Below are positions 1 to 50,978 of a stretch of DNA of 50,978 bases, piece after piece. Origin of the DNA: a virus. A program made the position numbers and the translations under genes. Every line of letters begins with the position of its first letter. The first letter of the stretch is position 1. Below the pieces are notes generated by a model. It was given only the letters and a program-made list of their open reading frames with translations, was not told the origin of the DNA and ran no database searches. The stretch is from positions 1 through 50,978 of IMG/VR virus record IMGVR_UViG_2802429591_000001; one strand, written 5' to 3'.

Positions 1-573
1 ATGATGCTAAAAAAACAAATCCAAAAAACACTACAAAAAATAAAAGCCCTACTAATAAAACACAAAATAATAATACCAACCCAAGACACCACACACATAC
101 CATACATAAGACAAAACAACAACACATACACAATACAAAAAAACATAAACGGAAAAACACACTACTATGGAACATACAAAACACTAGGAGAAGCAGTAGA
201 AAAAAGAGACCAACTAAAACAAAACAATTGGAAACAAACAAACAAACCAACACCAACAGAAATGAAATACATATCAAAACATCCACAGGGAGGATATATA
301 ATCCAAAAAAGCATAAATGGACAAATAAAATACTATGGAAAATATAAAACACTAGAAGAAGCACAAAAACAAATACAATACCATATAAAAACAGGATGGA
401 CACAAAAACCACAAAAAAAACAAGACCCGGACAGATACATAACAAAAACCGGGAAAAAATACAGAATACAAAAACAAGTCAATGGAAAAGTAAAATATTA
501 TGGTACATATCAGACAATAAAAGAAGCACGTAAAAAAAGGGATAAACTAGAAAAAACACATTGGAGAAAATAA
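1..573 (+). CDS. DNA-binding protein with three tandem AP2-like domains
   Basis: Three copies of Y-I-x(5-7)-Y-x-I-Q-K-x-[IV]-N-G-K/Q-x-x-Y-Y-G-x-Y-x-T-x-x-E-A. This is the 3-strand plus helix signature of AP2/ERF-type DNA-binding domains. Confidence 0.7.
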   Translation: MMLKKQIQKTLQKIKALLIKHKIIIPTQDTTHIPYIRQNNNTYTIQKNINGKTHYYGTYKTLGEAVEKRDQLKQNNWKQTNKPTPTEMKYISKHPQGGYIIQKSINGQIKYYGKYKTLEEAQKQIQYHIKTGWTQKPQKKQDPDRYITKTGKKYRIQKQVNGKVKYYGTYQTIKEARKKRDKLEKTHWRK

Positions 574-2522
574 TGAAAAAAAGAAGAACTGAAACAGAAC
601 AGATAATAGAAAAAATAAATGACATAATAATACCATTCCAAAACCATAAAAACAAAAAAGAAATACTAAAAGCAATACAAGAAGACCTAATACAACAATA
701 CAAAATACCCGAAAACATACTACAAAAAGCAGGAATCAACATAGAAGAACTACAAAACATAAAAAACCAAAACATAAACAAACTACTAAATCCACAACAA
801 CAAATAGACTATGAAATAAGAAAAACAGTACTAAACACATGGTATGGAAATGATACAAAAATCCAGACAGAAAAAAATGAAAAGAAACATATAAAAACAA
901 TAATTCATTCATCAAATAAAATAAAAATAGACACATACAACCATTACATTGAAACAAGTACACTGAAAACAACTCTAAAAGGAGAAATAATAGAATCTAA
1001 TGAAAATATCATAATAACAGCCACCCCTACCATTATCAATGAAATACAAAACAACATAACAAACAACATAACACACAAAGATAACATACCAACCTATGAA
1101 ATAACATGGAAATATAACAGTGGACGTGAATTAAAAACAACAGGAACAATAAAAGAAATAGCCAACACACTAAACGAAATAGGAGGAGTAGGACAATACA
1201 CTAACAAAAATCATTTACAAAATGTAATAGGATTAATAATAGATGAAGCAATAAAAAATAATGAAATAACAACAATAACAAGTCCACCAGAAAAAGGATT
1301 CTATATAAACCCTGATACTAATGAATTCATCAACGTAGATTACACACCTGAAAAACCAACAAAACATAACATACACATAGCATTAAACACACTAAACCAA
1401 CTAATAGAATACTTTGACAGAACTATAATAGCAGAAATAGTAAGATGGGGACTAAAAAGCCCATACTACTACATGATAAAACAAAATGGAGGAGAAGGAC
1501 AATTTTTATATATAGAAGGAGAACCCAACACTGGTAAAAGTAAAATATTAGGGGCAATACCATTATATATTTGGGATATAGAACCATCCACATACACATA
1601 TGGGGGAGCAACAAGAAGTATGGCACAACTAAGTGAAGTAATGAGTCGTACAACATTTCCACAAATAATAGATGATTTTGCATCAATCAATACAATATCC
1701 ACCAATAGCTTAATCAAAAGTGCAGCTATAGGATTACAAAGTCGTAGTAAATATGATAACAATAACAACTTTAAAGAATACCCAGCACTAAGCCCAATCA
1801 TATTCACAAGTAACAACCAACTAAACAGAGACATAGAAGATGCAGCACACCTACGAAGATTCAGACAATTACATCTACATAAAAAAGATATACCAACACA
1901 AGAAAAACAAGAAAAATTTAATAAAACATTCCATGTGATGAATAAAAAAGAAAACAAACTAAAAAATCTACGATACTTAGGACACGCATTCTACTACTAT
2001 ATGAAAGAAAATCTTACATGTATACAATATGACCCCAAAGATGAAGCAATAATAAAATTCATATATACACTCAGAGAAAAAACACACTACAACTTACCAG
2101 TAGAATGGCTAGAAGAAACAACAGAAAAAGAAACATTACAAGATATGGAAGAAACAATGAAAGAAAATCTACTAAACAAACTAGCAGAAATATTACATAC
2201 AGGTAATAACACTTACATAAGATATGATGATAAAGGATTACATGATGAAGACGCCCATATAACAACATTAGAAGACCAAATAGATGCAAGAATAAGAACA
2301 AGAGAAATACCATGGCTATACCTAACAAAAAATGATGATTACATAATAACACCAGAGATAAGAAAAGATCTTAAAGAACTAAATATGACACTTCCAAAAA
2401 TAGCAGAACTACTAAACTGGAAATATACAGCACACAGAATACGTGGAAAACTAAGAAAAGGAGTACGAATAGAAAAACAAGAATTTATTAAAACAATATT
2501 TAATTCATACATCGATGAATAA
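573..2522 (+). CDS. AAA+/SF3-like replicative helicase
   Basis: Walker A GEPNTGKS, Walker B QIIDD, sensor-like IIFTSN and Arg-finger-like HLRRF, with a basic C-terminus. The ORF track starts at TTG 561, but GGAG at 563-566 favours ATG 573, which overlaps the upstream stop (TAATG). Confidence 0.7.
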   Translation: MKKRRTETEQIIEKINDIIIPFQNHKNKKEILKAIQEDLIQQYKIPENILQKAGINIEELQNIKNQNINKLLNPQQQIDYEIRKTVLNTWYGNDTKIQTEKNEKKHIKTIIHSSNKIKIDTYNHYIETSTLKTTLKGEIIESNENIIITATPTIINEIQNNITNNITHKDNIPTYEITWKYNSGRELKTTGTIKEIANTLNEIGGVGQYTNKNHLQNVIGLIIDEAIKNNEITTITSPPEKGFYINPDTNEFINVDYTPEKPTKHNIHIALNTLNQLIEYFDRTIIAEIVRWGLKSPYYYMIKQNGGEGQFLYIEGEPNTGKSKILGAIPLYIWDIEPSTYTYGGATRSMAQLSEVMSRTTFPQIIDDFASINTISTNSLIKSAAIGLQSRSKYDNNNNFKEYPALSPIIFTSNNQLNRDIEDAAHLRRFRQLHLHKKDIPTQEKQEKFNKTFHVMNKKENKLKNLRYLGHAFYYYMKENLTCIQYDPKDEAIIKFIYTLREKTHYNLPVEWLEETTEKETLQDMEETMKENLLNKLAEILHTGNNTYIRYDDKGLHDEDAHITTLEDQIDARIRTREIPWLYLTKNDDYIITPEIRKDLKELNMTLPKIAELLNWKYTAHRIRGKLRKGVRIEKQEFIKTIFNSYIDE

Positions 2523-2555
2523 AAAAAAGAGATGGGAATAATATAAAAAAAAGTA

Positions 2556-3020
2556 TGTGCAGCCGTCCCCCCACCAACCCCCCTAAAAATACATGGGTGC
2601 AACCCGGGTAGTTCCTCTCGGAACTACAATCCATGTTAAAATGTCATATGTATATATCAAAATGTTACCAATGTAACCTTATCATTATTTGTAAAAGTAA
2701 CAAAAAAAGTAACATTTTTATAATTTATTAAACTGCCTAATACATGGTTATTTCACCTATTTATATTATTATTATTATTTTTAAATTAATATATAATATA
2801 TAATATATAAAATGTTACCTATGTTACCTATGATTTAAATGTATACGTATAATAACAATTTTTTTATTATTGATATATATTATATATAAGGGGTGTTTTG
2901 AAATTAAAGGTAACAAGTAACATTTACTGTATCTCTTACAACACACAGTTATTTTTCGGAATGGAAGGGGTGTCCGGCGTTTTCGTATAAAACGTAACAT
3001 TTGGTAAAAATAGTAACATT
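2556..3020. promoter_or_regulatory. Putative origin of replication
   Basis: Non-coding gap between helicase and primase. Ten GTAAC/GTTAC copies in five pairs (2664, 2673, 2697, 2709, 2814, 2823, 2910, 2917, 2994, 3013), an AT-only tract at about 2760-2810, a C-rich block and a GC hairpin on the left, and a strand-composition switch across it. Confidence 0.65.
2591..2636. repeat. GC-rich nested inverted repeat / stem-loop
   Basis: Perfect 8-bp stem GTAGTTCC(2608-15)-tctc-GGAACTAC(2620-27), inside an outer stem ACATGGGT(2591-98)/ATCCATGT(2629-36) with one G-T pair. Confidence 0.75.
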
Positions 3021-3092
3021 TTTTTTGTATTATTCCATTATTTTTTTGGATATATGAATTATTTATTTAGAATATGGAGATGTGAATAGTTT

Positions 3093-4130
3093 ATGATTAA
3101 TGATTGTTTATTACCTAAGATTGTTTATGATTCTAAATTATTTTCTAATAATCAGCGTTATGTTGTAGTAGTACCTGGTGGATTGAAGGATATTAGTACT
3201 TCACCTTTCTTTTATAAGGGGGGTAGGATTGGGCGTTTCGGGAAAAATAAAACGTCTCATCTTTTAATTGATAGGTATATGGATTATGTTAATATTCTTG
3301 GTCGTGTTGATAATTATAATAGGAATAATCCTAATCATTTATGTAATGTTTTTATGAATTGTTATCCTGATCCTTTGCATGTTTATATGATTATTCTTGA
3401 TTTTGATGGTGATGGTGATTTATCTTCTGTTTATCGTGAGGTTAGTCATTGTTATGATATTGTTATGGATAAGGGTTTTAATGCTGTTATTGTTATGAGT
3501 GGGAGTAAGGGTTTTCATTTGTATATTCAGATTCCTTGTACTAATTTTTCTGGTCATTTGGATGATAAGGCTTTTTTTATTGAGTATTGGAAACAGTTAA
3601 TTAATTATAATAGTAATGGTTATAAGTTTCTTGATGAAAATCATTTCCGTAATGGTCTTGGTGGTAATATTCGGTTGATTGGTAGTGAACATCCTAAGGC
3701 AAATGGTGGACGTACCCGGATTTTTAAGGGTTGTTTTTGTGATGTTGATTGTTTTGATAGTGATGCACTAGAATATCATGATTACTTATTGGAACAGTGT
3801 GAAATTGCTAGTAATAGGGCTTATGATATGAAACAACGAAAAATAAAACAAGCAGCAGCTAAGAACCTTAAACTTAGTAGTAAACATGGATTTAATCCGG
3901 AAGAAATAAATTTACGTGTACTGTTTAAATCACTTTATCCTGGTAATTGGTATCGTGATTTTGAGCGTTATAGTATGTTTCGGTGTCCTTTTCATGGTGA
4001 AGAACACGCGTCTCTTATGGTTTTTCATGATTTTTTCATTTGTAAGTCTTGTGGTGAACAGGGATATCTTAATAAGTTGGTTTCTATGAATGTTTTATCT
4101 TGGAAAGAGTTAGAGGATATGTATTCTTAA
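3093..4130 (+). CDS. Archaeo-eukaryotic primase (AEP/PrimPol) with C-terminal CHC2-type zinc finger
   Basis: Motif I IILDFD, motif II SGSKGFHLY, motif III-like NIRLIGSEHPK. C-terminal RCPFHGEEHASL...CKSCG. Confidence 0.85.
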   Translation: MINDCLLPKIVYDSKLFSNNQRYVVVVPGGLKDISTSPFFYKGGRIGRFGKNKTSHLLIDRYMDYVNILGRVDNYNRNNPNHLCNVFMNCYPDPLHVYMIILDFDGDGDLSSVYREVSHCYDIVMDKGFNAVIVMSGSKGFHLYIQIPCTNFSGHLDDKAFFIEYWKQLINYNSNGYKFLDENHFRNGLGGNIRLIGSEHPKANGGRTRIFKGCFCDVDCFDSDALEYHDYLLEQCEIASNRAYDMKQRKIKQAAAKNLKLSSKHGFNPEEINLRVLFKSLYPGNWYRDFERYSMFRCPFHGEEHASLMVFHDFFICKSCGEQGYLNKLVSMNVLSWKELEDMYS

Positions 4131-4148
4131 TTTTTTTTATTTTTTTTT
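4131..4148 (+). terminator. Oligo-T archaeal-type terminator after primase
   Basis: T8-A-T9 run immediately after the stop codon. Confidence 0.6.
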
Positions 4149-4343
4149 CAATTTTACTTTAATTTATTATTTTTATCTACATTTGTAGGTAAAAAAGTAT
4201 ATATACTATTAAATACATAATATTTATTACAGAGAAAAAGGGGGTGAAAATCATAAGTATAATAATATTTATTATACTACCAATAATTTATATTGCAAAA
4301 AATACGCATATCAATATAAATTACTGGGTATTAAAATTTAAAA

Positions 4344-4369
4344 AAGAATAAGGGGTTTCCCTTATTCTT
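4344..4369. repeat. Perfect 11-bp inverted repeat (terminator or operator)
   Basis: AAGAATAAGGG-gttt-CCCTTATTCTT. Confidence 0.75.
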
Positions 4370-4470
4370 ACTATTATTATACTTATAACATATGTTTCTA
4401 ATAATATATATAAATTCTTTGAATATTCTCAAACAAAAATTGATTAATCAATTATAGGAGGAAACATATA

Positions 4471-4599
4471 ATGAAAAAAGATATAACATTGCATGGTAGG
4501 AATGGTGAAGTAGGTTTAAGTATTGAAATAATCAATCCTATTATTGCACTAAAAAAAGATCTAAAGACATTAAGACAACTTATTAGAATATTTATTTAA
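4471..4599 (+). CDS. Small 42-aa protein (not in ORF track)
   Basis: Strong RBS AGGAGGA at 4456-4462, then ATG. Translates to MKKDITLHGRNGEVGLSIEIINPIIALKKDLKTLRQLIRIFI*, followed by a T-tract. Confidence 0.55.
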   Translation: MKKDITLHGRNGEVGLSIEIINPIIALKKDLKTLRQLIRIFI

Positions 4600-4665
4600 A
4601 ATAATTAAATATTCCTTTTTTATCTTTTTTTTAAAAATAAACTTAACAGGAGGAGTACATTAATT

Positions 4666-5067
4666 ATGGACATGGTGTTAGGTTCTGGTGAAAATGGTTT
4701 ATTTGTCCAGTACATTGGAAAGATTAATAAAAAAAATGTAAAACAAAAAATAAAAGGTAAATTGTATTCATCTAATCATTATCGTATTTCTATACCCGTT
4801 CCATTAATCAAATTTTTAGGTACTGATAAAATATTTATGAAACAGTATTCTAAAAACAAATATAAATTATTAATTCATGATGAAACAGACACAATTCCTT
4901 TATATTTTAGGACATTGAATCCTAAATCAAAATCACCACGATATGTGTTGACCTTACCTAAGAAATTCTTTGGATTTCTTGATTATGAATATCAAGATGA
5001 TATGGTTATGAATATTTTTTGTTATGTTAAAGATAGTCAAACTCATGTAGATTTATACATATTATAA
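4666..5067 (+). CDS. Putative AbrB/SpoVT-like (double swapped-hairpin) transcription regulator
   Basis: Two AbrB-like motifs, YRISIPVPLIKFLG and YVLTLPKKFFGFLD. RBS AGGAGGAG. Confidence 0.5.
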   Translation: MDMVLGSGENGLFVQYIGKINKKNVKQKIKGKLYSSNHYRISIPVPLIKFLGTDKIFMKQYSKNKYKLLIHDETDTIPLYFRTLNPKSKSPRYVLTLPKKFFGFLDYEYQDDMVMNIFCYVKDSQTHVDLYIL

Positions 5068-5166
5068 AATAAATATACGCGACCATAAAAAAAGTAGATT
5101 AATAGGCATGTAGATAAATAATACTAAAAAAAATGAAAGATTACATTTTTTTGGAGCTATGATAGG

Positions 5167-5742
5167 ATGATTAATAAAAAAAAGATATCAATATTTTTAA
5201 TAATTTTAATAATACTTCTCATGTTTACAAGCTGTATAAATGCAATGATAGATTATGGAGAAGCTGAGGTAAAACCTGTAAATGTAACAGTTACATATAA
5301 AGATCATAATACAACAAAATATGAAGGAGATAGAGGCTTAGAAATAATTAGTTTTACAGATGAATTAACAGGAATGGAATATACAGCCAACTTTGCTAAT
5401 ATGGGTGTAATACGAACATTAGCATACATGACAAAAAGACAATTTAAATTCAATGATACAATATGTATAAGATATCAATTTGATAAGGATTTCCCAGAAA
5501 GTCGGTCGGTTGTAGAAATTAAAGGTAAAGATGGAAAATACATGGCTTTACTAGATGAATCCCGTTCTGATTTATCTGATGAAGAAAAATCATACTTCGA
5601 CAACTATGATGATCTCAGAGAAGAATATCTTGCAAAACAAAGTAAGAGTAGTAGTGAATCCCATGTTTATCATGAATCTAGTAAAAAGAAATCTGGATTT
5701 TATTATGGTAGTCATGGATTGGGATATTATAGATCATTTTAA
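5167..5742 (+). CDS. Membrane-anchored hypothetical protein
   Basis: N-terminal KKK followed by a hydrophobic helix (ISIFLIILIILLMF), a soluble domain and a Ser-rich tail. Confidence 0.7.
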   Translation: MINKKKISIFLIILIILLMFTSCINAMIDYGEAEVKPVNVTVTYKDHNTTKYEGDRGLEIISFTDELTGMEYTANFANMGVIRTLAYMTKRQFKFNDTICIRYQFDKDFPESRSVVEIKGKDGKYMALLDESRSDLSDEEKSYFDNYDDLREEYLAKQSKSSSESHVYHESSKKKSGFYYGSHGLGYYRSF

Positions 5743-5922
5743 GAGGATTATTTTTATTCCCTCTTTTTATTCTTCTTTTTTTTTATTTTAATATTTATTT
5801 TTATTTTTATTATTTTAGTTTATTGTTTCTTTATTTATTTTTATAGTACTTTATTAATTGATTATTTTTAGTATTTGATATTGATATGATATTCTATTTT
5901 ATGTTATTTATTCCTTGTTAAC

Positions 5923-5943
5923 TTGCTTACAACTTCTTACATA
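5923..5943 (+). promoter_or_regulatory. Conserved upstream motif, copy 1
   Basis: TTGCTTACAaCTTcTTACATA, 19/21 identical to 22575-22595. Ends 44 nt upstream of the nrdD ATG. Confidence 0.55.
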
Positions 5944-5986
5944 TACAATATTATTATAATAAACTACACTGGAGTAACCATAAAAC

Positions 5987-7777
5987 ATGAATGACGATCT
6001 AAACATATCAAGAAGTAAAATAATAGGGCATATATACGAAGAAAACAGAGAAAATGCTAATATCATACGAAGCCCTGAACAAATACTATGGCATATAGGT
6101 AATGACATAATGGAAGAAGTAGCACTAAGCAAACTACCAAGCAACTTAAGACGATTACATACAAGTGGTAAAGTTCACTTCCACGACCTATCAAGCTTGC
6201 CGTATAGATCGATGAATTGTTGTCAGTCAGATGCTCGTTTTATAGCAATGATGGGATTACGTGCGGCTGGAACAACAGGGCGTGGTGTATATGCTAAGCC
6301 TGCAACAAGACTTAAAAGTTTTGTCCACCAGTTGAGCGAAGCTATGCACGCTGCACAAAGTAACCTAAGTGGTGGACAAGGAATGCCACACTTAAATGTA
6401 TTTATTGCTCCTTTCGTTGCAGATATGGGTTATGAAGAAATAAGAAAAGGTATTCAAAGTTTTATATATAATTTGTCTGTACTTTATAGTAGTAGGGGGA
6501 GTCAAACAACATTTAGTAGTGTACAACTGGATGTTGGTATGCCTGATTTTTTAATGGATGAACCAGCATATGCTAATGGTGGAAATGTTGTAGGAACTTA
6601 TGGTGATTTCGTAGAGGAGTCACAGAAAGTATTACGTGCATTTACTGAAGAAATGCTTAAAGGTGATGGTAATGGTCATCCTTTCCTTTTCCCTAATAGT
6701 ATTTATACTCTTCGTAAGGAAAGTTTTAATGATGAATTTGAAGAAGAATTAGAATTAGCACATAGAGTTAGTGCTAAACATGGTAATAATTATTTTCTTA
6801 ATTTAACTAATAAAAGTACTCCTGAAGATGTTAGTGTTATGGGTTGTCGTACACAGTTGGGCAGTGACTGGACGGGTAATCCACTAACGGATTGTCTTCG
6901 TTGTGGTAATCTTTCTTATGTATCATTGAACTTACCTCGTATTGGTCTTGATTGTCGTGGTAGTGAAGAAAGTTTCTTTGAAATACTTGGTGAACGTATG
7001 GACATGATACGTGAATTCCTTGCTCTTCGTCGGGGACAAGCTAAGAAATTATGGGGTTTAGATACTTTTCCATTTCTTAATCAACGTGATAAAAATGGGG
7101 ATCTTTATTATAATATGGATAATTGTACAGATTCATTTGGTATTGTAGGAATGAATGATTTATGTCACAATATGCTTAATAAAGGTATTGAAACATTAGA
7201 AGGTCAAGATTTCGCACTACGTGTACTTGATTTTATGAATGAACGAAAAAATGAGTATAGTGATATGAATCCAGATATTCGTTATAGTATTATTGGTAGT
7301 CCTGCAGAAAGTGCTTGTGGACGTTTTGCTATAATGGATAAAAAATTATATGGTGATAAAGCATATTGTAATGGATCTGAGGGAGAATATTATTATAGTA
7401 ATAGTTGTCATTTTCCTGTAGATACTGAATATGGTCTTATTGAAAAGATTAAATGGGAATCTAAAACTCATCCTCTTATGACTGGTGGTGCTATTCTTAA
7501 TGCCTGGATAGGTGAAAGTTATACTACTTGGGATAGTCTTCGATCTTTTACTGATAAAATTTGTAATACTGATGCTCGTTACTATACTTTTAGTAGTGCT
7601 ATGACTATTTGTGATCGTTGTGATATGGTTATGAAAGGTATTCAAGATACTTGTGTCAGATGTGGATGTACTGATTCTCTTCGTACTCTTGATAAGATTA
7701 CTGGTTATCTTCAAAATACTAGTGGATGGAATAATAGTAAACAACGTGAATTTATTGATCGTAAACGTAAATGGTAA
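5987..7777 (+). CDS. nrdD: Anaerobic (class III) ribonucleoside-triphosphate reductase, no ATP cone
   Basis: HFHDL, NCC, LSGGQG, MGCRT finger-loop Cys, GNLSYVSLNLPR, SPAES, Zn site CDRC...CVRC, and the glycyl-radical loop KITGYL. Confidence 0.95.
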   Translation: MNDDLNISRSKIIGHIYEENRENANIIRSPEQILWHIGNDIMEEVALSKLPSNLRRLHTSGKVHFHDLSSLPYRSMNCCQSDARFIAMMGLRAAGTTGRGVYAKPATRLKSFVHQLSEAMHAAQSNLSGGQGMPHLNVFIAPFVADMGYEEIRKGIQSFIYNLSVLYSSRGSQTTFSSVQLDVGMPDFLMDEPAYANGGNVVGTYGDFVEESQKVLRAFTEEMLKGDGNGHPFLFPNSIYTLRKESFNDEFEEELELAHRVSAKHGNNYFLNLTNKSTPEDVSVMGCRTQLGSDWTGNPLTDCLRCGNLSYVSLNLPRIGLDCRGSEESFFEILGERMDMIREFLALRRGQAKKLWGLDTFPFLNQRDKNGDLYYNMDNCTDSFGIVGMNDLCHNMLNKGIETLEGQDFALRVLDFMNERKNEYSDMNPDIRYSIIGSPAESACGRFAIMDKKLYGDKAYCNGSEGEYYYSNSCHFPVDTEYGLIEKIKWESKTHPLMTGGAILNAWIGESYTTWDSLRSFTDKICNTDARYYTFSSAMTICDRCDMVMKGIQDTCVRCGCTDSLRTLDKITGYLQNTSGWNNSKQREFIDRKRKW

Positions 7778-7790
7778 AGGGTGAATTGTA

Positions 7791-8231
7791 ATGTCTGAAT
7801 TTAAAATATTAGATACTGAATTAACTTATACTTATAGTACTAGTGATGATAATACTATGAGTTATGTTATTAGTCCTATTGATAAAAAGGTTTATCATCG
7901 TACTGAGTTTTTTGATGGTGATGTTGAATGTGAAGTTGTATTTTTTGGTTGTCCTGTACAATTTAAATATTATTATCTTGATGGTAATCTTATGATTAAA
8001 TCTACATGGGTAAGTAATTTATATGAAAATGGTATATTTTATGATGATACTATTCCGAATATGGAAGATTGGCTTATCCGTGATGGTCTTGTAGGTTCTT
8101 TTAATAAAACTAATGTAACTGGTATTATTAATATATTATTTAATTGTTTTGTTGAAATGGGATTATGTCCTCCCATTAATATAACTAAAGCTATTGAAAA
8201 AAGTATTGAAAATGATGGTGATTTATTATGA
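7791..8231 (+). CDS. Hypothetical protein, paralog A
   Basis: Coupled to its neighbours. Shares TYTYxTS, CPVxF, WxSxLY and FVExxLCxP with the next ORF. Confidence 0.75.
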   Translation: MSEFKILDTELTYTYSTSDDNTMSYVISPIDKKVYHRTEFFDGDVECEVVFFGCPVQFKYYYLDGNLMIKSTWVSNLYENGIFYDDTIPNMEDWLIRDGLVGSFNKTNVTGIINILFNCFVEMGLCPPINITKAIEKSIENDGDLL

Positions 8232-8680
8232 CTATAAAAAATGATGGATATCTAAAAGAAACAATTACATATACATATGAAACGAGTCGTGATGGTTATA
8301 GAACACAATTAGAATGTAATCCAGAAACTAAGGAAGTATGTAACCTGGGGGGATATGTAATGAATGCACATAAAAGAGGACTTCGTAAACGTTTAATTAA
8401 TGCTTGTCCTGTTTTTTTTGAAATTCATAGTATGAAAGATAATATTTTATATTTTAATTGTATTTGGATTAGTAAATTGTATACTAAACCTATTCGTATG
8501 AGACGTGTTTCTGTAGATGATATAGGAGATAATCTTATGAATATGGGTTTATTTTTGGATACGTCTACTATTATTTATGATTTTGATGCTGTTATTAATA
8601 TGATTATATCTTCTTTTGTTGAAAATAATCTTTGTAAACCTTTTGATAATATTGATAGTGATGAAATAGTATTCTACTAA
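8228..8680 (+). CDS. Hypothetical protein, paralog B
   Basis: ATGA overlap with the previous gene and the same motif set as 7791..8231. Confidence 0.75.
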   Translation: MTIKNDGYLKETITYTYETSRDGYRTQLECNPETKEVCNLGGYVMNAHKRGLRKRLINACPVFFEIHSMKDNILYFNCIWISKLYTKPIRMRRVSVDDIGDNLMNMGLFLDTSTIIYDFDAVINMIISSFVENNLCKPFDNIDSDEIVFY

Positions 8681-8697
8681 AAATATAGGAGTATTTT

Positions 8698-9219
8698 ATG
8701 ACAGTTTGTAGTGATAAAACATTAAAAAGACTTATTCAAACAGAACAATTAGTAATTCGTCCATGTCCAGAAGATGAACAATATCAACCTGCTAGTATTG
8801 ATCTTAGACTTGCTAATGATTGGGTTAAACTAAAAAAAGGTTCTAAGATTAGTCATGTAAGATATGGTAGTAGTGAATATATTATCCAACCTGATGAATT
8901 CTTACTTGCACGTACATTAGAACATGTAGAAATACCGCCCCATATGGTAGGTCGTGTAGAGGGTAGAAGTAGTTATGGACGACTTGGTTTAATGATTCAT
9001 ATTACAGCAGGTTTTATTGATCCAGGTTTTAAAGGAACAATTACTCTTGAACTGAAAAATATTAGTAGTAAACCTATTATTCTTCATGAAGGTGATTGTA
9101 TTTGTCAACTTGTTATGGAGTATCTTGATTGTCCTTGTGAAGTTCCTTATAATGGGCATTATCAGAATCAAGAACTTTGTGGACGTAGTGTTTTATCTGA
9201 TAAATTTGTAAATGAATAA
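8698..9219 (+). CDS. dcd: dCTP deaminase (possibly bifunctional dCTP deaminase/dUTPase)
   Basis: QPASIDLRL, EGRSSYGRLGL and AGFIDPGFKGTITLEL motifs. Confidence 0.93.
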   Translation: MTVCSDKTLKRLIQTEQLVIRPCPEDEQYQPASIDLRLANDWVKLKKGSKISHVRYGSSEYIIQPDEFLLARTLEHVEIPPHMVGRVEGRSSYGRLGLMIHITAGFIDPGFKGTITLELKNISSKPIILHEGDCICQLVMEYLDCPCEVPYNGHYQNQELCGRSVLSDKFVNE

Positions 9220-9241
9220 AATATGGGAGATTTTGTTATAA

Positions 9242-9748
9242 ATGTTTAATGAAAATGAATTACATCAATGTAATAATTGTGGTAACTGCAGCCATGAACA
9301 TGTAAATATTAATACTGGTTCTGATGTATTTGTTAAGTATGAAGAATTACTTGAAAATGCTAAACATGTAATGAGTGATACTGAAATAACTTTTAAAGAA
9401 TATATTAACAATTTAAATGATTTTGAATATAAAATATCTGTTCTAAAAAATGATATGGATTATATGGCAGATATGATTGATGTACTTAATAAGAAACTTA
9501 AAAATATACATGAAAGTTCATTAGCTCTTAATCATAATGTGGATTTTTTGGTGTCTAAATATATTTCAGATTGTAATGATGAAAAAGTACATTCTGATAT
9601 TGATTGGATTATGGAATATGCTATTGATGATTCATTAACTGAATCTGATTTAATTGATTTATTATGTGATCATGAAGGTTTTTCCAGTGAAGATATTCTT
9701 TATATTATTAGACGTTTTAATAATCTTAAACGTAGTAGAGAGGAGTAA
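9242..9748 (+). CDS. Hypothetical coiled-coil protein
   Basis: N-terminal CNNCGNCxHxH cluster, heptad-like central region, RBS GGAG. Confidence 0.65.
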   Translation: MFNENELHQCNNCGNCSHEHVNINTGSDVFVKYEELLENAKHVMSDTEITFKEYINNLNDFEYKISVLKNDMDYMADMIDVLNKKLKNIHESSLALNHNVDFLVSKYISDCNDEKVHSDIDWIMEYAIDDSLTESDLIDLLCDHEGFSSEDILYIIRRFNNLKRSREE

Positions 9749-9756
9749 TTTAAATT

Positions 9757-10287
9757 ATGGCTGAATATATAGTATTTGAAGGAATTGATGGAGCGGGTAA
9801 ATCTTCTCTTATAGAACTTCTTCATGATAAATTAATTAATGATGGATATAATGTATTATGTATCCGTGAACCATCACATGAAATTTTAACTAATCCTAAT
9901 GATGATGTTATTTCAACACTTGAATTTGCATTAGATCGTATGAAACAATTTAAACGTATTGATTTTGAAGCATATGATTATGTTATTAGTGATCGTTCTT
10001 TTTATAGTAATATTGCATACCAGGGTACATCTGAATCTAAAATAGAATGGATTGTTGGTGTTAATAGTTTTGCACGTCGTCCTGATCGTTTTATTTTTGT
10101 TGATATTGCTGGGGATACTAGTTGTAAACGTGAATTAGGATTTGTTGATCCTGATATGGCTTTATTCCTTGATTGTTGTCGTGAACGTTATCTTTATTTA
10201 CTTCCAGATAATCATTTACTTCTTGATGGTAATGTTTCTTTTGAAGATAATTTAGAACGTATTATGTTATATCTTTTGAGGGGATGA
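9757..10287 (+). CDS. tmk: Thymidylate (dNMP) kinase
   Basis: P-loop IVFEGIDGAGKSS, REP, and DRSFYSNIAYQG. Confidence 0.9.
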   Translation: MAEYIVFEGIDGAGKSSLIELLHDKLINDGYNVLCIREPSHEILTNPNDDVISTLEFALDRMKQFKRIDFEAYDYVISDRSFYSNIAYQGTSESKIEWIVGVNSFARRPDRFIFVDIAGDTSCKRELGFVDPDMALFLDCCRERYLYLLPDNHLLLDGNVSFEDNLERIMLYLLRG

Positions 10288-10293
10288 TTAATA

Positions 10294-10812
10294 TTGGAGT
10301 TTATAAAATGTGAAGAGTGTGGTGGTAAGTTATTATTTGATGTTTTACATCATGAATATTATTGTAAAGATTGTGGACTTGTTGTTGATGAGCCTTATTA
10401 TTTGGTTGATGAACATGATTTTAATCCTATTCGTACTCGTCATGATTATTGGAATTGGAATGATACTCCTTTTCTTCATAAAGTTGGTTGTAAATCATGG
10501 AATAATTCTAGTGTATATAGGCAGCAACGTAAGAATTTGTGTCTTAGATATATTATGAGTTATCTTGAACTTAATAGTGATGAAAAGAAATTTGTATATT
10601 ATATTTTGGATCATTTAACTTTAAAAGAATTACATGGTAATGCTTCTTGTAATACTATTTATGCTGGTGTTTGTAGGTATGTTTTAAAGTGTAGTCGTCC
10701 TTTGATTCTTAGACAGTTTTGGTATTCTACTGGTATTTTTAGAGATGTTGGTCTTACTGCTAGGGTTTTTCATGTTATTGAAAATAATATTATGAGTAAA
10801 ATTAGTGGTTAA
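10294..10812 (+). CDS. Truncated TFB/TFIIB-like protein (Zn ribbon plus one cyclin-like repeat)
   Basis: CEECGG...EYYCKDCGLVVDE is a TFIIB Zn ribbon. LELNS...LHGNASCNTIYAGVCRYV resembles a TFIIB cyclin repeat. TTG start. Confidence 0.7.
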   Translation: MEFIKCEECGGKLLFDVLHHEYYCKDCGLVVDEPYYLVDEHDFNPIRTRHDYWNWNDTPFLHKVGCKSWNNSSVYRQQRKNLCLRYIMSYLELNSDEKKFVYYILDHLTLKELHGNASCNTIYAGVCRYVLKCSRPLILRQFWYSTGIFRDVGLTARVFHVIENNIMSKISG

Positions 10813-11173
10813 ATTATTTATTTTTTGATTTATCTTTCTTATATATCTAGGATTTTGTTTTTATCTTTGTAATTGTTTCTTTTTTGGTTTTTATTTGATT
10901 TCCTTGTTTATTTGTTTTAGTTGCTATGTAGTAATATAATTAATGAGAAAGGTTTTATTTTATTTTATATATGATTTATTATTTTTTTTTTAATCCTTTT
11001 AATGAGAATTAATGATTATCTTACAAAAAAAACTAATTAAAGATAAAATTAAAAGTAGGGAAAAAAAGTACTTTCTCATATTATTTTCTAAAGAAGATAA
11101 ATGAAATGTTAAAGAATATTTTTTAAGGGAAATTATAAAAAAAACTATTTAAAAGGGAGGTATGTTACATTAA

Positions 11174-11401
11174 ATGATTTACAATAATCAAACAATAATA
11201 GCAATACTTCTAGGTGTAGGTTTACTTGGTGGAATATATTTAAGAGATCAAAATATTATTCTTACAATCAGTGGTGCATTGGCTGGTATGCTTACTGTTT
11301 CTAAAAGTGATAAAGTTACAGAAGTACAAAAAACAACAATTATACCACCTGATGAACAAATACAAGAAAAAGAATCTATACCTGTTGATGAAGGAGCATA
11401 G
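11174..11401 (+). CDS. Small two-TM membrane protein, holin-like
   Basis: Two short hydrophobic helices with a charged C-tail. RBS GGGAGG. Confidence 0.5.
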   Translation: MIYNNQTIIAILLGVGLLGGIYLRDQNIILTISGALAGMLTVSKSDKVTEVQKTTIIPPDEQIQEKESIPVDEGA

Positions 11402-11480
11402 TACTATATAATTTTATTTAAGGGCGGGAAATTATCTTTTTTTCATTTTTGTAATGTAATATGTATATTTAAAAGAATAA

Positions 11481-11912
11481 ATGATTAACAGATTCCGACT
11501 AGGCTTGCTTAAAAACAACAATATAAATAGTAATAAAATAGAAGATGAAGGCATGGATAATAAAATATCAAATGAAGATAAACTTCATAAAATTGAATAT
11601 AGAGTATCTGTGCTTGAAAAAGATAGTGAAAGACAATACAAAGCTACAACAGAAACACTAGAACATATAAGCACACAATTAAATGAAATAACTGTTTATA
11701 TGCGTGATACTTATGCAGAAAGTAAAGTAACTGAACGTGCATTAAAAGAACATGTTCATGATATAGCAAGACTTGAAAATGAACTTAAAGAAAGTAAAAT
11801 TGAACTTCATGAAGAAATAATTAGTGTTGATCAAGCACAACGTAAATGGTTGTATGGTGTAGTTATGGCTGTTTTTAGTGTACTTGCTGCTCAACTTCTT
11901 ATATTACACTAA
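11481..11912 (+). CDS. Coiled-coil protein with C-terminal TM helix (XhlA/holin-accessory-like)
   Basis: Heptads (IEYRVSVLEK, IARLENELKE), then WLYGVVMAVFSVLAAQLLIL. The true start may be a downstream Met. Confidence 0.5.
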   Translation: MINRFRLGLLKNNNINSNKIEDEGMDNKISNEDKLHKIEYRVSVLEKDSERQYKATTETLEHISTQLNEITVYMRDTYAESKVTERALKEHVHDIARLENELKESKIELHEEIISVDQAQRKWLYGVVMAVFSVLAAQLLILH

Positions 11913-11965
11913 AAAAAAGAGCGTAAGGATTTAGAATAGGTAGGAGATTATCAAAGGTTATTATT

Positions 11966-13345
11966 ATGTTAGTAAATTATGATGAATTACAACAAAAAAT
12001 CACCGATGAACAAAAAGGACTATATGGACTAACAATATTAGATAATCCTTATATACCTGTAGATCCTTACCGCGAACAAGCACTTACAATCATGGATGAC
12101 AGTGCATTTAAACTAATTAGTGGAAGTGCATTCAGTGGAAAAAGTATGCTTCTTGCAATTCTTGCCGTACAATATCTTACACTCCCAGATTATAGATGTG
12201 TAATAATGCGTAACACTTATGACCAACTAATGGCTCCAGGTGGTGTTATGGATACTCTTAAAGATTGGCTTTTGCAAGAAGAAGATATTACTGATTCTAG
12301 AGGAAATGTTGTACAAAAAGGACTTGGAGATCTTACATGTACTTTTAATCAACGTAATAAATGTTTTATAAGTCCTATGGGTGGACGTATTTATTATGAC
12401 TTTGCAAATAGACCTGGTGTACTTAACAAATTTAGGGGAAATACATATCAACGAATTATTGTAGATGAAGGTACAGAACTTGATCCAGAAATTCTTGACT
12501 TTCTTCCTCGTAGTTTAAGACGTGATTATGGTGTTAGTATTCCTCTTAATTATATTATTGCTACTAACCCTAGTCTTAGCCGTGGACGTGAATATATAAA
12601 ACCTAACTTTGTTGATGATAATAGTCCTAATCCATATTTTAGATTAGACTTTAAAATGAATCCACACATAAGAGCAGATGAATATGATGCAATGCTTTCA
12701 CGTATGAGTCCACTCCAACAAGCATTTATGCGTTATGGAGATTGGGATTTTGTATTAGATGAAGGACTTTTACTTACACGTAAACAATTTGAAGATGCAA
12801 CAATAAATGAAACAGATTATAATTGTAGTAATTGTTCTTATGGTGTGATTGGTGTTGATCTTGCTGCTACTGGTTCTGACAAAACAAGTATAACTTATAT
12901 GATGTATATGAATGATGGAAAAATAGTTATTCATGATAATATTCTTATTAGTGATAGTTTTGTAGAAGAACCTCTTATTCAATTTATAGAAAAACAACCA
13001 TTAGTTCATACTGTAGTATTTGAAAAAGAAGGTGGAAGTGCAGCAGAGTATAGTAAAAAACACTTTGAAAATGTTTTATTTGATGTACAACAAAGATGTC
13101 ACTTTTTTATTGAATTTAGTAATGTAACTGAAAATAAATTTGAACGTGCTAGACCTTTAGCAAGAGGAATAAGACAAGAACATGTACTTATTAAACGTAG
13201 TCTTGATAATTATAATACATTACTTAAACAATTTATGTATGTTACACCAGATAAAACAAAGATGCGTGAATTTGCAAGTCCTGATATGCTTGATTCATGC
13301 ACAATAGGATTTAATTATCTTAATCAGTTATTGGGGATTATATGA
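11966..13345 (+). CDS. terL: Terminase large subunit
   Basis: Walker A SGSAFSGKS, Walker B IIVDE, coupling motif IATNP, RNase H-like GVDLA and C-terminal PDMLDS. Confidence 0.92.
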   Translation: MLVNYDELQQKITDEQKGLYGLTILDNPYIPVDPYREQALTIMDDSAFKLISGSAFSGKSMLLAILAVQYLTLPDYRCVIMRNTYDQLMAPGGVMDTLKDWLLQEEDITDSRGNVVQKGLGDLTCTFNQRNKCFISPMGGRIYYDFANRPGVLNKFRGNTYQRIIVDEGTELDPEILDFLPRSLRRDYGVSIPLNYIIATNPSLSRGREYIKPNFVDDNSPNPYFRLDFKMNPHIRADEYDAMLSRMSPLQQAFMRYGDWDFVLDEGLLLTRKQFEDATINETDYNCSNCSYGVIGVDLAATGSDKTSITYMMYMNDGKIVIHDNILISDSFVEEPLIQFIEKQPLVHTVVFEKEGGSAAEYSKKHFENVLFDVQQRCHFFIEFSNVTENKFERARPLARGIRQEHVLIKRSLDNYNTLLKQFMYVTPDKTKMREFASPDMLDSCTIGFNYLNQLLGII

Positions 13346-14778
13346 AATCTAATTATACATTAAGTAAAGATTATAAAGAAACAAAGATGGGTGTTGATGG
13401 ATACCTTTCTGAACAATTAAAGCATATATCACAACAGCAAAGTATTAAACCTAATGATGATACACTTCAAACACGTATTTATCCTCTTGTTCCATTATCT
13501 GAAACACGTTATATTTATGATCATTGTAGTATGCTTCGTAAAATTATAGAAGTAGAAGCACAGGATGTAATACTTAATGATTATACACTTTCAGATAGTG
13601 AAGAAGATACATACAACTTTGATATGTTTTGGAATGAAAAAAATAAATACCAATTATATCTTGCAACAATTGAATTTTATCTTTATGGATATGGATGTTG
13701 TGAACTTAAAACAACTGAAGATGAAAATGGTAATATAAAATTTTATTCATTAACACAAATTTCTGCACCTACAGTTCAAGTTATACGAGAGAAATATGAA
13801 ATCCCAGGCGTTGCAGGAGGGGTAGATTTCTTTTATTTAACACAAGAAGTAGGAAGTCGGCGTGTAAAACTTAGATTTTCACATAAGGATTATGCTTTGT
13901 TAGATGAGAATGAAATAGAAGATTATAGTACTGGTTATGCTCTTTGGATAGGTTCTGGTATTGAAAGTGAATGGTTTGCAAGTCCTTTATGGCTTCAATG
14001 TAAAAATAGTTTACTTACAAGTATCATGGTTGATGATTTAAATAATGAGAAAATTTACAATGGAAATATTCCAGCTGGTGTAATGGTTTTCACAGGGCCT
14101 CCACAAATTAATCGTGAAGGTGAACCACGTATTGAAGATAAACTTAAAGAAGATCTTCGAAGTTGTGGTAGTGGAACTGTATTTAGTTATATTACAAGTA
14201 GTAGTAATACTACTAAAGTAGAATGTGATTATACTGCTCTTGAAGATAAGAATTATGAATATTTACAAGGTCTTAAAGATGATGCTATTCAAACAATTCT
14301 TTCAGTTTATGCTATTCCTAAGATTCGTTTAATGATTGATGATGTTAAAGAATCTATGAATAGTAATAAGAGTGAAACTATTTATGAAGTATATAATAAA
14401 TCTCTTATGCTTCAACAGTCTTTCTTTAAACAAATCATTAACAGATTTAATCATGTATACCTCGGAGTGCATAGTGATATAGTTATGGGTTTACCTGAAT
14501 TTGTAGAAAAAACAAGTTCACAAACTGATATGATCATGCAGTTATGGGATAAAGGATTACTTACATTAAGACAAGCAGTTCAAGAAATAGGAGATATACT
14601 TCCAAATATTGATCTTGATGAATTAATTGGCGATGAATATTATATGGATCAAAGATTTTACCAAGGTAAATTACTTGGAAGTGTAGAAGGTATTGATGAA
14701 AGTTATGATACTGTTACAGATGAAGTAAATGAAGCATTTCAAAAGTTAAAACGTTCAGATGATGAATTCAAACTATAA
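13342..14778 (+). CDS. Portal protein
   Basis: Directly follows terL with an ATGA overlap, 478 aa. LYGYGCCEL, NGNIPAGVMV and YAIPKIRL are portal-like segments. Confidence 0.85.
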   Translation: MKSNYTLSKDYKETKMGVDGYLSEQLKHISQQQSIKPNDDTLQTRIYPLVPLSETRYIYDHCSMLRKIIEVEAQDVILNDYTLSDSEEDTYNFDMFWNEKNKYQLYLATIEFYLYGYGCCELKTTEDENGNIKFYSLTQISAPTVQVIREKYEIPGVAGGVDFFYLTQEVGSRRVKLRFSHKDYALLDENEIEDYSTGYALWIGSGIESEWFASPLWLQCKNSLLTSIMVDDLNNEKIYNGNIPAGVMVFTGPPQINREGEPRIEDKLKEDLRSCGSGTVFSYITSSSNTTKVECDYTALEDKNYEYLQGLKDDAIQTILSVYAIPKIRLMIDDVKESMNSNKSETIYEVYNKSLMLQQSFFKQIINRFNHVYLGVHSDIVMGLPEFVEKTSSQTDMIMQLWDKGLLTLRQAVQEIGDILPNIDLDELIGDEYYMDQRFYQGKLLGSVEGIDESYDTVTDEVNEAFQKLKRSDDEFKL

Positions 14779-14799
14779 AAAGAAGAGGTTTAAAATAAA

Positions 14800-15693
14800 A
14801 TGAATTCTGATGTACTGAAACTTTTTCGTTATCGTGATGCTTGTTATATCATGAAAAGTCGTAGAGATCCTGTTACATGGATATTGCATCAGTATATGCT
14901 TTATAAATTAATAAGTGCATGGCGTGATGATGAAAATTTATTTGAATCTGTTAAAGATTATGCTAGTTTTACTGATAATGATATGATTAAAACATTATTT
15001 GCAGGATTAGTTATAGGTTCATTATTTAGAAGTGGACGACCTCTTGTAAATGATAATAATATTACATCATATCTAAGATCAGCTAATGAAACACATATTA
15101 ATAATCGTATTAGTCGTAATATTGTTAATGATAAACGTATTAGTAATGATATAGGTGTAACATGGAAACTTAGAAATCTTACACAACAATTAAATAAATT
15201 CTTAATACCTCATCAAATACAACATGCAGAAAATATGGCTGATCAAGTATTACGTACAACAAAAGTTACTAGTAAAATGGCAATTAATGTAGTACGAGAA
15301 TATGTAAAAAGAGGAACTGGACGATTTAAAGATTTTGATGCAATAAGAAGAAGTAAGATACGAACAGAACAATTACAACGTAATTTTCATATGACTATAG
15401 ATCAAACTGTAGATTATCATAAAATGCAATTATTACCAAATCGTTGGAAACCTGCACGTAAAATATGGGTATGGCATCCAAACGAAGCAACAAGACATAG
15501 TAGTATGAGTGGTGCTACAGTTGATTTAGATGAAGATTTTAAAGTTGTTAGTGATGCTGGACGTTGTCCTATTGCTTATATGCGTTTTCCTCATGATAGT
15601 CATGCACCTGTGTGTCAAACTGCTAATTGTTATTGTACTGTAAGGTATGAAAAGGCAGACGGTACACCTGTTCGTGTAAATGTATTTAAATAG
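14800..15693 (+). CDS. MuF-like minor head protein
   Basis: Follows the portal. KIWVWH...TRHSSMSG and C-terminal P.HD...ANCYC pattern. Confidence 0.7.
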   Translation: MNSDVLKLFRYRDACYIMKSRRDPVTWILHQYMLYKLISAWRDDENLFESVKDYASFTDNDMIKTLFAGLVIGSLFRSGRPLVNDNNITSYLRSANETHINNRISRNIVNDKRISNDIGVTWKLRNLTQQLNKFLIPHQIQHAENMADQVLRTTKVTSKMAINVVREYVKRGTGRFKDFDAIRRSKIRTEQLQRNFHMTIDQTVDYHKMQLLPNRWKPARKIWVWHPNEATRHSSMSGATVDLDEDFKVVSDAGRCPIAYMRFPHDSHAPVCQTANCYCTVRYEKADGTPVRVNVFK

Positions 15694-15778
15694 AACATAA
15701 AAAAAACTTTTTCAAGCATTTTTAAAGATTTTGAAGAAAAAAAAATAAAATAAAAAAATTTATAGGAATAATAAGAAT

Positions 15779-16993
15779 ATGAGTCTTAATCAAAATGATT
15801 ATATTTATATAAGGGCTTGTGTTGTTGCAAATGGAATACCAGATCAAGATGGGGATAAATTAAACAAAGAAGATATTAAAAGAATCTTTTCAAATTCCAT
15901 TCATCTTAGTTGTGATGTAAACCATGATTTTATACCACGTGATGGAATAGATATCCTAGAAAATAGTATAACAGATAGTGATGAAAAATTAGGAGATATC
16001 ACTGTACCATCTGGTAGTTGGATGGTAACTATTCGTACAAATAATAAAGATATAATTAAATTAATACAAAACGGGGAATTAAGAGGAACAAGTCTTACTG
16101 GAATTCCTGACCGTGATTTAGATGTACACAGTATGGATAGAGTTACATATGCTGATATTAAAAAGTATGATAAACTTAATCCTACTTTTATATCAATTGT
16201 AGAAGAGGGAAATAATCGTATTCCTTTTGTTGTTATGGATTATAATACATATGTTACTAAAGGTTCTCAGCAACTTTCTTATAATGATCTTGTTGCTGTA
16301 ATTAAACAATTTATTCCAAATGAACAAAGACCAGAACAAGCAGATTTAACTAGAACACAAGTTCTATCAGATAGAAAAAATGGTGATAATGTGGATAATG
16401 AAACACAAAAAGTAGAAGAAAAAGTAGTTGATAATGAACAAATTACTAAAAAAGATCTTCGTTCATTCCTTGATGGTATCCGTGAAATGATTGGTAAACC
16501 AGCACAAGGAACAGAAGAAGAAAAAGTAGAAGAAGTAAAAAAAGAAGCAACACCAACCACAGATGAAGATGAGAAAGTTGATGATGTTGCTGTTGAAAAA
16601 GAAGCTGTAGTTGAAGAAGAAAAAGTAGAAGATGTAGCACCAACAACAAAAAAAGGTGGTATTGATGAAGCTGTTATTATGTCTAAAATGGATGCTCTTC
16701 TTGAAGCTATGAGTAAAATTGTTGATGAGATAGGTAATAATGTTGAAGATGTTGCTGTTGAAAAAAAAGCAGTAAAAGGAAAAGATTCTAAAGGCTGTGC
16801 TGTTGAAAAAGAATCAGTAGATGAAACAGTTGAAAAAGAAGAAGATGATGATGTTCAACCTGTAACTAAATCCATTAAAAAAGGAACATCTGAAACTATT
16901 AAACCTGAAATTATAGGCTCTGAAAATAAACCTGAAAGACGTGATTTTGCATATCTTACAGGACGTGATCCATTCACATTTAGAAAATTATAA
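15779..16993 (+). CDS. Prohead protease (XkdF-like) fused to acidic scaffold region
   Basis: PDQDGD, DVNHD, GSWMV and GELRGTSLTG motifs. Long E/K/D-rich C-terminal half. Immediately upstream of the major capsid gene. Confidence 0.8.
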   Translation: MSLNQNDYIYIRACVVANGIPDQDGDKLNKEDIKRIFSNSIHLSCDVNHDFIPRDGIDILENSITDSDEKLGDITVPSGSWMVTIRTNNKDIIKLIQNGELRGTSLTGIPDRDLDVHSMDRVTYADIKKYDKLNPTFISIVEEGNNRIPFVVMDYNTYVTKGSQQLSYNDLVAVIKQFIPNEQRPEQADLTRTQVLSDRKNGDNVDNETQKVEEKVVDNEQITKKDLRSFLDGIREMIGKPAQGTEEEKVEEVKKEATPTTDEDEKVDDVAVEKEAVVEEEKVEDVAPTTKKGGIDEAVIMSKMDALLEAMSKIVDEIGNNVEDVAVEKKAVKGKDSKGCAVEKESVDETVEKEEDDDVQPVTKSIKKGTSETIKPEIIGSENKPERRDFAYLTGRDPFTFRKL

Positions 16994-17092
16994 ACTCCAA
17001 TTTTTTTGATATTTGAAATAAGAAAAAGAATTAAAAAAAAATAAAATATTGAATTTTAATAAAAATAATAATTTAAACGGATTTAGATATTT

Positions 17093-18322
17093 ATGTATAA
17101 AAAATTTAATGATTCAGAATATGTAAAAGGAACAATACCAACTGATGCAATAAGAAATCAACAACATTTTGTAATGAAATGGGATAAAGGATATCCAACA
17201 ACATCAAATGATGCAACAACAATGTTTAAACCTGGATATAAACAACAAGCTGAAGCAGATTCATTTATTGCAGAAGTAACAGAAGATTCTGTTATATTTG
17301 ATAATAGTCGATTTATGCCACTTGATACAGTAGAATTTGATTTCAGTTTCCTTGATGCTGAAGCTAACTTTTATTCAATGAGAGATTTAACTGGAGCAAG
17401 TGCAGGTAATCAAGTAGCACCTTTTGACTCTCCAAATGTATCTGAAAATGTACCAACATTTAAAAGATCAAGTTTATACTGTAAACCATTAGTATCATAT
17501 TCAACAACACCATGGTTAATGGTACAAGAAAATCTTGAAGGAGATAGATTTTTACAATCTTTCCAATCACAAGTAACAGAAAGACTAAAATTTAACTTAG
17601 AACTTATTTCACTTTATGGTGTAAATGATCCTACAAAAGGAAAACAAGGAATAAACATTATTGATGGTATGTTTAAACAATTAAAAGATCAATATGACAA
17701 TGCTTATAAAACAAACTATCAAACAAATGTAAGAACACCTCAAGGTGTATATTGTGGAATAAATGGTGGAGATTTCACAGCAAAAGATCCTGTAAAAATA
17801 GATTTTACAAAAACATTAGCAACAGATGGAACTGATGCAGTTGTACAACTTGAAGATATGTTAACACAATTTGGTGTACAAAAAGGAAATAGAAGTAAAG
17901 CAAAATTCTATATGTCAAATGAAGCTTATGCTAAACTTATTCAAATAGCACAAAAACGTGAAACACAAATGGCTGATGCTCTTTACTTTGAAGGTGGAGA
18001 ACTTAAAATTTGGAATACACCTGTTGTTGTTTGTGATGCTTTTGATTATAAAGTAAATGAATTTGGTAATAATATTCTTCTTGCTGATCTTGATTCATTT
18101 GTAATTGGTATGAAACGTGATGTTGAAACACAATCAGAATTTAACCTTAGAAATCAAGCTTATGATACAGTAACAAGAGTTTACTTTGATAATCTTGTAT
18201 TAAGACCTAAAGATTTACTTTATGCTGAATGTTCTGGACTTCCAAGTCAAGCTACTGTTCCAGCTGGTGGTTCATCTTCATCTAGTGGTTCATCATCTAC
18301 CGGCGGTTCAGATAAAACCTAA
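17093..18322 (+). CDS. Major capsid protein (HK97 fold)
   Basis: Size and position. FYMSN...IWNTPVV...ILLADL...FVIG...YFDNLV is a typical HK97-MCP pattern. Gly/Ser C-tail. Confidence 0.85.
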   Translation: MYKKFNDSEYVKGTIPTDAIRNQQHFVMKWDKGYPTTSNDATTMFKPGYKQQAEADSFIAEVTEDSVIFDNSRFMPLDTVEFDFSFLDAEANFYSMRDLTGASAGNQVAPFDSPNVSENVPTFKRSSLYCKPLVSYSTTPWLMVQENLEGDRFLQSFQSQVTERLKFNLELISLYGVNDPTKGKQGINIIDGMFKQLKDQYDNAYKTNYQTNVRTPQGVYCGINGGDFTAKDPVKIDFTKTLATDGTDAVVQLEDMLTQFGVQKGNRSKAKFYMSNEAYAKLIQIAQKRETQMADALYFEGGELKIWNTPVVVCDAFDYKVNEFGNNILLADLDSFVIGMKRDVETQSEFNLRNQAYDTVTRVYFDNLVLRPKDLLYAECSGLPSQATVPAGGSSSSSGSSSTGGSDKT

Positions 18323-18466
18323 TGAGTATAATTAATAAACTTTTGATTAAAATATAATATTAAATAATTACTACTTATTTAATAAAAGCAAAGTCTAAGA
18401 ATAAACTACATACTCTAATAAAATACAAAATAAATATAATATGATATAGCTAAGGAGGTTATATTT

Positions 18467-18991
18467 ATTAAACCAAAAACAAAAAAAGAAGAAGTAGAAA
18501 GACTACCACAATGTCAAGTTATCCTAACTGATGGAAAAAAAGAATATACAGGTACAACAGACAAAAATGGATATTTCAATTTTAAAGGAATACCAGATGG
18601 TAAATATACACTTAACATAAACAAAGAAGGATACGAACCATACACATACCCTGAACCATTAATTCTATCAAATCATACACTAGATGTAAATTTAAGATGT
18701 GGATTAACACCTATTAGTGAACCTGAAACAATTGATATAAGATTCGAATTATCAACAAAACCAGGAACAAATGCACAAATAACACTTGTTGATGTTGAAG
18801 ATGAAACAAATATTTATTCAAATATATTAGCAGAAGATAGTGAAGTAATATTAATACCTAATGTAGCTTATGGAACATATGAAATGCTTTGTTTATGTGA
18901 TGGATATAAAGAAGTAATTCAAACTATACAAGTAGATCAAAGAAATAATAATCCACGTACAATTACAATTAAACTAGAAAAAGAAGAATAA
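18467..18991 (+). CDS. Two-domain Ig/transthyretin-like beta-sandwich protein (putative capsid decoration), non-canonical start
   Basis: Open frame from 18440 to TAA 18991, absent from the ORF track. RBS AGGAGGT at 18453-59. No in-frame ATG/GTG/TTG for about 140 codons. TTDKNGYFNFKGIPDGKYTLNINKEGYEP and PNVAYGTYEMLCLCDGYKE resemble CarboxypepD_reg/PEGA-like repeats. Confidence 0.7.
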   Translation: MKPKTKKEEVERLPQCQVILTDGKKEYTGTTDKNGYFNFKGIPDGKYTLNINKEGYEPYTYPEPLILSNHTLDVNLRCGLTPISEPETIDIRFELSTKPGTNAQITLVDVEDETNIYSNILAEDSEVILIPNVAYGTYEMLCLCDGYKEVIQTIQVDQRNNNPRTITIKLEKEE

Positions 18992-19009
18992 AAATGGGTA
19001 TCATTTATT

Positions 19010-19501
19010 ATGGAAAATATAGTTGAAGATGTATTATTTTACTTACCTGATTGGTCTATTCATTCAAAAACAGGAAATAAAAATATTGATTATATAGAAC
19101 CTTTTTTAAGTGATGAAGATTTAGGTGAAGTAAAAGTAGCAAAAAGGGTAACACCACGTGAAGTAGAAGTTGTATTTAAACGTGCTTATAATCTACTTTT
19201 AAGTTATTGTTGTGTTGGAAAATTATCTTTAACTTATCCACTTGTTTATCAAGCATGTTGTACATATGCAGCAGGATTACTTTATAATAAGTATACACTT
19301 ACAGATCGTACTAATGGTGATGAACTTATACATGAAGCAAAGGAATTAATACAACCATTTGTAAAAGTACGTTATACAAGTTTACTACATAGACCACATC
19401 ACCACCATTTAACACCACGTAAACACATGTTACATGGAGTAGTATATTGTAAACGTCATGATGTGGAAATAGAAACATTTACAAAGAAAATACAAGAATA
19501 A
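19010..19501 (+). CDS. Head-tail adaptor (gp6/gp15-like)
   Basis: Position after the capsid genes, helical VYQACCTYAAGLLYNK segment, His-rich C-terminus. Confidence 0.6.
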   Translation: MENIVEDVLFYLPDWSIHSKTGNKNIDYIEPFLSDEDLGEVKVAKRVTPREVEVVFKRAYNLLLSYCCVGKLSLTYPLVYQACCTYAAGLLYNKYTLTDRTNGDELIHEAKELIQPFVKVRYTSLLHRPHHHHLTPRKHMLHGVVYCKRHDVEIETFTKKIQE

Positions 19502-19519
19502 GGGAGATTTTTTTGTGTT

Positions 19520-20020
19520 ATGAATCTTGAACATGTAATAACAATAAAAACAGGCGGAATAGATCAATTTAATATAAAAGGCTTTGGATTTCCAGCACAA
19601 CTAAAAGGATTAGAAAAAGAAATCTGTAACCATATAAACCAATTAGGACAAGGAATTCAAAAAGTACAAAAACAAGGTTTAGATGAATTAGGAAAACAAA
19701 GTCAAAAACTACAACAAGCACAATTAAGAGCAAATAATAGTATTATGACTGGAAATTTATTAAACAGTATACACCAACAAAAAGGTGGAGATAGTGTACA
19801 TATAGGTACTAATGTATTCTATGCAAAATATGTAGAAGAAGGAAGAGGTCCAATTGTTGCACGGGGAAAAGCATTACATTTTTTTACTAAAAGTGGAAAT
19901 GAAGTATTTGCAAAACGTGTAGGACCAGCAAGAGCAAAACCATATCTTGCACCTAGTGGTGAAATACTTCCTAGTTATTTTAGTATTATTGATAAACTCT
20001 TAGGGGGTATTTCATGGTAA
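19520..20020 (+). CDS. Neck / tail-completion protein (HK97 gp10 / Mu gpG-like)
   Basis: TGNLLNSI...IGTNVFYAKYVEEG...ARAKPYL signature. Confidence 0.8.
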   Translation: MNLEHVITIKTGGIDQFNIKGFGFPAQLKGLEKEICNHINQLGQGIQKVQKQGLDELGKQSQKLQQAQLRANNSIMTGNLLNSIHQQKGGDSVHIGTNVFYAKYVEEGRGPIVARGKALHFFTKSGNEVFAKRVGPARAKPYLAPSGEILPSYFSIIDKLLGGISW

Positions 20021-20568
20021 TGTTTGAAGAAGTTGGTAATGAAATAACGGGTCTTGAGTTTTTATTTGCAGATACTGAGATGTATAATTTACTTGTACAT
20101 GCTAAAAAAGAATGTGATGATCCAGTATTGAAATTATTTAATATTAAATATGTTGATAAAAGTTTTGGAGAAAATCCACGAACTCAAGAATTAAATAATA
20201 TTTATGTTGCACGTTTAGAGTCAATTAATGATTTACATGGAAATGGATTTAATGTGTTTGATACTACTATTCAAATTGTTATTGCAATAAGAGAATATGA
20301 TACAATAACAGCACAGAAATTACTTAAATCTGTGTATAAAAGAATTCAGTATTATTTTGTAAATGATGAGATTAGTAGTTTTATTCATGTGAACCGGTTT
20401 TATTTTGAGTATGAACAACCAGGAATTCTTAGTCGTGCAGTAATAGAATATAAAGTTAAAGAAGTAGAAGATGATCAATACATAGTAGATTATGAAGATC
20501 TTTATTTACGTTTAGGTATTGAAACAAGTATTGATAATGAAAAAGTATTTAAAGGAGAATTAAATTAA
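20014..20568 (+). CDS. Putative tail terminator
   Basis: Position between neck and sheath, size, alternating beta pattern. Confidence 0.5.
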   Translation: MVMFEEVGNEITGLEFLFADTEMYNLLVHAKKECDDPVLKLFNIKYVDKSFGENPRTQELNNIYVARLESINDLHGNGFNVFDTTIQIVIAIREYDTITAQKLLKSVYKRIQYYFVNDEISSFIHVNRFYFEYEQPGILSRAVIEYKVKEVEDDQYIVDYEDLYLRLGIETSIDNEKVFKGELN

Positions 20569-20569
20569 A

Positions 20570-21916
20570 ATGGCAGATAAATATGAAAGAGGAGATTATA
20601 CAATTCCTCGTATTATTGTAGAAAATAAAACACAACCTTTAGAAAGACAAATTAATAAAGGTGGTCGTGTTGCAATTATTGGTGCTTTTCCTAGTTTAAA
20701 AACATCAATTGGAGCTTACCAAACATTAAGAGATTTAAGAGATGATTTTGGTATAATTGCAGGAACAAAAAGTGAAACAGATTTTGACGGTGCATTAGCA
20801 GCTGCAAGATTATTTATGGAAGGAATTCCAGGACATGGGGGGGCTGAACAAGTTATTGTATGTAACATTTCAGAACCATCAAGTGAAACAAATGTAAGTG
20901 GAACTGTATCAGATGGTGGAGATGATAATGTTGTAGTAGATCCTAAACGTGGAAGTTACAGTGAAGATGATGGTTCATTACCAGATGATGTTCTTAAAAC
21001 ACTTAATACAAAACTTACTAAAGTAAAACTTGAAAATGCACTTGCAAAAATTAAAGGTGAAGATATAGATTTATTATTTATTGCAACAAGTATTGAAGAT
21101 GATGGTGATGAAGATAAATCACCTGGAGAATCTAAACCTGCTACACTTGCTGATAAATATGGTCTTATTTGTCAATGGTTAGGAGATGAATTTGAATTAC
21201 AAAGACCTGTTCAACTTGTAGCACCATTAATAACAAGTACTCCTAGTGCAAGTACTATCAATGAAGTTGGTAATGCTTCAAAAACAATTAAAGTAACAGA
21301 TGCTACTGAAGTTGCTAAAATATTTAAAGATAATCCTTTCTTATTAGCAGGTTTATATTGTCAAAAACTTACAATTGCTGCTAATCAGTATCAAACAGGA
21401 ACTCAACTTAGTGTAATTGAAAGTGCTGCTCATATGTGTGCTTTTATTGCTGAATCACGTGTTGATACAAGTCTTACACGTAAAGATATTCCTGGTGTTG
21501 TTGGAGTAGATGAAGAACTTTACTTTGGACAAAATGATGATGGTTATAAACTTGTAAGAAGTGGTATATCTGTTATTAGATCTAAAAATAGAGCGGATAG
21601 ATCTTTCTGTGTTGTTAATTCTGAACTTCCATCAGGTTATGATATTTCTCATATTCGTAGTGTTTCATATCTTATTAAACAATATGAACTTGAAGAATTA
21701 CTTGGTACATTTGGATCAAATCAAAATATTGAAGCATTTAAAGCTCAACTTAATGCTGTAAATCGTAATATAATGGGTACATTAGGTATATTTAATGATA
21801 TTGATACTAATGATGTTCAAAAAGTAAGTACAAATGAAGTAGTAATTAATCTTAAAGTGGATATGGCTGGAGTAATTCTAGTTGTAGACCTTGGTGTAGA
21901 TATGGAGGTAAACTAA
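20570..21916 (+). CDS. Tail sheath protein (contractile tail)
   Basis: 448 aa, directly before a 133-aa tube gene. N-terminal PRIIVE...VAIIGAFP and a sheath-like C-terminus. Confidence 0.75.
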   Translation: MADKYERGDYTIPRIIVENKTQPLERQINKGGRVAIIGAFPSLKTSIGAYQTLRDLRDDFGIIAGTKSETDFDGALAAARLFMEGIPGHGGAEQVIVCNISEPSSETNVSGTVSDGGDDNVVVDPKRGSYSEDDGSLPDDVLKTLNTKLTKVKLENALAKIKGEDIDLLFIATSIEDDGDEDKSPGESKPATLADKYGLICQWLGDEFELQRPVQLVAPLITSTPSASTINEVGNASKTIKVTDATEVAKIFKDNPFLLAGLYCQKLTIAANQYQTGTQLSVIESAAHMCAFIAESRVDTSLTRKDIPGVVGVDEELYFGQNDDGYKLVRSGISVIRSKNRADRSFCVVNSELPSGYDISHIRSVSYLIKQYELEELLGTFGSNQNIEAFKAQLNAVNRNIMGTLGIFNDIDTNDVQKVSTNEVVINLKVDMAGVILVVDLGVDMEVN

Positions 21917-21917
21917 G

Positions 21918-22319
21918 ATGGCAACCACAACAACAATGTATAATACTCAAATAACAATTAATAATACTGTAGTAGGATATGCTAGTGAAGTAGATTTAAC
22001 TATTGATTTTAATCTTTCAGATCAAGATACTTTTGATGGTAAAATTTTATCTAGTTTAAGTCAACCTGGTTGTGAAGTTGAAATTACTAAGTATACAAAA
22101 CATGATGCTGTAAGTGAAAAAGCATTTATGGCTGCAGTTATGAGTCTTAAAGATGTGCCTGGTACTATTACTATTACTAATATTAAACCTAAAGGAACTA
22201 TGACATGGGTAATTTATGAGTGTCGTATTGATGAGCTTGAAATTACTGATGAAGCTGGTGAACTTTTAGAATTTAGTTTAACAGTTCAAGGTGAAGATTT
22301 TGACTGTGATTGGGAATAG
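21918..22319 (+). CDS. Tail tube protein
   Basis: Small acidic all-beta protein after the sheath, with CRIDELEITDEAGELLEFSLT pattern. Confidence 0.7.
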   Translation: MATTTTMYNTQITINNTVVGYASEVDLTIDFNLSDQDTFDGKILSSLSQPGCEVEITKYTKHDAVSEKAFMAAVMSLKDVPGTITITNIKPKGTMTWVIYECRIDELEITDEAGELLEFSLTVQGEDFDCDWE

Positions 22320-22574
22320 AATTTAATAATTTTCTATTATTATTATTATTATTTTTTTTGTGATTTGAAATATTAAAAATACGTTTTTTTAGGGTTTCAT
22401 ATATAGGTATGTATAGATACTAAATTATTTTATTTTTAACAAAAAAAGAAAGGCAAAACTAAGAATTTACTTTATAATAAGGAGGGAAGGAGTCATTAAA
22501 TTATTCAAAAAATTGATAATAAAATGAATTTAATTTATTTTATAAATGGCTTACTTCCCATTTTTTTTATTAGA

Positions 22575-22595
22575 TTGCTTACATCTTTTTACATA
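22575..22595 (+). promoter_or_regulatory. Conserved upstream motif, copy 2
   Basis: TTGCTTACAtCTTtTTACATA. Ends 48 nt upstream of the chaperone ATG. Confidence 0.55.
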
Positions 22596-22642
22596 AATAT
22601 TTAGTATAAAAAAATATAAATTTTGAGGAGTTATCATTTAAA

Positions 22643-23128
22643 ATGAATAAACAAGAATACGAAAATAAAATGGCAGAAGAAGAACTTAAAAAAACAATAA
22701 AAGAATTTGAAGAAGCAGAAGAAGAAAAAGAAAACGAAAATAAAGAAATATTAAATGAAATTGAAGACTTACCTGATCTTGAAGAATATATTAAAAGTGA
22801 AGGATATCTAAGAAGTGGAAAAGATAATCGTATACCATTAAAAATAGATATTAATGGAACACCAGTACGTGTATATATAAGACCACTTACATCACAAGAA
22901 TACTATACATTACAACGTAAAGGAACAGCAAGTAAAGAATCATTAGATTTATTAGCATGTCAAGAAGTATGTACAGATAGTAAAGGAAAAAAAATATCAC
23001 CTATTATATTAGATCAATTACCAGCTGGAGTAATACTTTCTATAAGTACTGCTATAACTGCTGCTAGTGGTATTCAAACAGATGAAATAGATATGACTGA
23101 AGTGGTTAAAGATTTTCTAAGAGATTAA
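22643..23128 (+). CDS. Tail assembly chaperone (G-like)
   Basis: Acidic protein after the tube gene, with IRPLTSQE and LDQLPAGVI...I..ASG chaperone-like motifs. Confidence 0.7.
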   Translation: MNKQEYENKMAEEELKKTIKEFEEAEEEKENENKEILNEIEDLPDLEEYIKSEGYLRSGKDNRIPLKIDINGTPVRVYIRPLTSQEYYTLQRKGTASKESLDLLACQEVCTDSKGKKISPIILDQLPAGVILSISTAITAASGIQTDEIDMTEVVKDFLRD

Positions 23129-23310
23129 GTCTTAAAAAGAATGGGAACATGGCTTTTTTAACTTCTTTATTTTGGGCGTCTGGTTGTGATCCTCGTTCTG
23201 TTTTCTATACTTACCCAGATTTAACACCTTTACAAGAACAGGTATTAGTGGTTTTAAATAATTGTATAATTGAATTTAAATCACAAGGAGATGTATTTGC
23301 TACTATTTAG
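23110..23310 (+). CDS. Tail assembly chaperone T-like ORF (-1 frame; alternative ATG at 23149)
   Basis: The -1 frame opens after TAA 23107-09 and overlaps the end of the chaperone gene. It encodes ...MAFLTSLFWASGCDPRSVFYTYPDLTPLQEQVLVVLNN... Not in the ORF track. Confidence 0.55.
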   Translation, partial: RFSKRLSLKKNGNMAFLTSLFWASGCDPRSVFYTYPDLTPLQEQVLVVLNNCIIEFKSQGDVFATI

Positions 23311-23571
23311 GTAAGATTATGTTTCGATGGTTCTTTCTTTATTATAAAATAGGTGTTAGTTTTCTAAAGCTACTTTTTTTGTATATTTTTTTTGAATCCT
23401 TACATCATACAATTAATAGAAAGAGGAATTTTATTTTTTTTTTATTTGATAAAATTATTATTTTTAATAAAAATTCCATTTATTATTCAATCCCTAAAAA
23501 AATTGATGAAATTAGAATCATAAAAAAAGGATTAAAAATAATTAAAAAAAAATAGAGGTGTGAAAAACAAA

Positions 23572-24345
23572 TTGACAAATGAAATATCAGAAAGATTTGT
23601 AAAAGCAATAACTAATTATGTTGACTCAGCACCTACACAAACAACAACACCTAAAATAGGAACAATCACAGAAGTAAGTGACTACATGAATTATTGTACA
23701 ATAACATGGGATGAAGGAACATTAACAAGAGTTCCATGTCATGGATTACCAAAAGTAGGAACGACTGCAATAATAACATTTATAAATGGAAATTATCAAC
23801 AACCATGTGCAATATGTGACCCTAAAAACATACTAGATGAAGAACTTGTAGATGAATATCGTATGGTTAAATGTTTTAATTATCATAACAATGGAGATTT
23901 CACATTTAACAAAACAGGATATACGGGAAATTTTACAATAACTGATAAAGAATCATATACAGATGTAAAAGGTAGATGTGCTAAACTTGAACCTAACCAA
24001 ACACTTACATTTCAATGTGATCTAAGAAATATTATAGATGAAATGGATGTATGGGATTTAAGAGCATTTTATAAGGGATTTTCTAAACTACAAATAAGAG
24101 TTAAAGATTTAGAATATAATGAATATTTACATAATAGACCAACACCAGGATATGATACGATGTATTGGCAGTGTATGTCTAGTAAATGGTATCAAAATAA
24201 GGAAATATTTGTAGGTAATGCTAATGCAGAGATAACATTTAAAAATGTGGGTGATAAAACCATGTGGATAGATGGAATAGTTGTATATGAAAATAGTAGT
24301 GACACTGAATATTATCATAGTAGGGGTGATATAAGTGGCATCTAG
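23572..24345 (+). CDS. Baseplate spike-like (gpV OB-fold) protein with C-terminal beta-sandwich/carbohydrate-binding-like domain
   Basis: KIGTITEV...LPKVGTTAIITFINGNYQQP matches the gpV/gp45 OB-fold pattern. NGDF... resembles the start of a galactose-binding-like domain. RBS GAGGTG favours TTG 23572 over GTG 23560. Confidence 0.55.
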   Translation: MTNEISERFVKAITNYVDSAPTQTTTPKIGTITEVSDYMNYCTITWDEGTLTRVPCHGLPKVGTTAIITFINGNYQQPCAICDPKNILDEELVDEYRMVKCFNYHNNGDFTFNKTGYTGNFTITDKESYTDVKGRCAKLEPNQTLTFQCDLRNIIDEMDVWDLRAFYKGFSKLQIRVKDLEYNEYLHNRPTPGYDTMYWQCMSSKWYQNKEIFVGNANAEITFKNVGDKTMWIDGIVVYENSSDTEYYHSRGDISGI

Positions 24346-27300
24346 TTATTCTTATAATATTGAACTTGATTGTGAAGCTAATACTAGTCAACTTAAAGAT
24401 GTAGCAACAGCATTACAAAAAATACAGAAACTAGCTAGTAAAGAGATTACAGTAGAAACAAATACGGGTAAAATAGTATCAGATGCAAAAAATGCAGAAA
24501 ATGCACTTAAAAATGTAGGAAGTGTAGGTAAAAAACTAAAAACTGATCTTACATTTAATGCACCGGGATTAAATACTATAACTACACAATGTAACAAAGC
24601 TGTAAATAGTCTTAATAAAGTTTCATCTAGTGCTAATAAAGTTAAAAATTCACTGAATGGAATCAAAGGCGGAGATTTTAGTAAACTTGGAACTAGTGTA
24701 AGTAAATCTGTATCTTCCATGAAATCACTTAATAAATATATAGGAAAAATGGGGGATAATGCGGGGAATATTGATGGAAAACTTTTCAAACAAATTCAAC
24801 AATATGCTCGGACAGCTGCCAGTTCATGTAAAACTTTAGCAACTGCAATTAAAAGTGTTGCAAGTGCAATTAAAAGTATAAGTCCTACTAAAATTACAAA
24901 CATAGGTAAATCTGCTGAGTCCTCAGCTAATAAAATTGATAGTTTACGAAAAGCATTAGTGCATATTAATAGTTCAGCTTCAAATATTGATGGTAGTGGA
25001 TTTAGTAAACTTGCAAGTTCTATTAAAGATGCAAAAAGTGCTGCTGATTCATTAAATAAATCATTAGCTAATACTAATAAAGCTGGTGGAAAAGTAGGGA
25101 GTGTAGGTGGAAAATCTGGGGGCTCTACTGGAAAACAAGCAACAAAATCCGGATCTTCTGCAGGTGGAGGATTTGATTATAGTGGAGATGATTTGTTAGG
25201 ACTAGTTGGTCTTGATTCACTCTATGATATGACTATTGGTAATGCTGCAACAAAAGAAGTAAACTCAATAATTTCAAGACAAAGGGGATATGATGTACCA
25301 GCAATTGATAAAAAAACTAATGAATCATGGGTTAAGATGAATGATCTTATACCTGCAATGAATGGTATACAGGCATCTACTGGAGCTACTGGTGCTCAAA
25401 TGAATAAATATATGCCTGCTATTGCTGATTTTGGTACATATGTTCAGGCATTAGGATATTCTGCAGATGTTGCAAACAGTGCAATGTTCGATTTATCTAA
25501 AGGTGCTAAAGGTGCATTTGCATCAATAGATAACTTTGGTATAACTGAAGATTCACTTAAAGCTACAGGTGAATGGAATGGAGACTATAATGATCTAGAT
25601 GGTTTCTTTAAAGCAGTTGGAAAAATTTCTGAAGGAGCTTCAGAATTTCAGGATACTTTCACAGGGAAATTTATTAGATTTAAAAAGGGTTTATCAACTG
25701 CTGGTGGTGAACTTGGTAAAGCTGTTCTCCCAACTTTGACGAGTTTAGTTGAGGGTTTTTTATCATTAAACCAAGCAACTGGAGGAAATTTAGCTAAAGG
25801 TGTAATGCTTTTTGCATCTGCACTTACCGGACTCACTGTTGGTAGTATGGTAATAAACCGTATTAGTGAAGCATTTTCTAAAGTTAAGGGTAGTATTTCT
25901 AATGCAAAAGAAGGACTTAAATCCTTTAAAAGTCTTCTTAGTCATATTAAAGATAAAGGTCTACGCGGTGGACTTGATTCTTGGAAAAAAGAAAAAGAGC
26001 AGAAGAAAAAAGATAAAGAATGCGAAGATCCATGTAGTAAAGTAATTGAAAAACAAGAAAAGAAAAAAAAGAAAGCCAAAGACAAAAACAAAGACAAACC
26101 ACTAAGTGAATGTGACTGTGATAAAGGCGTCAGTGGAAAAGCAAAAGACAAAGATAAAAACAAGGGTAGTAAAGGAAAAGACAGTGGCAAACCTGTAAGT
26201 GAATGTCCATTAGAAAATAGGGGATTACCTGTAAATACAACATCAGGTAATACTAAAACTAAAAAAGGAAAAGGAAGCTCATTATATAATAAATATGGAA
26301 ATATCCAACCTAATAATACTACTTGTTCAGGAAAGAATATGCCAACAGTTAGTAATAGTTGTGGTTGTGGTTTAGACGCTTCTAAAAGTGGTAATACTGC
26401 AGGTCAAAGTACTGGTAAAGCTGGTAAAAAAGGTGGAAAAAACACGGGAAAAACACGTAAAGGTGTAGAAAGTGTAGGACGAAGCCTTGATAAAACCAAT
26501 AAAAAAGCAGGTACATTTGGTAAATCAGTTAATAAAATGGGAAATACTAAAGCATTTTCTAATTTAAATAATACTGTAAATACTCTTGGTGGAAACTTTG
26601 GAAAAACAAGCACACAAATAACAAACAGTGTAAATAGTATGGGTAACTCATTTTCTACAATGGGTAGTAAAATGGGTAATAGTATAACAAGTGGACTTAA
26701 TACAAGTCTTAACACTGCTAATACCACAGTTGGTAAACGTGGTGGAAAACTTGGAAGTATCTTTAGTAAAGGATTTGGAAAATCTAGTAAACTAGGTGGA
26801 ATCATTGGAAAACTAGGAGGTACTCTTCAAGGTGGATTAGGTCAAAGTATAGGTAAAGGTCTAAGTGGAATCGGTGGAATTGTAGGTAAAGTCGGTGGAA
26901 AACTTGGAGGAGTTCTAAGTAAAGGAATGGGAAGTACACTCGGTAAAGGACTTGGTGGAACTATTGGTAAAATAGGTGCTAAAGTCGGTGGAAAAGCACT
27001 TGCTGCTGTTGGTGTAAATGCTATTCCTGTTATAGGACAAATTATAAGTGCTGTATTAACATTAACTACTGTTCTTGATTTACTTGGTATTGATTGGTTT
27101 GGTCCTCTTTGTGATGGTATTAAAAACTGTGCTAGTTGGCTTACTACTACTCTTGCTCCTGCTTGGGATTGGATTAAGGGTGCTGCTGGTAATACTTGGG
27201 AATGGCTTAATAGTACTTTCCAAAGTCTTATGCCTACACTTCAAAGTATTGGACAAGGCATAATGTCTGGTCTTGGTGGGGTTTTCAGTTGGCTTTCTGA

Positions 27301-29413
27301 GGTTGGTGGTCAAGTATGGAATGGATTATGTCAAGGTGCTTCCATGGTGTGGCCCGTAATTCAACAAATAGGTAGTGCTATTTGGGATGGTCTTGGTGGT
27401 GCTTTCCAATGGCTTCAAACTAATGGTCCTATTATATGGGATGGTATTTGTCAAGCTGCACAACAAGTATGGCCCATTATTTGTCAAGGTGCTAGTATGC
27501 TTTGGAGTGCTATTCAACAAATAGGTCCTAGTATTCAATCTTTCCTTATTGATCCTTTACAAACTCTTCAAGATATTGGTGGTCAAGTTTGGGATACTCT
27601 TTGTAGTGGTGCTGAACAATTACAAGGTGTTCTTGAAGGTGTTTGGAGTGTTATTCAACCTATTATTGATGGTGCTAAGTCAATTCTTGGTCTTGGTGGT
27701 GATACTGCTGGTAATGGTAGTACTTTTGGTGGAGGTTCTCAACAAGCTAATTCAAATGCTGCTACTGATCCTTCTGCGGGTTTGTCTGGTTTGATGACTA
27801 GTATTGAAGGTATTAAACAAAGTGTTGGTTCTTTAGCTCAGACTGTTACTACTACTATTCAGAGTATAGTTCAAGGTGCTTTAAATAGTATTTTAACTAT
27901 TATTAATACGATTACATCAAGTATTACTACTGTAATTACTACTATTGCTACTAGTATTCAAGGTGTTATTACTACTATTGCAACTAGTATTGGTACTATT
28001 GTCACTACTATTGCTACTAGTATTCAAGGTATTATTATGACCATTACTACATGTATTGGTACTATGGTTTCAACAATTGGAGCTACAATTAGTGGAATAT
28101 TAGGAAGTATTACAGCAAGTATAACAGGTATTTTAAGTGCTATTGCAGGTAGTATAACAAGTATCATAACAGGTATAGCAACAAGTATTACAACCATCAT
28201 AACAGGTATTACAGGTGCAATACAAGGAGTAATAAGTGGAATTACTTCAAGTATTACAATGATGATTACAACCATAGGAGCAACAATAACTGCTATAATG
28301 GGAACAATTACAGCAAGTATAACCGGTATACTAGGGGCTATAGGATCAACAATAACAGCTGTAAGTTCAAGTATAACTAGTTTACTTACAACATTAGCAA
28401 GTACTGTAACTACAATGGCAACAAGTATTCCAACAATGGTTACAACTGTTGTAGCTGGTTTCACAACACTTGGTGCAACAATTACAGGTGTTCTAATGCC
28501 AGCTATCACCATGTTTTCAACAACATTTATAGCTGCTATAACTAATATTAATGCACAAGCTATTATGCTTAATGCTAGTTTTGCGGTTCTTGCGGCTAGT
28601 CTTACTGTAATGGGTGCATCTGCTCAACTTATGGCTACTAGTTTTGTAGCTGCTAGTGCTGCAGTTACTCTTATTAATTCTGGTATTACTCAAATTCTTG
28701 CAAATCTTAATGCAATGAGTGGAGCGGTTGCTAGTGCTTGTGCTGCATTTATGCAATTACCCGCCGCTGTAAGTGGTGCTTGTAGTGCCGCACAGGGAAT
28801 TCTTAGTAATTTTAGTTCTACAGCTATTAATATAATTGTTCATTGTGCATCAGCTATGAGTAGTGGTTTTGCTGCTAATTTCCATATTGCTCAAGCTATT
28901 AGTGCTGAAATGTCTCGTGCATGTAGTAATCTTAGGTCTTGGGGTAATAAAATGGTATCTATTGCAAGAGAAATAGGTACTCAAGTTAAAGAAGCTATTC
29001 TTCAAGTTGGAATGGGTATTAACAGTCCTGGTTATGTAGCTCATGGTATTAAAGATGAAATGATTTATTCTAAAGGATTTATGGAAGATCATCAATCTGA
29101 ACTTTATAAAACTGCTGCTGCAACTGGTAGAAGTATTAATGATGGTTTTGAACGTGTAGGTTATGGACAAGCTCCACGTGTAACTGCTGCTGATGTTTTC
29201 CCTAGTGTTGGTCAACAATCAAATAATGATAATAGTAAAACTGCTAATACTAATAATAATAGTCCTACAGAGATTACTTTTAATATTAATAATCCTCGTT
29301 TGGATAGTAAAGAAAATATTGAACAATTTGCTGATGCTGTTATACAAAAACTTACATTTGATACTGTAAGAGCTGGAAGAACAGTTAATAATACAATGTA
29401 TATGGGAGATTAG
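24335..29413 (+). CDS. Tape measure protein
   Basis: 1692 aa, Ala/Gly/Ser/Thr-rich helical repeats, 11-residue Trp and Ile/Thr periodicities, located in the tail module. GTG start after GGGGTGA. Confidence 0.9.
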   Translation: MASSYSYNIELDCEANTSQLKDVATALQKIQKLASKEITVETNTGKIVSDAKNAENALKNVGSVGKKLKTDLTFNAPGLNTITTQCNKAVNSLNKVSSSANKVKNSLNGIKGGDFSKLGTSVSKSVSSMKSLNKYIGKMGDNAGNIDGKLFKQIQQYARTAASSCKTLATAIKSVASAIKSISPTKITNIGKSAESSANKIDSLRKALVHINSSASNIDGSGFSKLASSIKDAKSAADSLNKSLANTNKAGGKVGSVGGKSGGSTGKQATKSGSSAGGGFDYSGDDLLGLVGLDSLYDMTIGNAATKEVNSIISRQRGYDVPAIDKKTNESWVKMNDLIPAMNGIQASTGATGAQMNKYMPAIADFGTYVQALGYSADVANSAMFDLSKGAKGAFASIDNFGITEDSLKATGEWNGDYNDLDGFFKAVGKISEGASEFQDTFTGKFIRFKKGLSTAGGELGKAVLPTLTSLVEGFLSLNQATGGNLAKGVMLFASALTGLTVGSMVINRISEAFSKVKGSISNAKEGLKSFKSLLSHIKDKGLRGGLDSWKKEKEQKKKDKECEDPCSKVIEKQEKKKKKAKDKNKDKPLSECDCDKGVSGKAKDKDKNKGSKGKDSGKPVSECPLENRGLPVNTTSGNTKTKKGKGSSLYNKYGNIQPNNTTCSGKNMPTVSNSCGCGLDASKSGNTAGQSTGKAGKKGGKNTGKTRKGVESVGRSLDKTNKKAGTFGKSVNKMGNTKAFSNLNNTVNTLGGNFGKTSTQITNSVNSMGNSFSTMGSKMGNSITSGLNTSLNTANTTVGKRGGKLGSIFSKGFGKSSKLGGIIGKLGGTLQGGLGQSIGKGLSGIGGIVGKVGGKLGGVLSKGMGSTLGKGLGGTIGKIGAKVGGKALAAVGVNAIPVIGQIISAVLTLTTVLDLLGIDWFGPLCDGIKNCASWLTTTLAPAWDWIKGAAGNTWEWLNSTFQSLMPTLQSIGQGIMSGLGGVFSWLSEVGGQVWNGLCQGASMVWPVIQQIGSAIWDGLGGAFQWLQTNGPIIWDGICQAAQQVWPIICQGASMLWSAIQQIGPSIQSFLIDPLQTLQDIGGQVWDTLCSGAEQLQGVLEGVWSVIQPIIDGAKSILGLGGDTAGNGSTFGGGSQQANSNAATDPSAGLSGLMTSIEGIKQSVGSLAQTVTTTIQSIVQGALNSILTIINTITSSITTVITTIATSIQGVITTIATSIGTIVTTIATSIQGIIMTITTCIGTMVSTIGATISGILGSITASITGILSAIAGSITSIITGIATSITTIITGITGAIQGVISGITSSITMMITTIGATITAIMGTITASITGILGAIGSTITAVSSSITSLLTTLASTVTTMATSIPTMVTTVVAGFTTLGATITGVLMPAITMFSTTFIAAITNINAQAIMLNASFAVLAASLTVMGASAQLMATSFVAASAAVTLINSGITQILANLNAMSGAVASACAAFMQLPAAVSGACSAAQGILSNFSSTAINIIVHCASAMSSGFAANFHIAQAISAEMSRACSNLRSWGNKMVSIAREIGTQVKEAILQVGMGINSPGYVAHGIKDEMIYSKGFMEDHQSELYKTAAATGRSINDGFERVGYGQAPRVTAADVFPSVGQQSNNDNSKTANTNNNSPTEITFNINNPRLDSKENIEQFADAVIQKLTFDTVRAGRTVNNTMYMGD

Positions 29414-29420
29414 ATAAGAT

Positions 29421-30320
29421 ATGGTTAAGTATTATGGATTAGAACAAGATAAAAAAAATTATTTTATTATGAATGGTCATCCATTTAATGTTGATCTTGA
29501 AATGGAATCAACAAGTACGCTTAATATTAAGAAAACACCTATGTATGTAAGTAGTAAAGATTGGGGTTATAATTATATTCAATGGTTAAGTTTCAGTGGT
29601 GAAGAATTAAAATTAACTGTTTATTCAAAAAATAGTGAATCTTATACTGGAAACCCGGTTTATAAAGGAGATAATCGTAAAACAAAATTTTATGATAAAC
29701 CTAAAACTCCACATGCTGTACTTAAATTTTGGGCTCAAAACTTTATTACAGTAACTGTTGAAAGTAAACTTCAAAGTGTAGAAAATGGTGATTATAAAAT
29801 AACAGATTTTTCACAAAGAAATATGACTCAGGATTTAGTACGAAGTGATTTTACATTAACTGAGTATAACCAAGAAGATACTGATATAACACGTTCTTAT
29901 TATGCTCCAGAACAAGCAGGTCGTAATGATGCTAGTGATACAACAGGTACAGCTCTTGAACTTGAAAAAATAGGAGAACATAAACAAACTTGTACATGTA
30001 CCCCGGGGGCTGAGACTGGTGTATGTACTGCTCCTTATGAAGAAGAAGTAGTTTCTATTCAGAAATTACTTAGACGTGTAGGTTATTATCCTCATTATAC
30101 TAGTGTTAATAATATGTTTCAAAGAATGGATGGGAAATATTGTTATTATACAAAAAAAGCTGTTGAGGATTATCAGAAAGCTAATGGACTTAGTGTTACT
30201 GGTGTATTTAATAAAGCTGTGAAAGATAAGTTAAAAAAAGAATTATGTAGTGATGATGCTGATGATGATAAGAAAACTACTAATTCTTCTACATCATCCA
30301 CAACAACTAATACAAAATAA
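29421..30320 (+). CDS. Tail tube initiator / baseplate protein with C-terminal PG_binding_1 domain
   Basis: Directly after the tape measure gene. EVVSIQKLLRRVGY...MDGKY...TKKAVEDYQKANGLSVTGV is a peptidoglycan-binding-1 motif. Confidence 0.65.
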   Translation: MVKYYGLEQDKKNYFIMNGHPFNVDLEMESTSTLNIKKTPMYVSSKDWGYNYIQWLSFSGEELKLTVYSKNSESYTGNPVYKGDNRKTKFYDKPKTPHAVLKFWAQNFITVTVESKLQSVENGDYKITDFSQRNMTQDLVRSDFTLTEYNQEDTDITRSYYAPEQAGRNDASDTTGTALELEKIGEHKQTCTCTPGAETGVCTAPYEEEVVSIQKLLRRVGYYPHYTSVNNMFQRMDGKYCYYTKKAVEDYQKANGLSVTGVFNKAVKDKLKKELCSDDADDDKKTTNSSTSSTTTNTK

Positions 30321-30406
30321 AAAGGGAAAATGATTAATATTTTTTTCCATTTTCATTTTTTTTTATTAGGTAATTGAATTTTTATTTTTTCAGGGAGGAA
30401 TATATA

Positions 30407-30739
30407 TTGGTTGATAATAGTAATGATAGTACAAGTACAGATAAAAGTACAACAGCTGAAAAAAAGCAAACAAAATCTAAAGGATTAAAAAGAAACTATG
30501 CAAATGATTATGATCCCTATTGGAGTGACACAGTAGTATATGATACAGTAACAGGGCGTGTAAATGATCTTCCTAATATTAACATATATATAAGTCATCA
30601 AATAATGAACACTGAAACAGAAGGTGTTAAATTAGATGAAGGAAACGTACTAGGAAAAGAAACTATAGGTGGATCAAGTAACAATAATTCAGATAACAAT
30701 AATACAAACACAGATAACACTGATAATAATAATTCATAA
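30407..30739 (+). CDS. Small baseplate-region hypothetical protein
   Basis: RBS AGGGAGG then TTG 30407 (the track starts at 30374). Low-complexity S/T/N/D ends. Confidence 0.6.
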   Translation: MVDNSNDSTSTDKSTTAEKKQTKSKGLKRNYANDYDPYWSDTVVYDTVTGRVNDLPNINIYISHQIMNTETEGVKLDEGNVLGKETIGGSSNNNSDNNNTNTDNTDNNNS

Positions 30740-30759
30740 AAAAAAAGAGATGAAATACT

Positions 30760-32601
30760 ATGGCTGATGGAAAGTTATGTGTAATAGCAACAGATAACAT
30801 TGACAGTAGAAGTAAAGATCAACAAAGAATGGAAAAAGTAGCAGCAGCACTAGAACAAGCAGGATTTAGAACAAAAATAGGAGGAATAGGTCCTAACACA
30901 CACTATTCTGCTGCATCACTTCTTGAAAGTGGAGGATTCTTTGTAAATATATATGGTGGTGCATGTGCAGGTACTCTATGGGATATAACTCAGAAATACT
31001 ACTTAGATAAAATTGGAAATAATACTCAAGTATGTGCATTTACTCATCATGCAAAAGATATAACAAATCTTAACTTTTTAGAAAGAGCTCATGATGACAA
31101 TTTTAGTCGTAGTAGTTTTAAAGGACTTGATAAACCTGGAGAGTTTCTAAATCAACATGGAATAAAATGGTTTCATAGTAAAGGTGAAGACCAATTTCCA
31201 CAAGAAGTAGTAGCCTGTGTAACTGGTGCAAGTACGGGTGGTGGAGGTACTACAGAAGTTATTGATGGATTTATGGAATCAGGGCGGGGTGGTGCTAAAA
31301 CTTCAAGTCCTCAATTTTGGAATGCAAAGAATTTTAGTCCTTATTATAAAGTTCCATTCAGTGAATTTGAAATAACCGAAGAAGATCTTGAAACAAAGAC
31401 TGCTACATTTACAACGCCTGAACGTATAGATCTTACAAGTGGACGTGTAAGTGTGCTTATTAATGGTGATGTACCTAGTTTTGGGGGAATTATTATTAAA
31501 CGTGAATATGATCCATCTACACGTCTTTATAAATATACATGCCAAGATTGGATGTCTAGAATAATGGCTAATAGTATTTATGCTGTTCATAGTGGTAAAC
31601 ATACAGTTTATGAATGGATTAAGAAAGTACTTATTGATATTGGTGTACCTAGTACTGGTCTTGAACCTGTAGATCATTATGACACGGCTATTGATAAAAA
31701 GATAGAAGATGAGATTAAAAAAGATAAAGATGATAATAAGGAAACCGGTTTAGACAGTGGAAGTAGTGGTAGTTCAAGTAGTAATGGTGAAGATAAAAAA
31801 GTAACTATTACAAAGAAAAATGAGACGGGTAAAACAAAGGATAAAAATAAACGAAATCCATTTAAAAAAACACCTGCAGGGATTTATGATTGTCTTACAA
31901 TTTCTGATTATATACGTACATTACTTTTTGATTATGGTGTGCATGTTCGTTTTTATGGTGATATTAATGGTATTCCACACTTTGAATCATATGATGTAGA
32001 TAAATATATGAGAACAGGGTTAATTATTGATCAAAATGTAGGTGTTGAAGAGGATTATAGTAATACATTTGATATTACTGATATTGTAACACAGACTATG
32101 ATTAAAAATATTAGTGCAACTAATCCTATAGGAGAACTTTATACAAGTAAAGATATTTTTGGAGTAAATTTAGCACAATATGTAGGTCGTATGGGTACAA
32201 TTGTAGATAATCCATCTACTGGAAGTGGTGGTACTACAAAAAGTAGTGGTGATTTTAAGGATGCTTCAGGTAATGTGTACACTAAAGATCAAATTATGGA
32301 AACTGAAATGAAAGGAAGTTGTGGAAGAAGTAGTAAACATCCTGCATCTGGTGGAAAAGTTAAAAAATATTGGCTTAATAGGTGTGGTGGATGTAATAAA
32401 AGTGGTGTATTAAAAAATAATCCTAAAGGTGTACCTGAAGGTGAAATTACTTGTGGTTCTTGTGATATGGATTATTGTGGTGCATGTGGATATGAGAAGA
32501 TTAATGGTTCTGAGAAACATTTAACTGAAGTATTCCCTAGCTCACTTGAAAGTACTAGTAATGATGAAGAATCTACTGAAAGTACTAGTGAAACTGATTA
32601 A
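30760..32601 (+). CDS. Baseplate hub N-terminal part, with N-terminal candidate cell-wall enzyme domain and Cys-rich Zn-binding domain
   Basis: Central FGGIIIKREYD...YKYTCQDW and VRFYGDINGIPHF are hub/Tal-like. N-terminal GIGPNTH...YGGACAG...LERAHDDNFS domain. C-terminal cluster CGGC...EGEITCGSCDMDYCGACG. Confidence 0.6.
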   Translation: MADGKLCVIATDNIDSRSKDQQRMEKVAAALEQAGFRTKIGGIGPNTHYSAASLLESGGFFVNIYGGACAGTLWDITQKYYLDKIGNNTQVCAFTHHAKDITNLNFLERAHDDNFSRSSFKGLDKPGEFLNQHGIKWFHSKGEDQFPQEVVACVTGASTGGGGTTEVIDGFMESGRGGAKTSSPQFWNAKNFSPYYKVPFSEFEITEEDLETKTATFTTPERIDLTSGRVSVLINGDVPSFGGIIIKREYDPSTRLYKYTCQDWMSRIMANSIYAVHSGKHTVYEWIKKVLIDIGVPSTGLEPVDHYDTAIDKKIEDEIKKDKDDNKETGLDSGSSGSSSSNGEDKKVTITKKNETGKTKDKNKRNPFKKTPAGIYDCLTISDYIRTLLFDYGVHVRFYGDINGIPHFESYDVDKYMRTGLIIDQNVGVEEDYSNTFDITDIVTQTMIKNISATNPIGELYTSKDIFGVNLAQYVGRMGTIVDNPSTGSGGTTKSSGDFKDASGNVYTKDQIMETEMKGSCGRSSKHPASGGKVKKYWLNRCGGCNKSGVLKNNPKGVPEGEITCGSCDMDYCGACGYEKINGSEKHLTEVFPSSLESTSNDEESTESTSETD

Positions 32602-32640
32602 ATATTATAATTTTATTTTTTTTGGAGGTGAAATTAAAAA

Positions 32641-33210
32641 ATGCCAACTTATCCATGGGATAGAAGAAAAAAGGAAAGTTCTAAACATTATGATATATTT
32701 ATAAAATATGTAGAATTAGGAATGGGAAATAGAAGTGTTGATAACTTACTAGAAAAACATCCAGATATCAAACTTAAAAAAAAGACAATTCAAAATATAA
32801 GCAGTAAATGGGAATGGGTTAAAAGAGCTGAAGCATATGATGAACATGAAACATTAGAAAGACATAAAAGATATGAAGGAAAACTAAACGTGATACTAGA
32901 TACTGAAGTAGAAAGATTAGTAGATCGTTTAAAATATATAAATGAGAATATAATTGAATTAAATAATAATTATGATGGAAGTAAACAAACATCAATATCA
33001 CATAGCTTAGCACAAAACGTTAATGCACATAAAAGTACTCTTGAAGAATTATTCATGATAACAGGTAAACCAACCGAAATACGGGACGTGAAAAATAATA
33101 CAACTTTAAAAGGAAAATTAGAACACAATACAAGTATAGAATACGATGCACAAGCACACCGTGAAGCAATAGAAGATCTACTACAAAAAAAAGAAAACAA
33201 GGAGGATTAA
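32641..33210 (+). CDS. Terminase small subunit-like HTH protein
   Basis: WDRRKKESSKHYDIF..Y.ELG..RS...SSKWEWVKRAEAYD matches a common phage TerS-like N-terminal pattern. Helical middle and basic/acidic C-tail. Confidence 0.6.
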   Translation: MPTYPWDRRKKESSKHYDIFIKYVELGMGNRSVDNLLEKHPDIKLKKKTIQNISSKWEWVKRAEAYDEHETLERHKRYEGKLNVILDTEVERLVDRLKYINENIIELNNNYDGSKQTSISHSLAQNVNAHKSTLEELFMITGKPTEIRDVKNNTTLKGKLEHNTSIEYDAQAHREAIEDLLQKKENKED

Positions 33211-33214
33211 TCTA

Positions 33215-34195
33215 ATGGCAGACAACACAAGCGATACAACCACTGGAACTGAAGCTGGTACAACAACCACGGATACAACAAATACTAGTAGTAATTCTGG
33301 AGAAACAAGTCAAAACGTGGCAAAGAATGATCCAGCTAAAAACAAGAAAAAAGCAGGTCTTACAATGGCTGAACCTATACGTAAAATGTTAGAATTTAAA
33401 ATTAAGTTTCCAGGAAGTATTAAAGGTGTTCATACAAATCAATTTTGTTGGATAGCTGTTGATGATAATTTCTACGATGATTTTTATGGAGATATTGCAG
33501 AGATTATAGGTGTAAGTAAATTTGCACGTTATATGGGATTTGAAAAAAATAGATTTTATATTGAAGGTGTAAAGACAAGTTTTTCACTTACTAATGGTAT
33601 TGAAACAGAATTAACTCTTAATCCTTTTGCTTCTACTTATTCTGAGTATATGAAAAATCAACAATCAGCTGAAAAAGCATTACAAGATGCTATGAATAAG
33701 AATAATGGTAGTGGTGGTGGGGGTAGTGATACTACTGGTACAGGTCTTGTTAATATGAGTGGTAATGATTGTACTCCTACATTTGATTTAGCACCATACA
33801 CTGATACAATAAAAAGTACTAAGATTGGAAATAGTAGTGCAAATTATGCTACAGATACTGCTAATATGAGTGGTAAAGAAGCAATACTTGATATATTTAA
33901 TCGCTTTAGGTATTCTGGATATCCAAATAATCGTACGTGTCCTCAGAAAATGTGGACTAAAAGTGGTGCTATACGGGGAAATTGTGCAGATATCTCAAGG
34001 CTTGTAAAATGTGTTGGAGACGTACATGGAATGAATGTAGGTATTAAACACGTGCCTAATCACTATCATAATCTTATTGAAGTTAATGGTAAAGTGTATC
34101 GTTTTGATTGTTGTTTTAAAGGTGGACGTGCATCTTCTGGTTATGGTGGTGGAATAGTAAATAATCTTAATCGTAATGGTGGTCCATGGTGTTGA
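33215..34195 (+). CDS. Baseplate hub C-terminal part fused to transglutaminase-like (Pei-type) cysteine peptidase
   Basis: RFYIEGVKTSFSLTNGIETELTL resembles the hub C-terminal strands. Gly linker, then GNCAD (Cys codon 33983), NHYHN (His 34061) and YRFDC (Asp 34106), a candidate Cys-His-Asp triad. Confidence 0.65.
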   Translation: MADNTSDTTTGTEAGTTTTDTTNTSSNSGETSQNVAKNDPAKNKKKAGLTMAEPIRKMLEFKIKFPGSIKGVHTNQFCWIAVDDNFYDDFYGDIAEIIGVSKFARYMGFEKNRFYIEGVKTSFSLTNGIETELTLNPFASTYSEYMKNQQSAEKALQDAMNKNNGSGGGGSDTTGTGLVNMSGNDCTPTFDLAPYTDTIKSTKIGNSSANYATDTANMSGKEAILDIFNRFRYSGYPNNRTCPQKMWTKSGAIRGNCADISRLVKCVGDVHGMNVGIKHVPNHYHNLIEVNGKVYRFDCCFKGGRASSGYGGGIVNNLNRNGGPWC

Positions 34196-34199
34196 TATT

Positions 34200-34442
34200 A
34201 TGATTAGTCAAGAGTTAAAAGAAAAAATTATACCCAATCTTAAAATTATATTATTGGAAGAATATCATGAATATATGAATTATATGTTTGATGAGGTGTA
34301 TGTAACAAGTGATAAATACGGTGAAAAAGTAACACTTAATCCTCCATATAATGGTCCAGCGTTACAGTTTGATATGCTTACAGGTTCATTTATTGAAATA
34401 ACTGACTGGGAATATATTAAAAAAGTTGGTGATCGTTTATGA
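34200..34442 (+). CDS. Hypothetical baseplate-region protein
   Basis: ATG 34200 after a GGTG RBS (the track starts at 34176). ATGA overlap with the next gene. Confidence 0.6.
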   Translation: MISQELKEKIIPNLKIILLEEYHEYMNYMFDEVYVTSDKYGEKVTLNPPYNGPALQFDMLTGSFIEITDWEYIKKVGDRL

Positions 34443-35830
34443 ATGAATTTAATATTGGTACTGATATTGATAGACATTGGTATCTTGGACGTAGTGGGGA
34501 TCTTGCACTTGTAAGATATGGTGATAATTTAGCACAAGCGGTTTATAATCGTCTTACATGTACTGAAGATGAACTTGGCTGGTGTTATTATAAGTATGGT
34601 GGAGATATTTATAAGTTTATTGGACTTCCTAATACTGATTTGAATCGTACACAACTTGCTAAAACAATACGTAAAATAATAATGAAAGATCCACGTTTTG
34701 CAGATGCTAATGTAAAAGTTGTAGATTGGACTCCATGGATTATAGGAGTACATATAACAGCTGATGTAACTGGTGAATATGAAAATTTTGATGAATATTT
34801 TATTTTTGGTAATGATCATGCACTTACAATGGGTCATAATGGTTTAAGTAATCCTGGTTGGCGTGATACTTATATTACTAGTCGTTGTAGGTATTATGGT
34901 ATACCGGGGCGTAAGGTTTTACTTCATGCTCATGTTTTACAGATGGAGACTGATGAGCCTGTTCCTATTGGTAATGTAAGTGTTTATATTGGTGATCGTA
35001 TTATTAGTAATGAAAATGTTGTTGATAGTCCTTATGGTTATGAACATAATGTTATTAGTAGTGTTGAAATACAACAAAGTATGGATTTTGAGCCGGGAAC
35101 GGTAACTATTCCTATTACTGTGCCTAAATACCTTGAGTATGGTAAACATCCTTTAACATTACGTTATGATGGTATTAAGGGTTATAATAGTTGTACTTAT
35201 CAGACTAATATTCATATTGTAGATAGGTTTGATACACATCTTAAACTTGATAAGGATAAATATATGGTTGGCGTGTATGGAAGTAAAAGTACTGAAGTTA
35301 ATGCAACTGTATTAGATGCTAATGGTTTATATGTACATCATCAAAGTGCAGCTGCTAATTATGATGATGAGTTAACAAGACGTGCAGATCGTGGAGAAAT
35401 ACGGTATACTATAGATGATACTAATGGTCGTGTAAATACTCGTATGAAGATGATAAGTTCTGAACAATCAGCTCTTGGTCAACTTAAAAGTATTGATTTT
35501 AGGGTTGTTGATGAGTATGGACGTCTTGTAGATCTTGGTGGTGAAAATAGTGTAGTAACATTATCTACTGTTAATATAGATGCTTTTCTTCAAGTTACTG
35601 GTAATCTTCCTAGTGTTGTATTTACAAGTAGTGTTATGCTTGTAAATGGGTATAGATACAGGTTAGAAGATGAATATGGTAATTTAATTGATATTGTACG
35701 ATATAATGAAGCTGAGCATACTTTGATGAGTGATACAAAAAATGGAAGTAATGAAACTGTAATTGTTCGTGAGGATAGTAATGCTAAGAAGATTAATGGT
35801 GTTATTAAAGTTACAAGTGGAGTAAACTAA
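34439..35830 (+). CDS. gp25-like baseplate wedge protein fused to Ig-like domains
   Basis: GDLALV..DNLAQAVYNRL...YGG...IMKDPRF is a gp25-like pattern. It is followed by GKHPLTLRYDGIKGYNSC-type Ig-like repeats. Confidence 0.7.
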   Translation: MNEFNIGTDIDRHWYLGRSGDLALVRYGDNLAQAVYNRLTCTEDELGWCYYKYGGDIYKFIGLPNTDLNRTQLAKTIRKIIMKDPRFADANVKVVDWTPWIIGVHITADVTGEYENFDEYFIFGNDHALTMGHNGLSNPGWRDTYITSRCRYYGIPGRKVLLHAHVLQMETDEPVPIGNVSVYIGDRIISNENVVDSPYGYEHNVISSVEIQQSMDFEPGTVTIPITVPKYLEYGKHPLTLRYDGIKGYNSCTYQTNIHIVDRFDTHLKLDKDKYMVGVYGSKSTEVNATVLDANGLYVHHQSAAANYDDELTRRADRGEIRYTIDDTNGRVNTRMKMISSEQSALGQLKSIDFRVVDEYGRLVDLGGENSVVTLSTVNIDAFLQVTGNLPSVVFTSSVMLVNGYRYRLEDEYGNLIDIVRYNEAEHTLMSDTKNGSNETVIVREDSNAKKINGVIKVTSGVN

Positions 35831-35864
35831 TAATTATTTTTTTATAAGGGAGATAAGAAGGTAA

Positions 35865-38090
35865 ATGGTAGAAAAAGAAATAGGAAAAGGAACTGTAATA
35901 GATGGAAAAGCCACTACAAACTGTGTAATCGATAATAGTATAAATGTAGGTGATTATGAATTAACTGCAGAGTACTTAGAAAACACAGTATATAATGGAA
36001 GTACATGTAAAGCAATTCTAAGTGTAGGATATAATATAACAGTCTTTGCACCTGATGTTTATTATTGGGAAAATAGATTAGATGATGTAAGAGCAAAAGG
36101 ATACTTCTATGCAGGTGTTAAACCAATAGAAGAAGGTAGATGTCGTATAAGTATGGATGGATATACACCTCCAACTTCTCCTAAATATCAGATAACAGCA
36201 GGTCAGATAAGTACTGTAAGACTTGGTGGAAATACAACAGAACAAACTATATTAAATCTTATTTATACTGGTAGTGAAGAAAAACATTTTAATCCGGGAG
36301 AAAGTAATAATTTTTATGTTCATGAATTACCTATAGAAGGAATAATTGATCCTGGCAATCCTAGTATTACTGATTTTAATAAACGTGTAGATACAAATAA
36401 TTTTTATCCTACTGTGATATGTGGTTGTACTGCTGTTAATCCATATGATAATACAAATTGTGTAATTAATGTACGTGTTGTTAATAGTAAAAATTCATCA
36501 CAACATCCTACTGATGGATGGATAAGAATAGAGGTAGATGGAACTCTTACTGATTGGGTTCGTGTTGATAATGATGGTATGGTATCATTTGAACAAGCAC
36601 CACCAATTACACAAGGATCATATGAAATTAAATGTTATTATAAGGCTGAAAATACTAGTAAATGGAATAATGGAATTGGTACAGGTGCATTAATTGTAAG
36701 TTCATATGAACCTAATATAGATTATCCAACAGCAACTAGTGTGGAAAATGAATATAGTGGAAATCGTGGAGATACTGTTGAAGTTATATGTCGATTTTAT
36801 CAACCAGATGGAAATCTTACACCTGTAAATGGTGGACGTGCTTCTATTTATATTGATGATAATCTTTACACATGGGATAATGGAGAAACTAAGCTTGTAA
36901 GTGTATCTAATTCAAATGCTTATAATTATAAAGATACTTATTTTGGAAAAGGTTGGGCTGTATTTAGATTAACACTTCCTGATACTGAAGATTTCTTAGA
37001 AGGTGGACATGTAATTAAAGTTCTTTATTATGATCCAAGTGGAGAAGTATATACTTATAATGATATTGCAAGATTGTATCTACGTCGTCCTACAATGATT
37101 ACTTTTAATAATGCAAATAGTCGTGTAACAACTGATAATAATGGTGTTGTTGAAGAATCTCAAATTTATTATGTTGATGTTAATCAAGTAACATTTGAAG
37201 TAGGAACAGATATAGAACATACAGGAATACCTAAAGTAACTGTGGGTGAAGGGGAAGTACTTATAGCATATGATAATATTAATGCAACTTTACCTGGTGG
37301 TGATTCTTCAGATGAAGATTTAGAGGAAACGGAAAACTTAGTAATCACACATGATATGGATATGAGTAATATATGGTATCCTGTGTTAAATGTAACAATA
37401 ACTGATGAACAAGGTGAAGCACTACCTGATATGAATGTATCTCTAAGTATAGATGGAAATAAAGAAATTTTAGTTACTGATACTGATGGTATTGTAACAA
37501 AAACTATTCAATCACCTGATAATGCTTCTATTGAAATTAAATGTGGTGGGGAACATACAAATTATAATGAAAATGTAAAAACAATTGATTTCGTACCTCA
37601 AAAAACTACACTTACATTTAATGAAGAAATTGGTGGTGGAGATGGTCGTTCAAATATTTACTTTAAAAATATTAATAATGGAAATGATTATGTAGGATAT
37701 CATAATGATGAAGATCCTGGTAGTTTTGAAAATAGTGTAACTAATGAACAATTTAAAGGAACTAGTAGTGATGATATGACTTATAATCTTGTATATGATA
37801 ATTCAAATCCTATGACTATTACATACAGTGCTAAAGAAATTGTCTTTGAATTTACTTCTAGGAAAGATAATAGTGTAAAAACTGTTACACTTGATATAAG
37901 TGATCAAGATATGAGTAATTATAGATTTACATGTAATGCAAGAGGATCAATTACTTTAACTGATTTCAAAGTAAATGGTGCTGAAAATGATCATGTATTT
38001 GATGAAGGATATTGGGCTGGAAGTGTTACAATTTCTACAGAAAATAAATCTATTAAGTTTGGAAATGCTTATTGTAATTTATTCCACTAG
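35865..38090 (+). CDS. Adhesin-like protein with Ig-like repeats
   Basis: Repeated G.Y...A.Y.....Y..S.G.G.L.V beta-sandwich pattern, and VTDTDG. Confidence 0.7.
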   Translation: MVEKEIGKGTVIDGKATTNCVIDNSINVGDYELTAEYLENTVYNGSTCKAILSVGYNITVFAPDVYYWENRLDDVRAKGYFYAGVKPIEEGRCRISMDGYTPPTSPKYQITAGQISTVRLGGNTTEQTILNLIYTGSEEKHFNPGESNNFYVHELPIEGIIDPGNPSITDFNKRVDTNNFYPTVICGCTAVNPYDNTNCVINVRVVNSKNSSQHPTDGWIRIEVDGTLTDWVRVDNDGMVSFEQAPPITQGSYEIKCYYKAENTSKWNNGIGTGALIVSSYEPNIDYPTATSVENEYSGNRGDTVEVICRFYQPDGNLTPVNGGRASIYIDDNLYTWDNGETKLVSVSNSNAYNYKDTYFGKGWAVFRLTLPDTEDFLEGGHVIKVLYYDPSGEVYTYNDIARLYLRRPTMITFNNANSRVTTDNNGVVEESQIYYVDVNQVTFEVGTDIEHTGIPKVTVGEGEVLIAYDNINATLPGGDSSDEDLEETENLVITHDMDMSNIWYPVLNVTITDEQGEALPDMNVSLSIDGNKEILVTDTDGIVTKTIQSPDNASIEIKCGGEHTNYNENVKTIDFVPQKTTLTFNEEIGGGDGRSNIYFKNINNGNDYVGYHNDEDPGSFENSVTNEQFKGTSSDDMTYNLVYDNSNPMTITYSAKEIVFEFTSRKDNSVKTVTLDISDQDMSNYRFTCNARGSITLTDFKVNGAENDHVFDEGYWAGSVTISTENKSIKFGNAYCNLFH

Positions 38091-38190
38091 AAAAGGGAGA
38101 ACAAAAAAAATAGAAAATTATGGAATTATAAAAATTTGATTTATTTTTTTCATAATTTATACTTTTTTTTATTTTGAGGTGAAAAGAAAA

Positions 38191-41100
38191 TTGTATATAA
38201 AAATAAATAAAGCATATATAGGAGTAAGTCCACGTGAAAACTACTTAACAGTATATGCAGATATAGAATCAGATGATCCACAATCAAAAGATATAATATT
38301 TCAAATAGATCCAAGTGAATATGCACCTATAAACTTTCCTAAAATAACATTACCACGTGCAGGAACATCTATAGAAGGGGTTTATAGATGGGAAAATGTA
38401 CAAGTAGGGCATGTAAATAAAAATAGTCAAGGAATTAATTTTCCATTAATATGGGAGTATCAATTAAATTTATTATATGAAGGAGAAACTTATGATTCAT
38501 ATAATACAGGAATCAGTAAAATATTAGGACGTGGGATTGTCCATAATGGAAAAGCAACAGCTAATATAACACAATCATTCAGAGAAGAGCCAGATGATGA
38601 AGACCTGGATGGTGAATACACATGTATGAATGCTGGAACACAATTCATAGAAGCAAGATATATACAAAATGGAAAATATATGGGAACTAAAGCAATTGGA
38701 GTAATTGATATAAATAATGTATATAATTTTAAAGTATATCAACTTGCAAATCGTATAATTAATGAACAAGAAAAATTAGTCATAAGATTAGTAGTACATG
38801 ATGTAACAAGAGGAACACTTACAGATCGTGAACCAGGGTATTATTATATTGATTATTATAATACAAGTGGAACATTTATAGAAACATTACAATTAACAAA
38901 AGAAATAGACCCCGAAGATCCAACAAAGAAATGTTACATGTATGATTTACTATTAGATAAAGCTGAAGTAGAACAAGAAGGAATATATCATACTTATACT
39001 TTTAAATGCTCAGATAACAAAGGACAAGAACATGTAGTAAATGATAAAAGAATAGACATAACAACACCACATATAAGTAATATAACTTATTTAAATGATA
39101 ATTTTAACAATATATATAAGCCTGGTGAAACAATTAACATAGATGCAGTACTTGAAGATCAAAGTCAGACCATTACAGATAATTATGGAAATACTAGACA
39201 ATTACCATTAAGTGGAAGAACTGTATACATAGGACTTATGTCAAATCATAAAGACCCAAATTATCCAAATAATGATTCACAAAAAAGTAATGAAATAACA
39301 ATAACAACTGATGCAAATGGAGAAATACATACAACATATACAATAAAAGAAAATGCTTATAAAACTATTGATAATGTTGAATTAAACCCAAATACATACT
39401 ATGTATATATAAGATATCCTGGAGAAAAAAATACTGATACAAATAGAATTATAATGAATCCTAGTTTAGCTATAACAAATACAAATGGATTTAATATGCA
39501 ATTTTGGGATATGGAAATCAAACCATCAACAATACTAAGAATAGATGCAGATAATAATATACAATTCACACAACAATATCTCAAAAAGGGTACAGCAACA
39601 GTAATGAACAATATGAATGCAAATAGTAAAATTATAAATCAGAAAGGGGTGCTAATAGACAATCAAACACTCAAAACTGATGCAAATGGAGAATGTACTT
39701 ATAATTTTACAAATACATCAAAATATAGTGAAAATAAGTATACTTTACAAATTAAAGGAACTCATACAAATAAGAAAAATGTGCAAGATAATGTTATAAC
39801 AAGGGAATTATTTTATAGACATAAAGTCAAAGGTAATGTAACAATTACACCAAAGGAAACTTCTAATTTACAAGTAGGAAAACCTATAATTGCTAAATGT
39901 ACATTAGGAGATTTAAAACCATTAAATAATACATTAGAATATCAAATACTAGTCTCACAAAACATTAATGGAACAAATAAAACAGTATATTCTACTTCAA
40001 AACAAACATACACAGTAAAAAATGTGGATAACCCACAGAATGAAGAAATAAGTTACACATTCTCACCAAATAATTTAATAGCAGGCAATGCAACTGTAAC
40101 ATTTAAATTTTTTGAAAATGAATATACCTTAACCACTGAATTAAGCACTGATGGAACTTTTACTATACCTAGTGGTATTAATTGTAGTGATGTACGAATA
40201 ACATATGGAGAAACAGCTCATATTCAAGCAACATGTAGTGATGTACTCACTAAACCTGTAACTGTAACACTACTAAAAACATCGGGAGAAACAATTAATG
40301 TTGGTACAACTTCTCAAAAAACTGATAAAACTATAACTTTTGATATACCTAAGTCATATGTGGATCAAGCAGCAATAAATTCTCAAGGAAATAGGGCCGA
40401 TGAAGTAGGATATTATATAACAACAAATAGTGTTGATGGTGGAGTAAAATCAAACACGGCAAAAATACGAATATATAATGATGTAACATTAGGAATAAGT
40501 AATTATAAAAAATACATTTATAACAATAAAAATAATCCTCAAACATATACATATGAATATAATATAAATTGTAGTGCTAAACGTGGACGAATACACGCTT
40601 ATATTGCAACCATTGATGGAAACAGTAAATATTATCTTCCATCATTTAACATTGAAGATGGTACACAACAAAAAGTACAACTAACAGCAAAATATATTAA
40701 AAGTGGAGTGGATTATAATCTTTATCTACAATATGAACCACCAAATGATTCATATTATAATAGTGCACAGGCAATTATTTATAAAGTATTATGGATCAAA
40801 GAAGATCCTCATTTAACATTTATTGCTCCTACTATTATGAATGCTGGTGATTGTTATGTAAGACATGAATATCCAAGTACTCTTAGTCCTACACCAACAG
40901 GAACGATAACATATACTGTAGATAATGCTAGTTGGAATGGAAATATTGGTGAAAGTAAAATAATTGATTTTAGTAGTGTACGGGGAAAAACAAAAACAAT
41001 TAATATAAGATATAATGGGGATGCTTATTATTATCCTATTGAAACTAGTTTAAATGTAACTGTACGAAAACAACCTACAATATCAATAACAGTTGATCCA

Positions 41101-42228
41101 GCAAGTGAAATAACTAAAGGAGATACACGTAATGTTACAGTACAAGTTTTATATGAAGGTTCATTAATAAATAATCTTCTTAGTGCAGCTTTAACAACTC
41201 CATCGGGTAAAAGTATAACATTATGTGATAATCAAAGTGGATCTGGTAAATATACTTGGAAATATAAATTTGATGAAAGTGGAACTTATAATATAACAGC
41301 ACGTGTTCCTAATTATGATATATATGAATCTCGTATAGGTGGAATAAGTATAACTGTTAAAGAACCTCCAAAACAAGAAGAAACTCCAACTACTACGCCG
41401 GTAGTTGAAAAGTATATAACTGGAAGTAATATTCTAAAAGCAGTGACAGAGGGAAATGCAAGCACTCAATTTAATGACTTATACAAAGCAAATAATAGTA
41501 AAGAAATAGTTGTATTAATTGGAGAAAATAATGGATTTGATTCACGGATACCAGGACTTAAAAAGTTATGTGAACTTAAAAAATCAAGCTCAGATTACAA
41601 ACCAAATATATATGCTTTTGTAGTTTGTTATAATTTCAATGCAGCAGGGGATCAATTTGATAATTTCATAGATCCTGGATTTACTCAATTATCACGAAGT
41701 ACAAATCGTGATGAAACATTAGTAGCACAACTAAAACGTATTGCTCAAATTGATGGATTAACAGGAGTAATAATAGCTGGTGTAAGACCTGCAAATAATG
41801 TATCAACAAATAGTAATTATGTAACTGAAGCTAATGCTATACATACTACATTTGTAAATGCTATTAAAGAAATTAATCCTAATTTGAAACTTGGAGTATA
41901 TGCTTTAACACCTTATAAAGATATTGCAACTAATAAAGGAAGACAAGGGGTTGATGTGGAGACACTTCAAAGTCTTTATAATTTTATATTACTTAATCCT
42001 ACAATTGATTCAAGCATGACTACTGGACAATATAAAAGTAGTGAAGTTACAAGTGACAATATTAAAACATGGTATAATGGACGTGTAAAAAATTTTGTTA
42101 ATGCTGTAACAAATAAGAATTGTCAAGTAGTAGCTATGATTAATCGTTCAAAAACAAGTGTGATAAGTCTTAATGATCAAAAAGCACCTTATCCTAGTGG
42201 ACATGCAAATATATACTTTAATAACTAA
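38191..42228 (+). CDS. Large adhesin-like / receptor-binding protein: Ig-like repeats plus C-terminal TIM-barrel-like domain
   Basis: Many TDANG / Y.G...Y Ig-like repeats. C-terminal alpha/beta domain (GLTGVIIAGVRP, IKEINPNLKLGVY, QGVD). RBS GAGGTGA favours TTG 38191 over GTG 38179. Confidence 0.7.
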   Translation: MYIKINKAYIGVSPRENYLTVYADIESDDPQSKDIIFQIDPSEYAPINFPKITLPRAGTSIEGVYRWENVQVGHVNKNSQGINFPLIWEYQLNLLYEGETYDSYNTGISKILGRGIVHNGKATANITQSFREEPDDEDLDGEYTCMNAGTQFIEARYIQNGKYMGTKAIGVIDINNVYNFKVYQLANRIINEQEKLVIRLVVHDVTRGTLTDREPGYYYIDYYNTSGTFIETLQLTKEIDPEDPTKKCYMYDLLLDKAEVEQEGIYHTYTFKCSDNKGQEHVVNDKRIDITTPHISNITYLNDNFNNIYKPGETINIDAVLEDQSQTITDNYGNTRQLPLSGRTVYIGLMSNHKDPNYPNNDSQKSNEITITTDANGEIHTTYTIKENAYKTIDNVELNPNTYYVYIRYPGEKNTDTNRIIMNPSLAITNTNGFNMQFWDMEIKPSTILRIDADNNIQFTQQYLKKGTATVMNNMNANSKIINQKGVLIDNQTLKTDANGECTYNFTNTSKYSENKYTLQIKGTHTNKKNVQDNVITRELFYRHKVKGNVTITPKETSNLQVGKPIIAKCTLGDLKPLNNTLEYQILVSQNINGTNKTVYSTSKQTYTVKNVDNPQNEEISYTFSPNNLIAGNATVTFKFFENEYTLTTELSTDGTFTIPSGINCSDVRITYGETAHIQATCSDVLTKPVTVTLLKTSGETINVGTTSQKTDKTITFDIPKSYVDQAAINSQGNRADEVGYYITTNSVDGGVKSNTAKIRIYNDVTLGISNYKKYIYNNKNNPQTYTYEYNINCSAKRGRIHAYIATIDGNSKYYLPSFNIEDGTQQKVQLTAKYIKSGVDYNLYLQYEPPNDSYYNSAQAIIYKVLWIKEDPHLTFIAPTIMNAGDCYVRHEYPSTLSPTPTGTITYTVDNASWNGNIGESKIIDFSSVRGKTKTINIRYNGDAYYYPIETSLNVTVRKQPTISITVDPASEITKGDTRNVTVQVLYEGSLINNLLSAALTTPSGKSITLCDNQSGSGKYTWKYKFDESGTYNITARVPNYDIYESRIGGISITVKEPPKQEETPTTTPVVEKYITGSNILKAVTEGNASTQFNDLYKANNSKEIVVLIGENNGFDSRIPGLKKLCELKKSSSDYKPNIYAFVVCYNFNAAGDQFDNFIDPGFTQLSRSTNRDETLVAQLKRIAQIDGLTGVIIAGVRPANNVSTNSNYVTEANAIHTTFVNAIKEINPNLKLGVYALTPYKDIATNKGRQGVDVETLQSLYNFILLNPTIDSSMTTGQYKSSEVTSDNIKTWYNGRVKNFVNAVTNKNCQVVAMINRSKTSVISLNDQKAPYPSGHANIYFNN

Positions 42229-42251
42229 ATAATTTGGAGGATTGTTAAAAA

Positions 42252-43688
42252 GTGTCATTTATAAGATTAGATAACACAGAAGTAACACGAAGTAGTATAA
42301 TTGAACGTATGATAATGTTCTATAAAGAACGATATGGTGAAGATTTAACTGAAGTTTGTGATCTTGCCGATGGAAGTGAAATGAGAACATTACTTGAAAG
42401 TATTGCAGTAGAAATTTATGATTTATATTACCAGGATGATGTGAGTTGTAGACAAGCATTTGTAAAAACAGCTGTAGGATATTATCTTGATATGAAAGGA
42501 TGTGAATTTCATCTTACACGTTCACCATCTGCACAATCTACAGGATATTTAAATTTTAGTTTTAAAAGTGGACCTATTACAGTTGATTATACTATTCCTC
42601 AAGGATTAATGGTACTTGACCGTAAAACGGGTAATGAATATTATACAACTAGTAGTATGGATATTAAAGCGGGTGAACTTGAAGTAGATGTGCCTGCTAT
42701 TAGTGTTCTTGAAGGTCTTGATTATAATTGTGAAACTGGAAGACTTACAGCATTTAAGAATATGAGTCAAGTTCGTGGTGATTTACAAGTTACTAATAAA
42801 ACTGCTTTTACTGGAGGGCGTAATGCTGAGACAGATGAGCATTTTAGACAACGTATTCTTGAAGCTATGAAAAGTGAAGCATTTGGTACAGTTCAAAGTT
42901 ATACTAATGCACTTGAAAATATAGAGGGTATTCATGATGTAGCTTTTATTAATCCTAAGGATGTAACAGATCATCTTGTAGGTGGTAAACGTTGCACAGC
43001 ATGTACACGTGTATGTTATATTAATTCAAGTAATAAAACTAAGATTAATAATAATGATAGTACTAATAATACGAATAAACCTGTAGATTATGAATCAGCA
43101 GATGAAGATATGCTTTTTAAGGTTACAAATTATTTTACAAATCAAGATAATCTTGTTATTGGACATAGTTTTCATGTATCTGCTTGTAATTGTAGACGTC
43201 TTTATTTTAAAATTGAAGCATATACAAGTTTAAGTAATATAGATACTGATGAAATTATGAAAGCTCTTCGTACATATTTTGATGGTGGAACATATGGTGG
43301 AATGATTTATCCCGGTTTAGGTATTGGTGAGGCTGTACGTATGTATGGACTTATTGATGTGCTTGAACGCGTGCCAGGTATTGAACAAGTAGTAAATATT
43401 CTTAATATTAATTATCGTACTACTTATCCTGAAAATGCTAAGTGGGAACAACTTGGAAATGAAACGGATTGGGTATGGACTGATAGTATGGGTTTTACTT
43501 ATCGTAAAGCTACTAAAGATGGAAAACCATCTGCACAGTGGGGAGAAAGACGTTTTAGAACCCTTACTGTTCCAGTAAATTATGTAGCTTATCTTGATTC
43601 TATGAAGAATAGTAGTCAAGATAGTAATAGTCCTGATATTTTATTCGAATCTATAGGTACTGTTCCACCTACTGAAAGAGGAAACTAA
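42252..43688 (+). CDS. Baseplate J-like wedge protein
   Basis: TAVGYYLD.KG...LTR, GLDYNCETG and FTGGRNAETDEHFRQRILEA. Confidence 0.9.
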   Translation: MSFIRLDNTEVTRSSIIERMIMFYKERYGEDLTEVCDLADGSEMRTLLESIAVEIYDLYYQDDVSCRQAFVKTAVGYYLDMKGCEFHLTRSPSAQSTGYLNFSFKSGPITVDYTIPQGLMVLDRKTGNEYYTTSSMDIKAGELEVDVPAISVLEGLDYNCETGRLTAFKNMSQVRGDLQVTNKTAFTGGRNAETDEHFRQRILEAMKSEAFGTVQSYTNALENIEGIHDVAFINPKDVTDHLVGGKRCTACTRVCYINSSNKTKINNNDSTNNTNKPVDYESADEDMLFKVTNYFTNQDNLVIGHSFHVSACNCRRLYFKIEAYTSLSNIDTDEIMKALRTYFDGGTYGGMIYPGLGIGEAVRMYGLIDVLERVPGIEQVVNILNINYRTTYPENAKWEQLGNETDWVWTDSMGFTYRKATKDGKPSAQWGERRFRTLTVPVNYVAYLDSMKNSSQDSNSPDILFESIGTVPPTERGN

Positions 43689-43781
43689 AAAATTAAAGGA
43701 GGATATTATGTTAGGGGATTTGTAAGGTTTTATTAACATGATTACAACCTCTAACAAAAATATTCAATAAAGAAAGTTGAA

Positions 43782-44300
43782 ATGATGGATAATTTAAGGT
43801 GGTGTATAAAAGAAATGTCTGTAAGATGGAAAACAATAGTAAATAGATTACATCCCGAAACAGGATTAAAAGATAAGGATAATCAAGTATCTAAAATATT
43901 TGATCCAGTAATAGGTAAAAGTCTTGATAACTTTAACGAATACATAGATATTAGTGTACAAAATAGATTTTTACTAACAGCTACAGGAAAATATCTAGAT
44001 AAAATAGGGGAAGATCATAGTATGCCCCGGGTATCTGGTGAAACAGATAATGAATATAGACAAAGAATTCTAAATAGTATGGATCAAAAATTAACAGTAA
44101 GATACTGTAAAAATAGAGGATTAATGCTATGGAGTATTAAAGGAATAAATAGCAATATACGTGGTCAACTTTCAAGCATAAACACATATACTTCAGCACA
44201 ATATGCAGCTATTCCACGTAACACATCAGGTGAAAAATTTCTTAAAAATAGTCTGATATGGAATCATATAATACAGATATATCAACAAGGATGGAAGTAG
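43782..44300 (+). CDS. Baseplate wedge protein (gpI/gp48-like)
   Basis: ATGKYLDKIG...PRVSGETDNEYRQRIL, directly after gpJ. Confidence 0.7.
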   Translation: MMDNLRWCIKEMSVRWKTIVNRLHPETGLKDKDNQVSKIFDPVIGKSLDNFNEYIDISVQNRFLLTATGKYLDKIGEDHSMPRVSGETDNEYRQRILNSMDQKLTVRYCKNRGLMLWSIKGINSNIRGQLSSINTYTSAQYAAIPRNTSGEKFLKNSLIWNHIIQIYQQGWK

Positions 44301-44307
44301 ATAAAAA

Positions 44308-46521
44308 ATGGTAATGCTAGAAAATAACCCTGCACACGTAGAACATATTAATCAAATCATTTATAATAATAAAGAATTTGATATGTGGTATTGTTTTGAT
44401 ACTGCAGAATTATTAAGACAACATCCTAAATTTGGGCGTTATGATTCAAATAATCCAGGTTATTCTAAAATAACAACTAATGTAATTGATATAAGATATG
44501 ATTTTTTACTTGTAAACATTATAAATAAGGGTAGTCATTATGTATATCGTTTTGATGTGCGTAACACATTATGGGATGGAAAATATCGTATAAGTCATAG
44601 TATGAGACCAGATGAACCACATCAAGGAGTGGTAGTAACTAAAGATTCTGAAGATCCTAACATACTTGAAATAAATATTGATAGTCATAATCTTGACCAA
44701 GCAGACTTACGTGTATGTTTTCATATGACACAAAAAGCAGATAGTAGAAGTATTGATGATAATTGTATTATTATTAATAATGAATCATATTACAGTGATC
44801 CATGTAGTCAAAATGTTAAACATAAAGGACATGTCTATATAAGTGGTACAACTAGTGTAGATACATATGATAGTCTTACACCATGCTCCAATTGTAATAT
44901 AAAATTAGAACCATGTGATGTTAATGGAAATATAATCAATGGTGGATTATTAAAACAAGAAGATCTTTCAAACAATAAGGGTGAGTATAATATTACATAT
45001 AGTAAAGTTAAAAAGCCTGGCGATTACTATGTGAAATTAACAGCATTTAAAGAAGTAGGAGTAAATAATACACTATTAACTGCTACACAAATAGTAAAAG
45101 TAAATAAATATCAAGATTGTAAAATTGGTGTGGATCTAGATAATATTGGACGTGTTTATAAAGGTGAAAAACATTTATTTACTATTAACTGTGGTCTTGA
45201 AAATAAACTAGGAGTAATTGATCCTGACAGAGTAAATGAAATAAAAGGATTAACAGCAAGTATAACGGTTAAATTTGCTGGAACAAGTCAAACATGTAGT
45301 TGTACAATTGATGAAAAAGGTCAAATAAGTGGAAGAATTAACTTTAGACACTACTATGGAGATACAGCTGAACTAAGTGTAACAATACCGGATCAAGGAG
45401 AATTTCCACAATCAAGTGCAAAGAAAACTATAAAATTAGATTGGTATTATGCAGATACACCAAAAGATATTATAGACACATGTAAAGATGAAAATGCAAC
45501 TGATTTTATAATGATAAAAGCAAAAGATTATGATATGAGTACAGATCGTGTTGTAATTAATCGTGATATGACTCTTTGTGGGGTACAGGGGAAAAATTGG
45601 GCTACACTTATTGGACGTGGAACTAATCAAAACAATACTAATAGTATACTTAGTATACGTGGTGGAAATAGTCCAGATGGAAAAGTTCAAGTACACTTAG
45701 TAGGACTTAAATTTAAGAATGGAAACAATGCTATTTATATGTATGAAAATACAGATTTACGTTGCTATTATTGTTACTTCCTTAATAACATGCACCCATC
45801 ACTTAATAATAAAGGATCAAGTATATTTAATGTAGTAAATGAAAGAACTAAGAAAGAAAGTAAGCATTTTAAAAATATTATTGATTCATGTTACTTCTAT
45901 AACAATTTTGGTAATGAAATATGTGTATGTGGTAATACAAATATTACAAATTGTTTATTTGTTACAAATGAAGCAAATAAATTAGTTAACCCTGAACCTA
46001 AGGTACTTGAAATATATAATGGTGCAACTACTTATAAGAACAATAAAAGTCACATCAAAGTGTACAGCACTGTATACACAAAAAACCATGCTTGGGCTAA
46101 ATTATTATGTTATGTGGGAGAACGTGGAAGTTTTAATGGTGCAACATGTAATATGCTACAAAAACCGAATACACTACCTGTTTTTGGTGAAAAATGGGGA
46201 AATCAAGCATATACATATGCTTTGTATTATTATCCACACTTTGGAATAAATCATAATATTAGTGCAACACCACATAGAGGACGTGAAAGAACATCAACAG
46301 GGCATGTAGGATATCGTTCAAAACCTTATATGTTTGCACAACCAGATGGATATAATTTAATACGTTATTATGGTAAGCGTAGTGGTACTAATACTTATGA
46401 TCCATGGACTAAAAAAGAATTAGCAATGCCGGGAAATCTTGCAATATTTGATAGTAAGACCGGGGCATTTACAGGTACAAATTGGCCCTGGTTTAAGTAT
46501 ACAAATACACAGTGGAGTTAA
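44308..46521 (+). CDS. Tail fibre / adhesin with right-handed beta-helix region
   Basis: INRDMTL.G...ATLIG...V.LVGLKFKNG...CYFLNN...SCYFYNN is a pectin-lyase-like beta-helix pattern. Confidence 0.65.
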   Translation: MVMLENNPAHVEHINQIIYNNKEFDMWYCFDTAELLRQHPKFGRYDSNNPGYSKITTNVIDIRYDFLLVNIINKGSHYVYRFDVRNTLWDGKYRISHSMRPDEPHQGVVVTKDSEDPNILEINIDSHNLDQADLRVCFHMTQKADSRSIDDNCIIINNESYYSDPCSQNVKHKGHVYISGTTSVDTYDSLTPCSNCNIKLEPCDVNGNIINGGLLKQEDLSNNKGEYNITYSKVKKPGDYYVKLTAFKEVGVNNTLLTATQIVKVNKYQDCKIGVDLDNIGRVYKGEKHLFTINCGLENKLGVIDPDRVNEIKGLTASITVKFAGTSQTCSCTIDEKGQISGRINFRHYYGDTAELSVTIPDQGEFPQSSAKKTIKLDWYYADTPKDIIDTCKDENATDFIMIKAKDYDMSTDRVVINRDMTLCGVQGKNWATLIGRGTNQNNTNSILSIRGGNSPDGKVQVHLVGLKFKNGNNAIYMYENTDLRCYYCYFLNNMHPSLNNKGSSIFNVVNERTKKESKHFKNIIDSCYFYNNFGNEICVCGNTNITNCLFVTNEANKLVNPEPKVLEIYNGATTYKNNKSHIKVYSTVYTKNHAWAKLLCYVGERGSFNGATCNMLQKPNTLPVFGEKWGNQAYTYALYYYPHFGINHNISATPHRGRERTSTGHVGYRSKPYMFAQPDGYNLIRYYGKRSGTNTYDPWTKKELAMPGNLAIFDSKTGAFTGTNWPWFKYTNTQWS

Positions 46522-47018
46522 AAAAAAGTAAATTTTTGGAAATGAAAAATATGACTTATTTTAGAAATAAATTTGATGATGAATTTAAAGTCTTATGTGA
46601 ATTTATTGAACCTAAAGGTGGTGTAATACAATTACAAGGACATAATGATTACTATGCACATTTTACAAAAGTAAATGTACGTGATGAAATCAACAGAGCA
46701 AAAACACCAGTAAAAGTAATACCTTTACTTTTATTTAACCATCTTGAAAGTAGTAATAAAAGAAAATACGTAAGTGACATAGATGAAAATGGAAATTTAA
46801 TATATTCACCTGAAGATCAAACAATACCAACAGAGGGCAAATTTCATAATGCTATTGTATGCCATGATCAAGCAGAAACTGAAATATATGCAACATTTGA
46901 TCCTACAATACGTGAAACAATGGAAAGACCTTTCACATGTGATTTTGCTCCACCTGTAGGAGAATATATTACTAGTGAATATGAACAAGAATATAACGTT
47001 GAAGAAGATGAGGAATAG
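46512..47018 (+). CDS. Hypothetical protein
   Basis: ORF in the tail-fibre cluster. The start may be ATG 46542. Confidence 0.6.
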   Translation: MELKKSKFLEMKNMTYFRNKFDDEFKVLCEFIEPKGGVIQLQGHNDYYAHFTKVNVRDEINRAKTPVKVIPLLLFNHLESSNKRKYVSDIDENGNLIYSPEDQTIPTEGKFHNAIVCHDQAETEIYATFDPTIRETMERPFTCDFAPPVGEYITSEYEQEYNVEEDEE

Positions 47019-47024
47019 ATTTTT

Positions 47025-48152
47025 ATGTTATTATTACCAAGAAAATTAGGATCAGAATTAACATTAGATGATTATAATGCTTGTCAATACATGTTATATG
47101 AAATGAATTGTTGGAAAGATACATGTAATCTTGGAATGATATATGATGGATATTATGCACGTTACAATATGGACATTGAAAACTTTGATAAAAAAATTTA
47201 TACAGATAAATTAGAATTAATCATTGATAAAATAGGATACATGTTAAATAGTAATGCAACAGCAACAAATAGACGGATTTATGTAAAATTATCAGAACAA
47301 TTAACAACACATCGTACTATTCATTATACATTAACATATGCTGTACCATATACTCAAGATGGAGTAGAAATAAGTGCAATTCCATTAGGTGAAGATGTAG
47401 ATGAAAAGGGATATAATAATTTAAATGCACCTAATATACATACATTAAAAGGAACATTAAAAAAAGCAGATAAGACTAAAGACTTAAAAACAGATGAAGA
47501 ACTATTCTATATTGAACTTCCAACAAACAAATTTAAAGAAGGATGTGTAATATATCCTGAAATACAACTAGATTATAAATTCAACGACACGCCAACAATA
47601 GATATTTATAATGGAGAAGCAAACACTAATGATGAAATATTATTAGATAATGTAGATAAATTAGATCGTATGATAACACACACTGATCCATCAGAGGAAA
47701 AAACAATTTATAGATTAGATGCTAATAAAATATATACCTTAAATAAAACAATCACACTACCAGAGGGCACAGATATAGAAATAAGAGGTGGAAGTAATCG
47801 TAAAACAGTACTTAATGGAAGTAAATGTGGACGTTTATTTATAGTTCCTCCTAATACTAGATTAACTTTGCATAATTTAGAATTACATGAATGTGATTGT
47901 AGACAAGTAACACACTATCAAGGAATGGGTGGGGCTATTCTTGTTAAAAGTCGTAAAAAATTTGATGGTACATATGAATTTGGAGTACTAGAAACTAGTG
48001 ATTGTGATTTTAAAGTATGTACGGCAAAGCATGGTGGAGCTATATATGCTTATCATGGTGGTCTCTATGTACATGATTGTAAGTTTTATAAATGCAGTGC
48101 AAATATGAGTGAAGGATATGGTGGAGCAATCAGTTATAGGAGACTTGATTAA
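47025..48152 (+). CDS. Adhesin-like protein with GGAI (Pmp-type) beta-helix repeats
   Basis: GMGGAILV, KHGGAIYA, GYGGAISY, plus CDFKVC/CKFYKC repeats. Confidence 0.7.
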   Translation: MLLLPRKLGSELTLDDYNACQYMLYEMNCWKDTCNLGMIYDGYYARYNMDIENFDKKIYTDKLELIIDKIGYMLNSNATATNRRIYVKLSEQLTTHRTIHYTLTYAVPYTQDGVEISAIPLGEDVDEKGYNNLNAPNIHTLKGTLKKADKTKDLKTDEELFYIELPTNKFKEGCVIYPEIQLDYKFNDTPTIDIYNGEANTNDEILLDNVDKLDRMITHTDPSEEKTIYRLDANKIYTLNKTITLPEGTDIEIRGGSNRKTVLNGSKCGRLFIVPPNTRLTLHNLELHECDCRQVTHYQGMGGAILVKSRKKFDGTYEFGVLETSDCDFKVCTAKHGGAIYAYHGGLYVHDCKFYKCSANMSEGYGGAISYRRLD

Positions 48153-49760
48153 ATGGCTATTGATTGTAAAACAGTAAATATAAGAAAAGGAAGTATTGGA
48201 GAAGATGTAAAAACATTACAAACCTATCTATCAGAAAAAAAATTATATACAGGAAGTATAGATGGAAAATGTGAAAAATACACAGTAAATGCAATAAAAA
48301 ACCTACAAAAAAAATATAAAAACCTTGCAGTAGATGGAGTATTTGGTCCTATAACATGTATAACTTGTGGAATTAATACAGCAACACCAACAAATACACC
48401 TATAGACACGGGTTGGAAATCACCCGCCACTGTATCACAAGATAGTCGATGGGATGTAATTAATCCTAATTTTGGGTGTTATGAATTTAATAATCTTAAA
48501 GCAATCAAGGTAGCAAATACAAGTTCTAGTGCATATATTCCAACAGATGGTGGAGTAAAAAAAGATTATCATGGTCCTGTAGTGTATGTAAATAATTTTG
48601 GATTTAATATACCTAAAGATGCAACAATTAAAGAAGTATATGTACGTACATGTACTAAATGTGGAAATGGATGGAATGAAGGAGTACAAACCAAATTATT
48701 AAAATTAAAAACTACAGCAAGTACTACAGATTTTGGTGTAGGAAAAGATATAAGTATTCATCCTAAATGGCCATTAAGATCATGGAGAGATACAACTGGA
48801 GGAGGAACGCCTGAAAAATGGGGTGTACAACTCACACCTGAACTTGTGAATAGTACTAATTTTGGATTTGTATATCAATGTACTGGAACTCGTGGTGGTG
48901 ATCATGGGTGGATTATGCCTAGAATTGCTTTTCTTCAGATGAGAATAGTTTATGTTAAAAATAATACAAGTACAACTTCATCACCAGTTGTAACACCTGA
49001 TTTTGATTTAGAATTTAGTTTTGAGGATAGTAAAGGAAATCCGCTAGTAGATACGGGGGATGAAAAGAATATTTATATAAGTACAGATCCTAAGGATAAT
49101 AGAGAATTTATTACATTTGTAATTAAGTATATTGAAAAGGATAGTAATAAGAAATATCCAGCAGGGCAAACGCCTATTGTTAATTTAAAATCGAATTCAT
49201 TAAAACTTTCACGTAAAAAAAGTTCTACATATCAAACTAAAACATTAAGTGTAAAAGAAATAAATGCAACTTATGATTCAGATGGAAAAGCAAATAATAG
49301 ACCTGTATATTATTCTCGTGTTATGATTTCTCCTTATATTACACAGGGTGAATGTAGTTTCACTGTGGAATGTGGAAGTGTTAAAAAAACGTTTAAAGTT
49401 CCAGTTGATGTGAATATAGATTCAGATACATTAGATATTTCTGATATAAATTTATTAAATTTCATGATGGATGGAACTCAAAGATGTATTATTCATTCAT
49501 GTAAATTTGAGGAATGTAAAGCATATGCTGGTGCAAGTTATGCTACTGTTAATATGCGTGATGATGTTTATCGGACAAATAATACACATGATTATGCAAG
49601 TAATGAAGCAAGTAAGCCATGTAAATTTAAGGATGATTTTAGTAAGTGTCCTCATCGTAGTAAGGATCTTAAAGCATGTCCATTTACTAAAACAAAATAT
49701 TGTTATGGTGCAGGATATGTGGACTTGTATGCTGAAGTTAATAGATGTAAATTAAATTAA
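48153..49760 (+). CDS. PG_binding_1 domain protein with jelly-roll-like tail domain
   Basis: N-terminal GSIGEDVKTLQTYL...IDG...AIKNLQ...VDGVFGPIT. Then TGWKSP...NNFGFNIPKDATIKEV, a pattern seen in phage tail proteins. Confidence 0.7.
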   Translation: MAIDCKTVNIRKGSIGEDVKTLQTYLSEKKLYTGSIDGKCEKYTVNAIKNLQKKYKNLAVDGVFGPITCITCGINTATPTNTPIDTGWKSPATVSQDSRWDVINPNFGCYEFNNLKAIKVANTSSSAYIPTDGGVKKDYHGPVVYVNNFGFNIPKDATIKEVYVRTCTKCGNGWNEGVQTKLLKLKTTASTTDFGVGKDISIHPKWPLRSWRDTTGGGTPEKWGVQLTPELVNSTNFGFVYQCTGTRGGDHGWIMPRIAFLQMRIVYVKNNTSTTSSPVVTPDFDLEFSFEDSKGNPLVDTGDEKNIYISTDPKDNREFITFVIKYIEKDSNKKYPAGQTPIVNLKSNSLKLSRKKSSTYQTKTLSVKEINATYDSDGKANNRPVYYSRVMISPYITQGECSFTVECGSVKKTFKVPVDVNIDSDTLDISDINLLNFMMDGTQRCIIHSCKFEECKAYAGASYATVNMRDDVYRTNNTHDYASNEASKPCKFKDDFSKCPHRSKDLKACPFTKTKYCYGAGYVDLYAEVNRCKLN

Positions 49761-49785
49761 AAAAAAATAAAAGGGGATTTTAGGG

Positions 49786-50847
49786 TTGTTAGATTGTAAT
49801 AAAATAAATATAAGAAAGGAAAGTAAAGGAAACGATGTTAAGGAATTACAAACGTATCTTACATTCCGAGGGTATTATGATGGAAAAATAGATGGTAGTT
49901 GTGGAGATTATACAGTAAGTGCAATAAAGAAACTACAAAAAGCAGTAGGTGGACTAGTAGTTGATGGAATATTTGGACCTCTTACATGTAAAGTAAGTGG
50001 AATTAATGGACGTGATATAAGTGGTACAAGTCAAACAATAGATCTTGATATTTGGAAGAATATGATGACACGATATGATAATTTCTTTAAACAACATGGA
50101 CAAGAACCAGTTATATGTTACATTAATTATACTACAAAATATGAATATATAACAAATACGAAATATCAAGATATCAAAAAAAGATATGATACATATATTA
50201 AAGAAAATGGAAGAGAACCAAAATTTGTATACATTAATAAAACACAAATAACTCAACCAAATACAACTACAAATAAACCATCAACTAATACAATAATTAC
50301 TTATTTTTCAAGTACTCCACATTATACAAGTCAAGGATGTAACAGGTTAGGACAGTGTACACCATATTATTGTGGTGTTCATTCATTACATCAAGTACTA
50401 CGTAAGTTTGGTATAACAGATTATAGTGAAAGTACACTTGCTGCATGGGCTGGTACAACAACAGCAGGGACAAGTCATGGTGGAATTAATACGGCAATAA
50501 AAAAAGTGAATAGTAAAAAAGGAACTAATATAGAAATAAAATGGTTAAATTTTTCAGATCTTGGTAATACTACTAGTGCAAGATTTAAGGAATTAGGAAG
50601 ACGTATTAATAATAGTAATTGTGATTGTATTGTACATAATCTTTATCGTAACCGGTATGGTCATTATGAAACAATACATAGTATTAACACTAAAACACAG
50701 AATGTTCAAGTACTTAATAGTCTTGGTACACGTACAGGTAGTTCTTATAAGGGATATATTGAAAATAGAAGTTTTAGTACTTTTCAATCATATATCAGTA
50801 ATACCCCTGGTGGTCAGCCTAGTATTGGATTAATTACTAAAAAATAG
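49786..50847 (+). CDS. Endolysin: PG_binding_1, two pseudomurein-binding-like repeats and a C39-like (PeiR-type) endoisopeptidase
   Basis: PG-binding motif. Repeats MMTRYDNFFKQHGQEP..CYI and IKKRYDTYIKENGREP.FVYI. Catalytic Q...YYCG, GHYE and VLNSLG. Confidence 0.8.
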   Translation: MLDCNKINIRKESKGNDVKELQTYLTFRGYYDGKIDGSCGDYTVSAIKKLQKAVGGLVVDGIFGPLTCKVSGINGRDISGTSQTIDLDIWKNMMTRYDNFFKQHGQEPVICYINYTTKYEYITNTKYQDIKKRYDTYIKENGREPKFVYINKTQITQPNTTTNKPSTNTIITYFSSTPHYTSQGCNRLGQCTPYYCGVHSLHQVLRKFGITDYSESTLAAWAGTTTAGTSHGGINTAIKKVNSKKGTNIEIKWLNFSDLGNTTSARFKELGRRINNSNCDCIVHNLYRNRYGHYETIHSINTKTQNVQVLNSLGTRTGSSYKGYIENRSFSTFQSYISNTPGGQPSIGLITKK

Positions 50848-50864
50848 ATAGGATTTGGTTAGTT

Positions 50865-50978
50865 ATGGATTTAAAATTAGATTTTGAAGTATTTATAAAT
50901 AAAATTAGAAATAAATTTAATCGTCCACGTAAGGATGATATTATCGAAGAAGATAGTAATGGGGAATACGTCCAATAA
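50865..50978 (+). CDS. Small 37-aa protein
   Basis: ATG...TAA ending exactly at the window end: MDLKLDFEVFINKIRNKFNRPRKDDIIEEDSNGEYVQ*. Confidence 0.45.
   Translation: MDLKLDFEVFINKIRNKFNRPRKDDIIEEDSNGEYVQ

Follow-up and report, generated by a model that had tools for sequence, protein, structure and literature searches.

We find that the window, a stretch of 50,978 nucleotides (positions 1 to 50,978 of IMG/VR virus record IMGVR_UViG_2802429591_000001), probably encodes a viral tail-tip hub made of two polypeptides that together bear three accessory modules: a Pei-type domain, a domain termed here RAHDD, and a Cys-rich module. The window comes from a myovirus-type provirus of a Methanobacteriales host, and close homologues are labelled Methanosphaera or Methanobrevibacter. 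The relevant genes of the tail module, with terL for reference, are as follows.

11966..13345: terL
24335..29413: tape-measure gene (1692 aa), assigned from its size and position
29421..30320, + strand: PG_binding_1 protein (299 aa), directly 3' of the tape-measure gene (Pfam E 1.8e-12 for aa 208-271, a C-terminal wall-binding domain)
30760..32601, + strand: putative hub part 1 (P0001, 613 aa), in which the RAHDD domain is followed by the first two-thirds of a gp27/gp44-type hub and, at the C-terminus, by a Cys-rich module
32641..33210, + strand: TerS-like gene (189 aa), between the hub genes and outside the hub (phrog_6299 'terminase small subunit', E 1.1e-16)
33215..34195, + strand: putative hub part 2 (P0003, 326 aa), opening with a Thr/Ser-rich leader, which precedes the C-terminal hub domain and, last, a Pei-like cysteine peptidase domain
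42252..43688: Baseplate_J, at the end of the tail-module order given here

The full order is tape-measure gene, PG_binding_1 protein, a 121-aa ORF, part 1, the TerS-like gene, part 2, an 88-aa ORF, a phrog_975 baseplate protein and Baseplate_J, an order that sets the hub genes, within a contractile tail module, after the tape-measure gene and ahead of the genes for the baseplate wedge. A PG_binding_1 protein is found at the equivalent position in the related loci L003, L004, L005 and L006, and the product of 29421..30320 is likely a hub-associated baseplate protein. In L003 a Phage_sheath_1 gene (a weak match) lies upstream.

The original prediction was of a hub-like sequence divided between two ORFs; both ORFs are present and intact, and both map onto one fused hub family of ~800-aa proteins by hhalign with probability 100%. 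Part 1 aa 195-492 align to residues 42-305 of this family (E 3.8e-42) and part 2 aa 39-306 to residues 517-772 (E 5.4e-44), so that, at the level of sequence profiles, the hub-in-two reading is more than a chance resemblance. The hub segments of the two genes are:

31342..32235, + strand: hub N-part of part 1, the profile-aligned span aa 195-492 (hhalign, and BLASTP to P0042), within which ~aa 310-375 form a low-complexity insert
33329..33664, + strand: C-terminal hub domain of part 2, ~aa 39-150

Relatives carry the same pieces as a single ~800-aa protein. One such fused protein, P0042 (798 aa), is encoded in L003 between the PG_binding_1 protein and Baseplate_J, and has three BLASTP matches to the window's proteins: its residues 31-324 with part 1 179-514 (E 5e-26), 327-462 with part 1 4-135 (E 4e-27), and 523-762 with part 2 51-298 (E 4e-17). 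The structure model of P0042 has a pLDDT of 76.6 overall and ~90 in the hub blocks. Residues 16-620 of the model align to whole single-chain hubs, giving a complete hub fold in this natural fused homologue; the matches include MuSo2 (3cdd_A, Z 18.4, 303/328 residues, rmsd 3.6), Mu gp44 (1wru, Z 17.7, 307/325 residues), the phiCD508 needle (Z 17.3), diffocin (Z 17.1) and T4 gp27 (Z 12.6). Because the alignment runs across whole hubs, the segment that matches the N-domain of part 2 is an integral hub domain. The break between the two genes falls at a surface loop that holds an inserted domain in single-chain relatives. As single sequences, P0001 and P0003 have no match in Pfam, PHROG, NCBIfam or PDB sequence searches; they are assigned by profile homology to the fused form, and their membership in the gp27/gp44/gpD-type hub superfamily is at the fold level only.

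We propose that the window encodes a central baseplate hub of the T4 gp27/Mu gp44/XkdQ kind built from two polypeptides, in which part 1 would give the N-terminal two-thirds of the hub fold and part 2 the last ~110-residue hub domain, the two probably joining into one trimeric hub. Hubs of this group (Mu gp44, P2 gpD, T4 gp27 and XkdQ; PDB 1wru, 3cdd, 1k28 chain D and phiCD508 9g8s) likewise follow a tape-measure gene and a protein with a wall-binding domain, and Mu gp44-type hubs have the whole hub fold in common with the model of the fused homologue (Z 17-18), the hub serving in both as a scaffold for extra domains. The window's hub differs from them in coming from two genes, cut at the insertion loop, in carrying accessory domains specific to an archaeal wall, and in being recognised by no Pfam or PHROG model.

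A possible objection is that one hub gene was recently broken into these two ORFs and lost its function, through insertion of the TerS-like gene in a decaying provirus. The completeness of the provirus record is estimated at 86%, and a foreign-looking gene does sit exactly between the halves. However, the same two-gene arrangement is found in the related contigs L004, L005 and L006, with intact genes and with no TerS-like gene at this position, and the split is kept in more than 20 relatives. Homologues at 35-65% identity number more than 30 for part 1 and more than 20 for part 2, each hub gene in the window is preceded by a ribosome-binding site, part 1 closes with its own conserved Cys-rich module, and the functional residues are all retained. 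This objection is thus largely refuted, and we regard it as most improbable. The TerS-like gene is rather a lineage-specific addition to an older hub split. It lies ~19 kb downstream of terL, its product is 30% identical to the putative TerS of MSTV1, and a word-based homologue search with the protein found only a 99% identical copy; the independent contig L042 has the same gene order, TerS-like gene included, at 99% identity.

Returning to the two-polypeptide hub, the C-terminal domain of part 2 is likely, judging by sequence comparison, a Pei-type wall peptidase.

33749..34192, + strand: Pei (C71)/transglutaminase-like domain, aa 179-326 of part 2
33983-5, 34061-3 and 34106-8, + strand: codons of the candidate triad C257, H283 and D298

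A transglutaminase-fold Cys-His-Asp domain akin to PeiW and PeiP had been predicted here, and the evidence agrees: C257, H283 and D298 are invariant across 23 homologues of part 2, and the top PDB matches of the family profile, its best solved relatives, are PeiP (8z4f_B, E 9.2e-4) and PeiW (8jx4_A, E 0.013), with whose Cys and His those of part 2 align. No Pfam model hits P0003 itself at E<=1. A relative whose C-terminus is 61% identical to the part 2 domain, P0115, does match PF12386 (27.4 bits; cut-off 22). Compared with the Pei of MSTV1, part 2 reaches an hhalign probability of only 8%, with Cys, His and Asp nonetheless aligned. A fold match comes from the equivalent domain in the model of the fused P0042, that is, from a homologous domain and not from the window's own, with PeiW 8jx4_B at Z 11.1 (120/147 aligned) and PeiP 8z4f_B at Z 10.7.

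PeiW and PeiP (Peptidase C71; PDB 8jx4 and 8z4f) have a transglutaminase-like domain whose Cys, His and Asp are ordered and spaced as they are in part 2. They are soluble release lysins with N-terminal pseudomurein-binding repeats, whereas Pfam finds no PMBR in P0003 and the hub domain stands in that place. The part 2 domain is also too divergent for a direct Pfam match, and has four invariant Cys beyond those of PeiW and PeiP. Since it is fused to a hub domain, it should be a part of the virion that is used at entry. A transglutaminase fold can also cross-link, not just cleave; we consider that the Pei-type domain would most likely, on contraction of the tail, make local cuts in the peptide cross-links of pseudomurein, much as bacteriophage tail-associated lysins act at entry. 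Those lysins (T4 gp5 lysozyme, and Tal/hub proteins with peptidase or CHAP domains) also place a wall-degrading domain on the central tail tip, and the phi812 and NF5 hub chains are among our fold matches. The differences are that the target here would be archaeal pseudomurein, that the domain is Pei-like rather than a lysozyme, M23 or CHAP domain, and that a second module comes from an uncharacterised family.

That second module is the N-terminal domain of part 1, which carries the predicted motifs GIGPNTH, YGGACAG and LERAHDDNFS, the last encoded at 31078..31107.

30760..31224, + strand: RAHDD domain, aa 1-155 of part 1
30793-5, 30817-9, 30964-6, 31084-6, 31090-2 and 31093-8, + strand: codons of D12, D20, C69, R109, H111 and D112-D113

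Conservation over 218 proteins defines the set D12, D20, C/D69, R109, D112 and D113. D12 is present in 203/203, D112 in 195/200 and D113 in 193/200. Position 69 is C in 150 and D in 63 (n=216), and position 111 is H in 139, W in 32, Y in 7 and S in 7 (n=199), being other than His in about 30%; covariation between positions 69 (C/D) and 111 (H/W) was sought and none was evident. The domain is modelled with a pLDDT of 95.4 as a generic flavodoxin/CheY-like sandwich, for which the best Foldseek match has E 3e-4 with TM <0.5 and the best VIA match has Z 10.6, to receiver and B12-binding domains. Neither Pfam, PHROG nor NCBIfam has a match for it, no glycosidase or other hydrolase family stands out in Foldseek PDB, VIA wide or BFVD searches, and on these sequence comparisons the RAHDD domain is a family without earlier description. 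One candidate identity, an SGNH/GDSL hydrolase, a group marked by the blocks GDS, G, GxND and DxxH and a Ser-Asp-His triad, was rejected: strand 1 ends in (S/T)-D-N rather than G-D-S, His111 is often replaced by W, Y or S, and SGNH/GDSL proteins appear among the fold matches only at E ~0.01 (BFVD).

The family has 165 cluster representatives at E<=0.001 among 1.84 billion, and occurs in 271 of the 329 genomes of the phylum of a Methanobacterium genome, with 1-8 matches each. Its partners in the 74 members scanned are PMBR (29 members), Big_3_5 (25), C71 (5), Transglut_core (5) and C39 (2). In cell proteins the domain comes after signal peptides and pseudomurein-binding repeats, short members have signal-peptide-like N-termini, and some small proteins consist of PG_binding_1 plus RAHDD, a lysin-like layout. 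One siphovirus protein, labelled 'Endopeptidase tail', also contains the domain (BFVD E 1.3e-6, TMq 0.68). The original prediction placed this domain in Methanobacteriales wall-associated proteins, and the link is supported by the placement behind signal peptides and pseudomurein-binding repeats and by the breadth of occurrence in the phylum. In particular, secreted PMBR-containing Methanobacteriales proteins that end in RAHDD (P0072, P0074 and P0083) have the ~140-residue domain in common with part 1, with all conserved residues and 35-45% identity; unlike part 1 they belong to cells, bear a signal peptide, PMBR or Ig-like domains, and lack a hub. The P0199 search of viral contigs found only the PG_binding_1 motif, and the contigs of P0199 and P0203 are too short to give gene context.

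In the virion, the RAHDD domain would most likely act on or bind the wall by way of a pocket that D12, C/D69, R109, D112 and D113 make up; either an enzyme or a binding module is conceivable. A far-reaching reading, to which we give somewhat less than an even chance, is that RAHDD represents a class of pseudomurein hydrolase not recognised before, built on a flavodoxin-like scaffold, which would serve housekeeping wall remodelling in methanogens and have been recruited to the viral tail tip. More specific is the claim that it cleaves glycan, originally located in a conserved H/D/D cluster. That site is not supported: the His invoked, His111, varies (H/W/Y) and no glycosidase fold was matched. 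A glycan hydrolase, which would give the hub both a glycan cutter and a peptide cutter, is unlikely in our estimate, although carboxylates predominate among the invariant residues (D12, D112 and D113, with position 69 often Asp), the residue at position 111, aromatic or His, could stack on a sugar, and RAHDD sits behind binding repeats where an active domain would be expected, both in cell proteins and in the small PG_binding_1 fusions. There is also a weak language-model similarity to nucleoside 2-deoxyribosyltransferase-like N-glycosidases, whose score with the nucleoside 2-deoxyribosyltransferase/TIR group (0.87, below 0.9) makes it a lead only; one family member has a TIR_2 match (E 6e-4). 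Against a glycan hydrolase is the lack of any glycoside-hydrolase fold or family match, although a new hydrolase type could still escape such searches.

A doubtful alternative is a peptidase, amidase or esterase with its nucleophile at position 69, whose target in pseudomurein would be a peptide or amide bond different from the one that Pei cuts. In the model, G-A-C-A-G lies between strand 60-65 and helix 70-75 in a nucleophile-elbow-like arrangement, and 213/216 members have Cys or Asp at position 69, set in a small-x-Nu-x-small context. Elbows of this sort occur in flavodoxin-fold hydrolases such as class I glutamine-amidotransferase-like peptidases, and pseudomurein contains gamma-glutamyl and epsilon-lysyl bonds. 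However, there is no conserved His for a base (H111 and H48 both vary), and the fold searches did not single out structures of the class I amidotransferase-like or SGNH kind. Somewhat less doubtful, while still on the unlikely side, is a non-catalytic role as a metal-ion-dependent or plain adhesion module that would dock the hub and cell-surface proteins onto pseudomurein. The acidic cluster and C/D ligand at the C-terminal edge of the flavodoxin-like sheet resemble the cation sites of receiver and vWA-type domains, which dominate or appear among the fold matches; RAHDD is often joined with Ig-like domains typical of adhesins, and stands beside a C71 domain in five members, as a binding module would. 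But most cellular members already bear PMBR repeats, so that a second binder would be redundant; 33 proteins are RAHDD alone, some with just a signal-like N-terminus; and the PG_binding_1 plus RAHDD proteins would pair one binder with another and lack an active domain.

Given the likely Pei-type peptidase of part 2 and the wall-associated domain of part 1, the virion probably has its own tools to breach the archaeal wall; the predicted two-enzyme drill for glycan and peptide is one possibility and not a finding. In the non-subscription literature that we searched, pseudomurein-degrading enzymes are described solely as release lysins (PeiW, PeiP and PeiR), and we found no paper on a pseudomurein glycosidase, on the passage of tailed-virus DNA through pseudomurein, on a hub-borne Pei domain or on the RAHDD family. 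In a 2024 review (PMC10791045), the hydrolases of archaeal walls are termed "very mysterious". A hub-mounted Pei-like domain, as the sequence predicts it, would offer a concrete and testable entry mechanism. The RAHDD family, although small, is present in most genomes of the phylum, secreted, and tied to pseudomurein-binding repeats, which makes it a good candidate for an unknown step of wall turnover; were it to cut glycan, it would be the missing pseudomurein glycosidase. It might also be of use, as a reagent or a target, in lysing or inhibiting methanogens of the gut and rumen. Finally, natural fused and split hubs side by side, with the cut at an insertion loop, make this a case of tail-tip module swapping.

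The third proposed module of the hub is small, Cys-rich and probably zinc-binding, and stands at the C-terminus of part 1 (aa 521-576); a Cys-rich, Zn-like domain had been predicted in this ORF.

32320..32490, + strand: Cys-rich module, with C521, C542, C545, C565, C568, C573 and C576

All of these Cys are invariant in 33 homologues except C576, which is nearly so. By tblastn the module matches tail proteins of MSTV1, vir249 and PhiF1 (E 4e-9 to 6e-8); zinc-finger chains match it weakly, below significance.

Elsewhere in the window, a second Pei-like domain was looked for in the 535-aa PG_binding_1 protein (48153..49760) and is absent. A lysin-type protein, the C39 endolysin of the original prediction, lies apart from the hub as was claimed.

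49786..50847, + strand: lysin-type protein with PG_binding_1 (E 2e-13) and Peptidase_C39 (25.9 bits; cut-off 22)

The hub region of the window is a piece of a contractile-tail module. Every long ORF of the window is on the + strand, GC content is about 30%, and the completeness of the provirus record (IMG/VR, 50,978 bases) is estimated at 86%.

Tail-module and flanking genes of the window, in map order.
11966..13345, + strand: terL (phrog_979), with a capsid-type protein next
24335..29413, + strand: tape-measure gene (1692 aa), assigned from its size and position
29421..30320, + strand: 299-aa protein with a C-terminal PG_binding_1 domain
between the PG_binding_1 protein and hub part 1: 121-aa ORF
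30760..32601, + strand: hub part 1 (613 aa)
32641..33210, + strand: 189-aa TerS-like ORF (phrog_6299)
33215..34195, + strand: hub part 2 (326 aa)
downstream of part 2: 88-aa ORF, then a baseplate protein (phrog_975)
between the phrog_975 baseplate protein and Baseplate_J, + strand: large Ig-domain proteins
42252..43688, + strand: Baseplate_J
48153..49760, + strand: 535-aa protein with an N-terminal PG_binding_1 domain, directly upstream of the C39 lysin
49786..50847, + strand: PG_binding_1 + Peptidase_C39 protein, at the end of the module

The original prediction saw one hub split over 30760..32601 and 33215..34195; its quoted motifs lie in the window where it placed them, and the split holds at the homology level, through fused relatives and profile comparison. 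For part 2 there are more than 20 homologues of 316-360 aa. The search with part 1 returned over 30 full-length homologues, which are 600-770 aa long and in some cases carry a Methanosphaera or Methanobrevibacter label, and also single-chain proteins of about 800 aa that contain both parts. One of these single-chain proteins, P0042 (798 aa), aligns to part 1 twice, through its residues 31-324 (part 1 residues 179-514, E 5e-26) and 327-462 (part 1 residues 4-135, E 4e-27), and to part 2 through residues 523-762 (part 2 residues 51-298, E 4e-17). Profile-profile comparison with the fused family gave 100% probability for both parts (E 3.8e-42 for part 1, 5.4e-44 for part 2). The P0042 gene occupies the place expected for a hub in its locus, L003, with a PG_binding_1 protein on one side, Baseplate_J on the other and a sheath-like gene upstream. 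An AlphaFold model of P0042, built from a 27-sequence alignment (pLDDT 76.6, about 90 in the hub blocks), matched contractile-system hub proteins in Foldseek, with E down to 5.5e-9. On re-examination of these matches, model residues 16-620 aligned to complete single-chain hubs: MuSo2 3cdd_A (Z 18.4, 303/328 residues, rmsd 3.6), Mu gp44 1wru (Z 17.7, 307/325, chain residues 3-346), the phiCD508 needle (Z 17.3), diffocin (Z 17.1) and T4 gp27 (Z 12.6). Because these alignments cover both flanks of the inserted domain, the model's equivalent of the part 2 N-terminal domain (residues 506-620) is an integral hub domain rather than a separate spike. By way of P0042, then, the two window proteins are predicted to form one hub fold, at the level of homology.

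The C-terminal domain of part 2 appears to be Pei-like, that is, related to the pseudomurein endoisopeptidases PeiW and PeiP. Over residues 179-325 it shares 61% identity with the C-terminus of P0115, a protein with an N-terminal PG_binding_1 domain that scores above threshold for Pfam Peptidase_C71 (Pei), with 27.4 bits (cut-off 22). As P0003 (part 2) by itself reached no Pfam model, we describe its domain as Pei-like and do not claim C71 membership for it. The prediction of a transglutaminase-fold Cys-His-Asp domain is supported: the top solved relatives of a profile of 23 part 2 homologues are PeiP (8z4f_B, E 9.2e-4) and PeiW (8jx4_A, E 0.013), N-C-A-D aligning opposite N-C-T-D with the His matched, and C257, H283 and D298 are invariant among the 23. 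The corresponding domain in the P0042 model resembles the catalytic domains of PeiW (Z 11.1) and PeiP (Z 10.7). The window has only this one Pei-like domain; a second was sought in the 535-aa PG_binding_1 protein at 48153..49760, where about 450 residues beyond PG_binding_1 are without a family match, and none was found there. Elsewhere, proteins P0106-P0121 (about 420-550 aa, with one or two PG_binding_1 domains) end in a domain 55-62% identical to that of part 2, an identity which points to recent exchange of the domain between hub and lysin-type genes.

The N-terminal domain of part 1 (aa 1-155), here called RAHDD after its LERAHDDNFS motif, forms a small and distinct family: among 1.84 billion cluster representatives, 165 were related to it at E<=0.001, and Pfam, NCBIfam and PHROG have no model of it. 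The structure model is confident (pLDDT 95.4) and shows a five-stranded flavodoxin/CheY-like sandwich. Its matches are generic, with a best Foldseek E of 3e-4 against the PDB at TM below 0.5 and, in a wide VIA comparison, a best Z of 10.6 among receiver domains, B12-binding domains and halves of sugar-binding proteins. The one clear BFVD match is an 'Endopeptidase tail' protein of a gut siphovirus (E 1.3e-6, TMq 0.68, 22% identity), which is probably a genuine relative; other matches there, to SGNH, vWA and nucleoside-transferase-like proteins, were weak.

The original prediction placed this domain in wall-associated proteins of Methanobacteriales, which is supported by pseudomurein-binding repeat (PMBR) partners, signal-like N-termini and genome distribution. 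Among 74 longer members, 29 have pseudomurein-binding repeats, 25 Big_3_5, five Peptidase_C71, five Transglut_core and two Peptidase_C39. Numerous short members resemble a signal peptide joined to the domain, an example being the cellular protein P0133 (187 aa), and a few are PG_binding_1 plus the domain (P0199, 257 aa, L029 101..874; P0203, 243 aa; both from short contigs). The layout of these two is that of the local lysins (PG_binding_1 + C39, PG_binding_1 + Pei-like), with RAHDD replacing the active domain. Named genome loci are from Methanobacterium, Methanobrevibacter or other Methanobacteriaceae/Methanobacteriota in 20 of 21 cases, and in the phylum to which a Methanobacterium genome belongs the domain was found in 271 of the 329 genomes, with 1-8 matches each. 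The sole non-methanogen label is L024 (JAFRCC010000006.1, a Clostridia bacterium MAG), which is probably mis-binned, since its match statistics nearly equal those of the Methanobrevibacter contig L022 from the same goat-gut project.

What this domain does can be weighed from its conserved residues and its partners. In 218 proteins (per-position totals vary), D12 is invariant (203/203), and conservation is 199/205 for D20, 211/217 for G67, 177/200 for R109, 195/200 for D112 and 193/200 for D113; position 69 is Cys in 150 and Asp in 63 (together 213/216). The window copy has the consensus residue at all of these and at position 111. In the model the conserved residues follow closely on strands 1 and 3 and on a short strand at 106-108, and in flavodoxin-like folds such positions usually make the active or binding site. 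The pattern is consistent with a pocket built on carboxylates or a metal and having an aromatic platform, and not with a triad that depends on His. In the H/D/D active-site cluster first proposed the His varies, position 111 being H in 139, W in 32, Y in 7 and S in 7.

A glycan hydrolase seems unlikely, and we consider a peptidase, amidase or esterase that works through residue 69 equally improbable. A non-catalytic binder is somewhat likelier than either, though still less likely than not, and some other function takes up the remaining probability. Partner architecture favours an active domain: binding repeats stand in front of it, and stand-alone copies and lysin-like PG_binding_1 fusions occur.

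The PG_binding_1 protein follows the tape-measure gene in the window and in all four related loci (L003 9190..9990; L004 6660..7478; L005 664..1530; L006 4628..5614). Many bacterial myophages carry a LysM protein at this position. The arrangement suggests a conserved wall-binding baseplate component of these archaeal viruses.

The central baseplate would bear three wall-directed modules: the PG_binding_1 protein, RAHDD on part 1 and the Pei-like domain on part 2. Contraction would drive the hub into the pseudomurein layer, where the Pei-like domain may open peptide cross-links locally while RAHDD either cuts a second bond type or keeps the tip attached to the wall. Release would be the task of the C39 protein at the module end. 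These are the most likely roles in entry and release, judged from the tail-associated lysins that bacteriophages carry.

Bacteriophages offer well-known examples of lysins mounted on the hub. Here, by contrast, the predicted target is an archaeal wall, the Pei-type domain is in a predicted virion protein, and two genes encode a hub that has natural fused counterparts. Also new is RAHDD itself, an uncharacterised, taxonomically narrow wall-associated family and the part most worth bench work. A literature search, with incomplete coverage of subscription journals, found no description of an archaeal-wall hub lysin, a virion Pei domain, a two-gene hub or the RAHDD family. A 2024 review (PMC10791045) treats only Pei and PeiR, and for egress only.

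The hub split is older and the intervening gene newer. In L004, L005 and L006, related contigs with a two-gene hub, the part 1 and part 2 genes are neighbours, separated by 16 to 151 bases that hold no further gene. The 189-aa protein encoded between them in the window hits the 'terminase small subunit' family phrog_6299 (E 1.1e-16) and shares 30% identity, over 86%, with the putative TerS of Methanobrevibacter smithii tailed virus 1 (MSTV1). Its gene has its own ribosome-binding site, and that of part 2 sits within its 3' end. The placement is not an assembly error, since L042, from an independent sequencing run, repeats the order at 99% identity. The TerS-like gene (32641..33210) is about 19 kb downstream of terL; the ORF immediately upstream of terL (11481..11912) had no PHROG match.

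A Cys-rich module closes part 1 in the split family (window 32320..32490), at the point where the fused family has its RAHDD domain; the break thus falls at a loop able to accept inserted domains. Seven Cys of the module are conserved in 33 homologues. By tblastn (E 4e-9 to 6e-8) it reappears in other Methanobacteriales viruses, within large tail proteins of MSTV1 (L001 6001..6252), vir249 (L002 8001..8240) and PhiF1 (MK994522 31999..32211).
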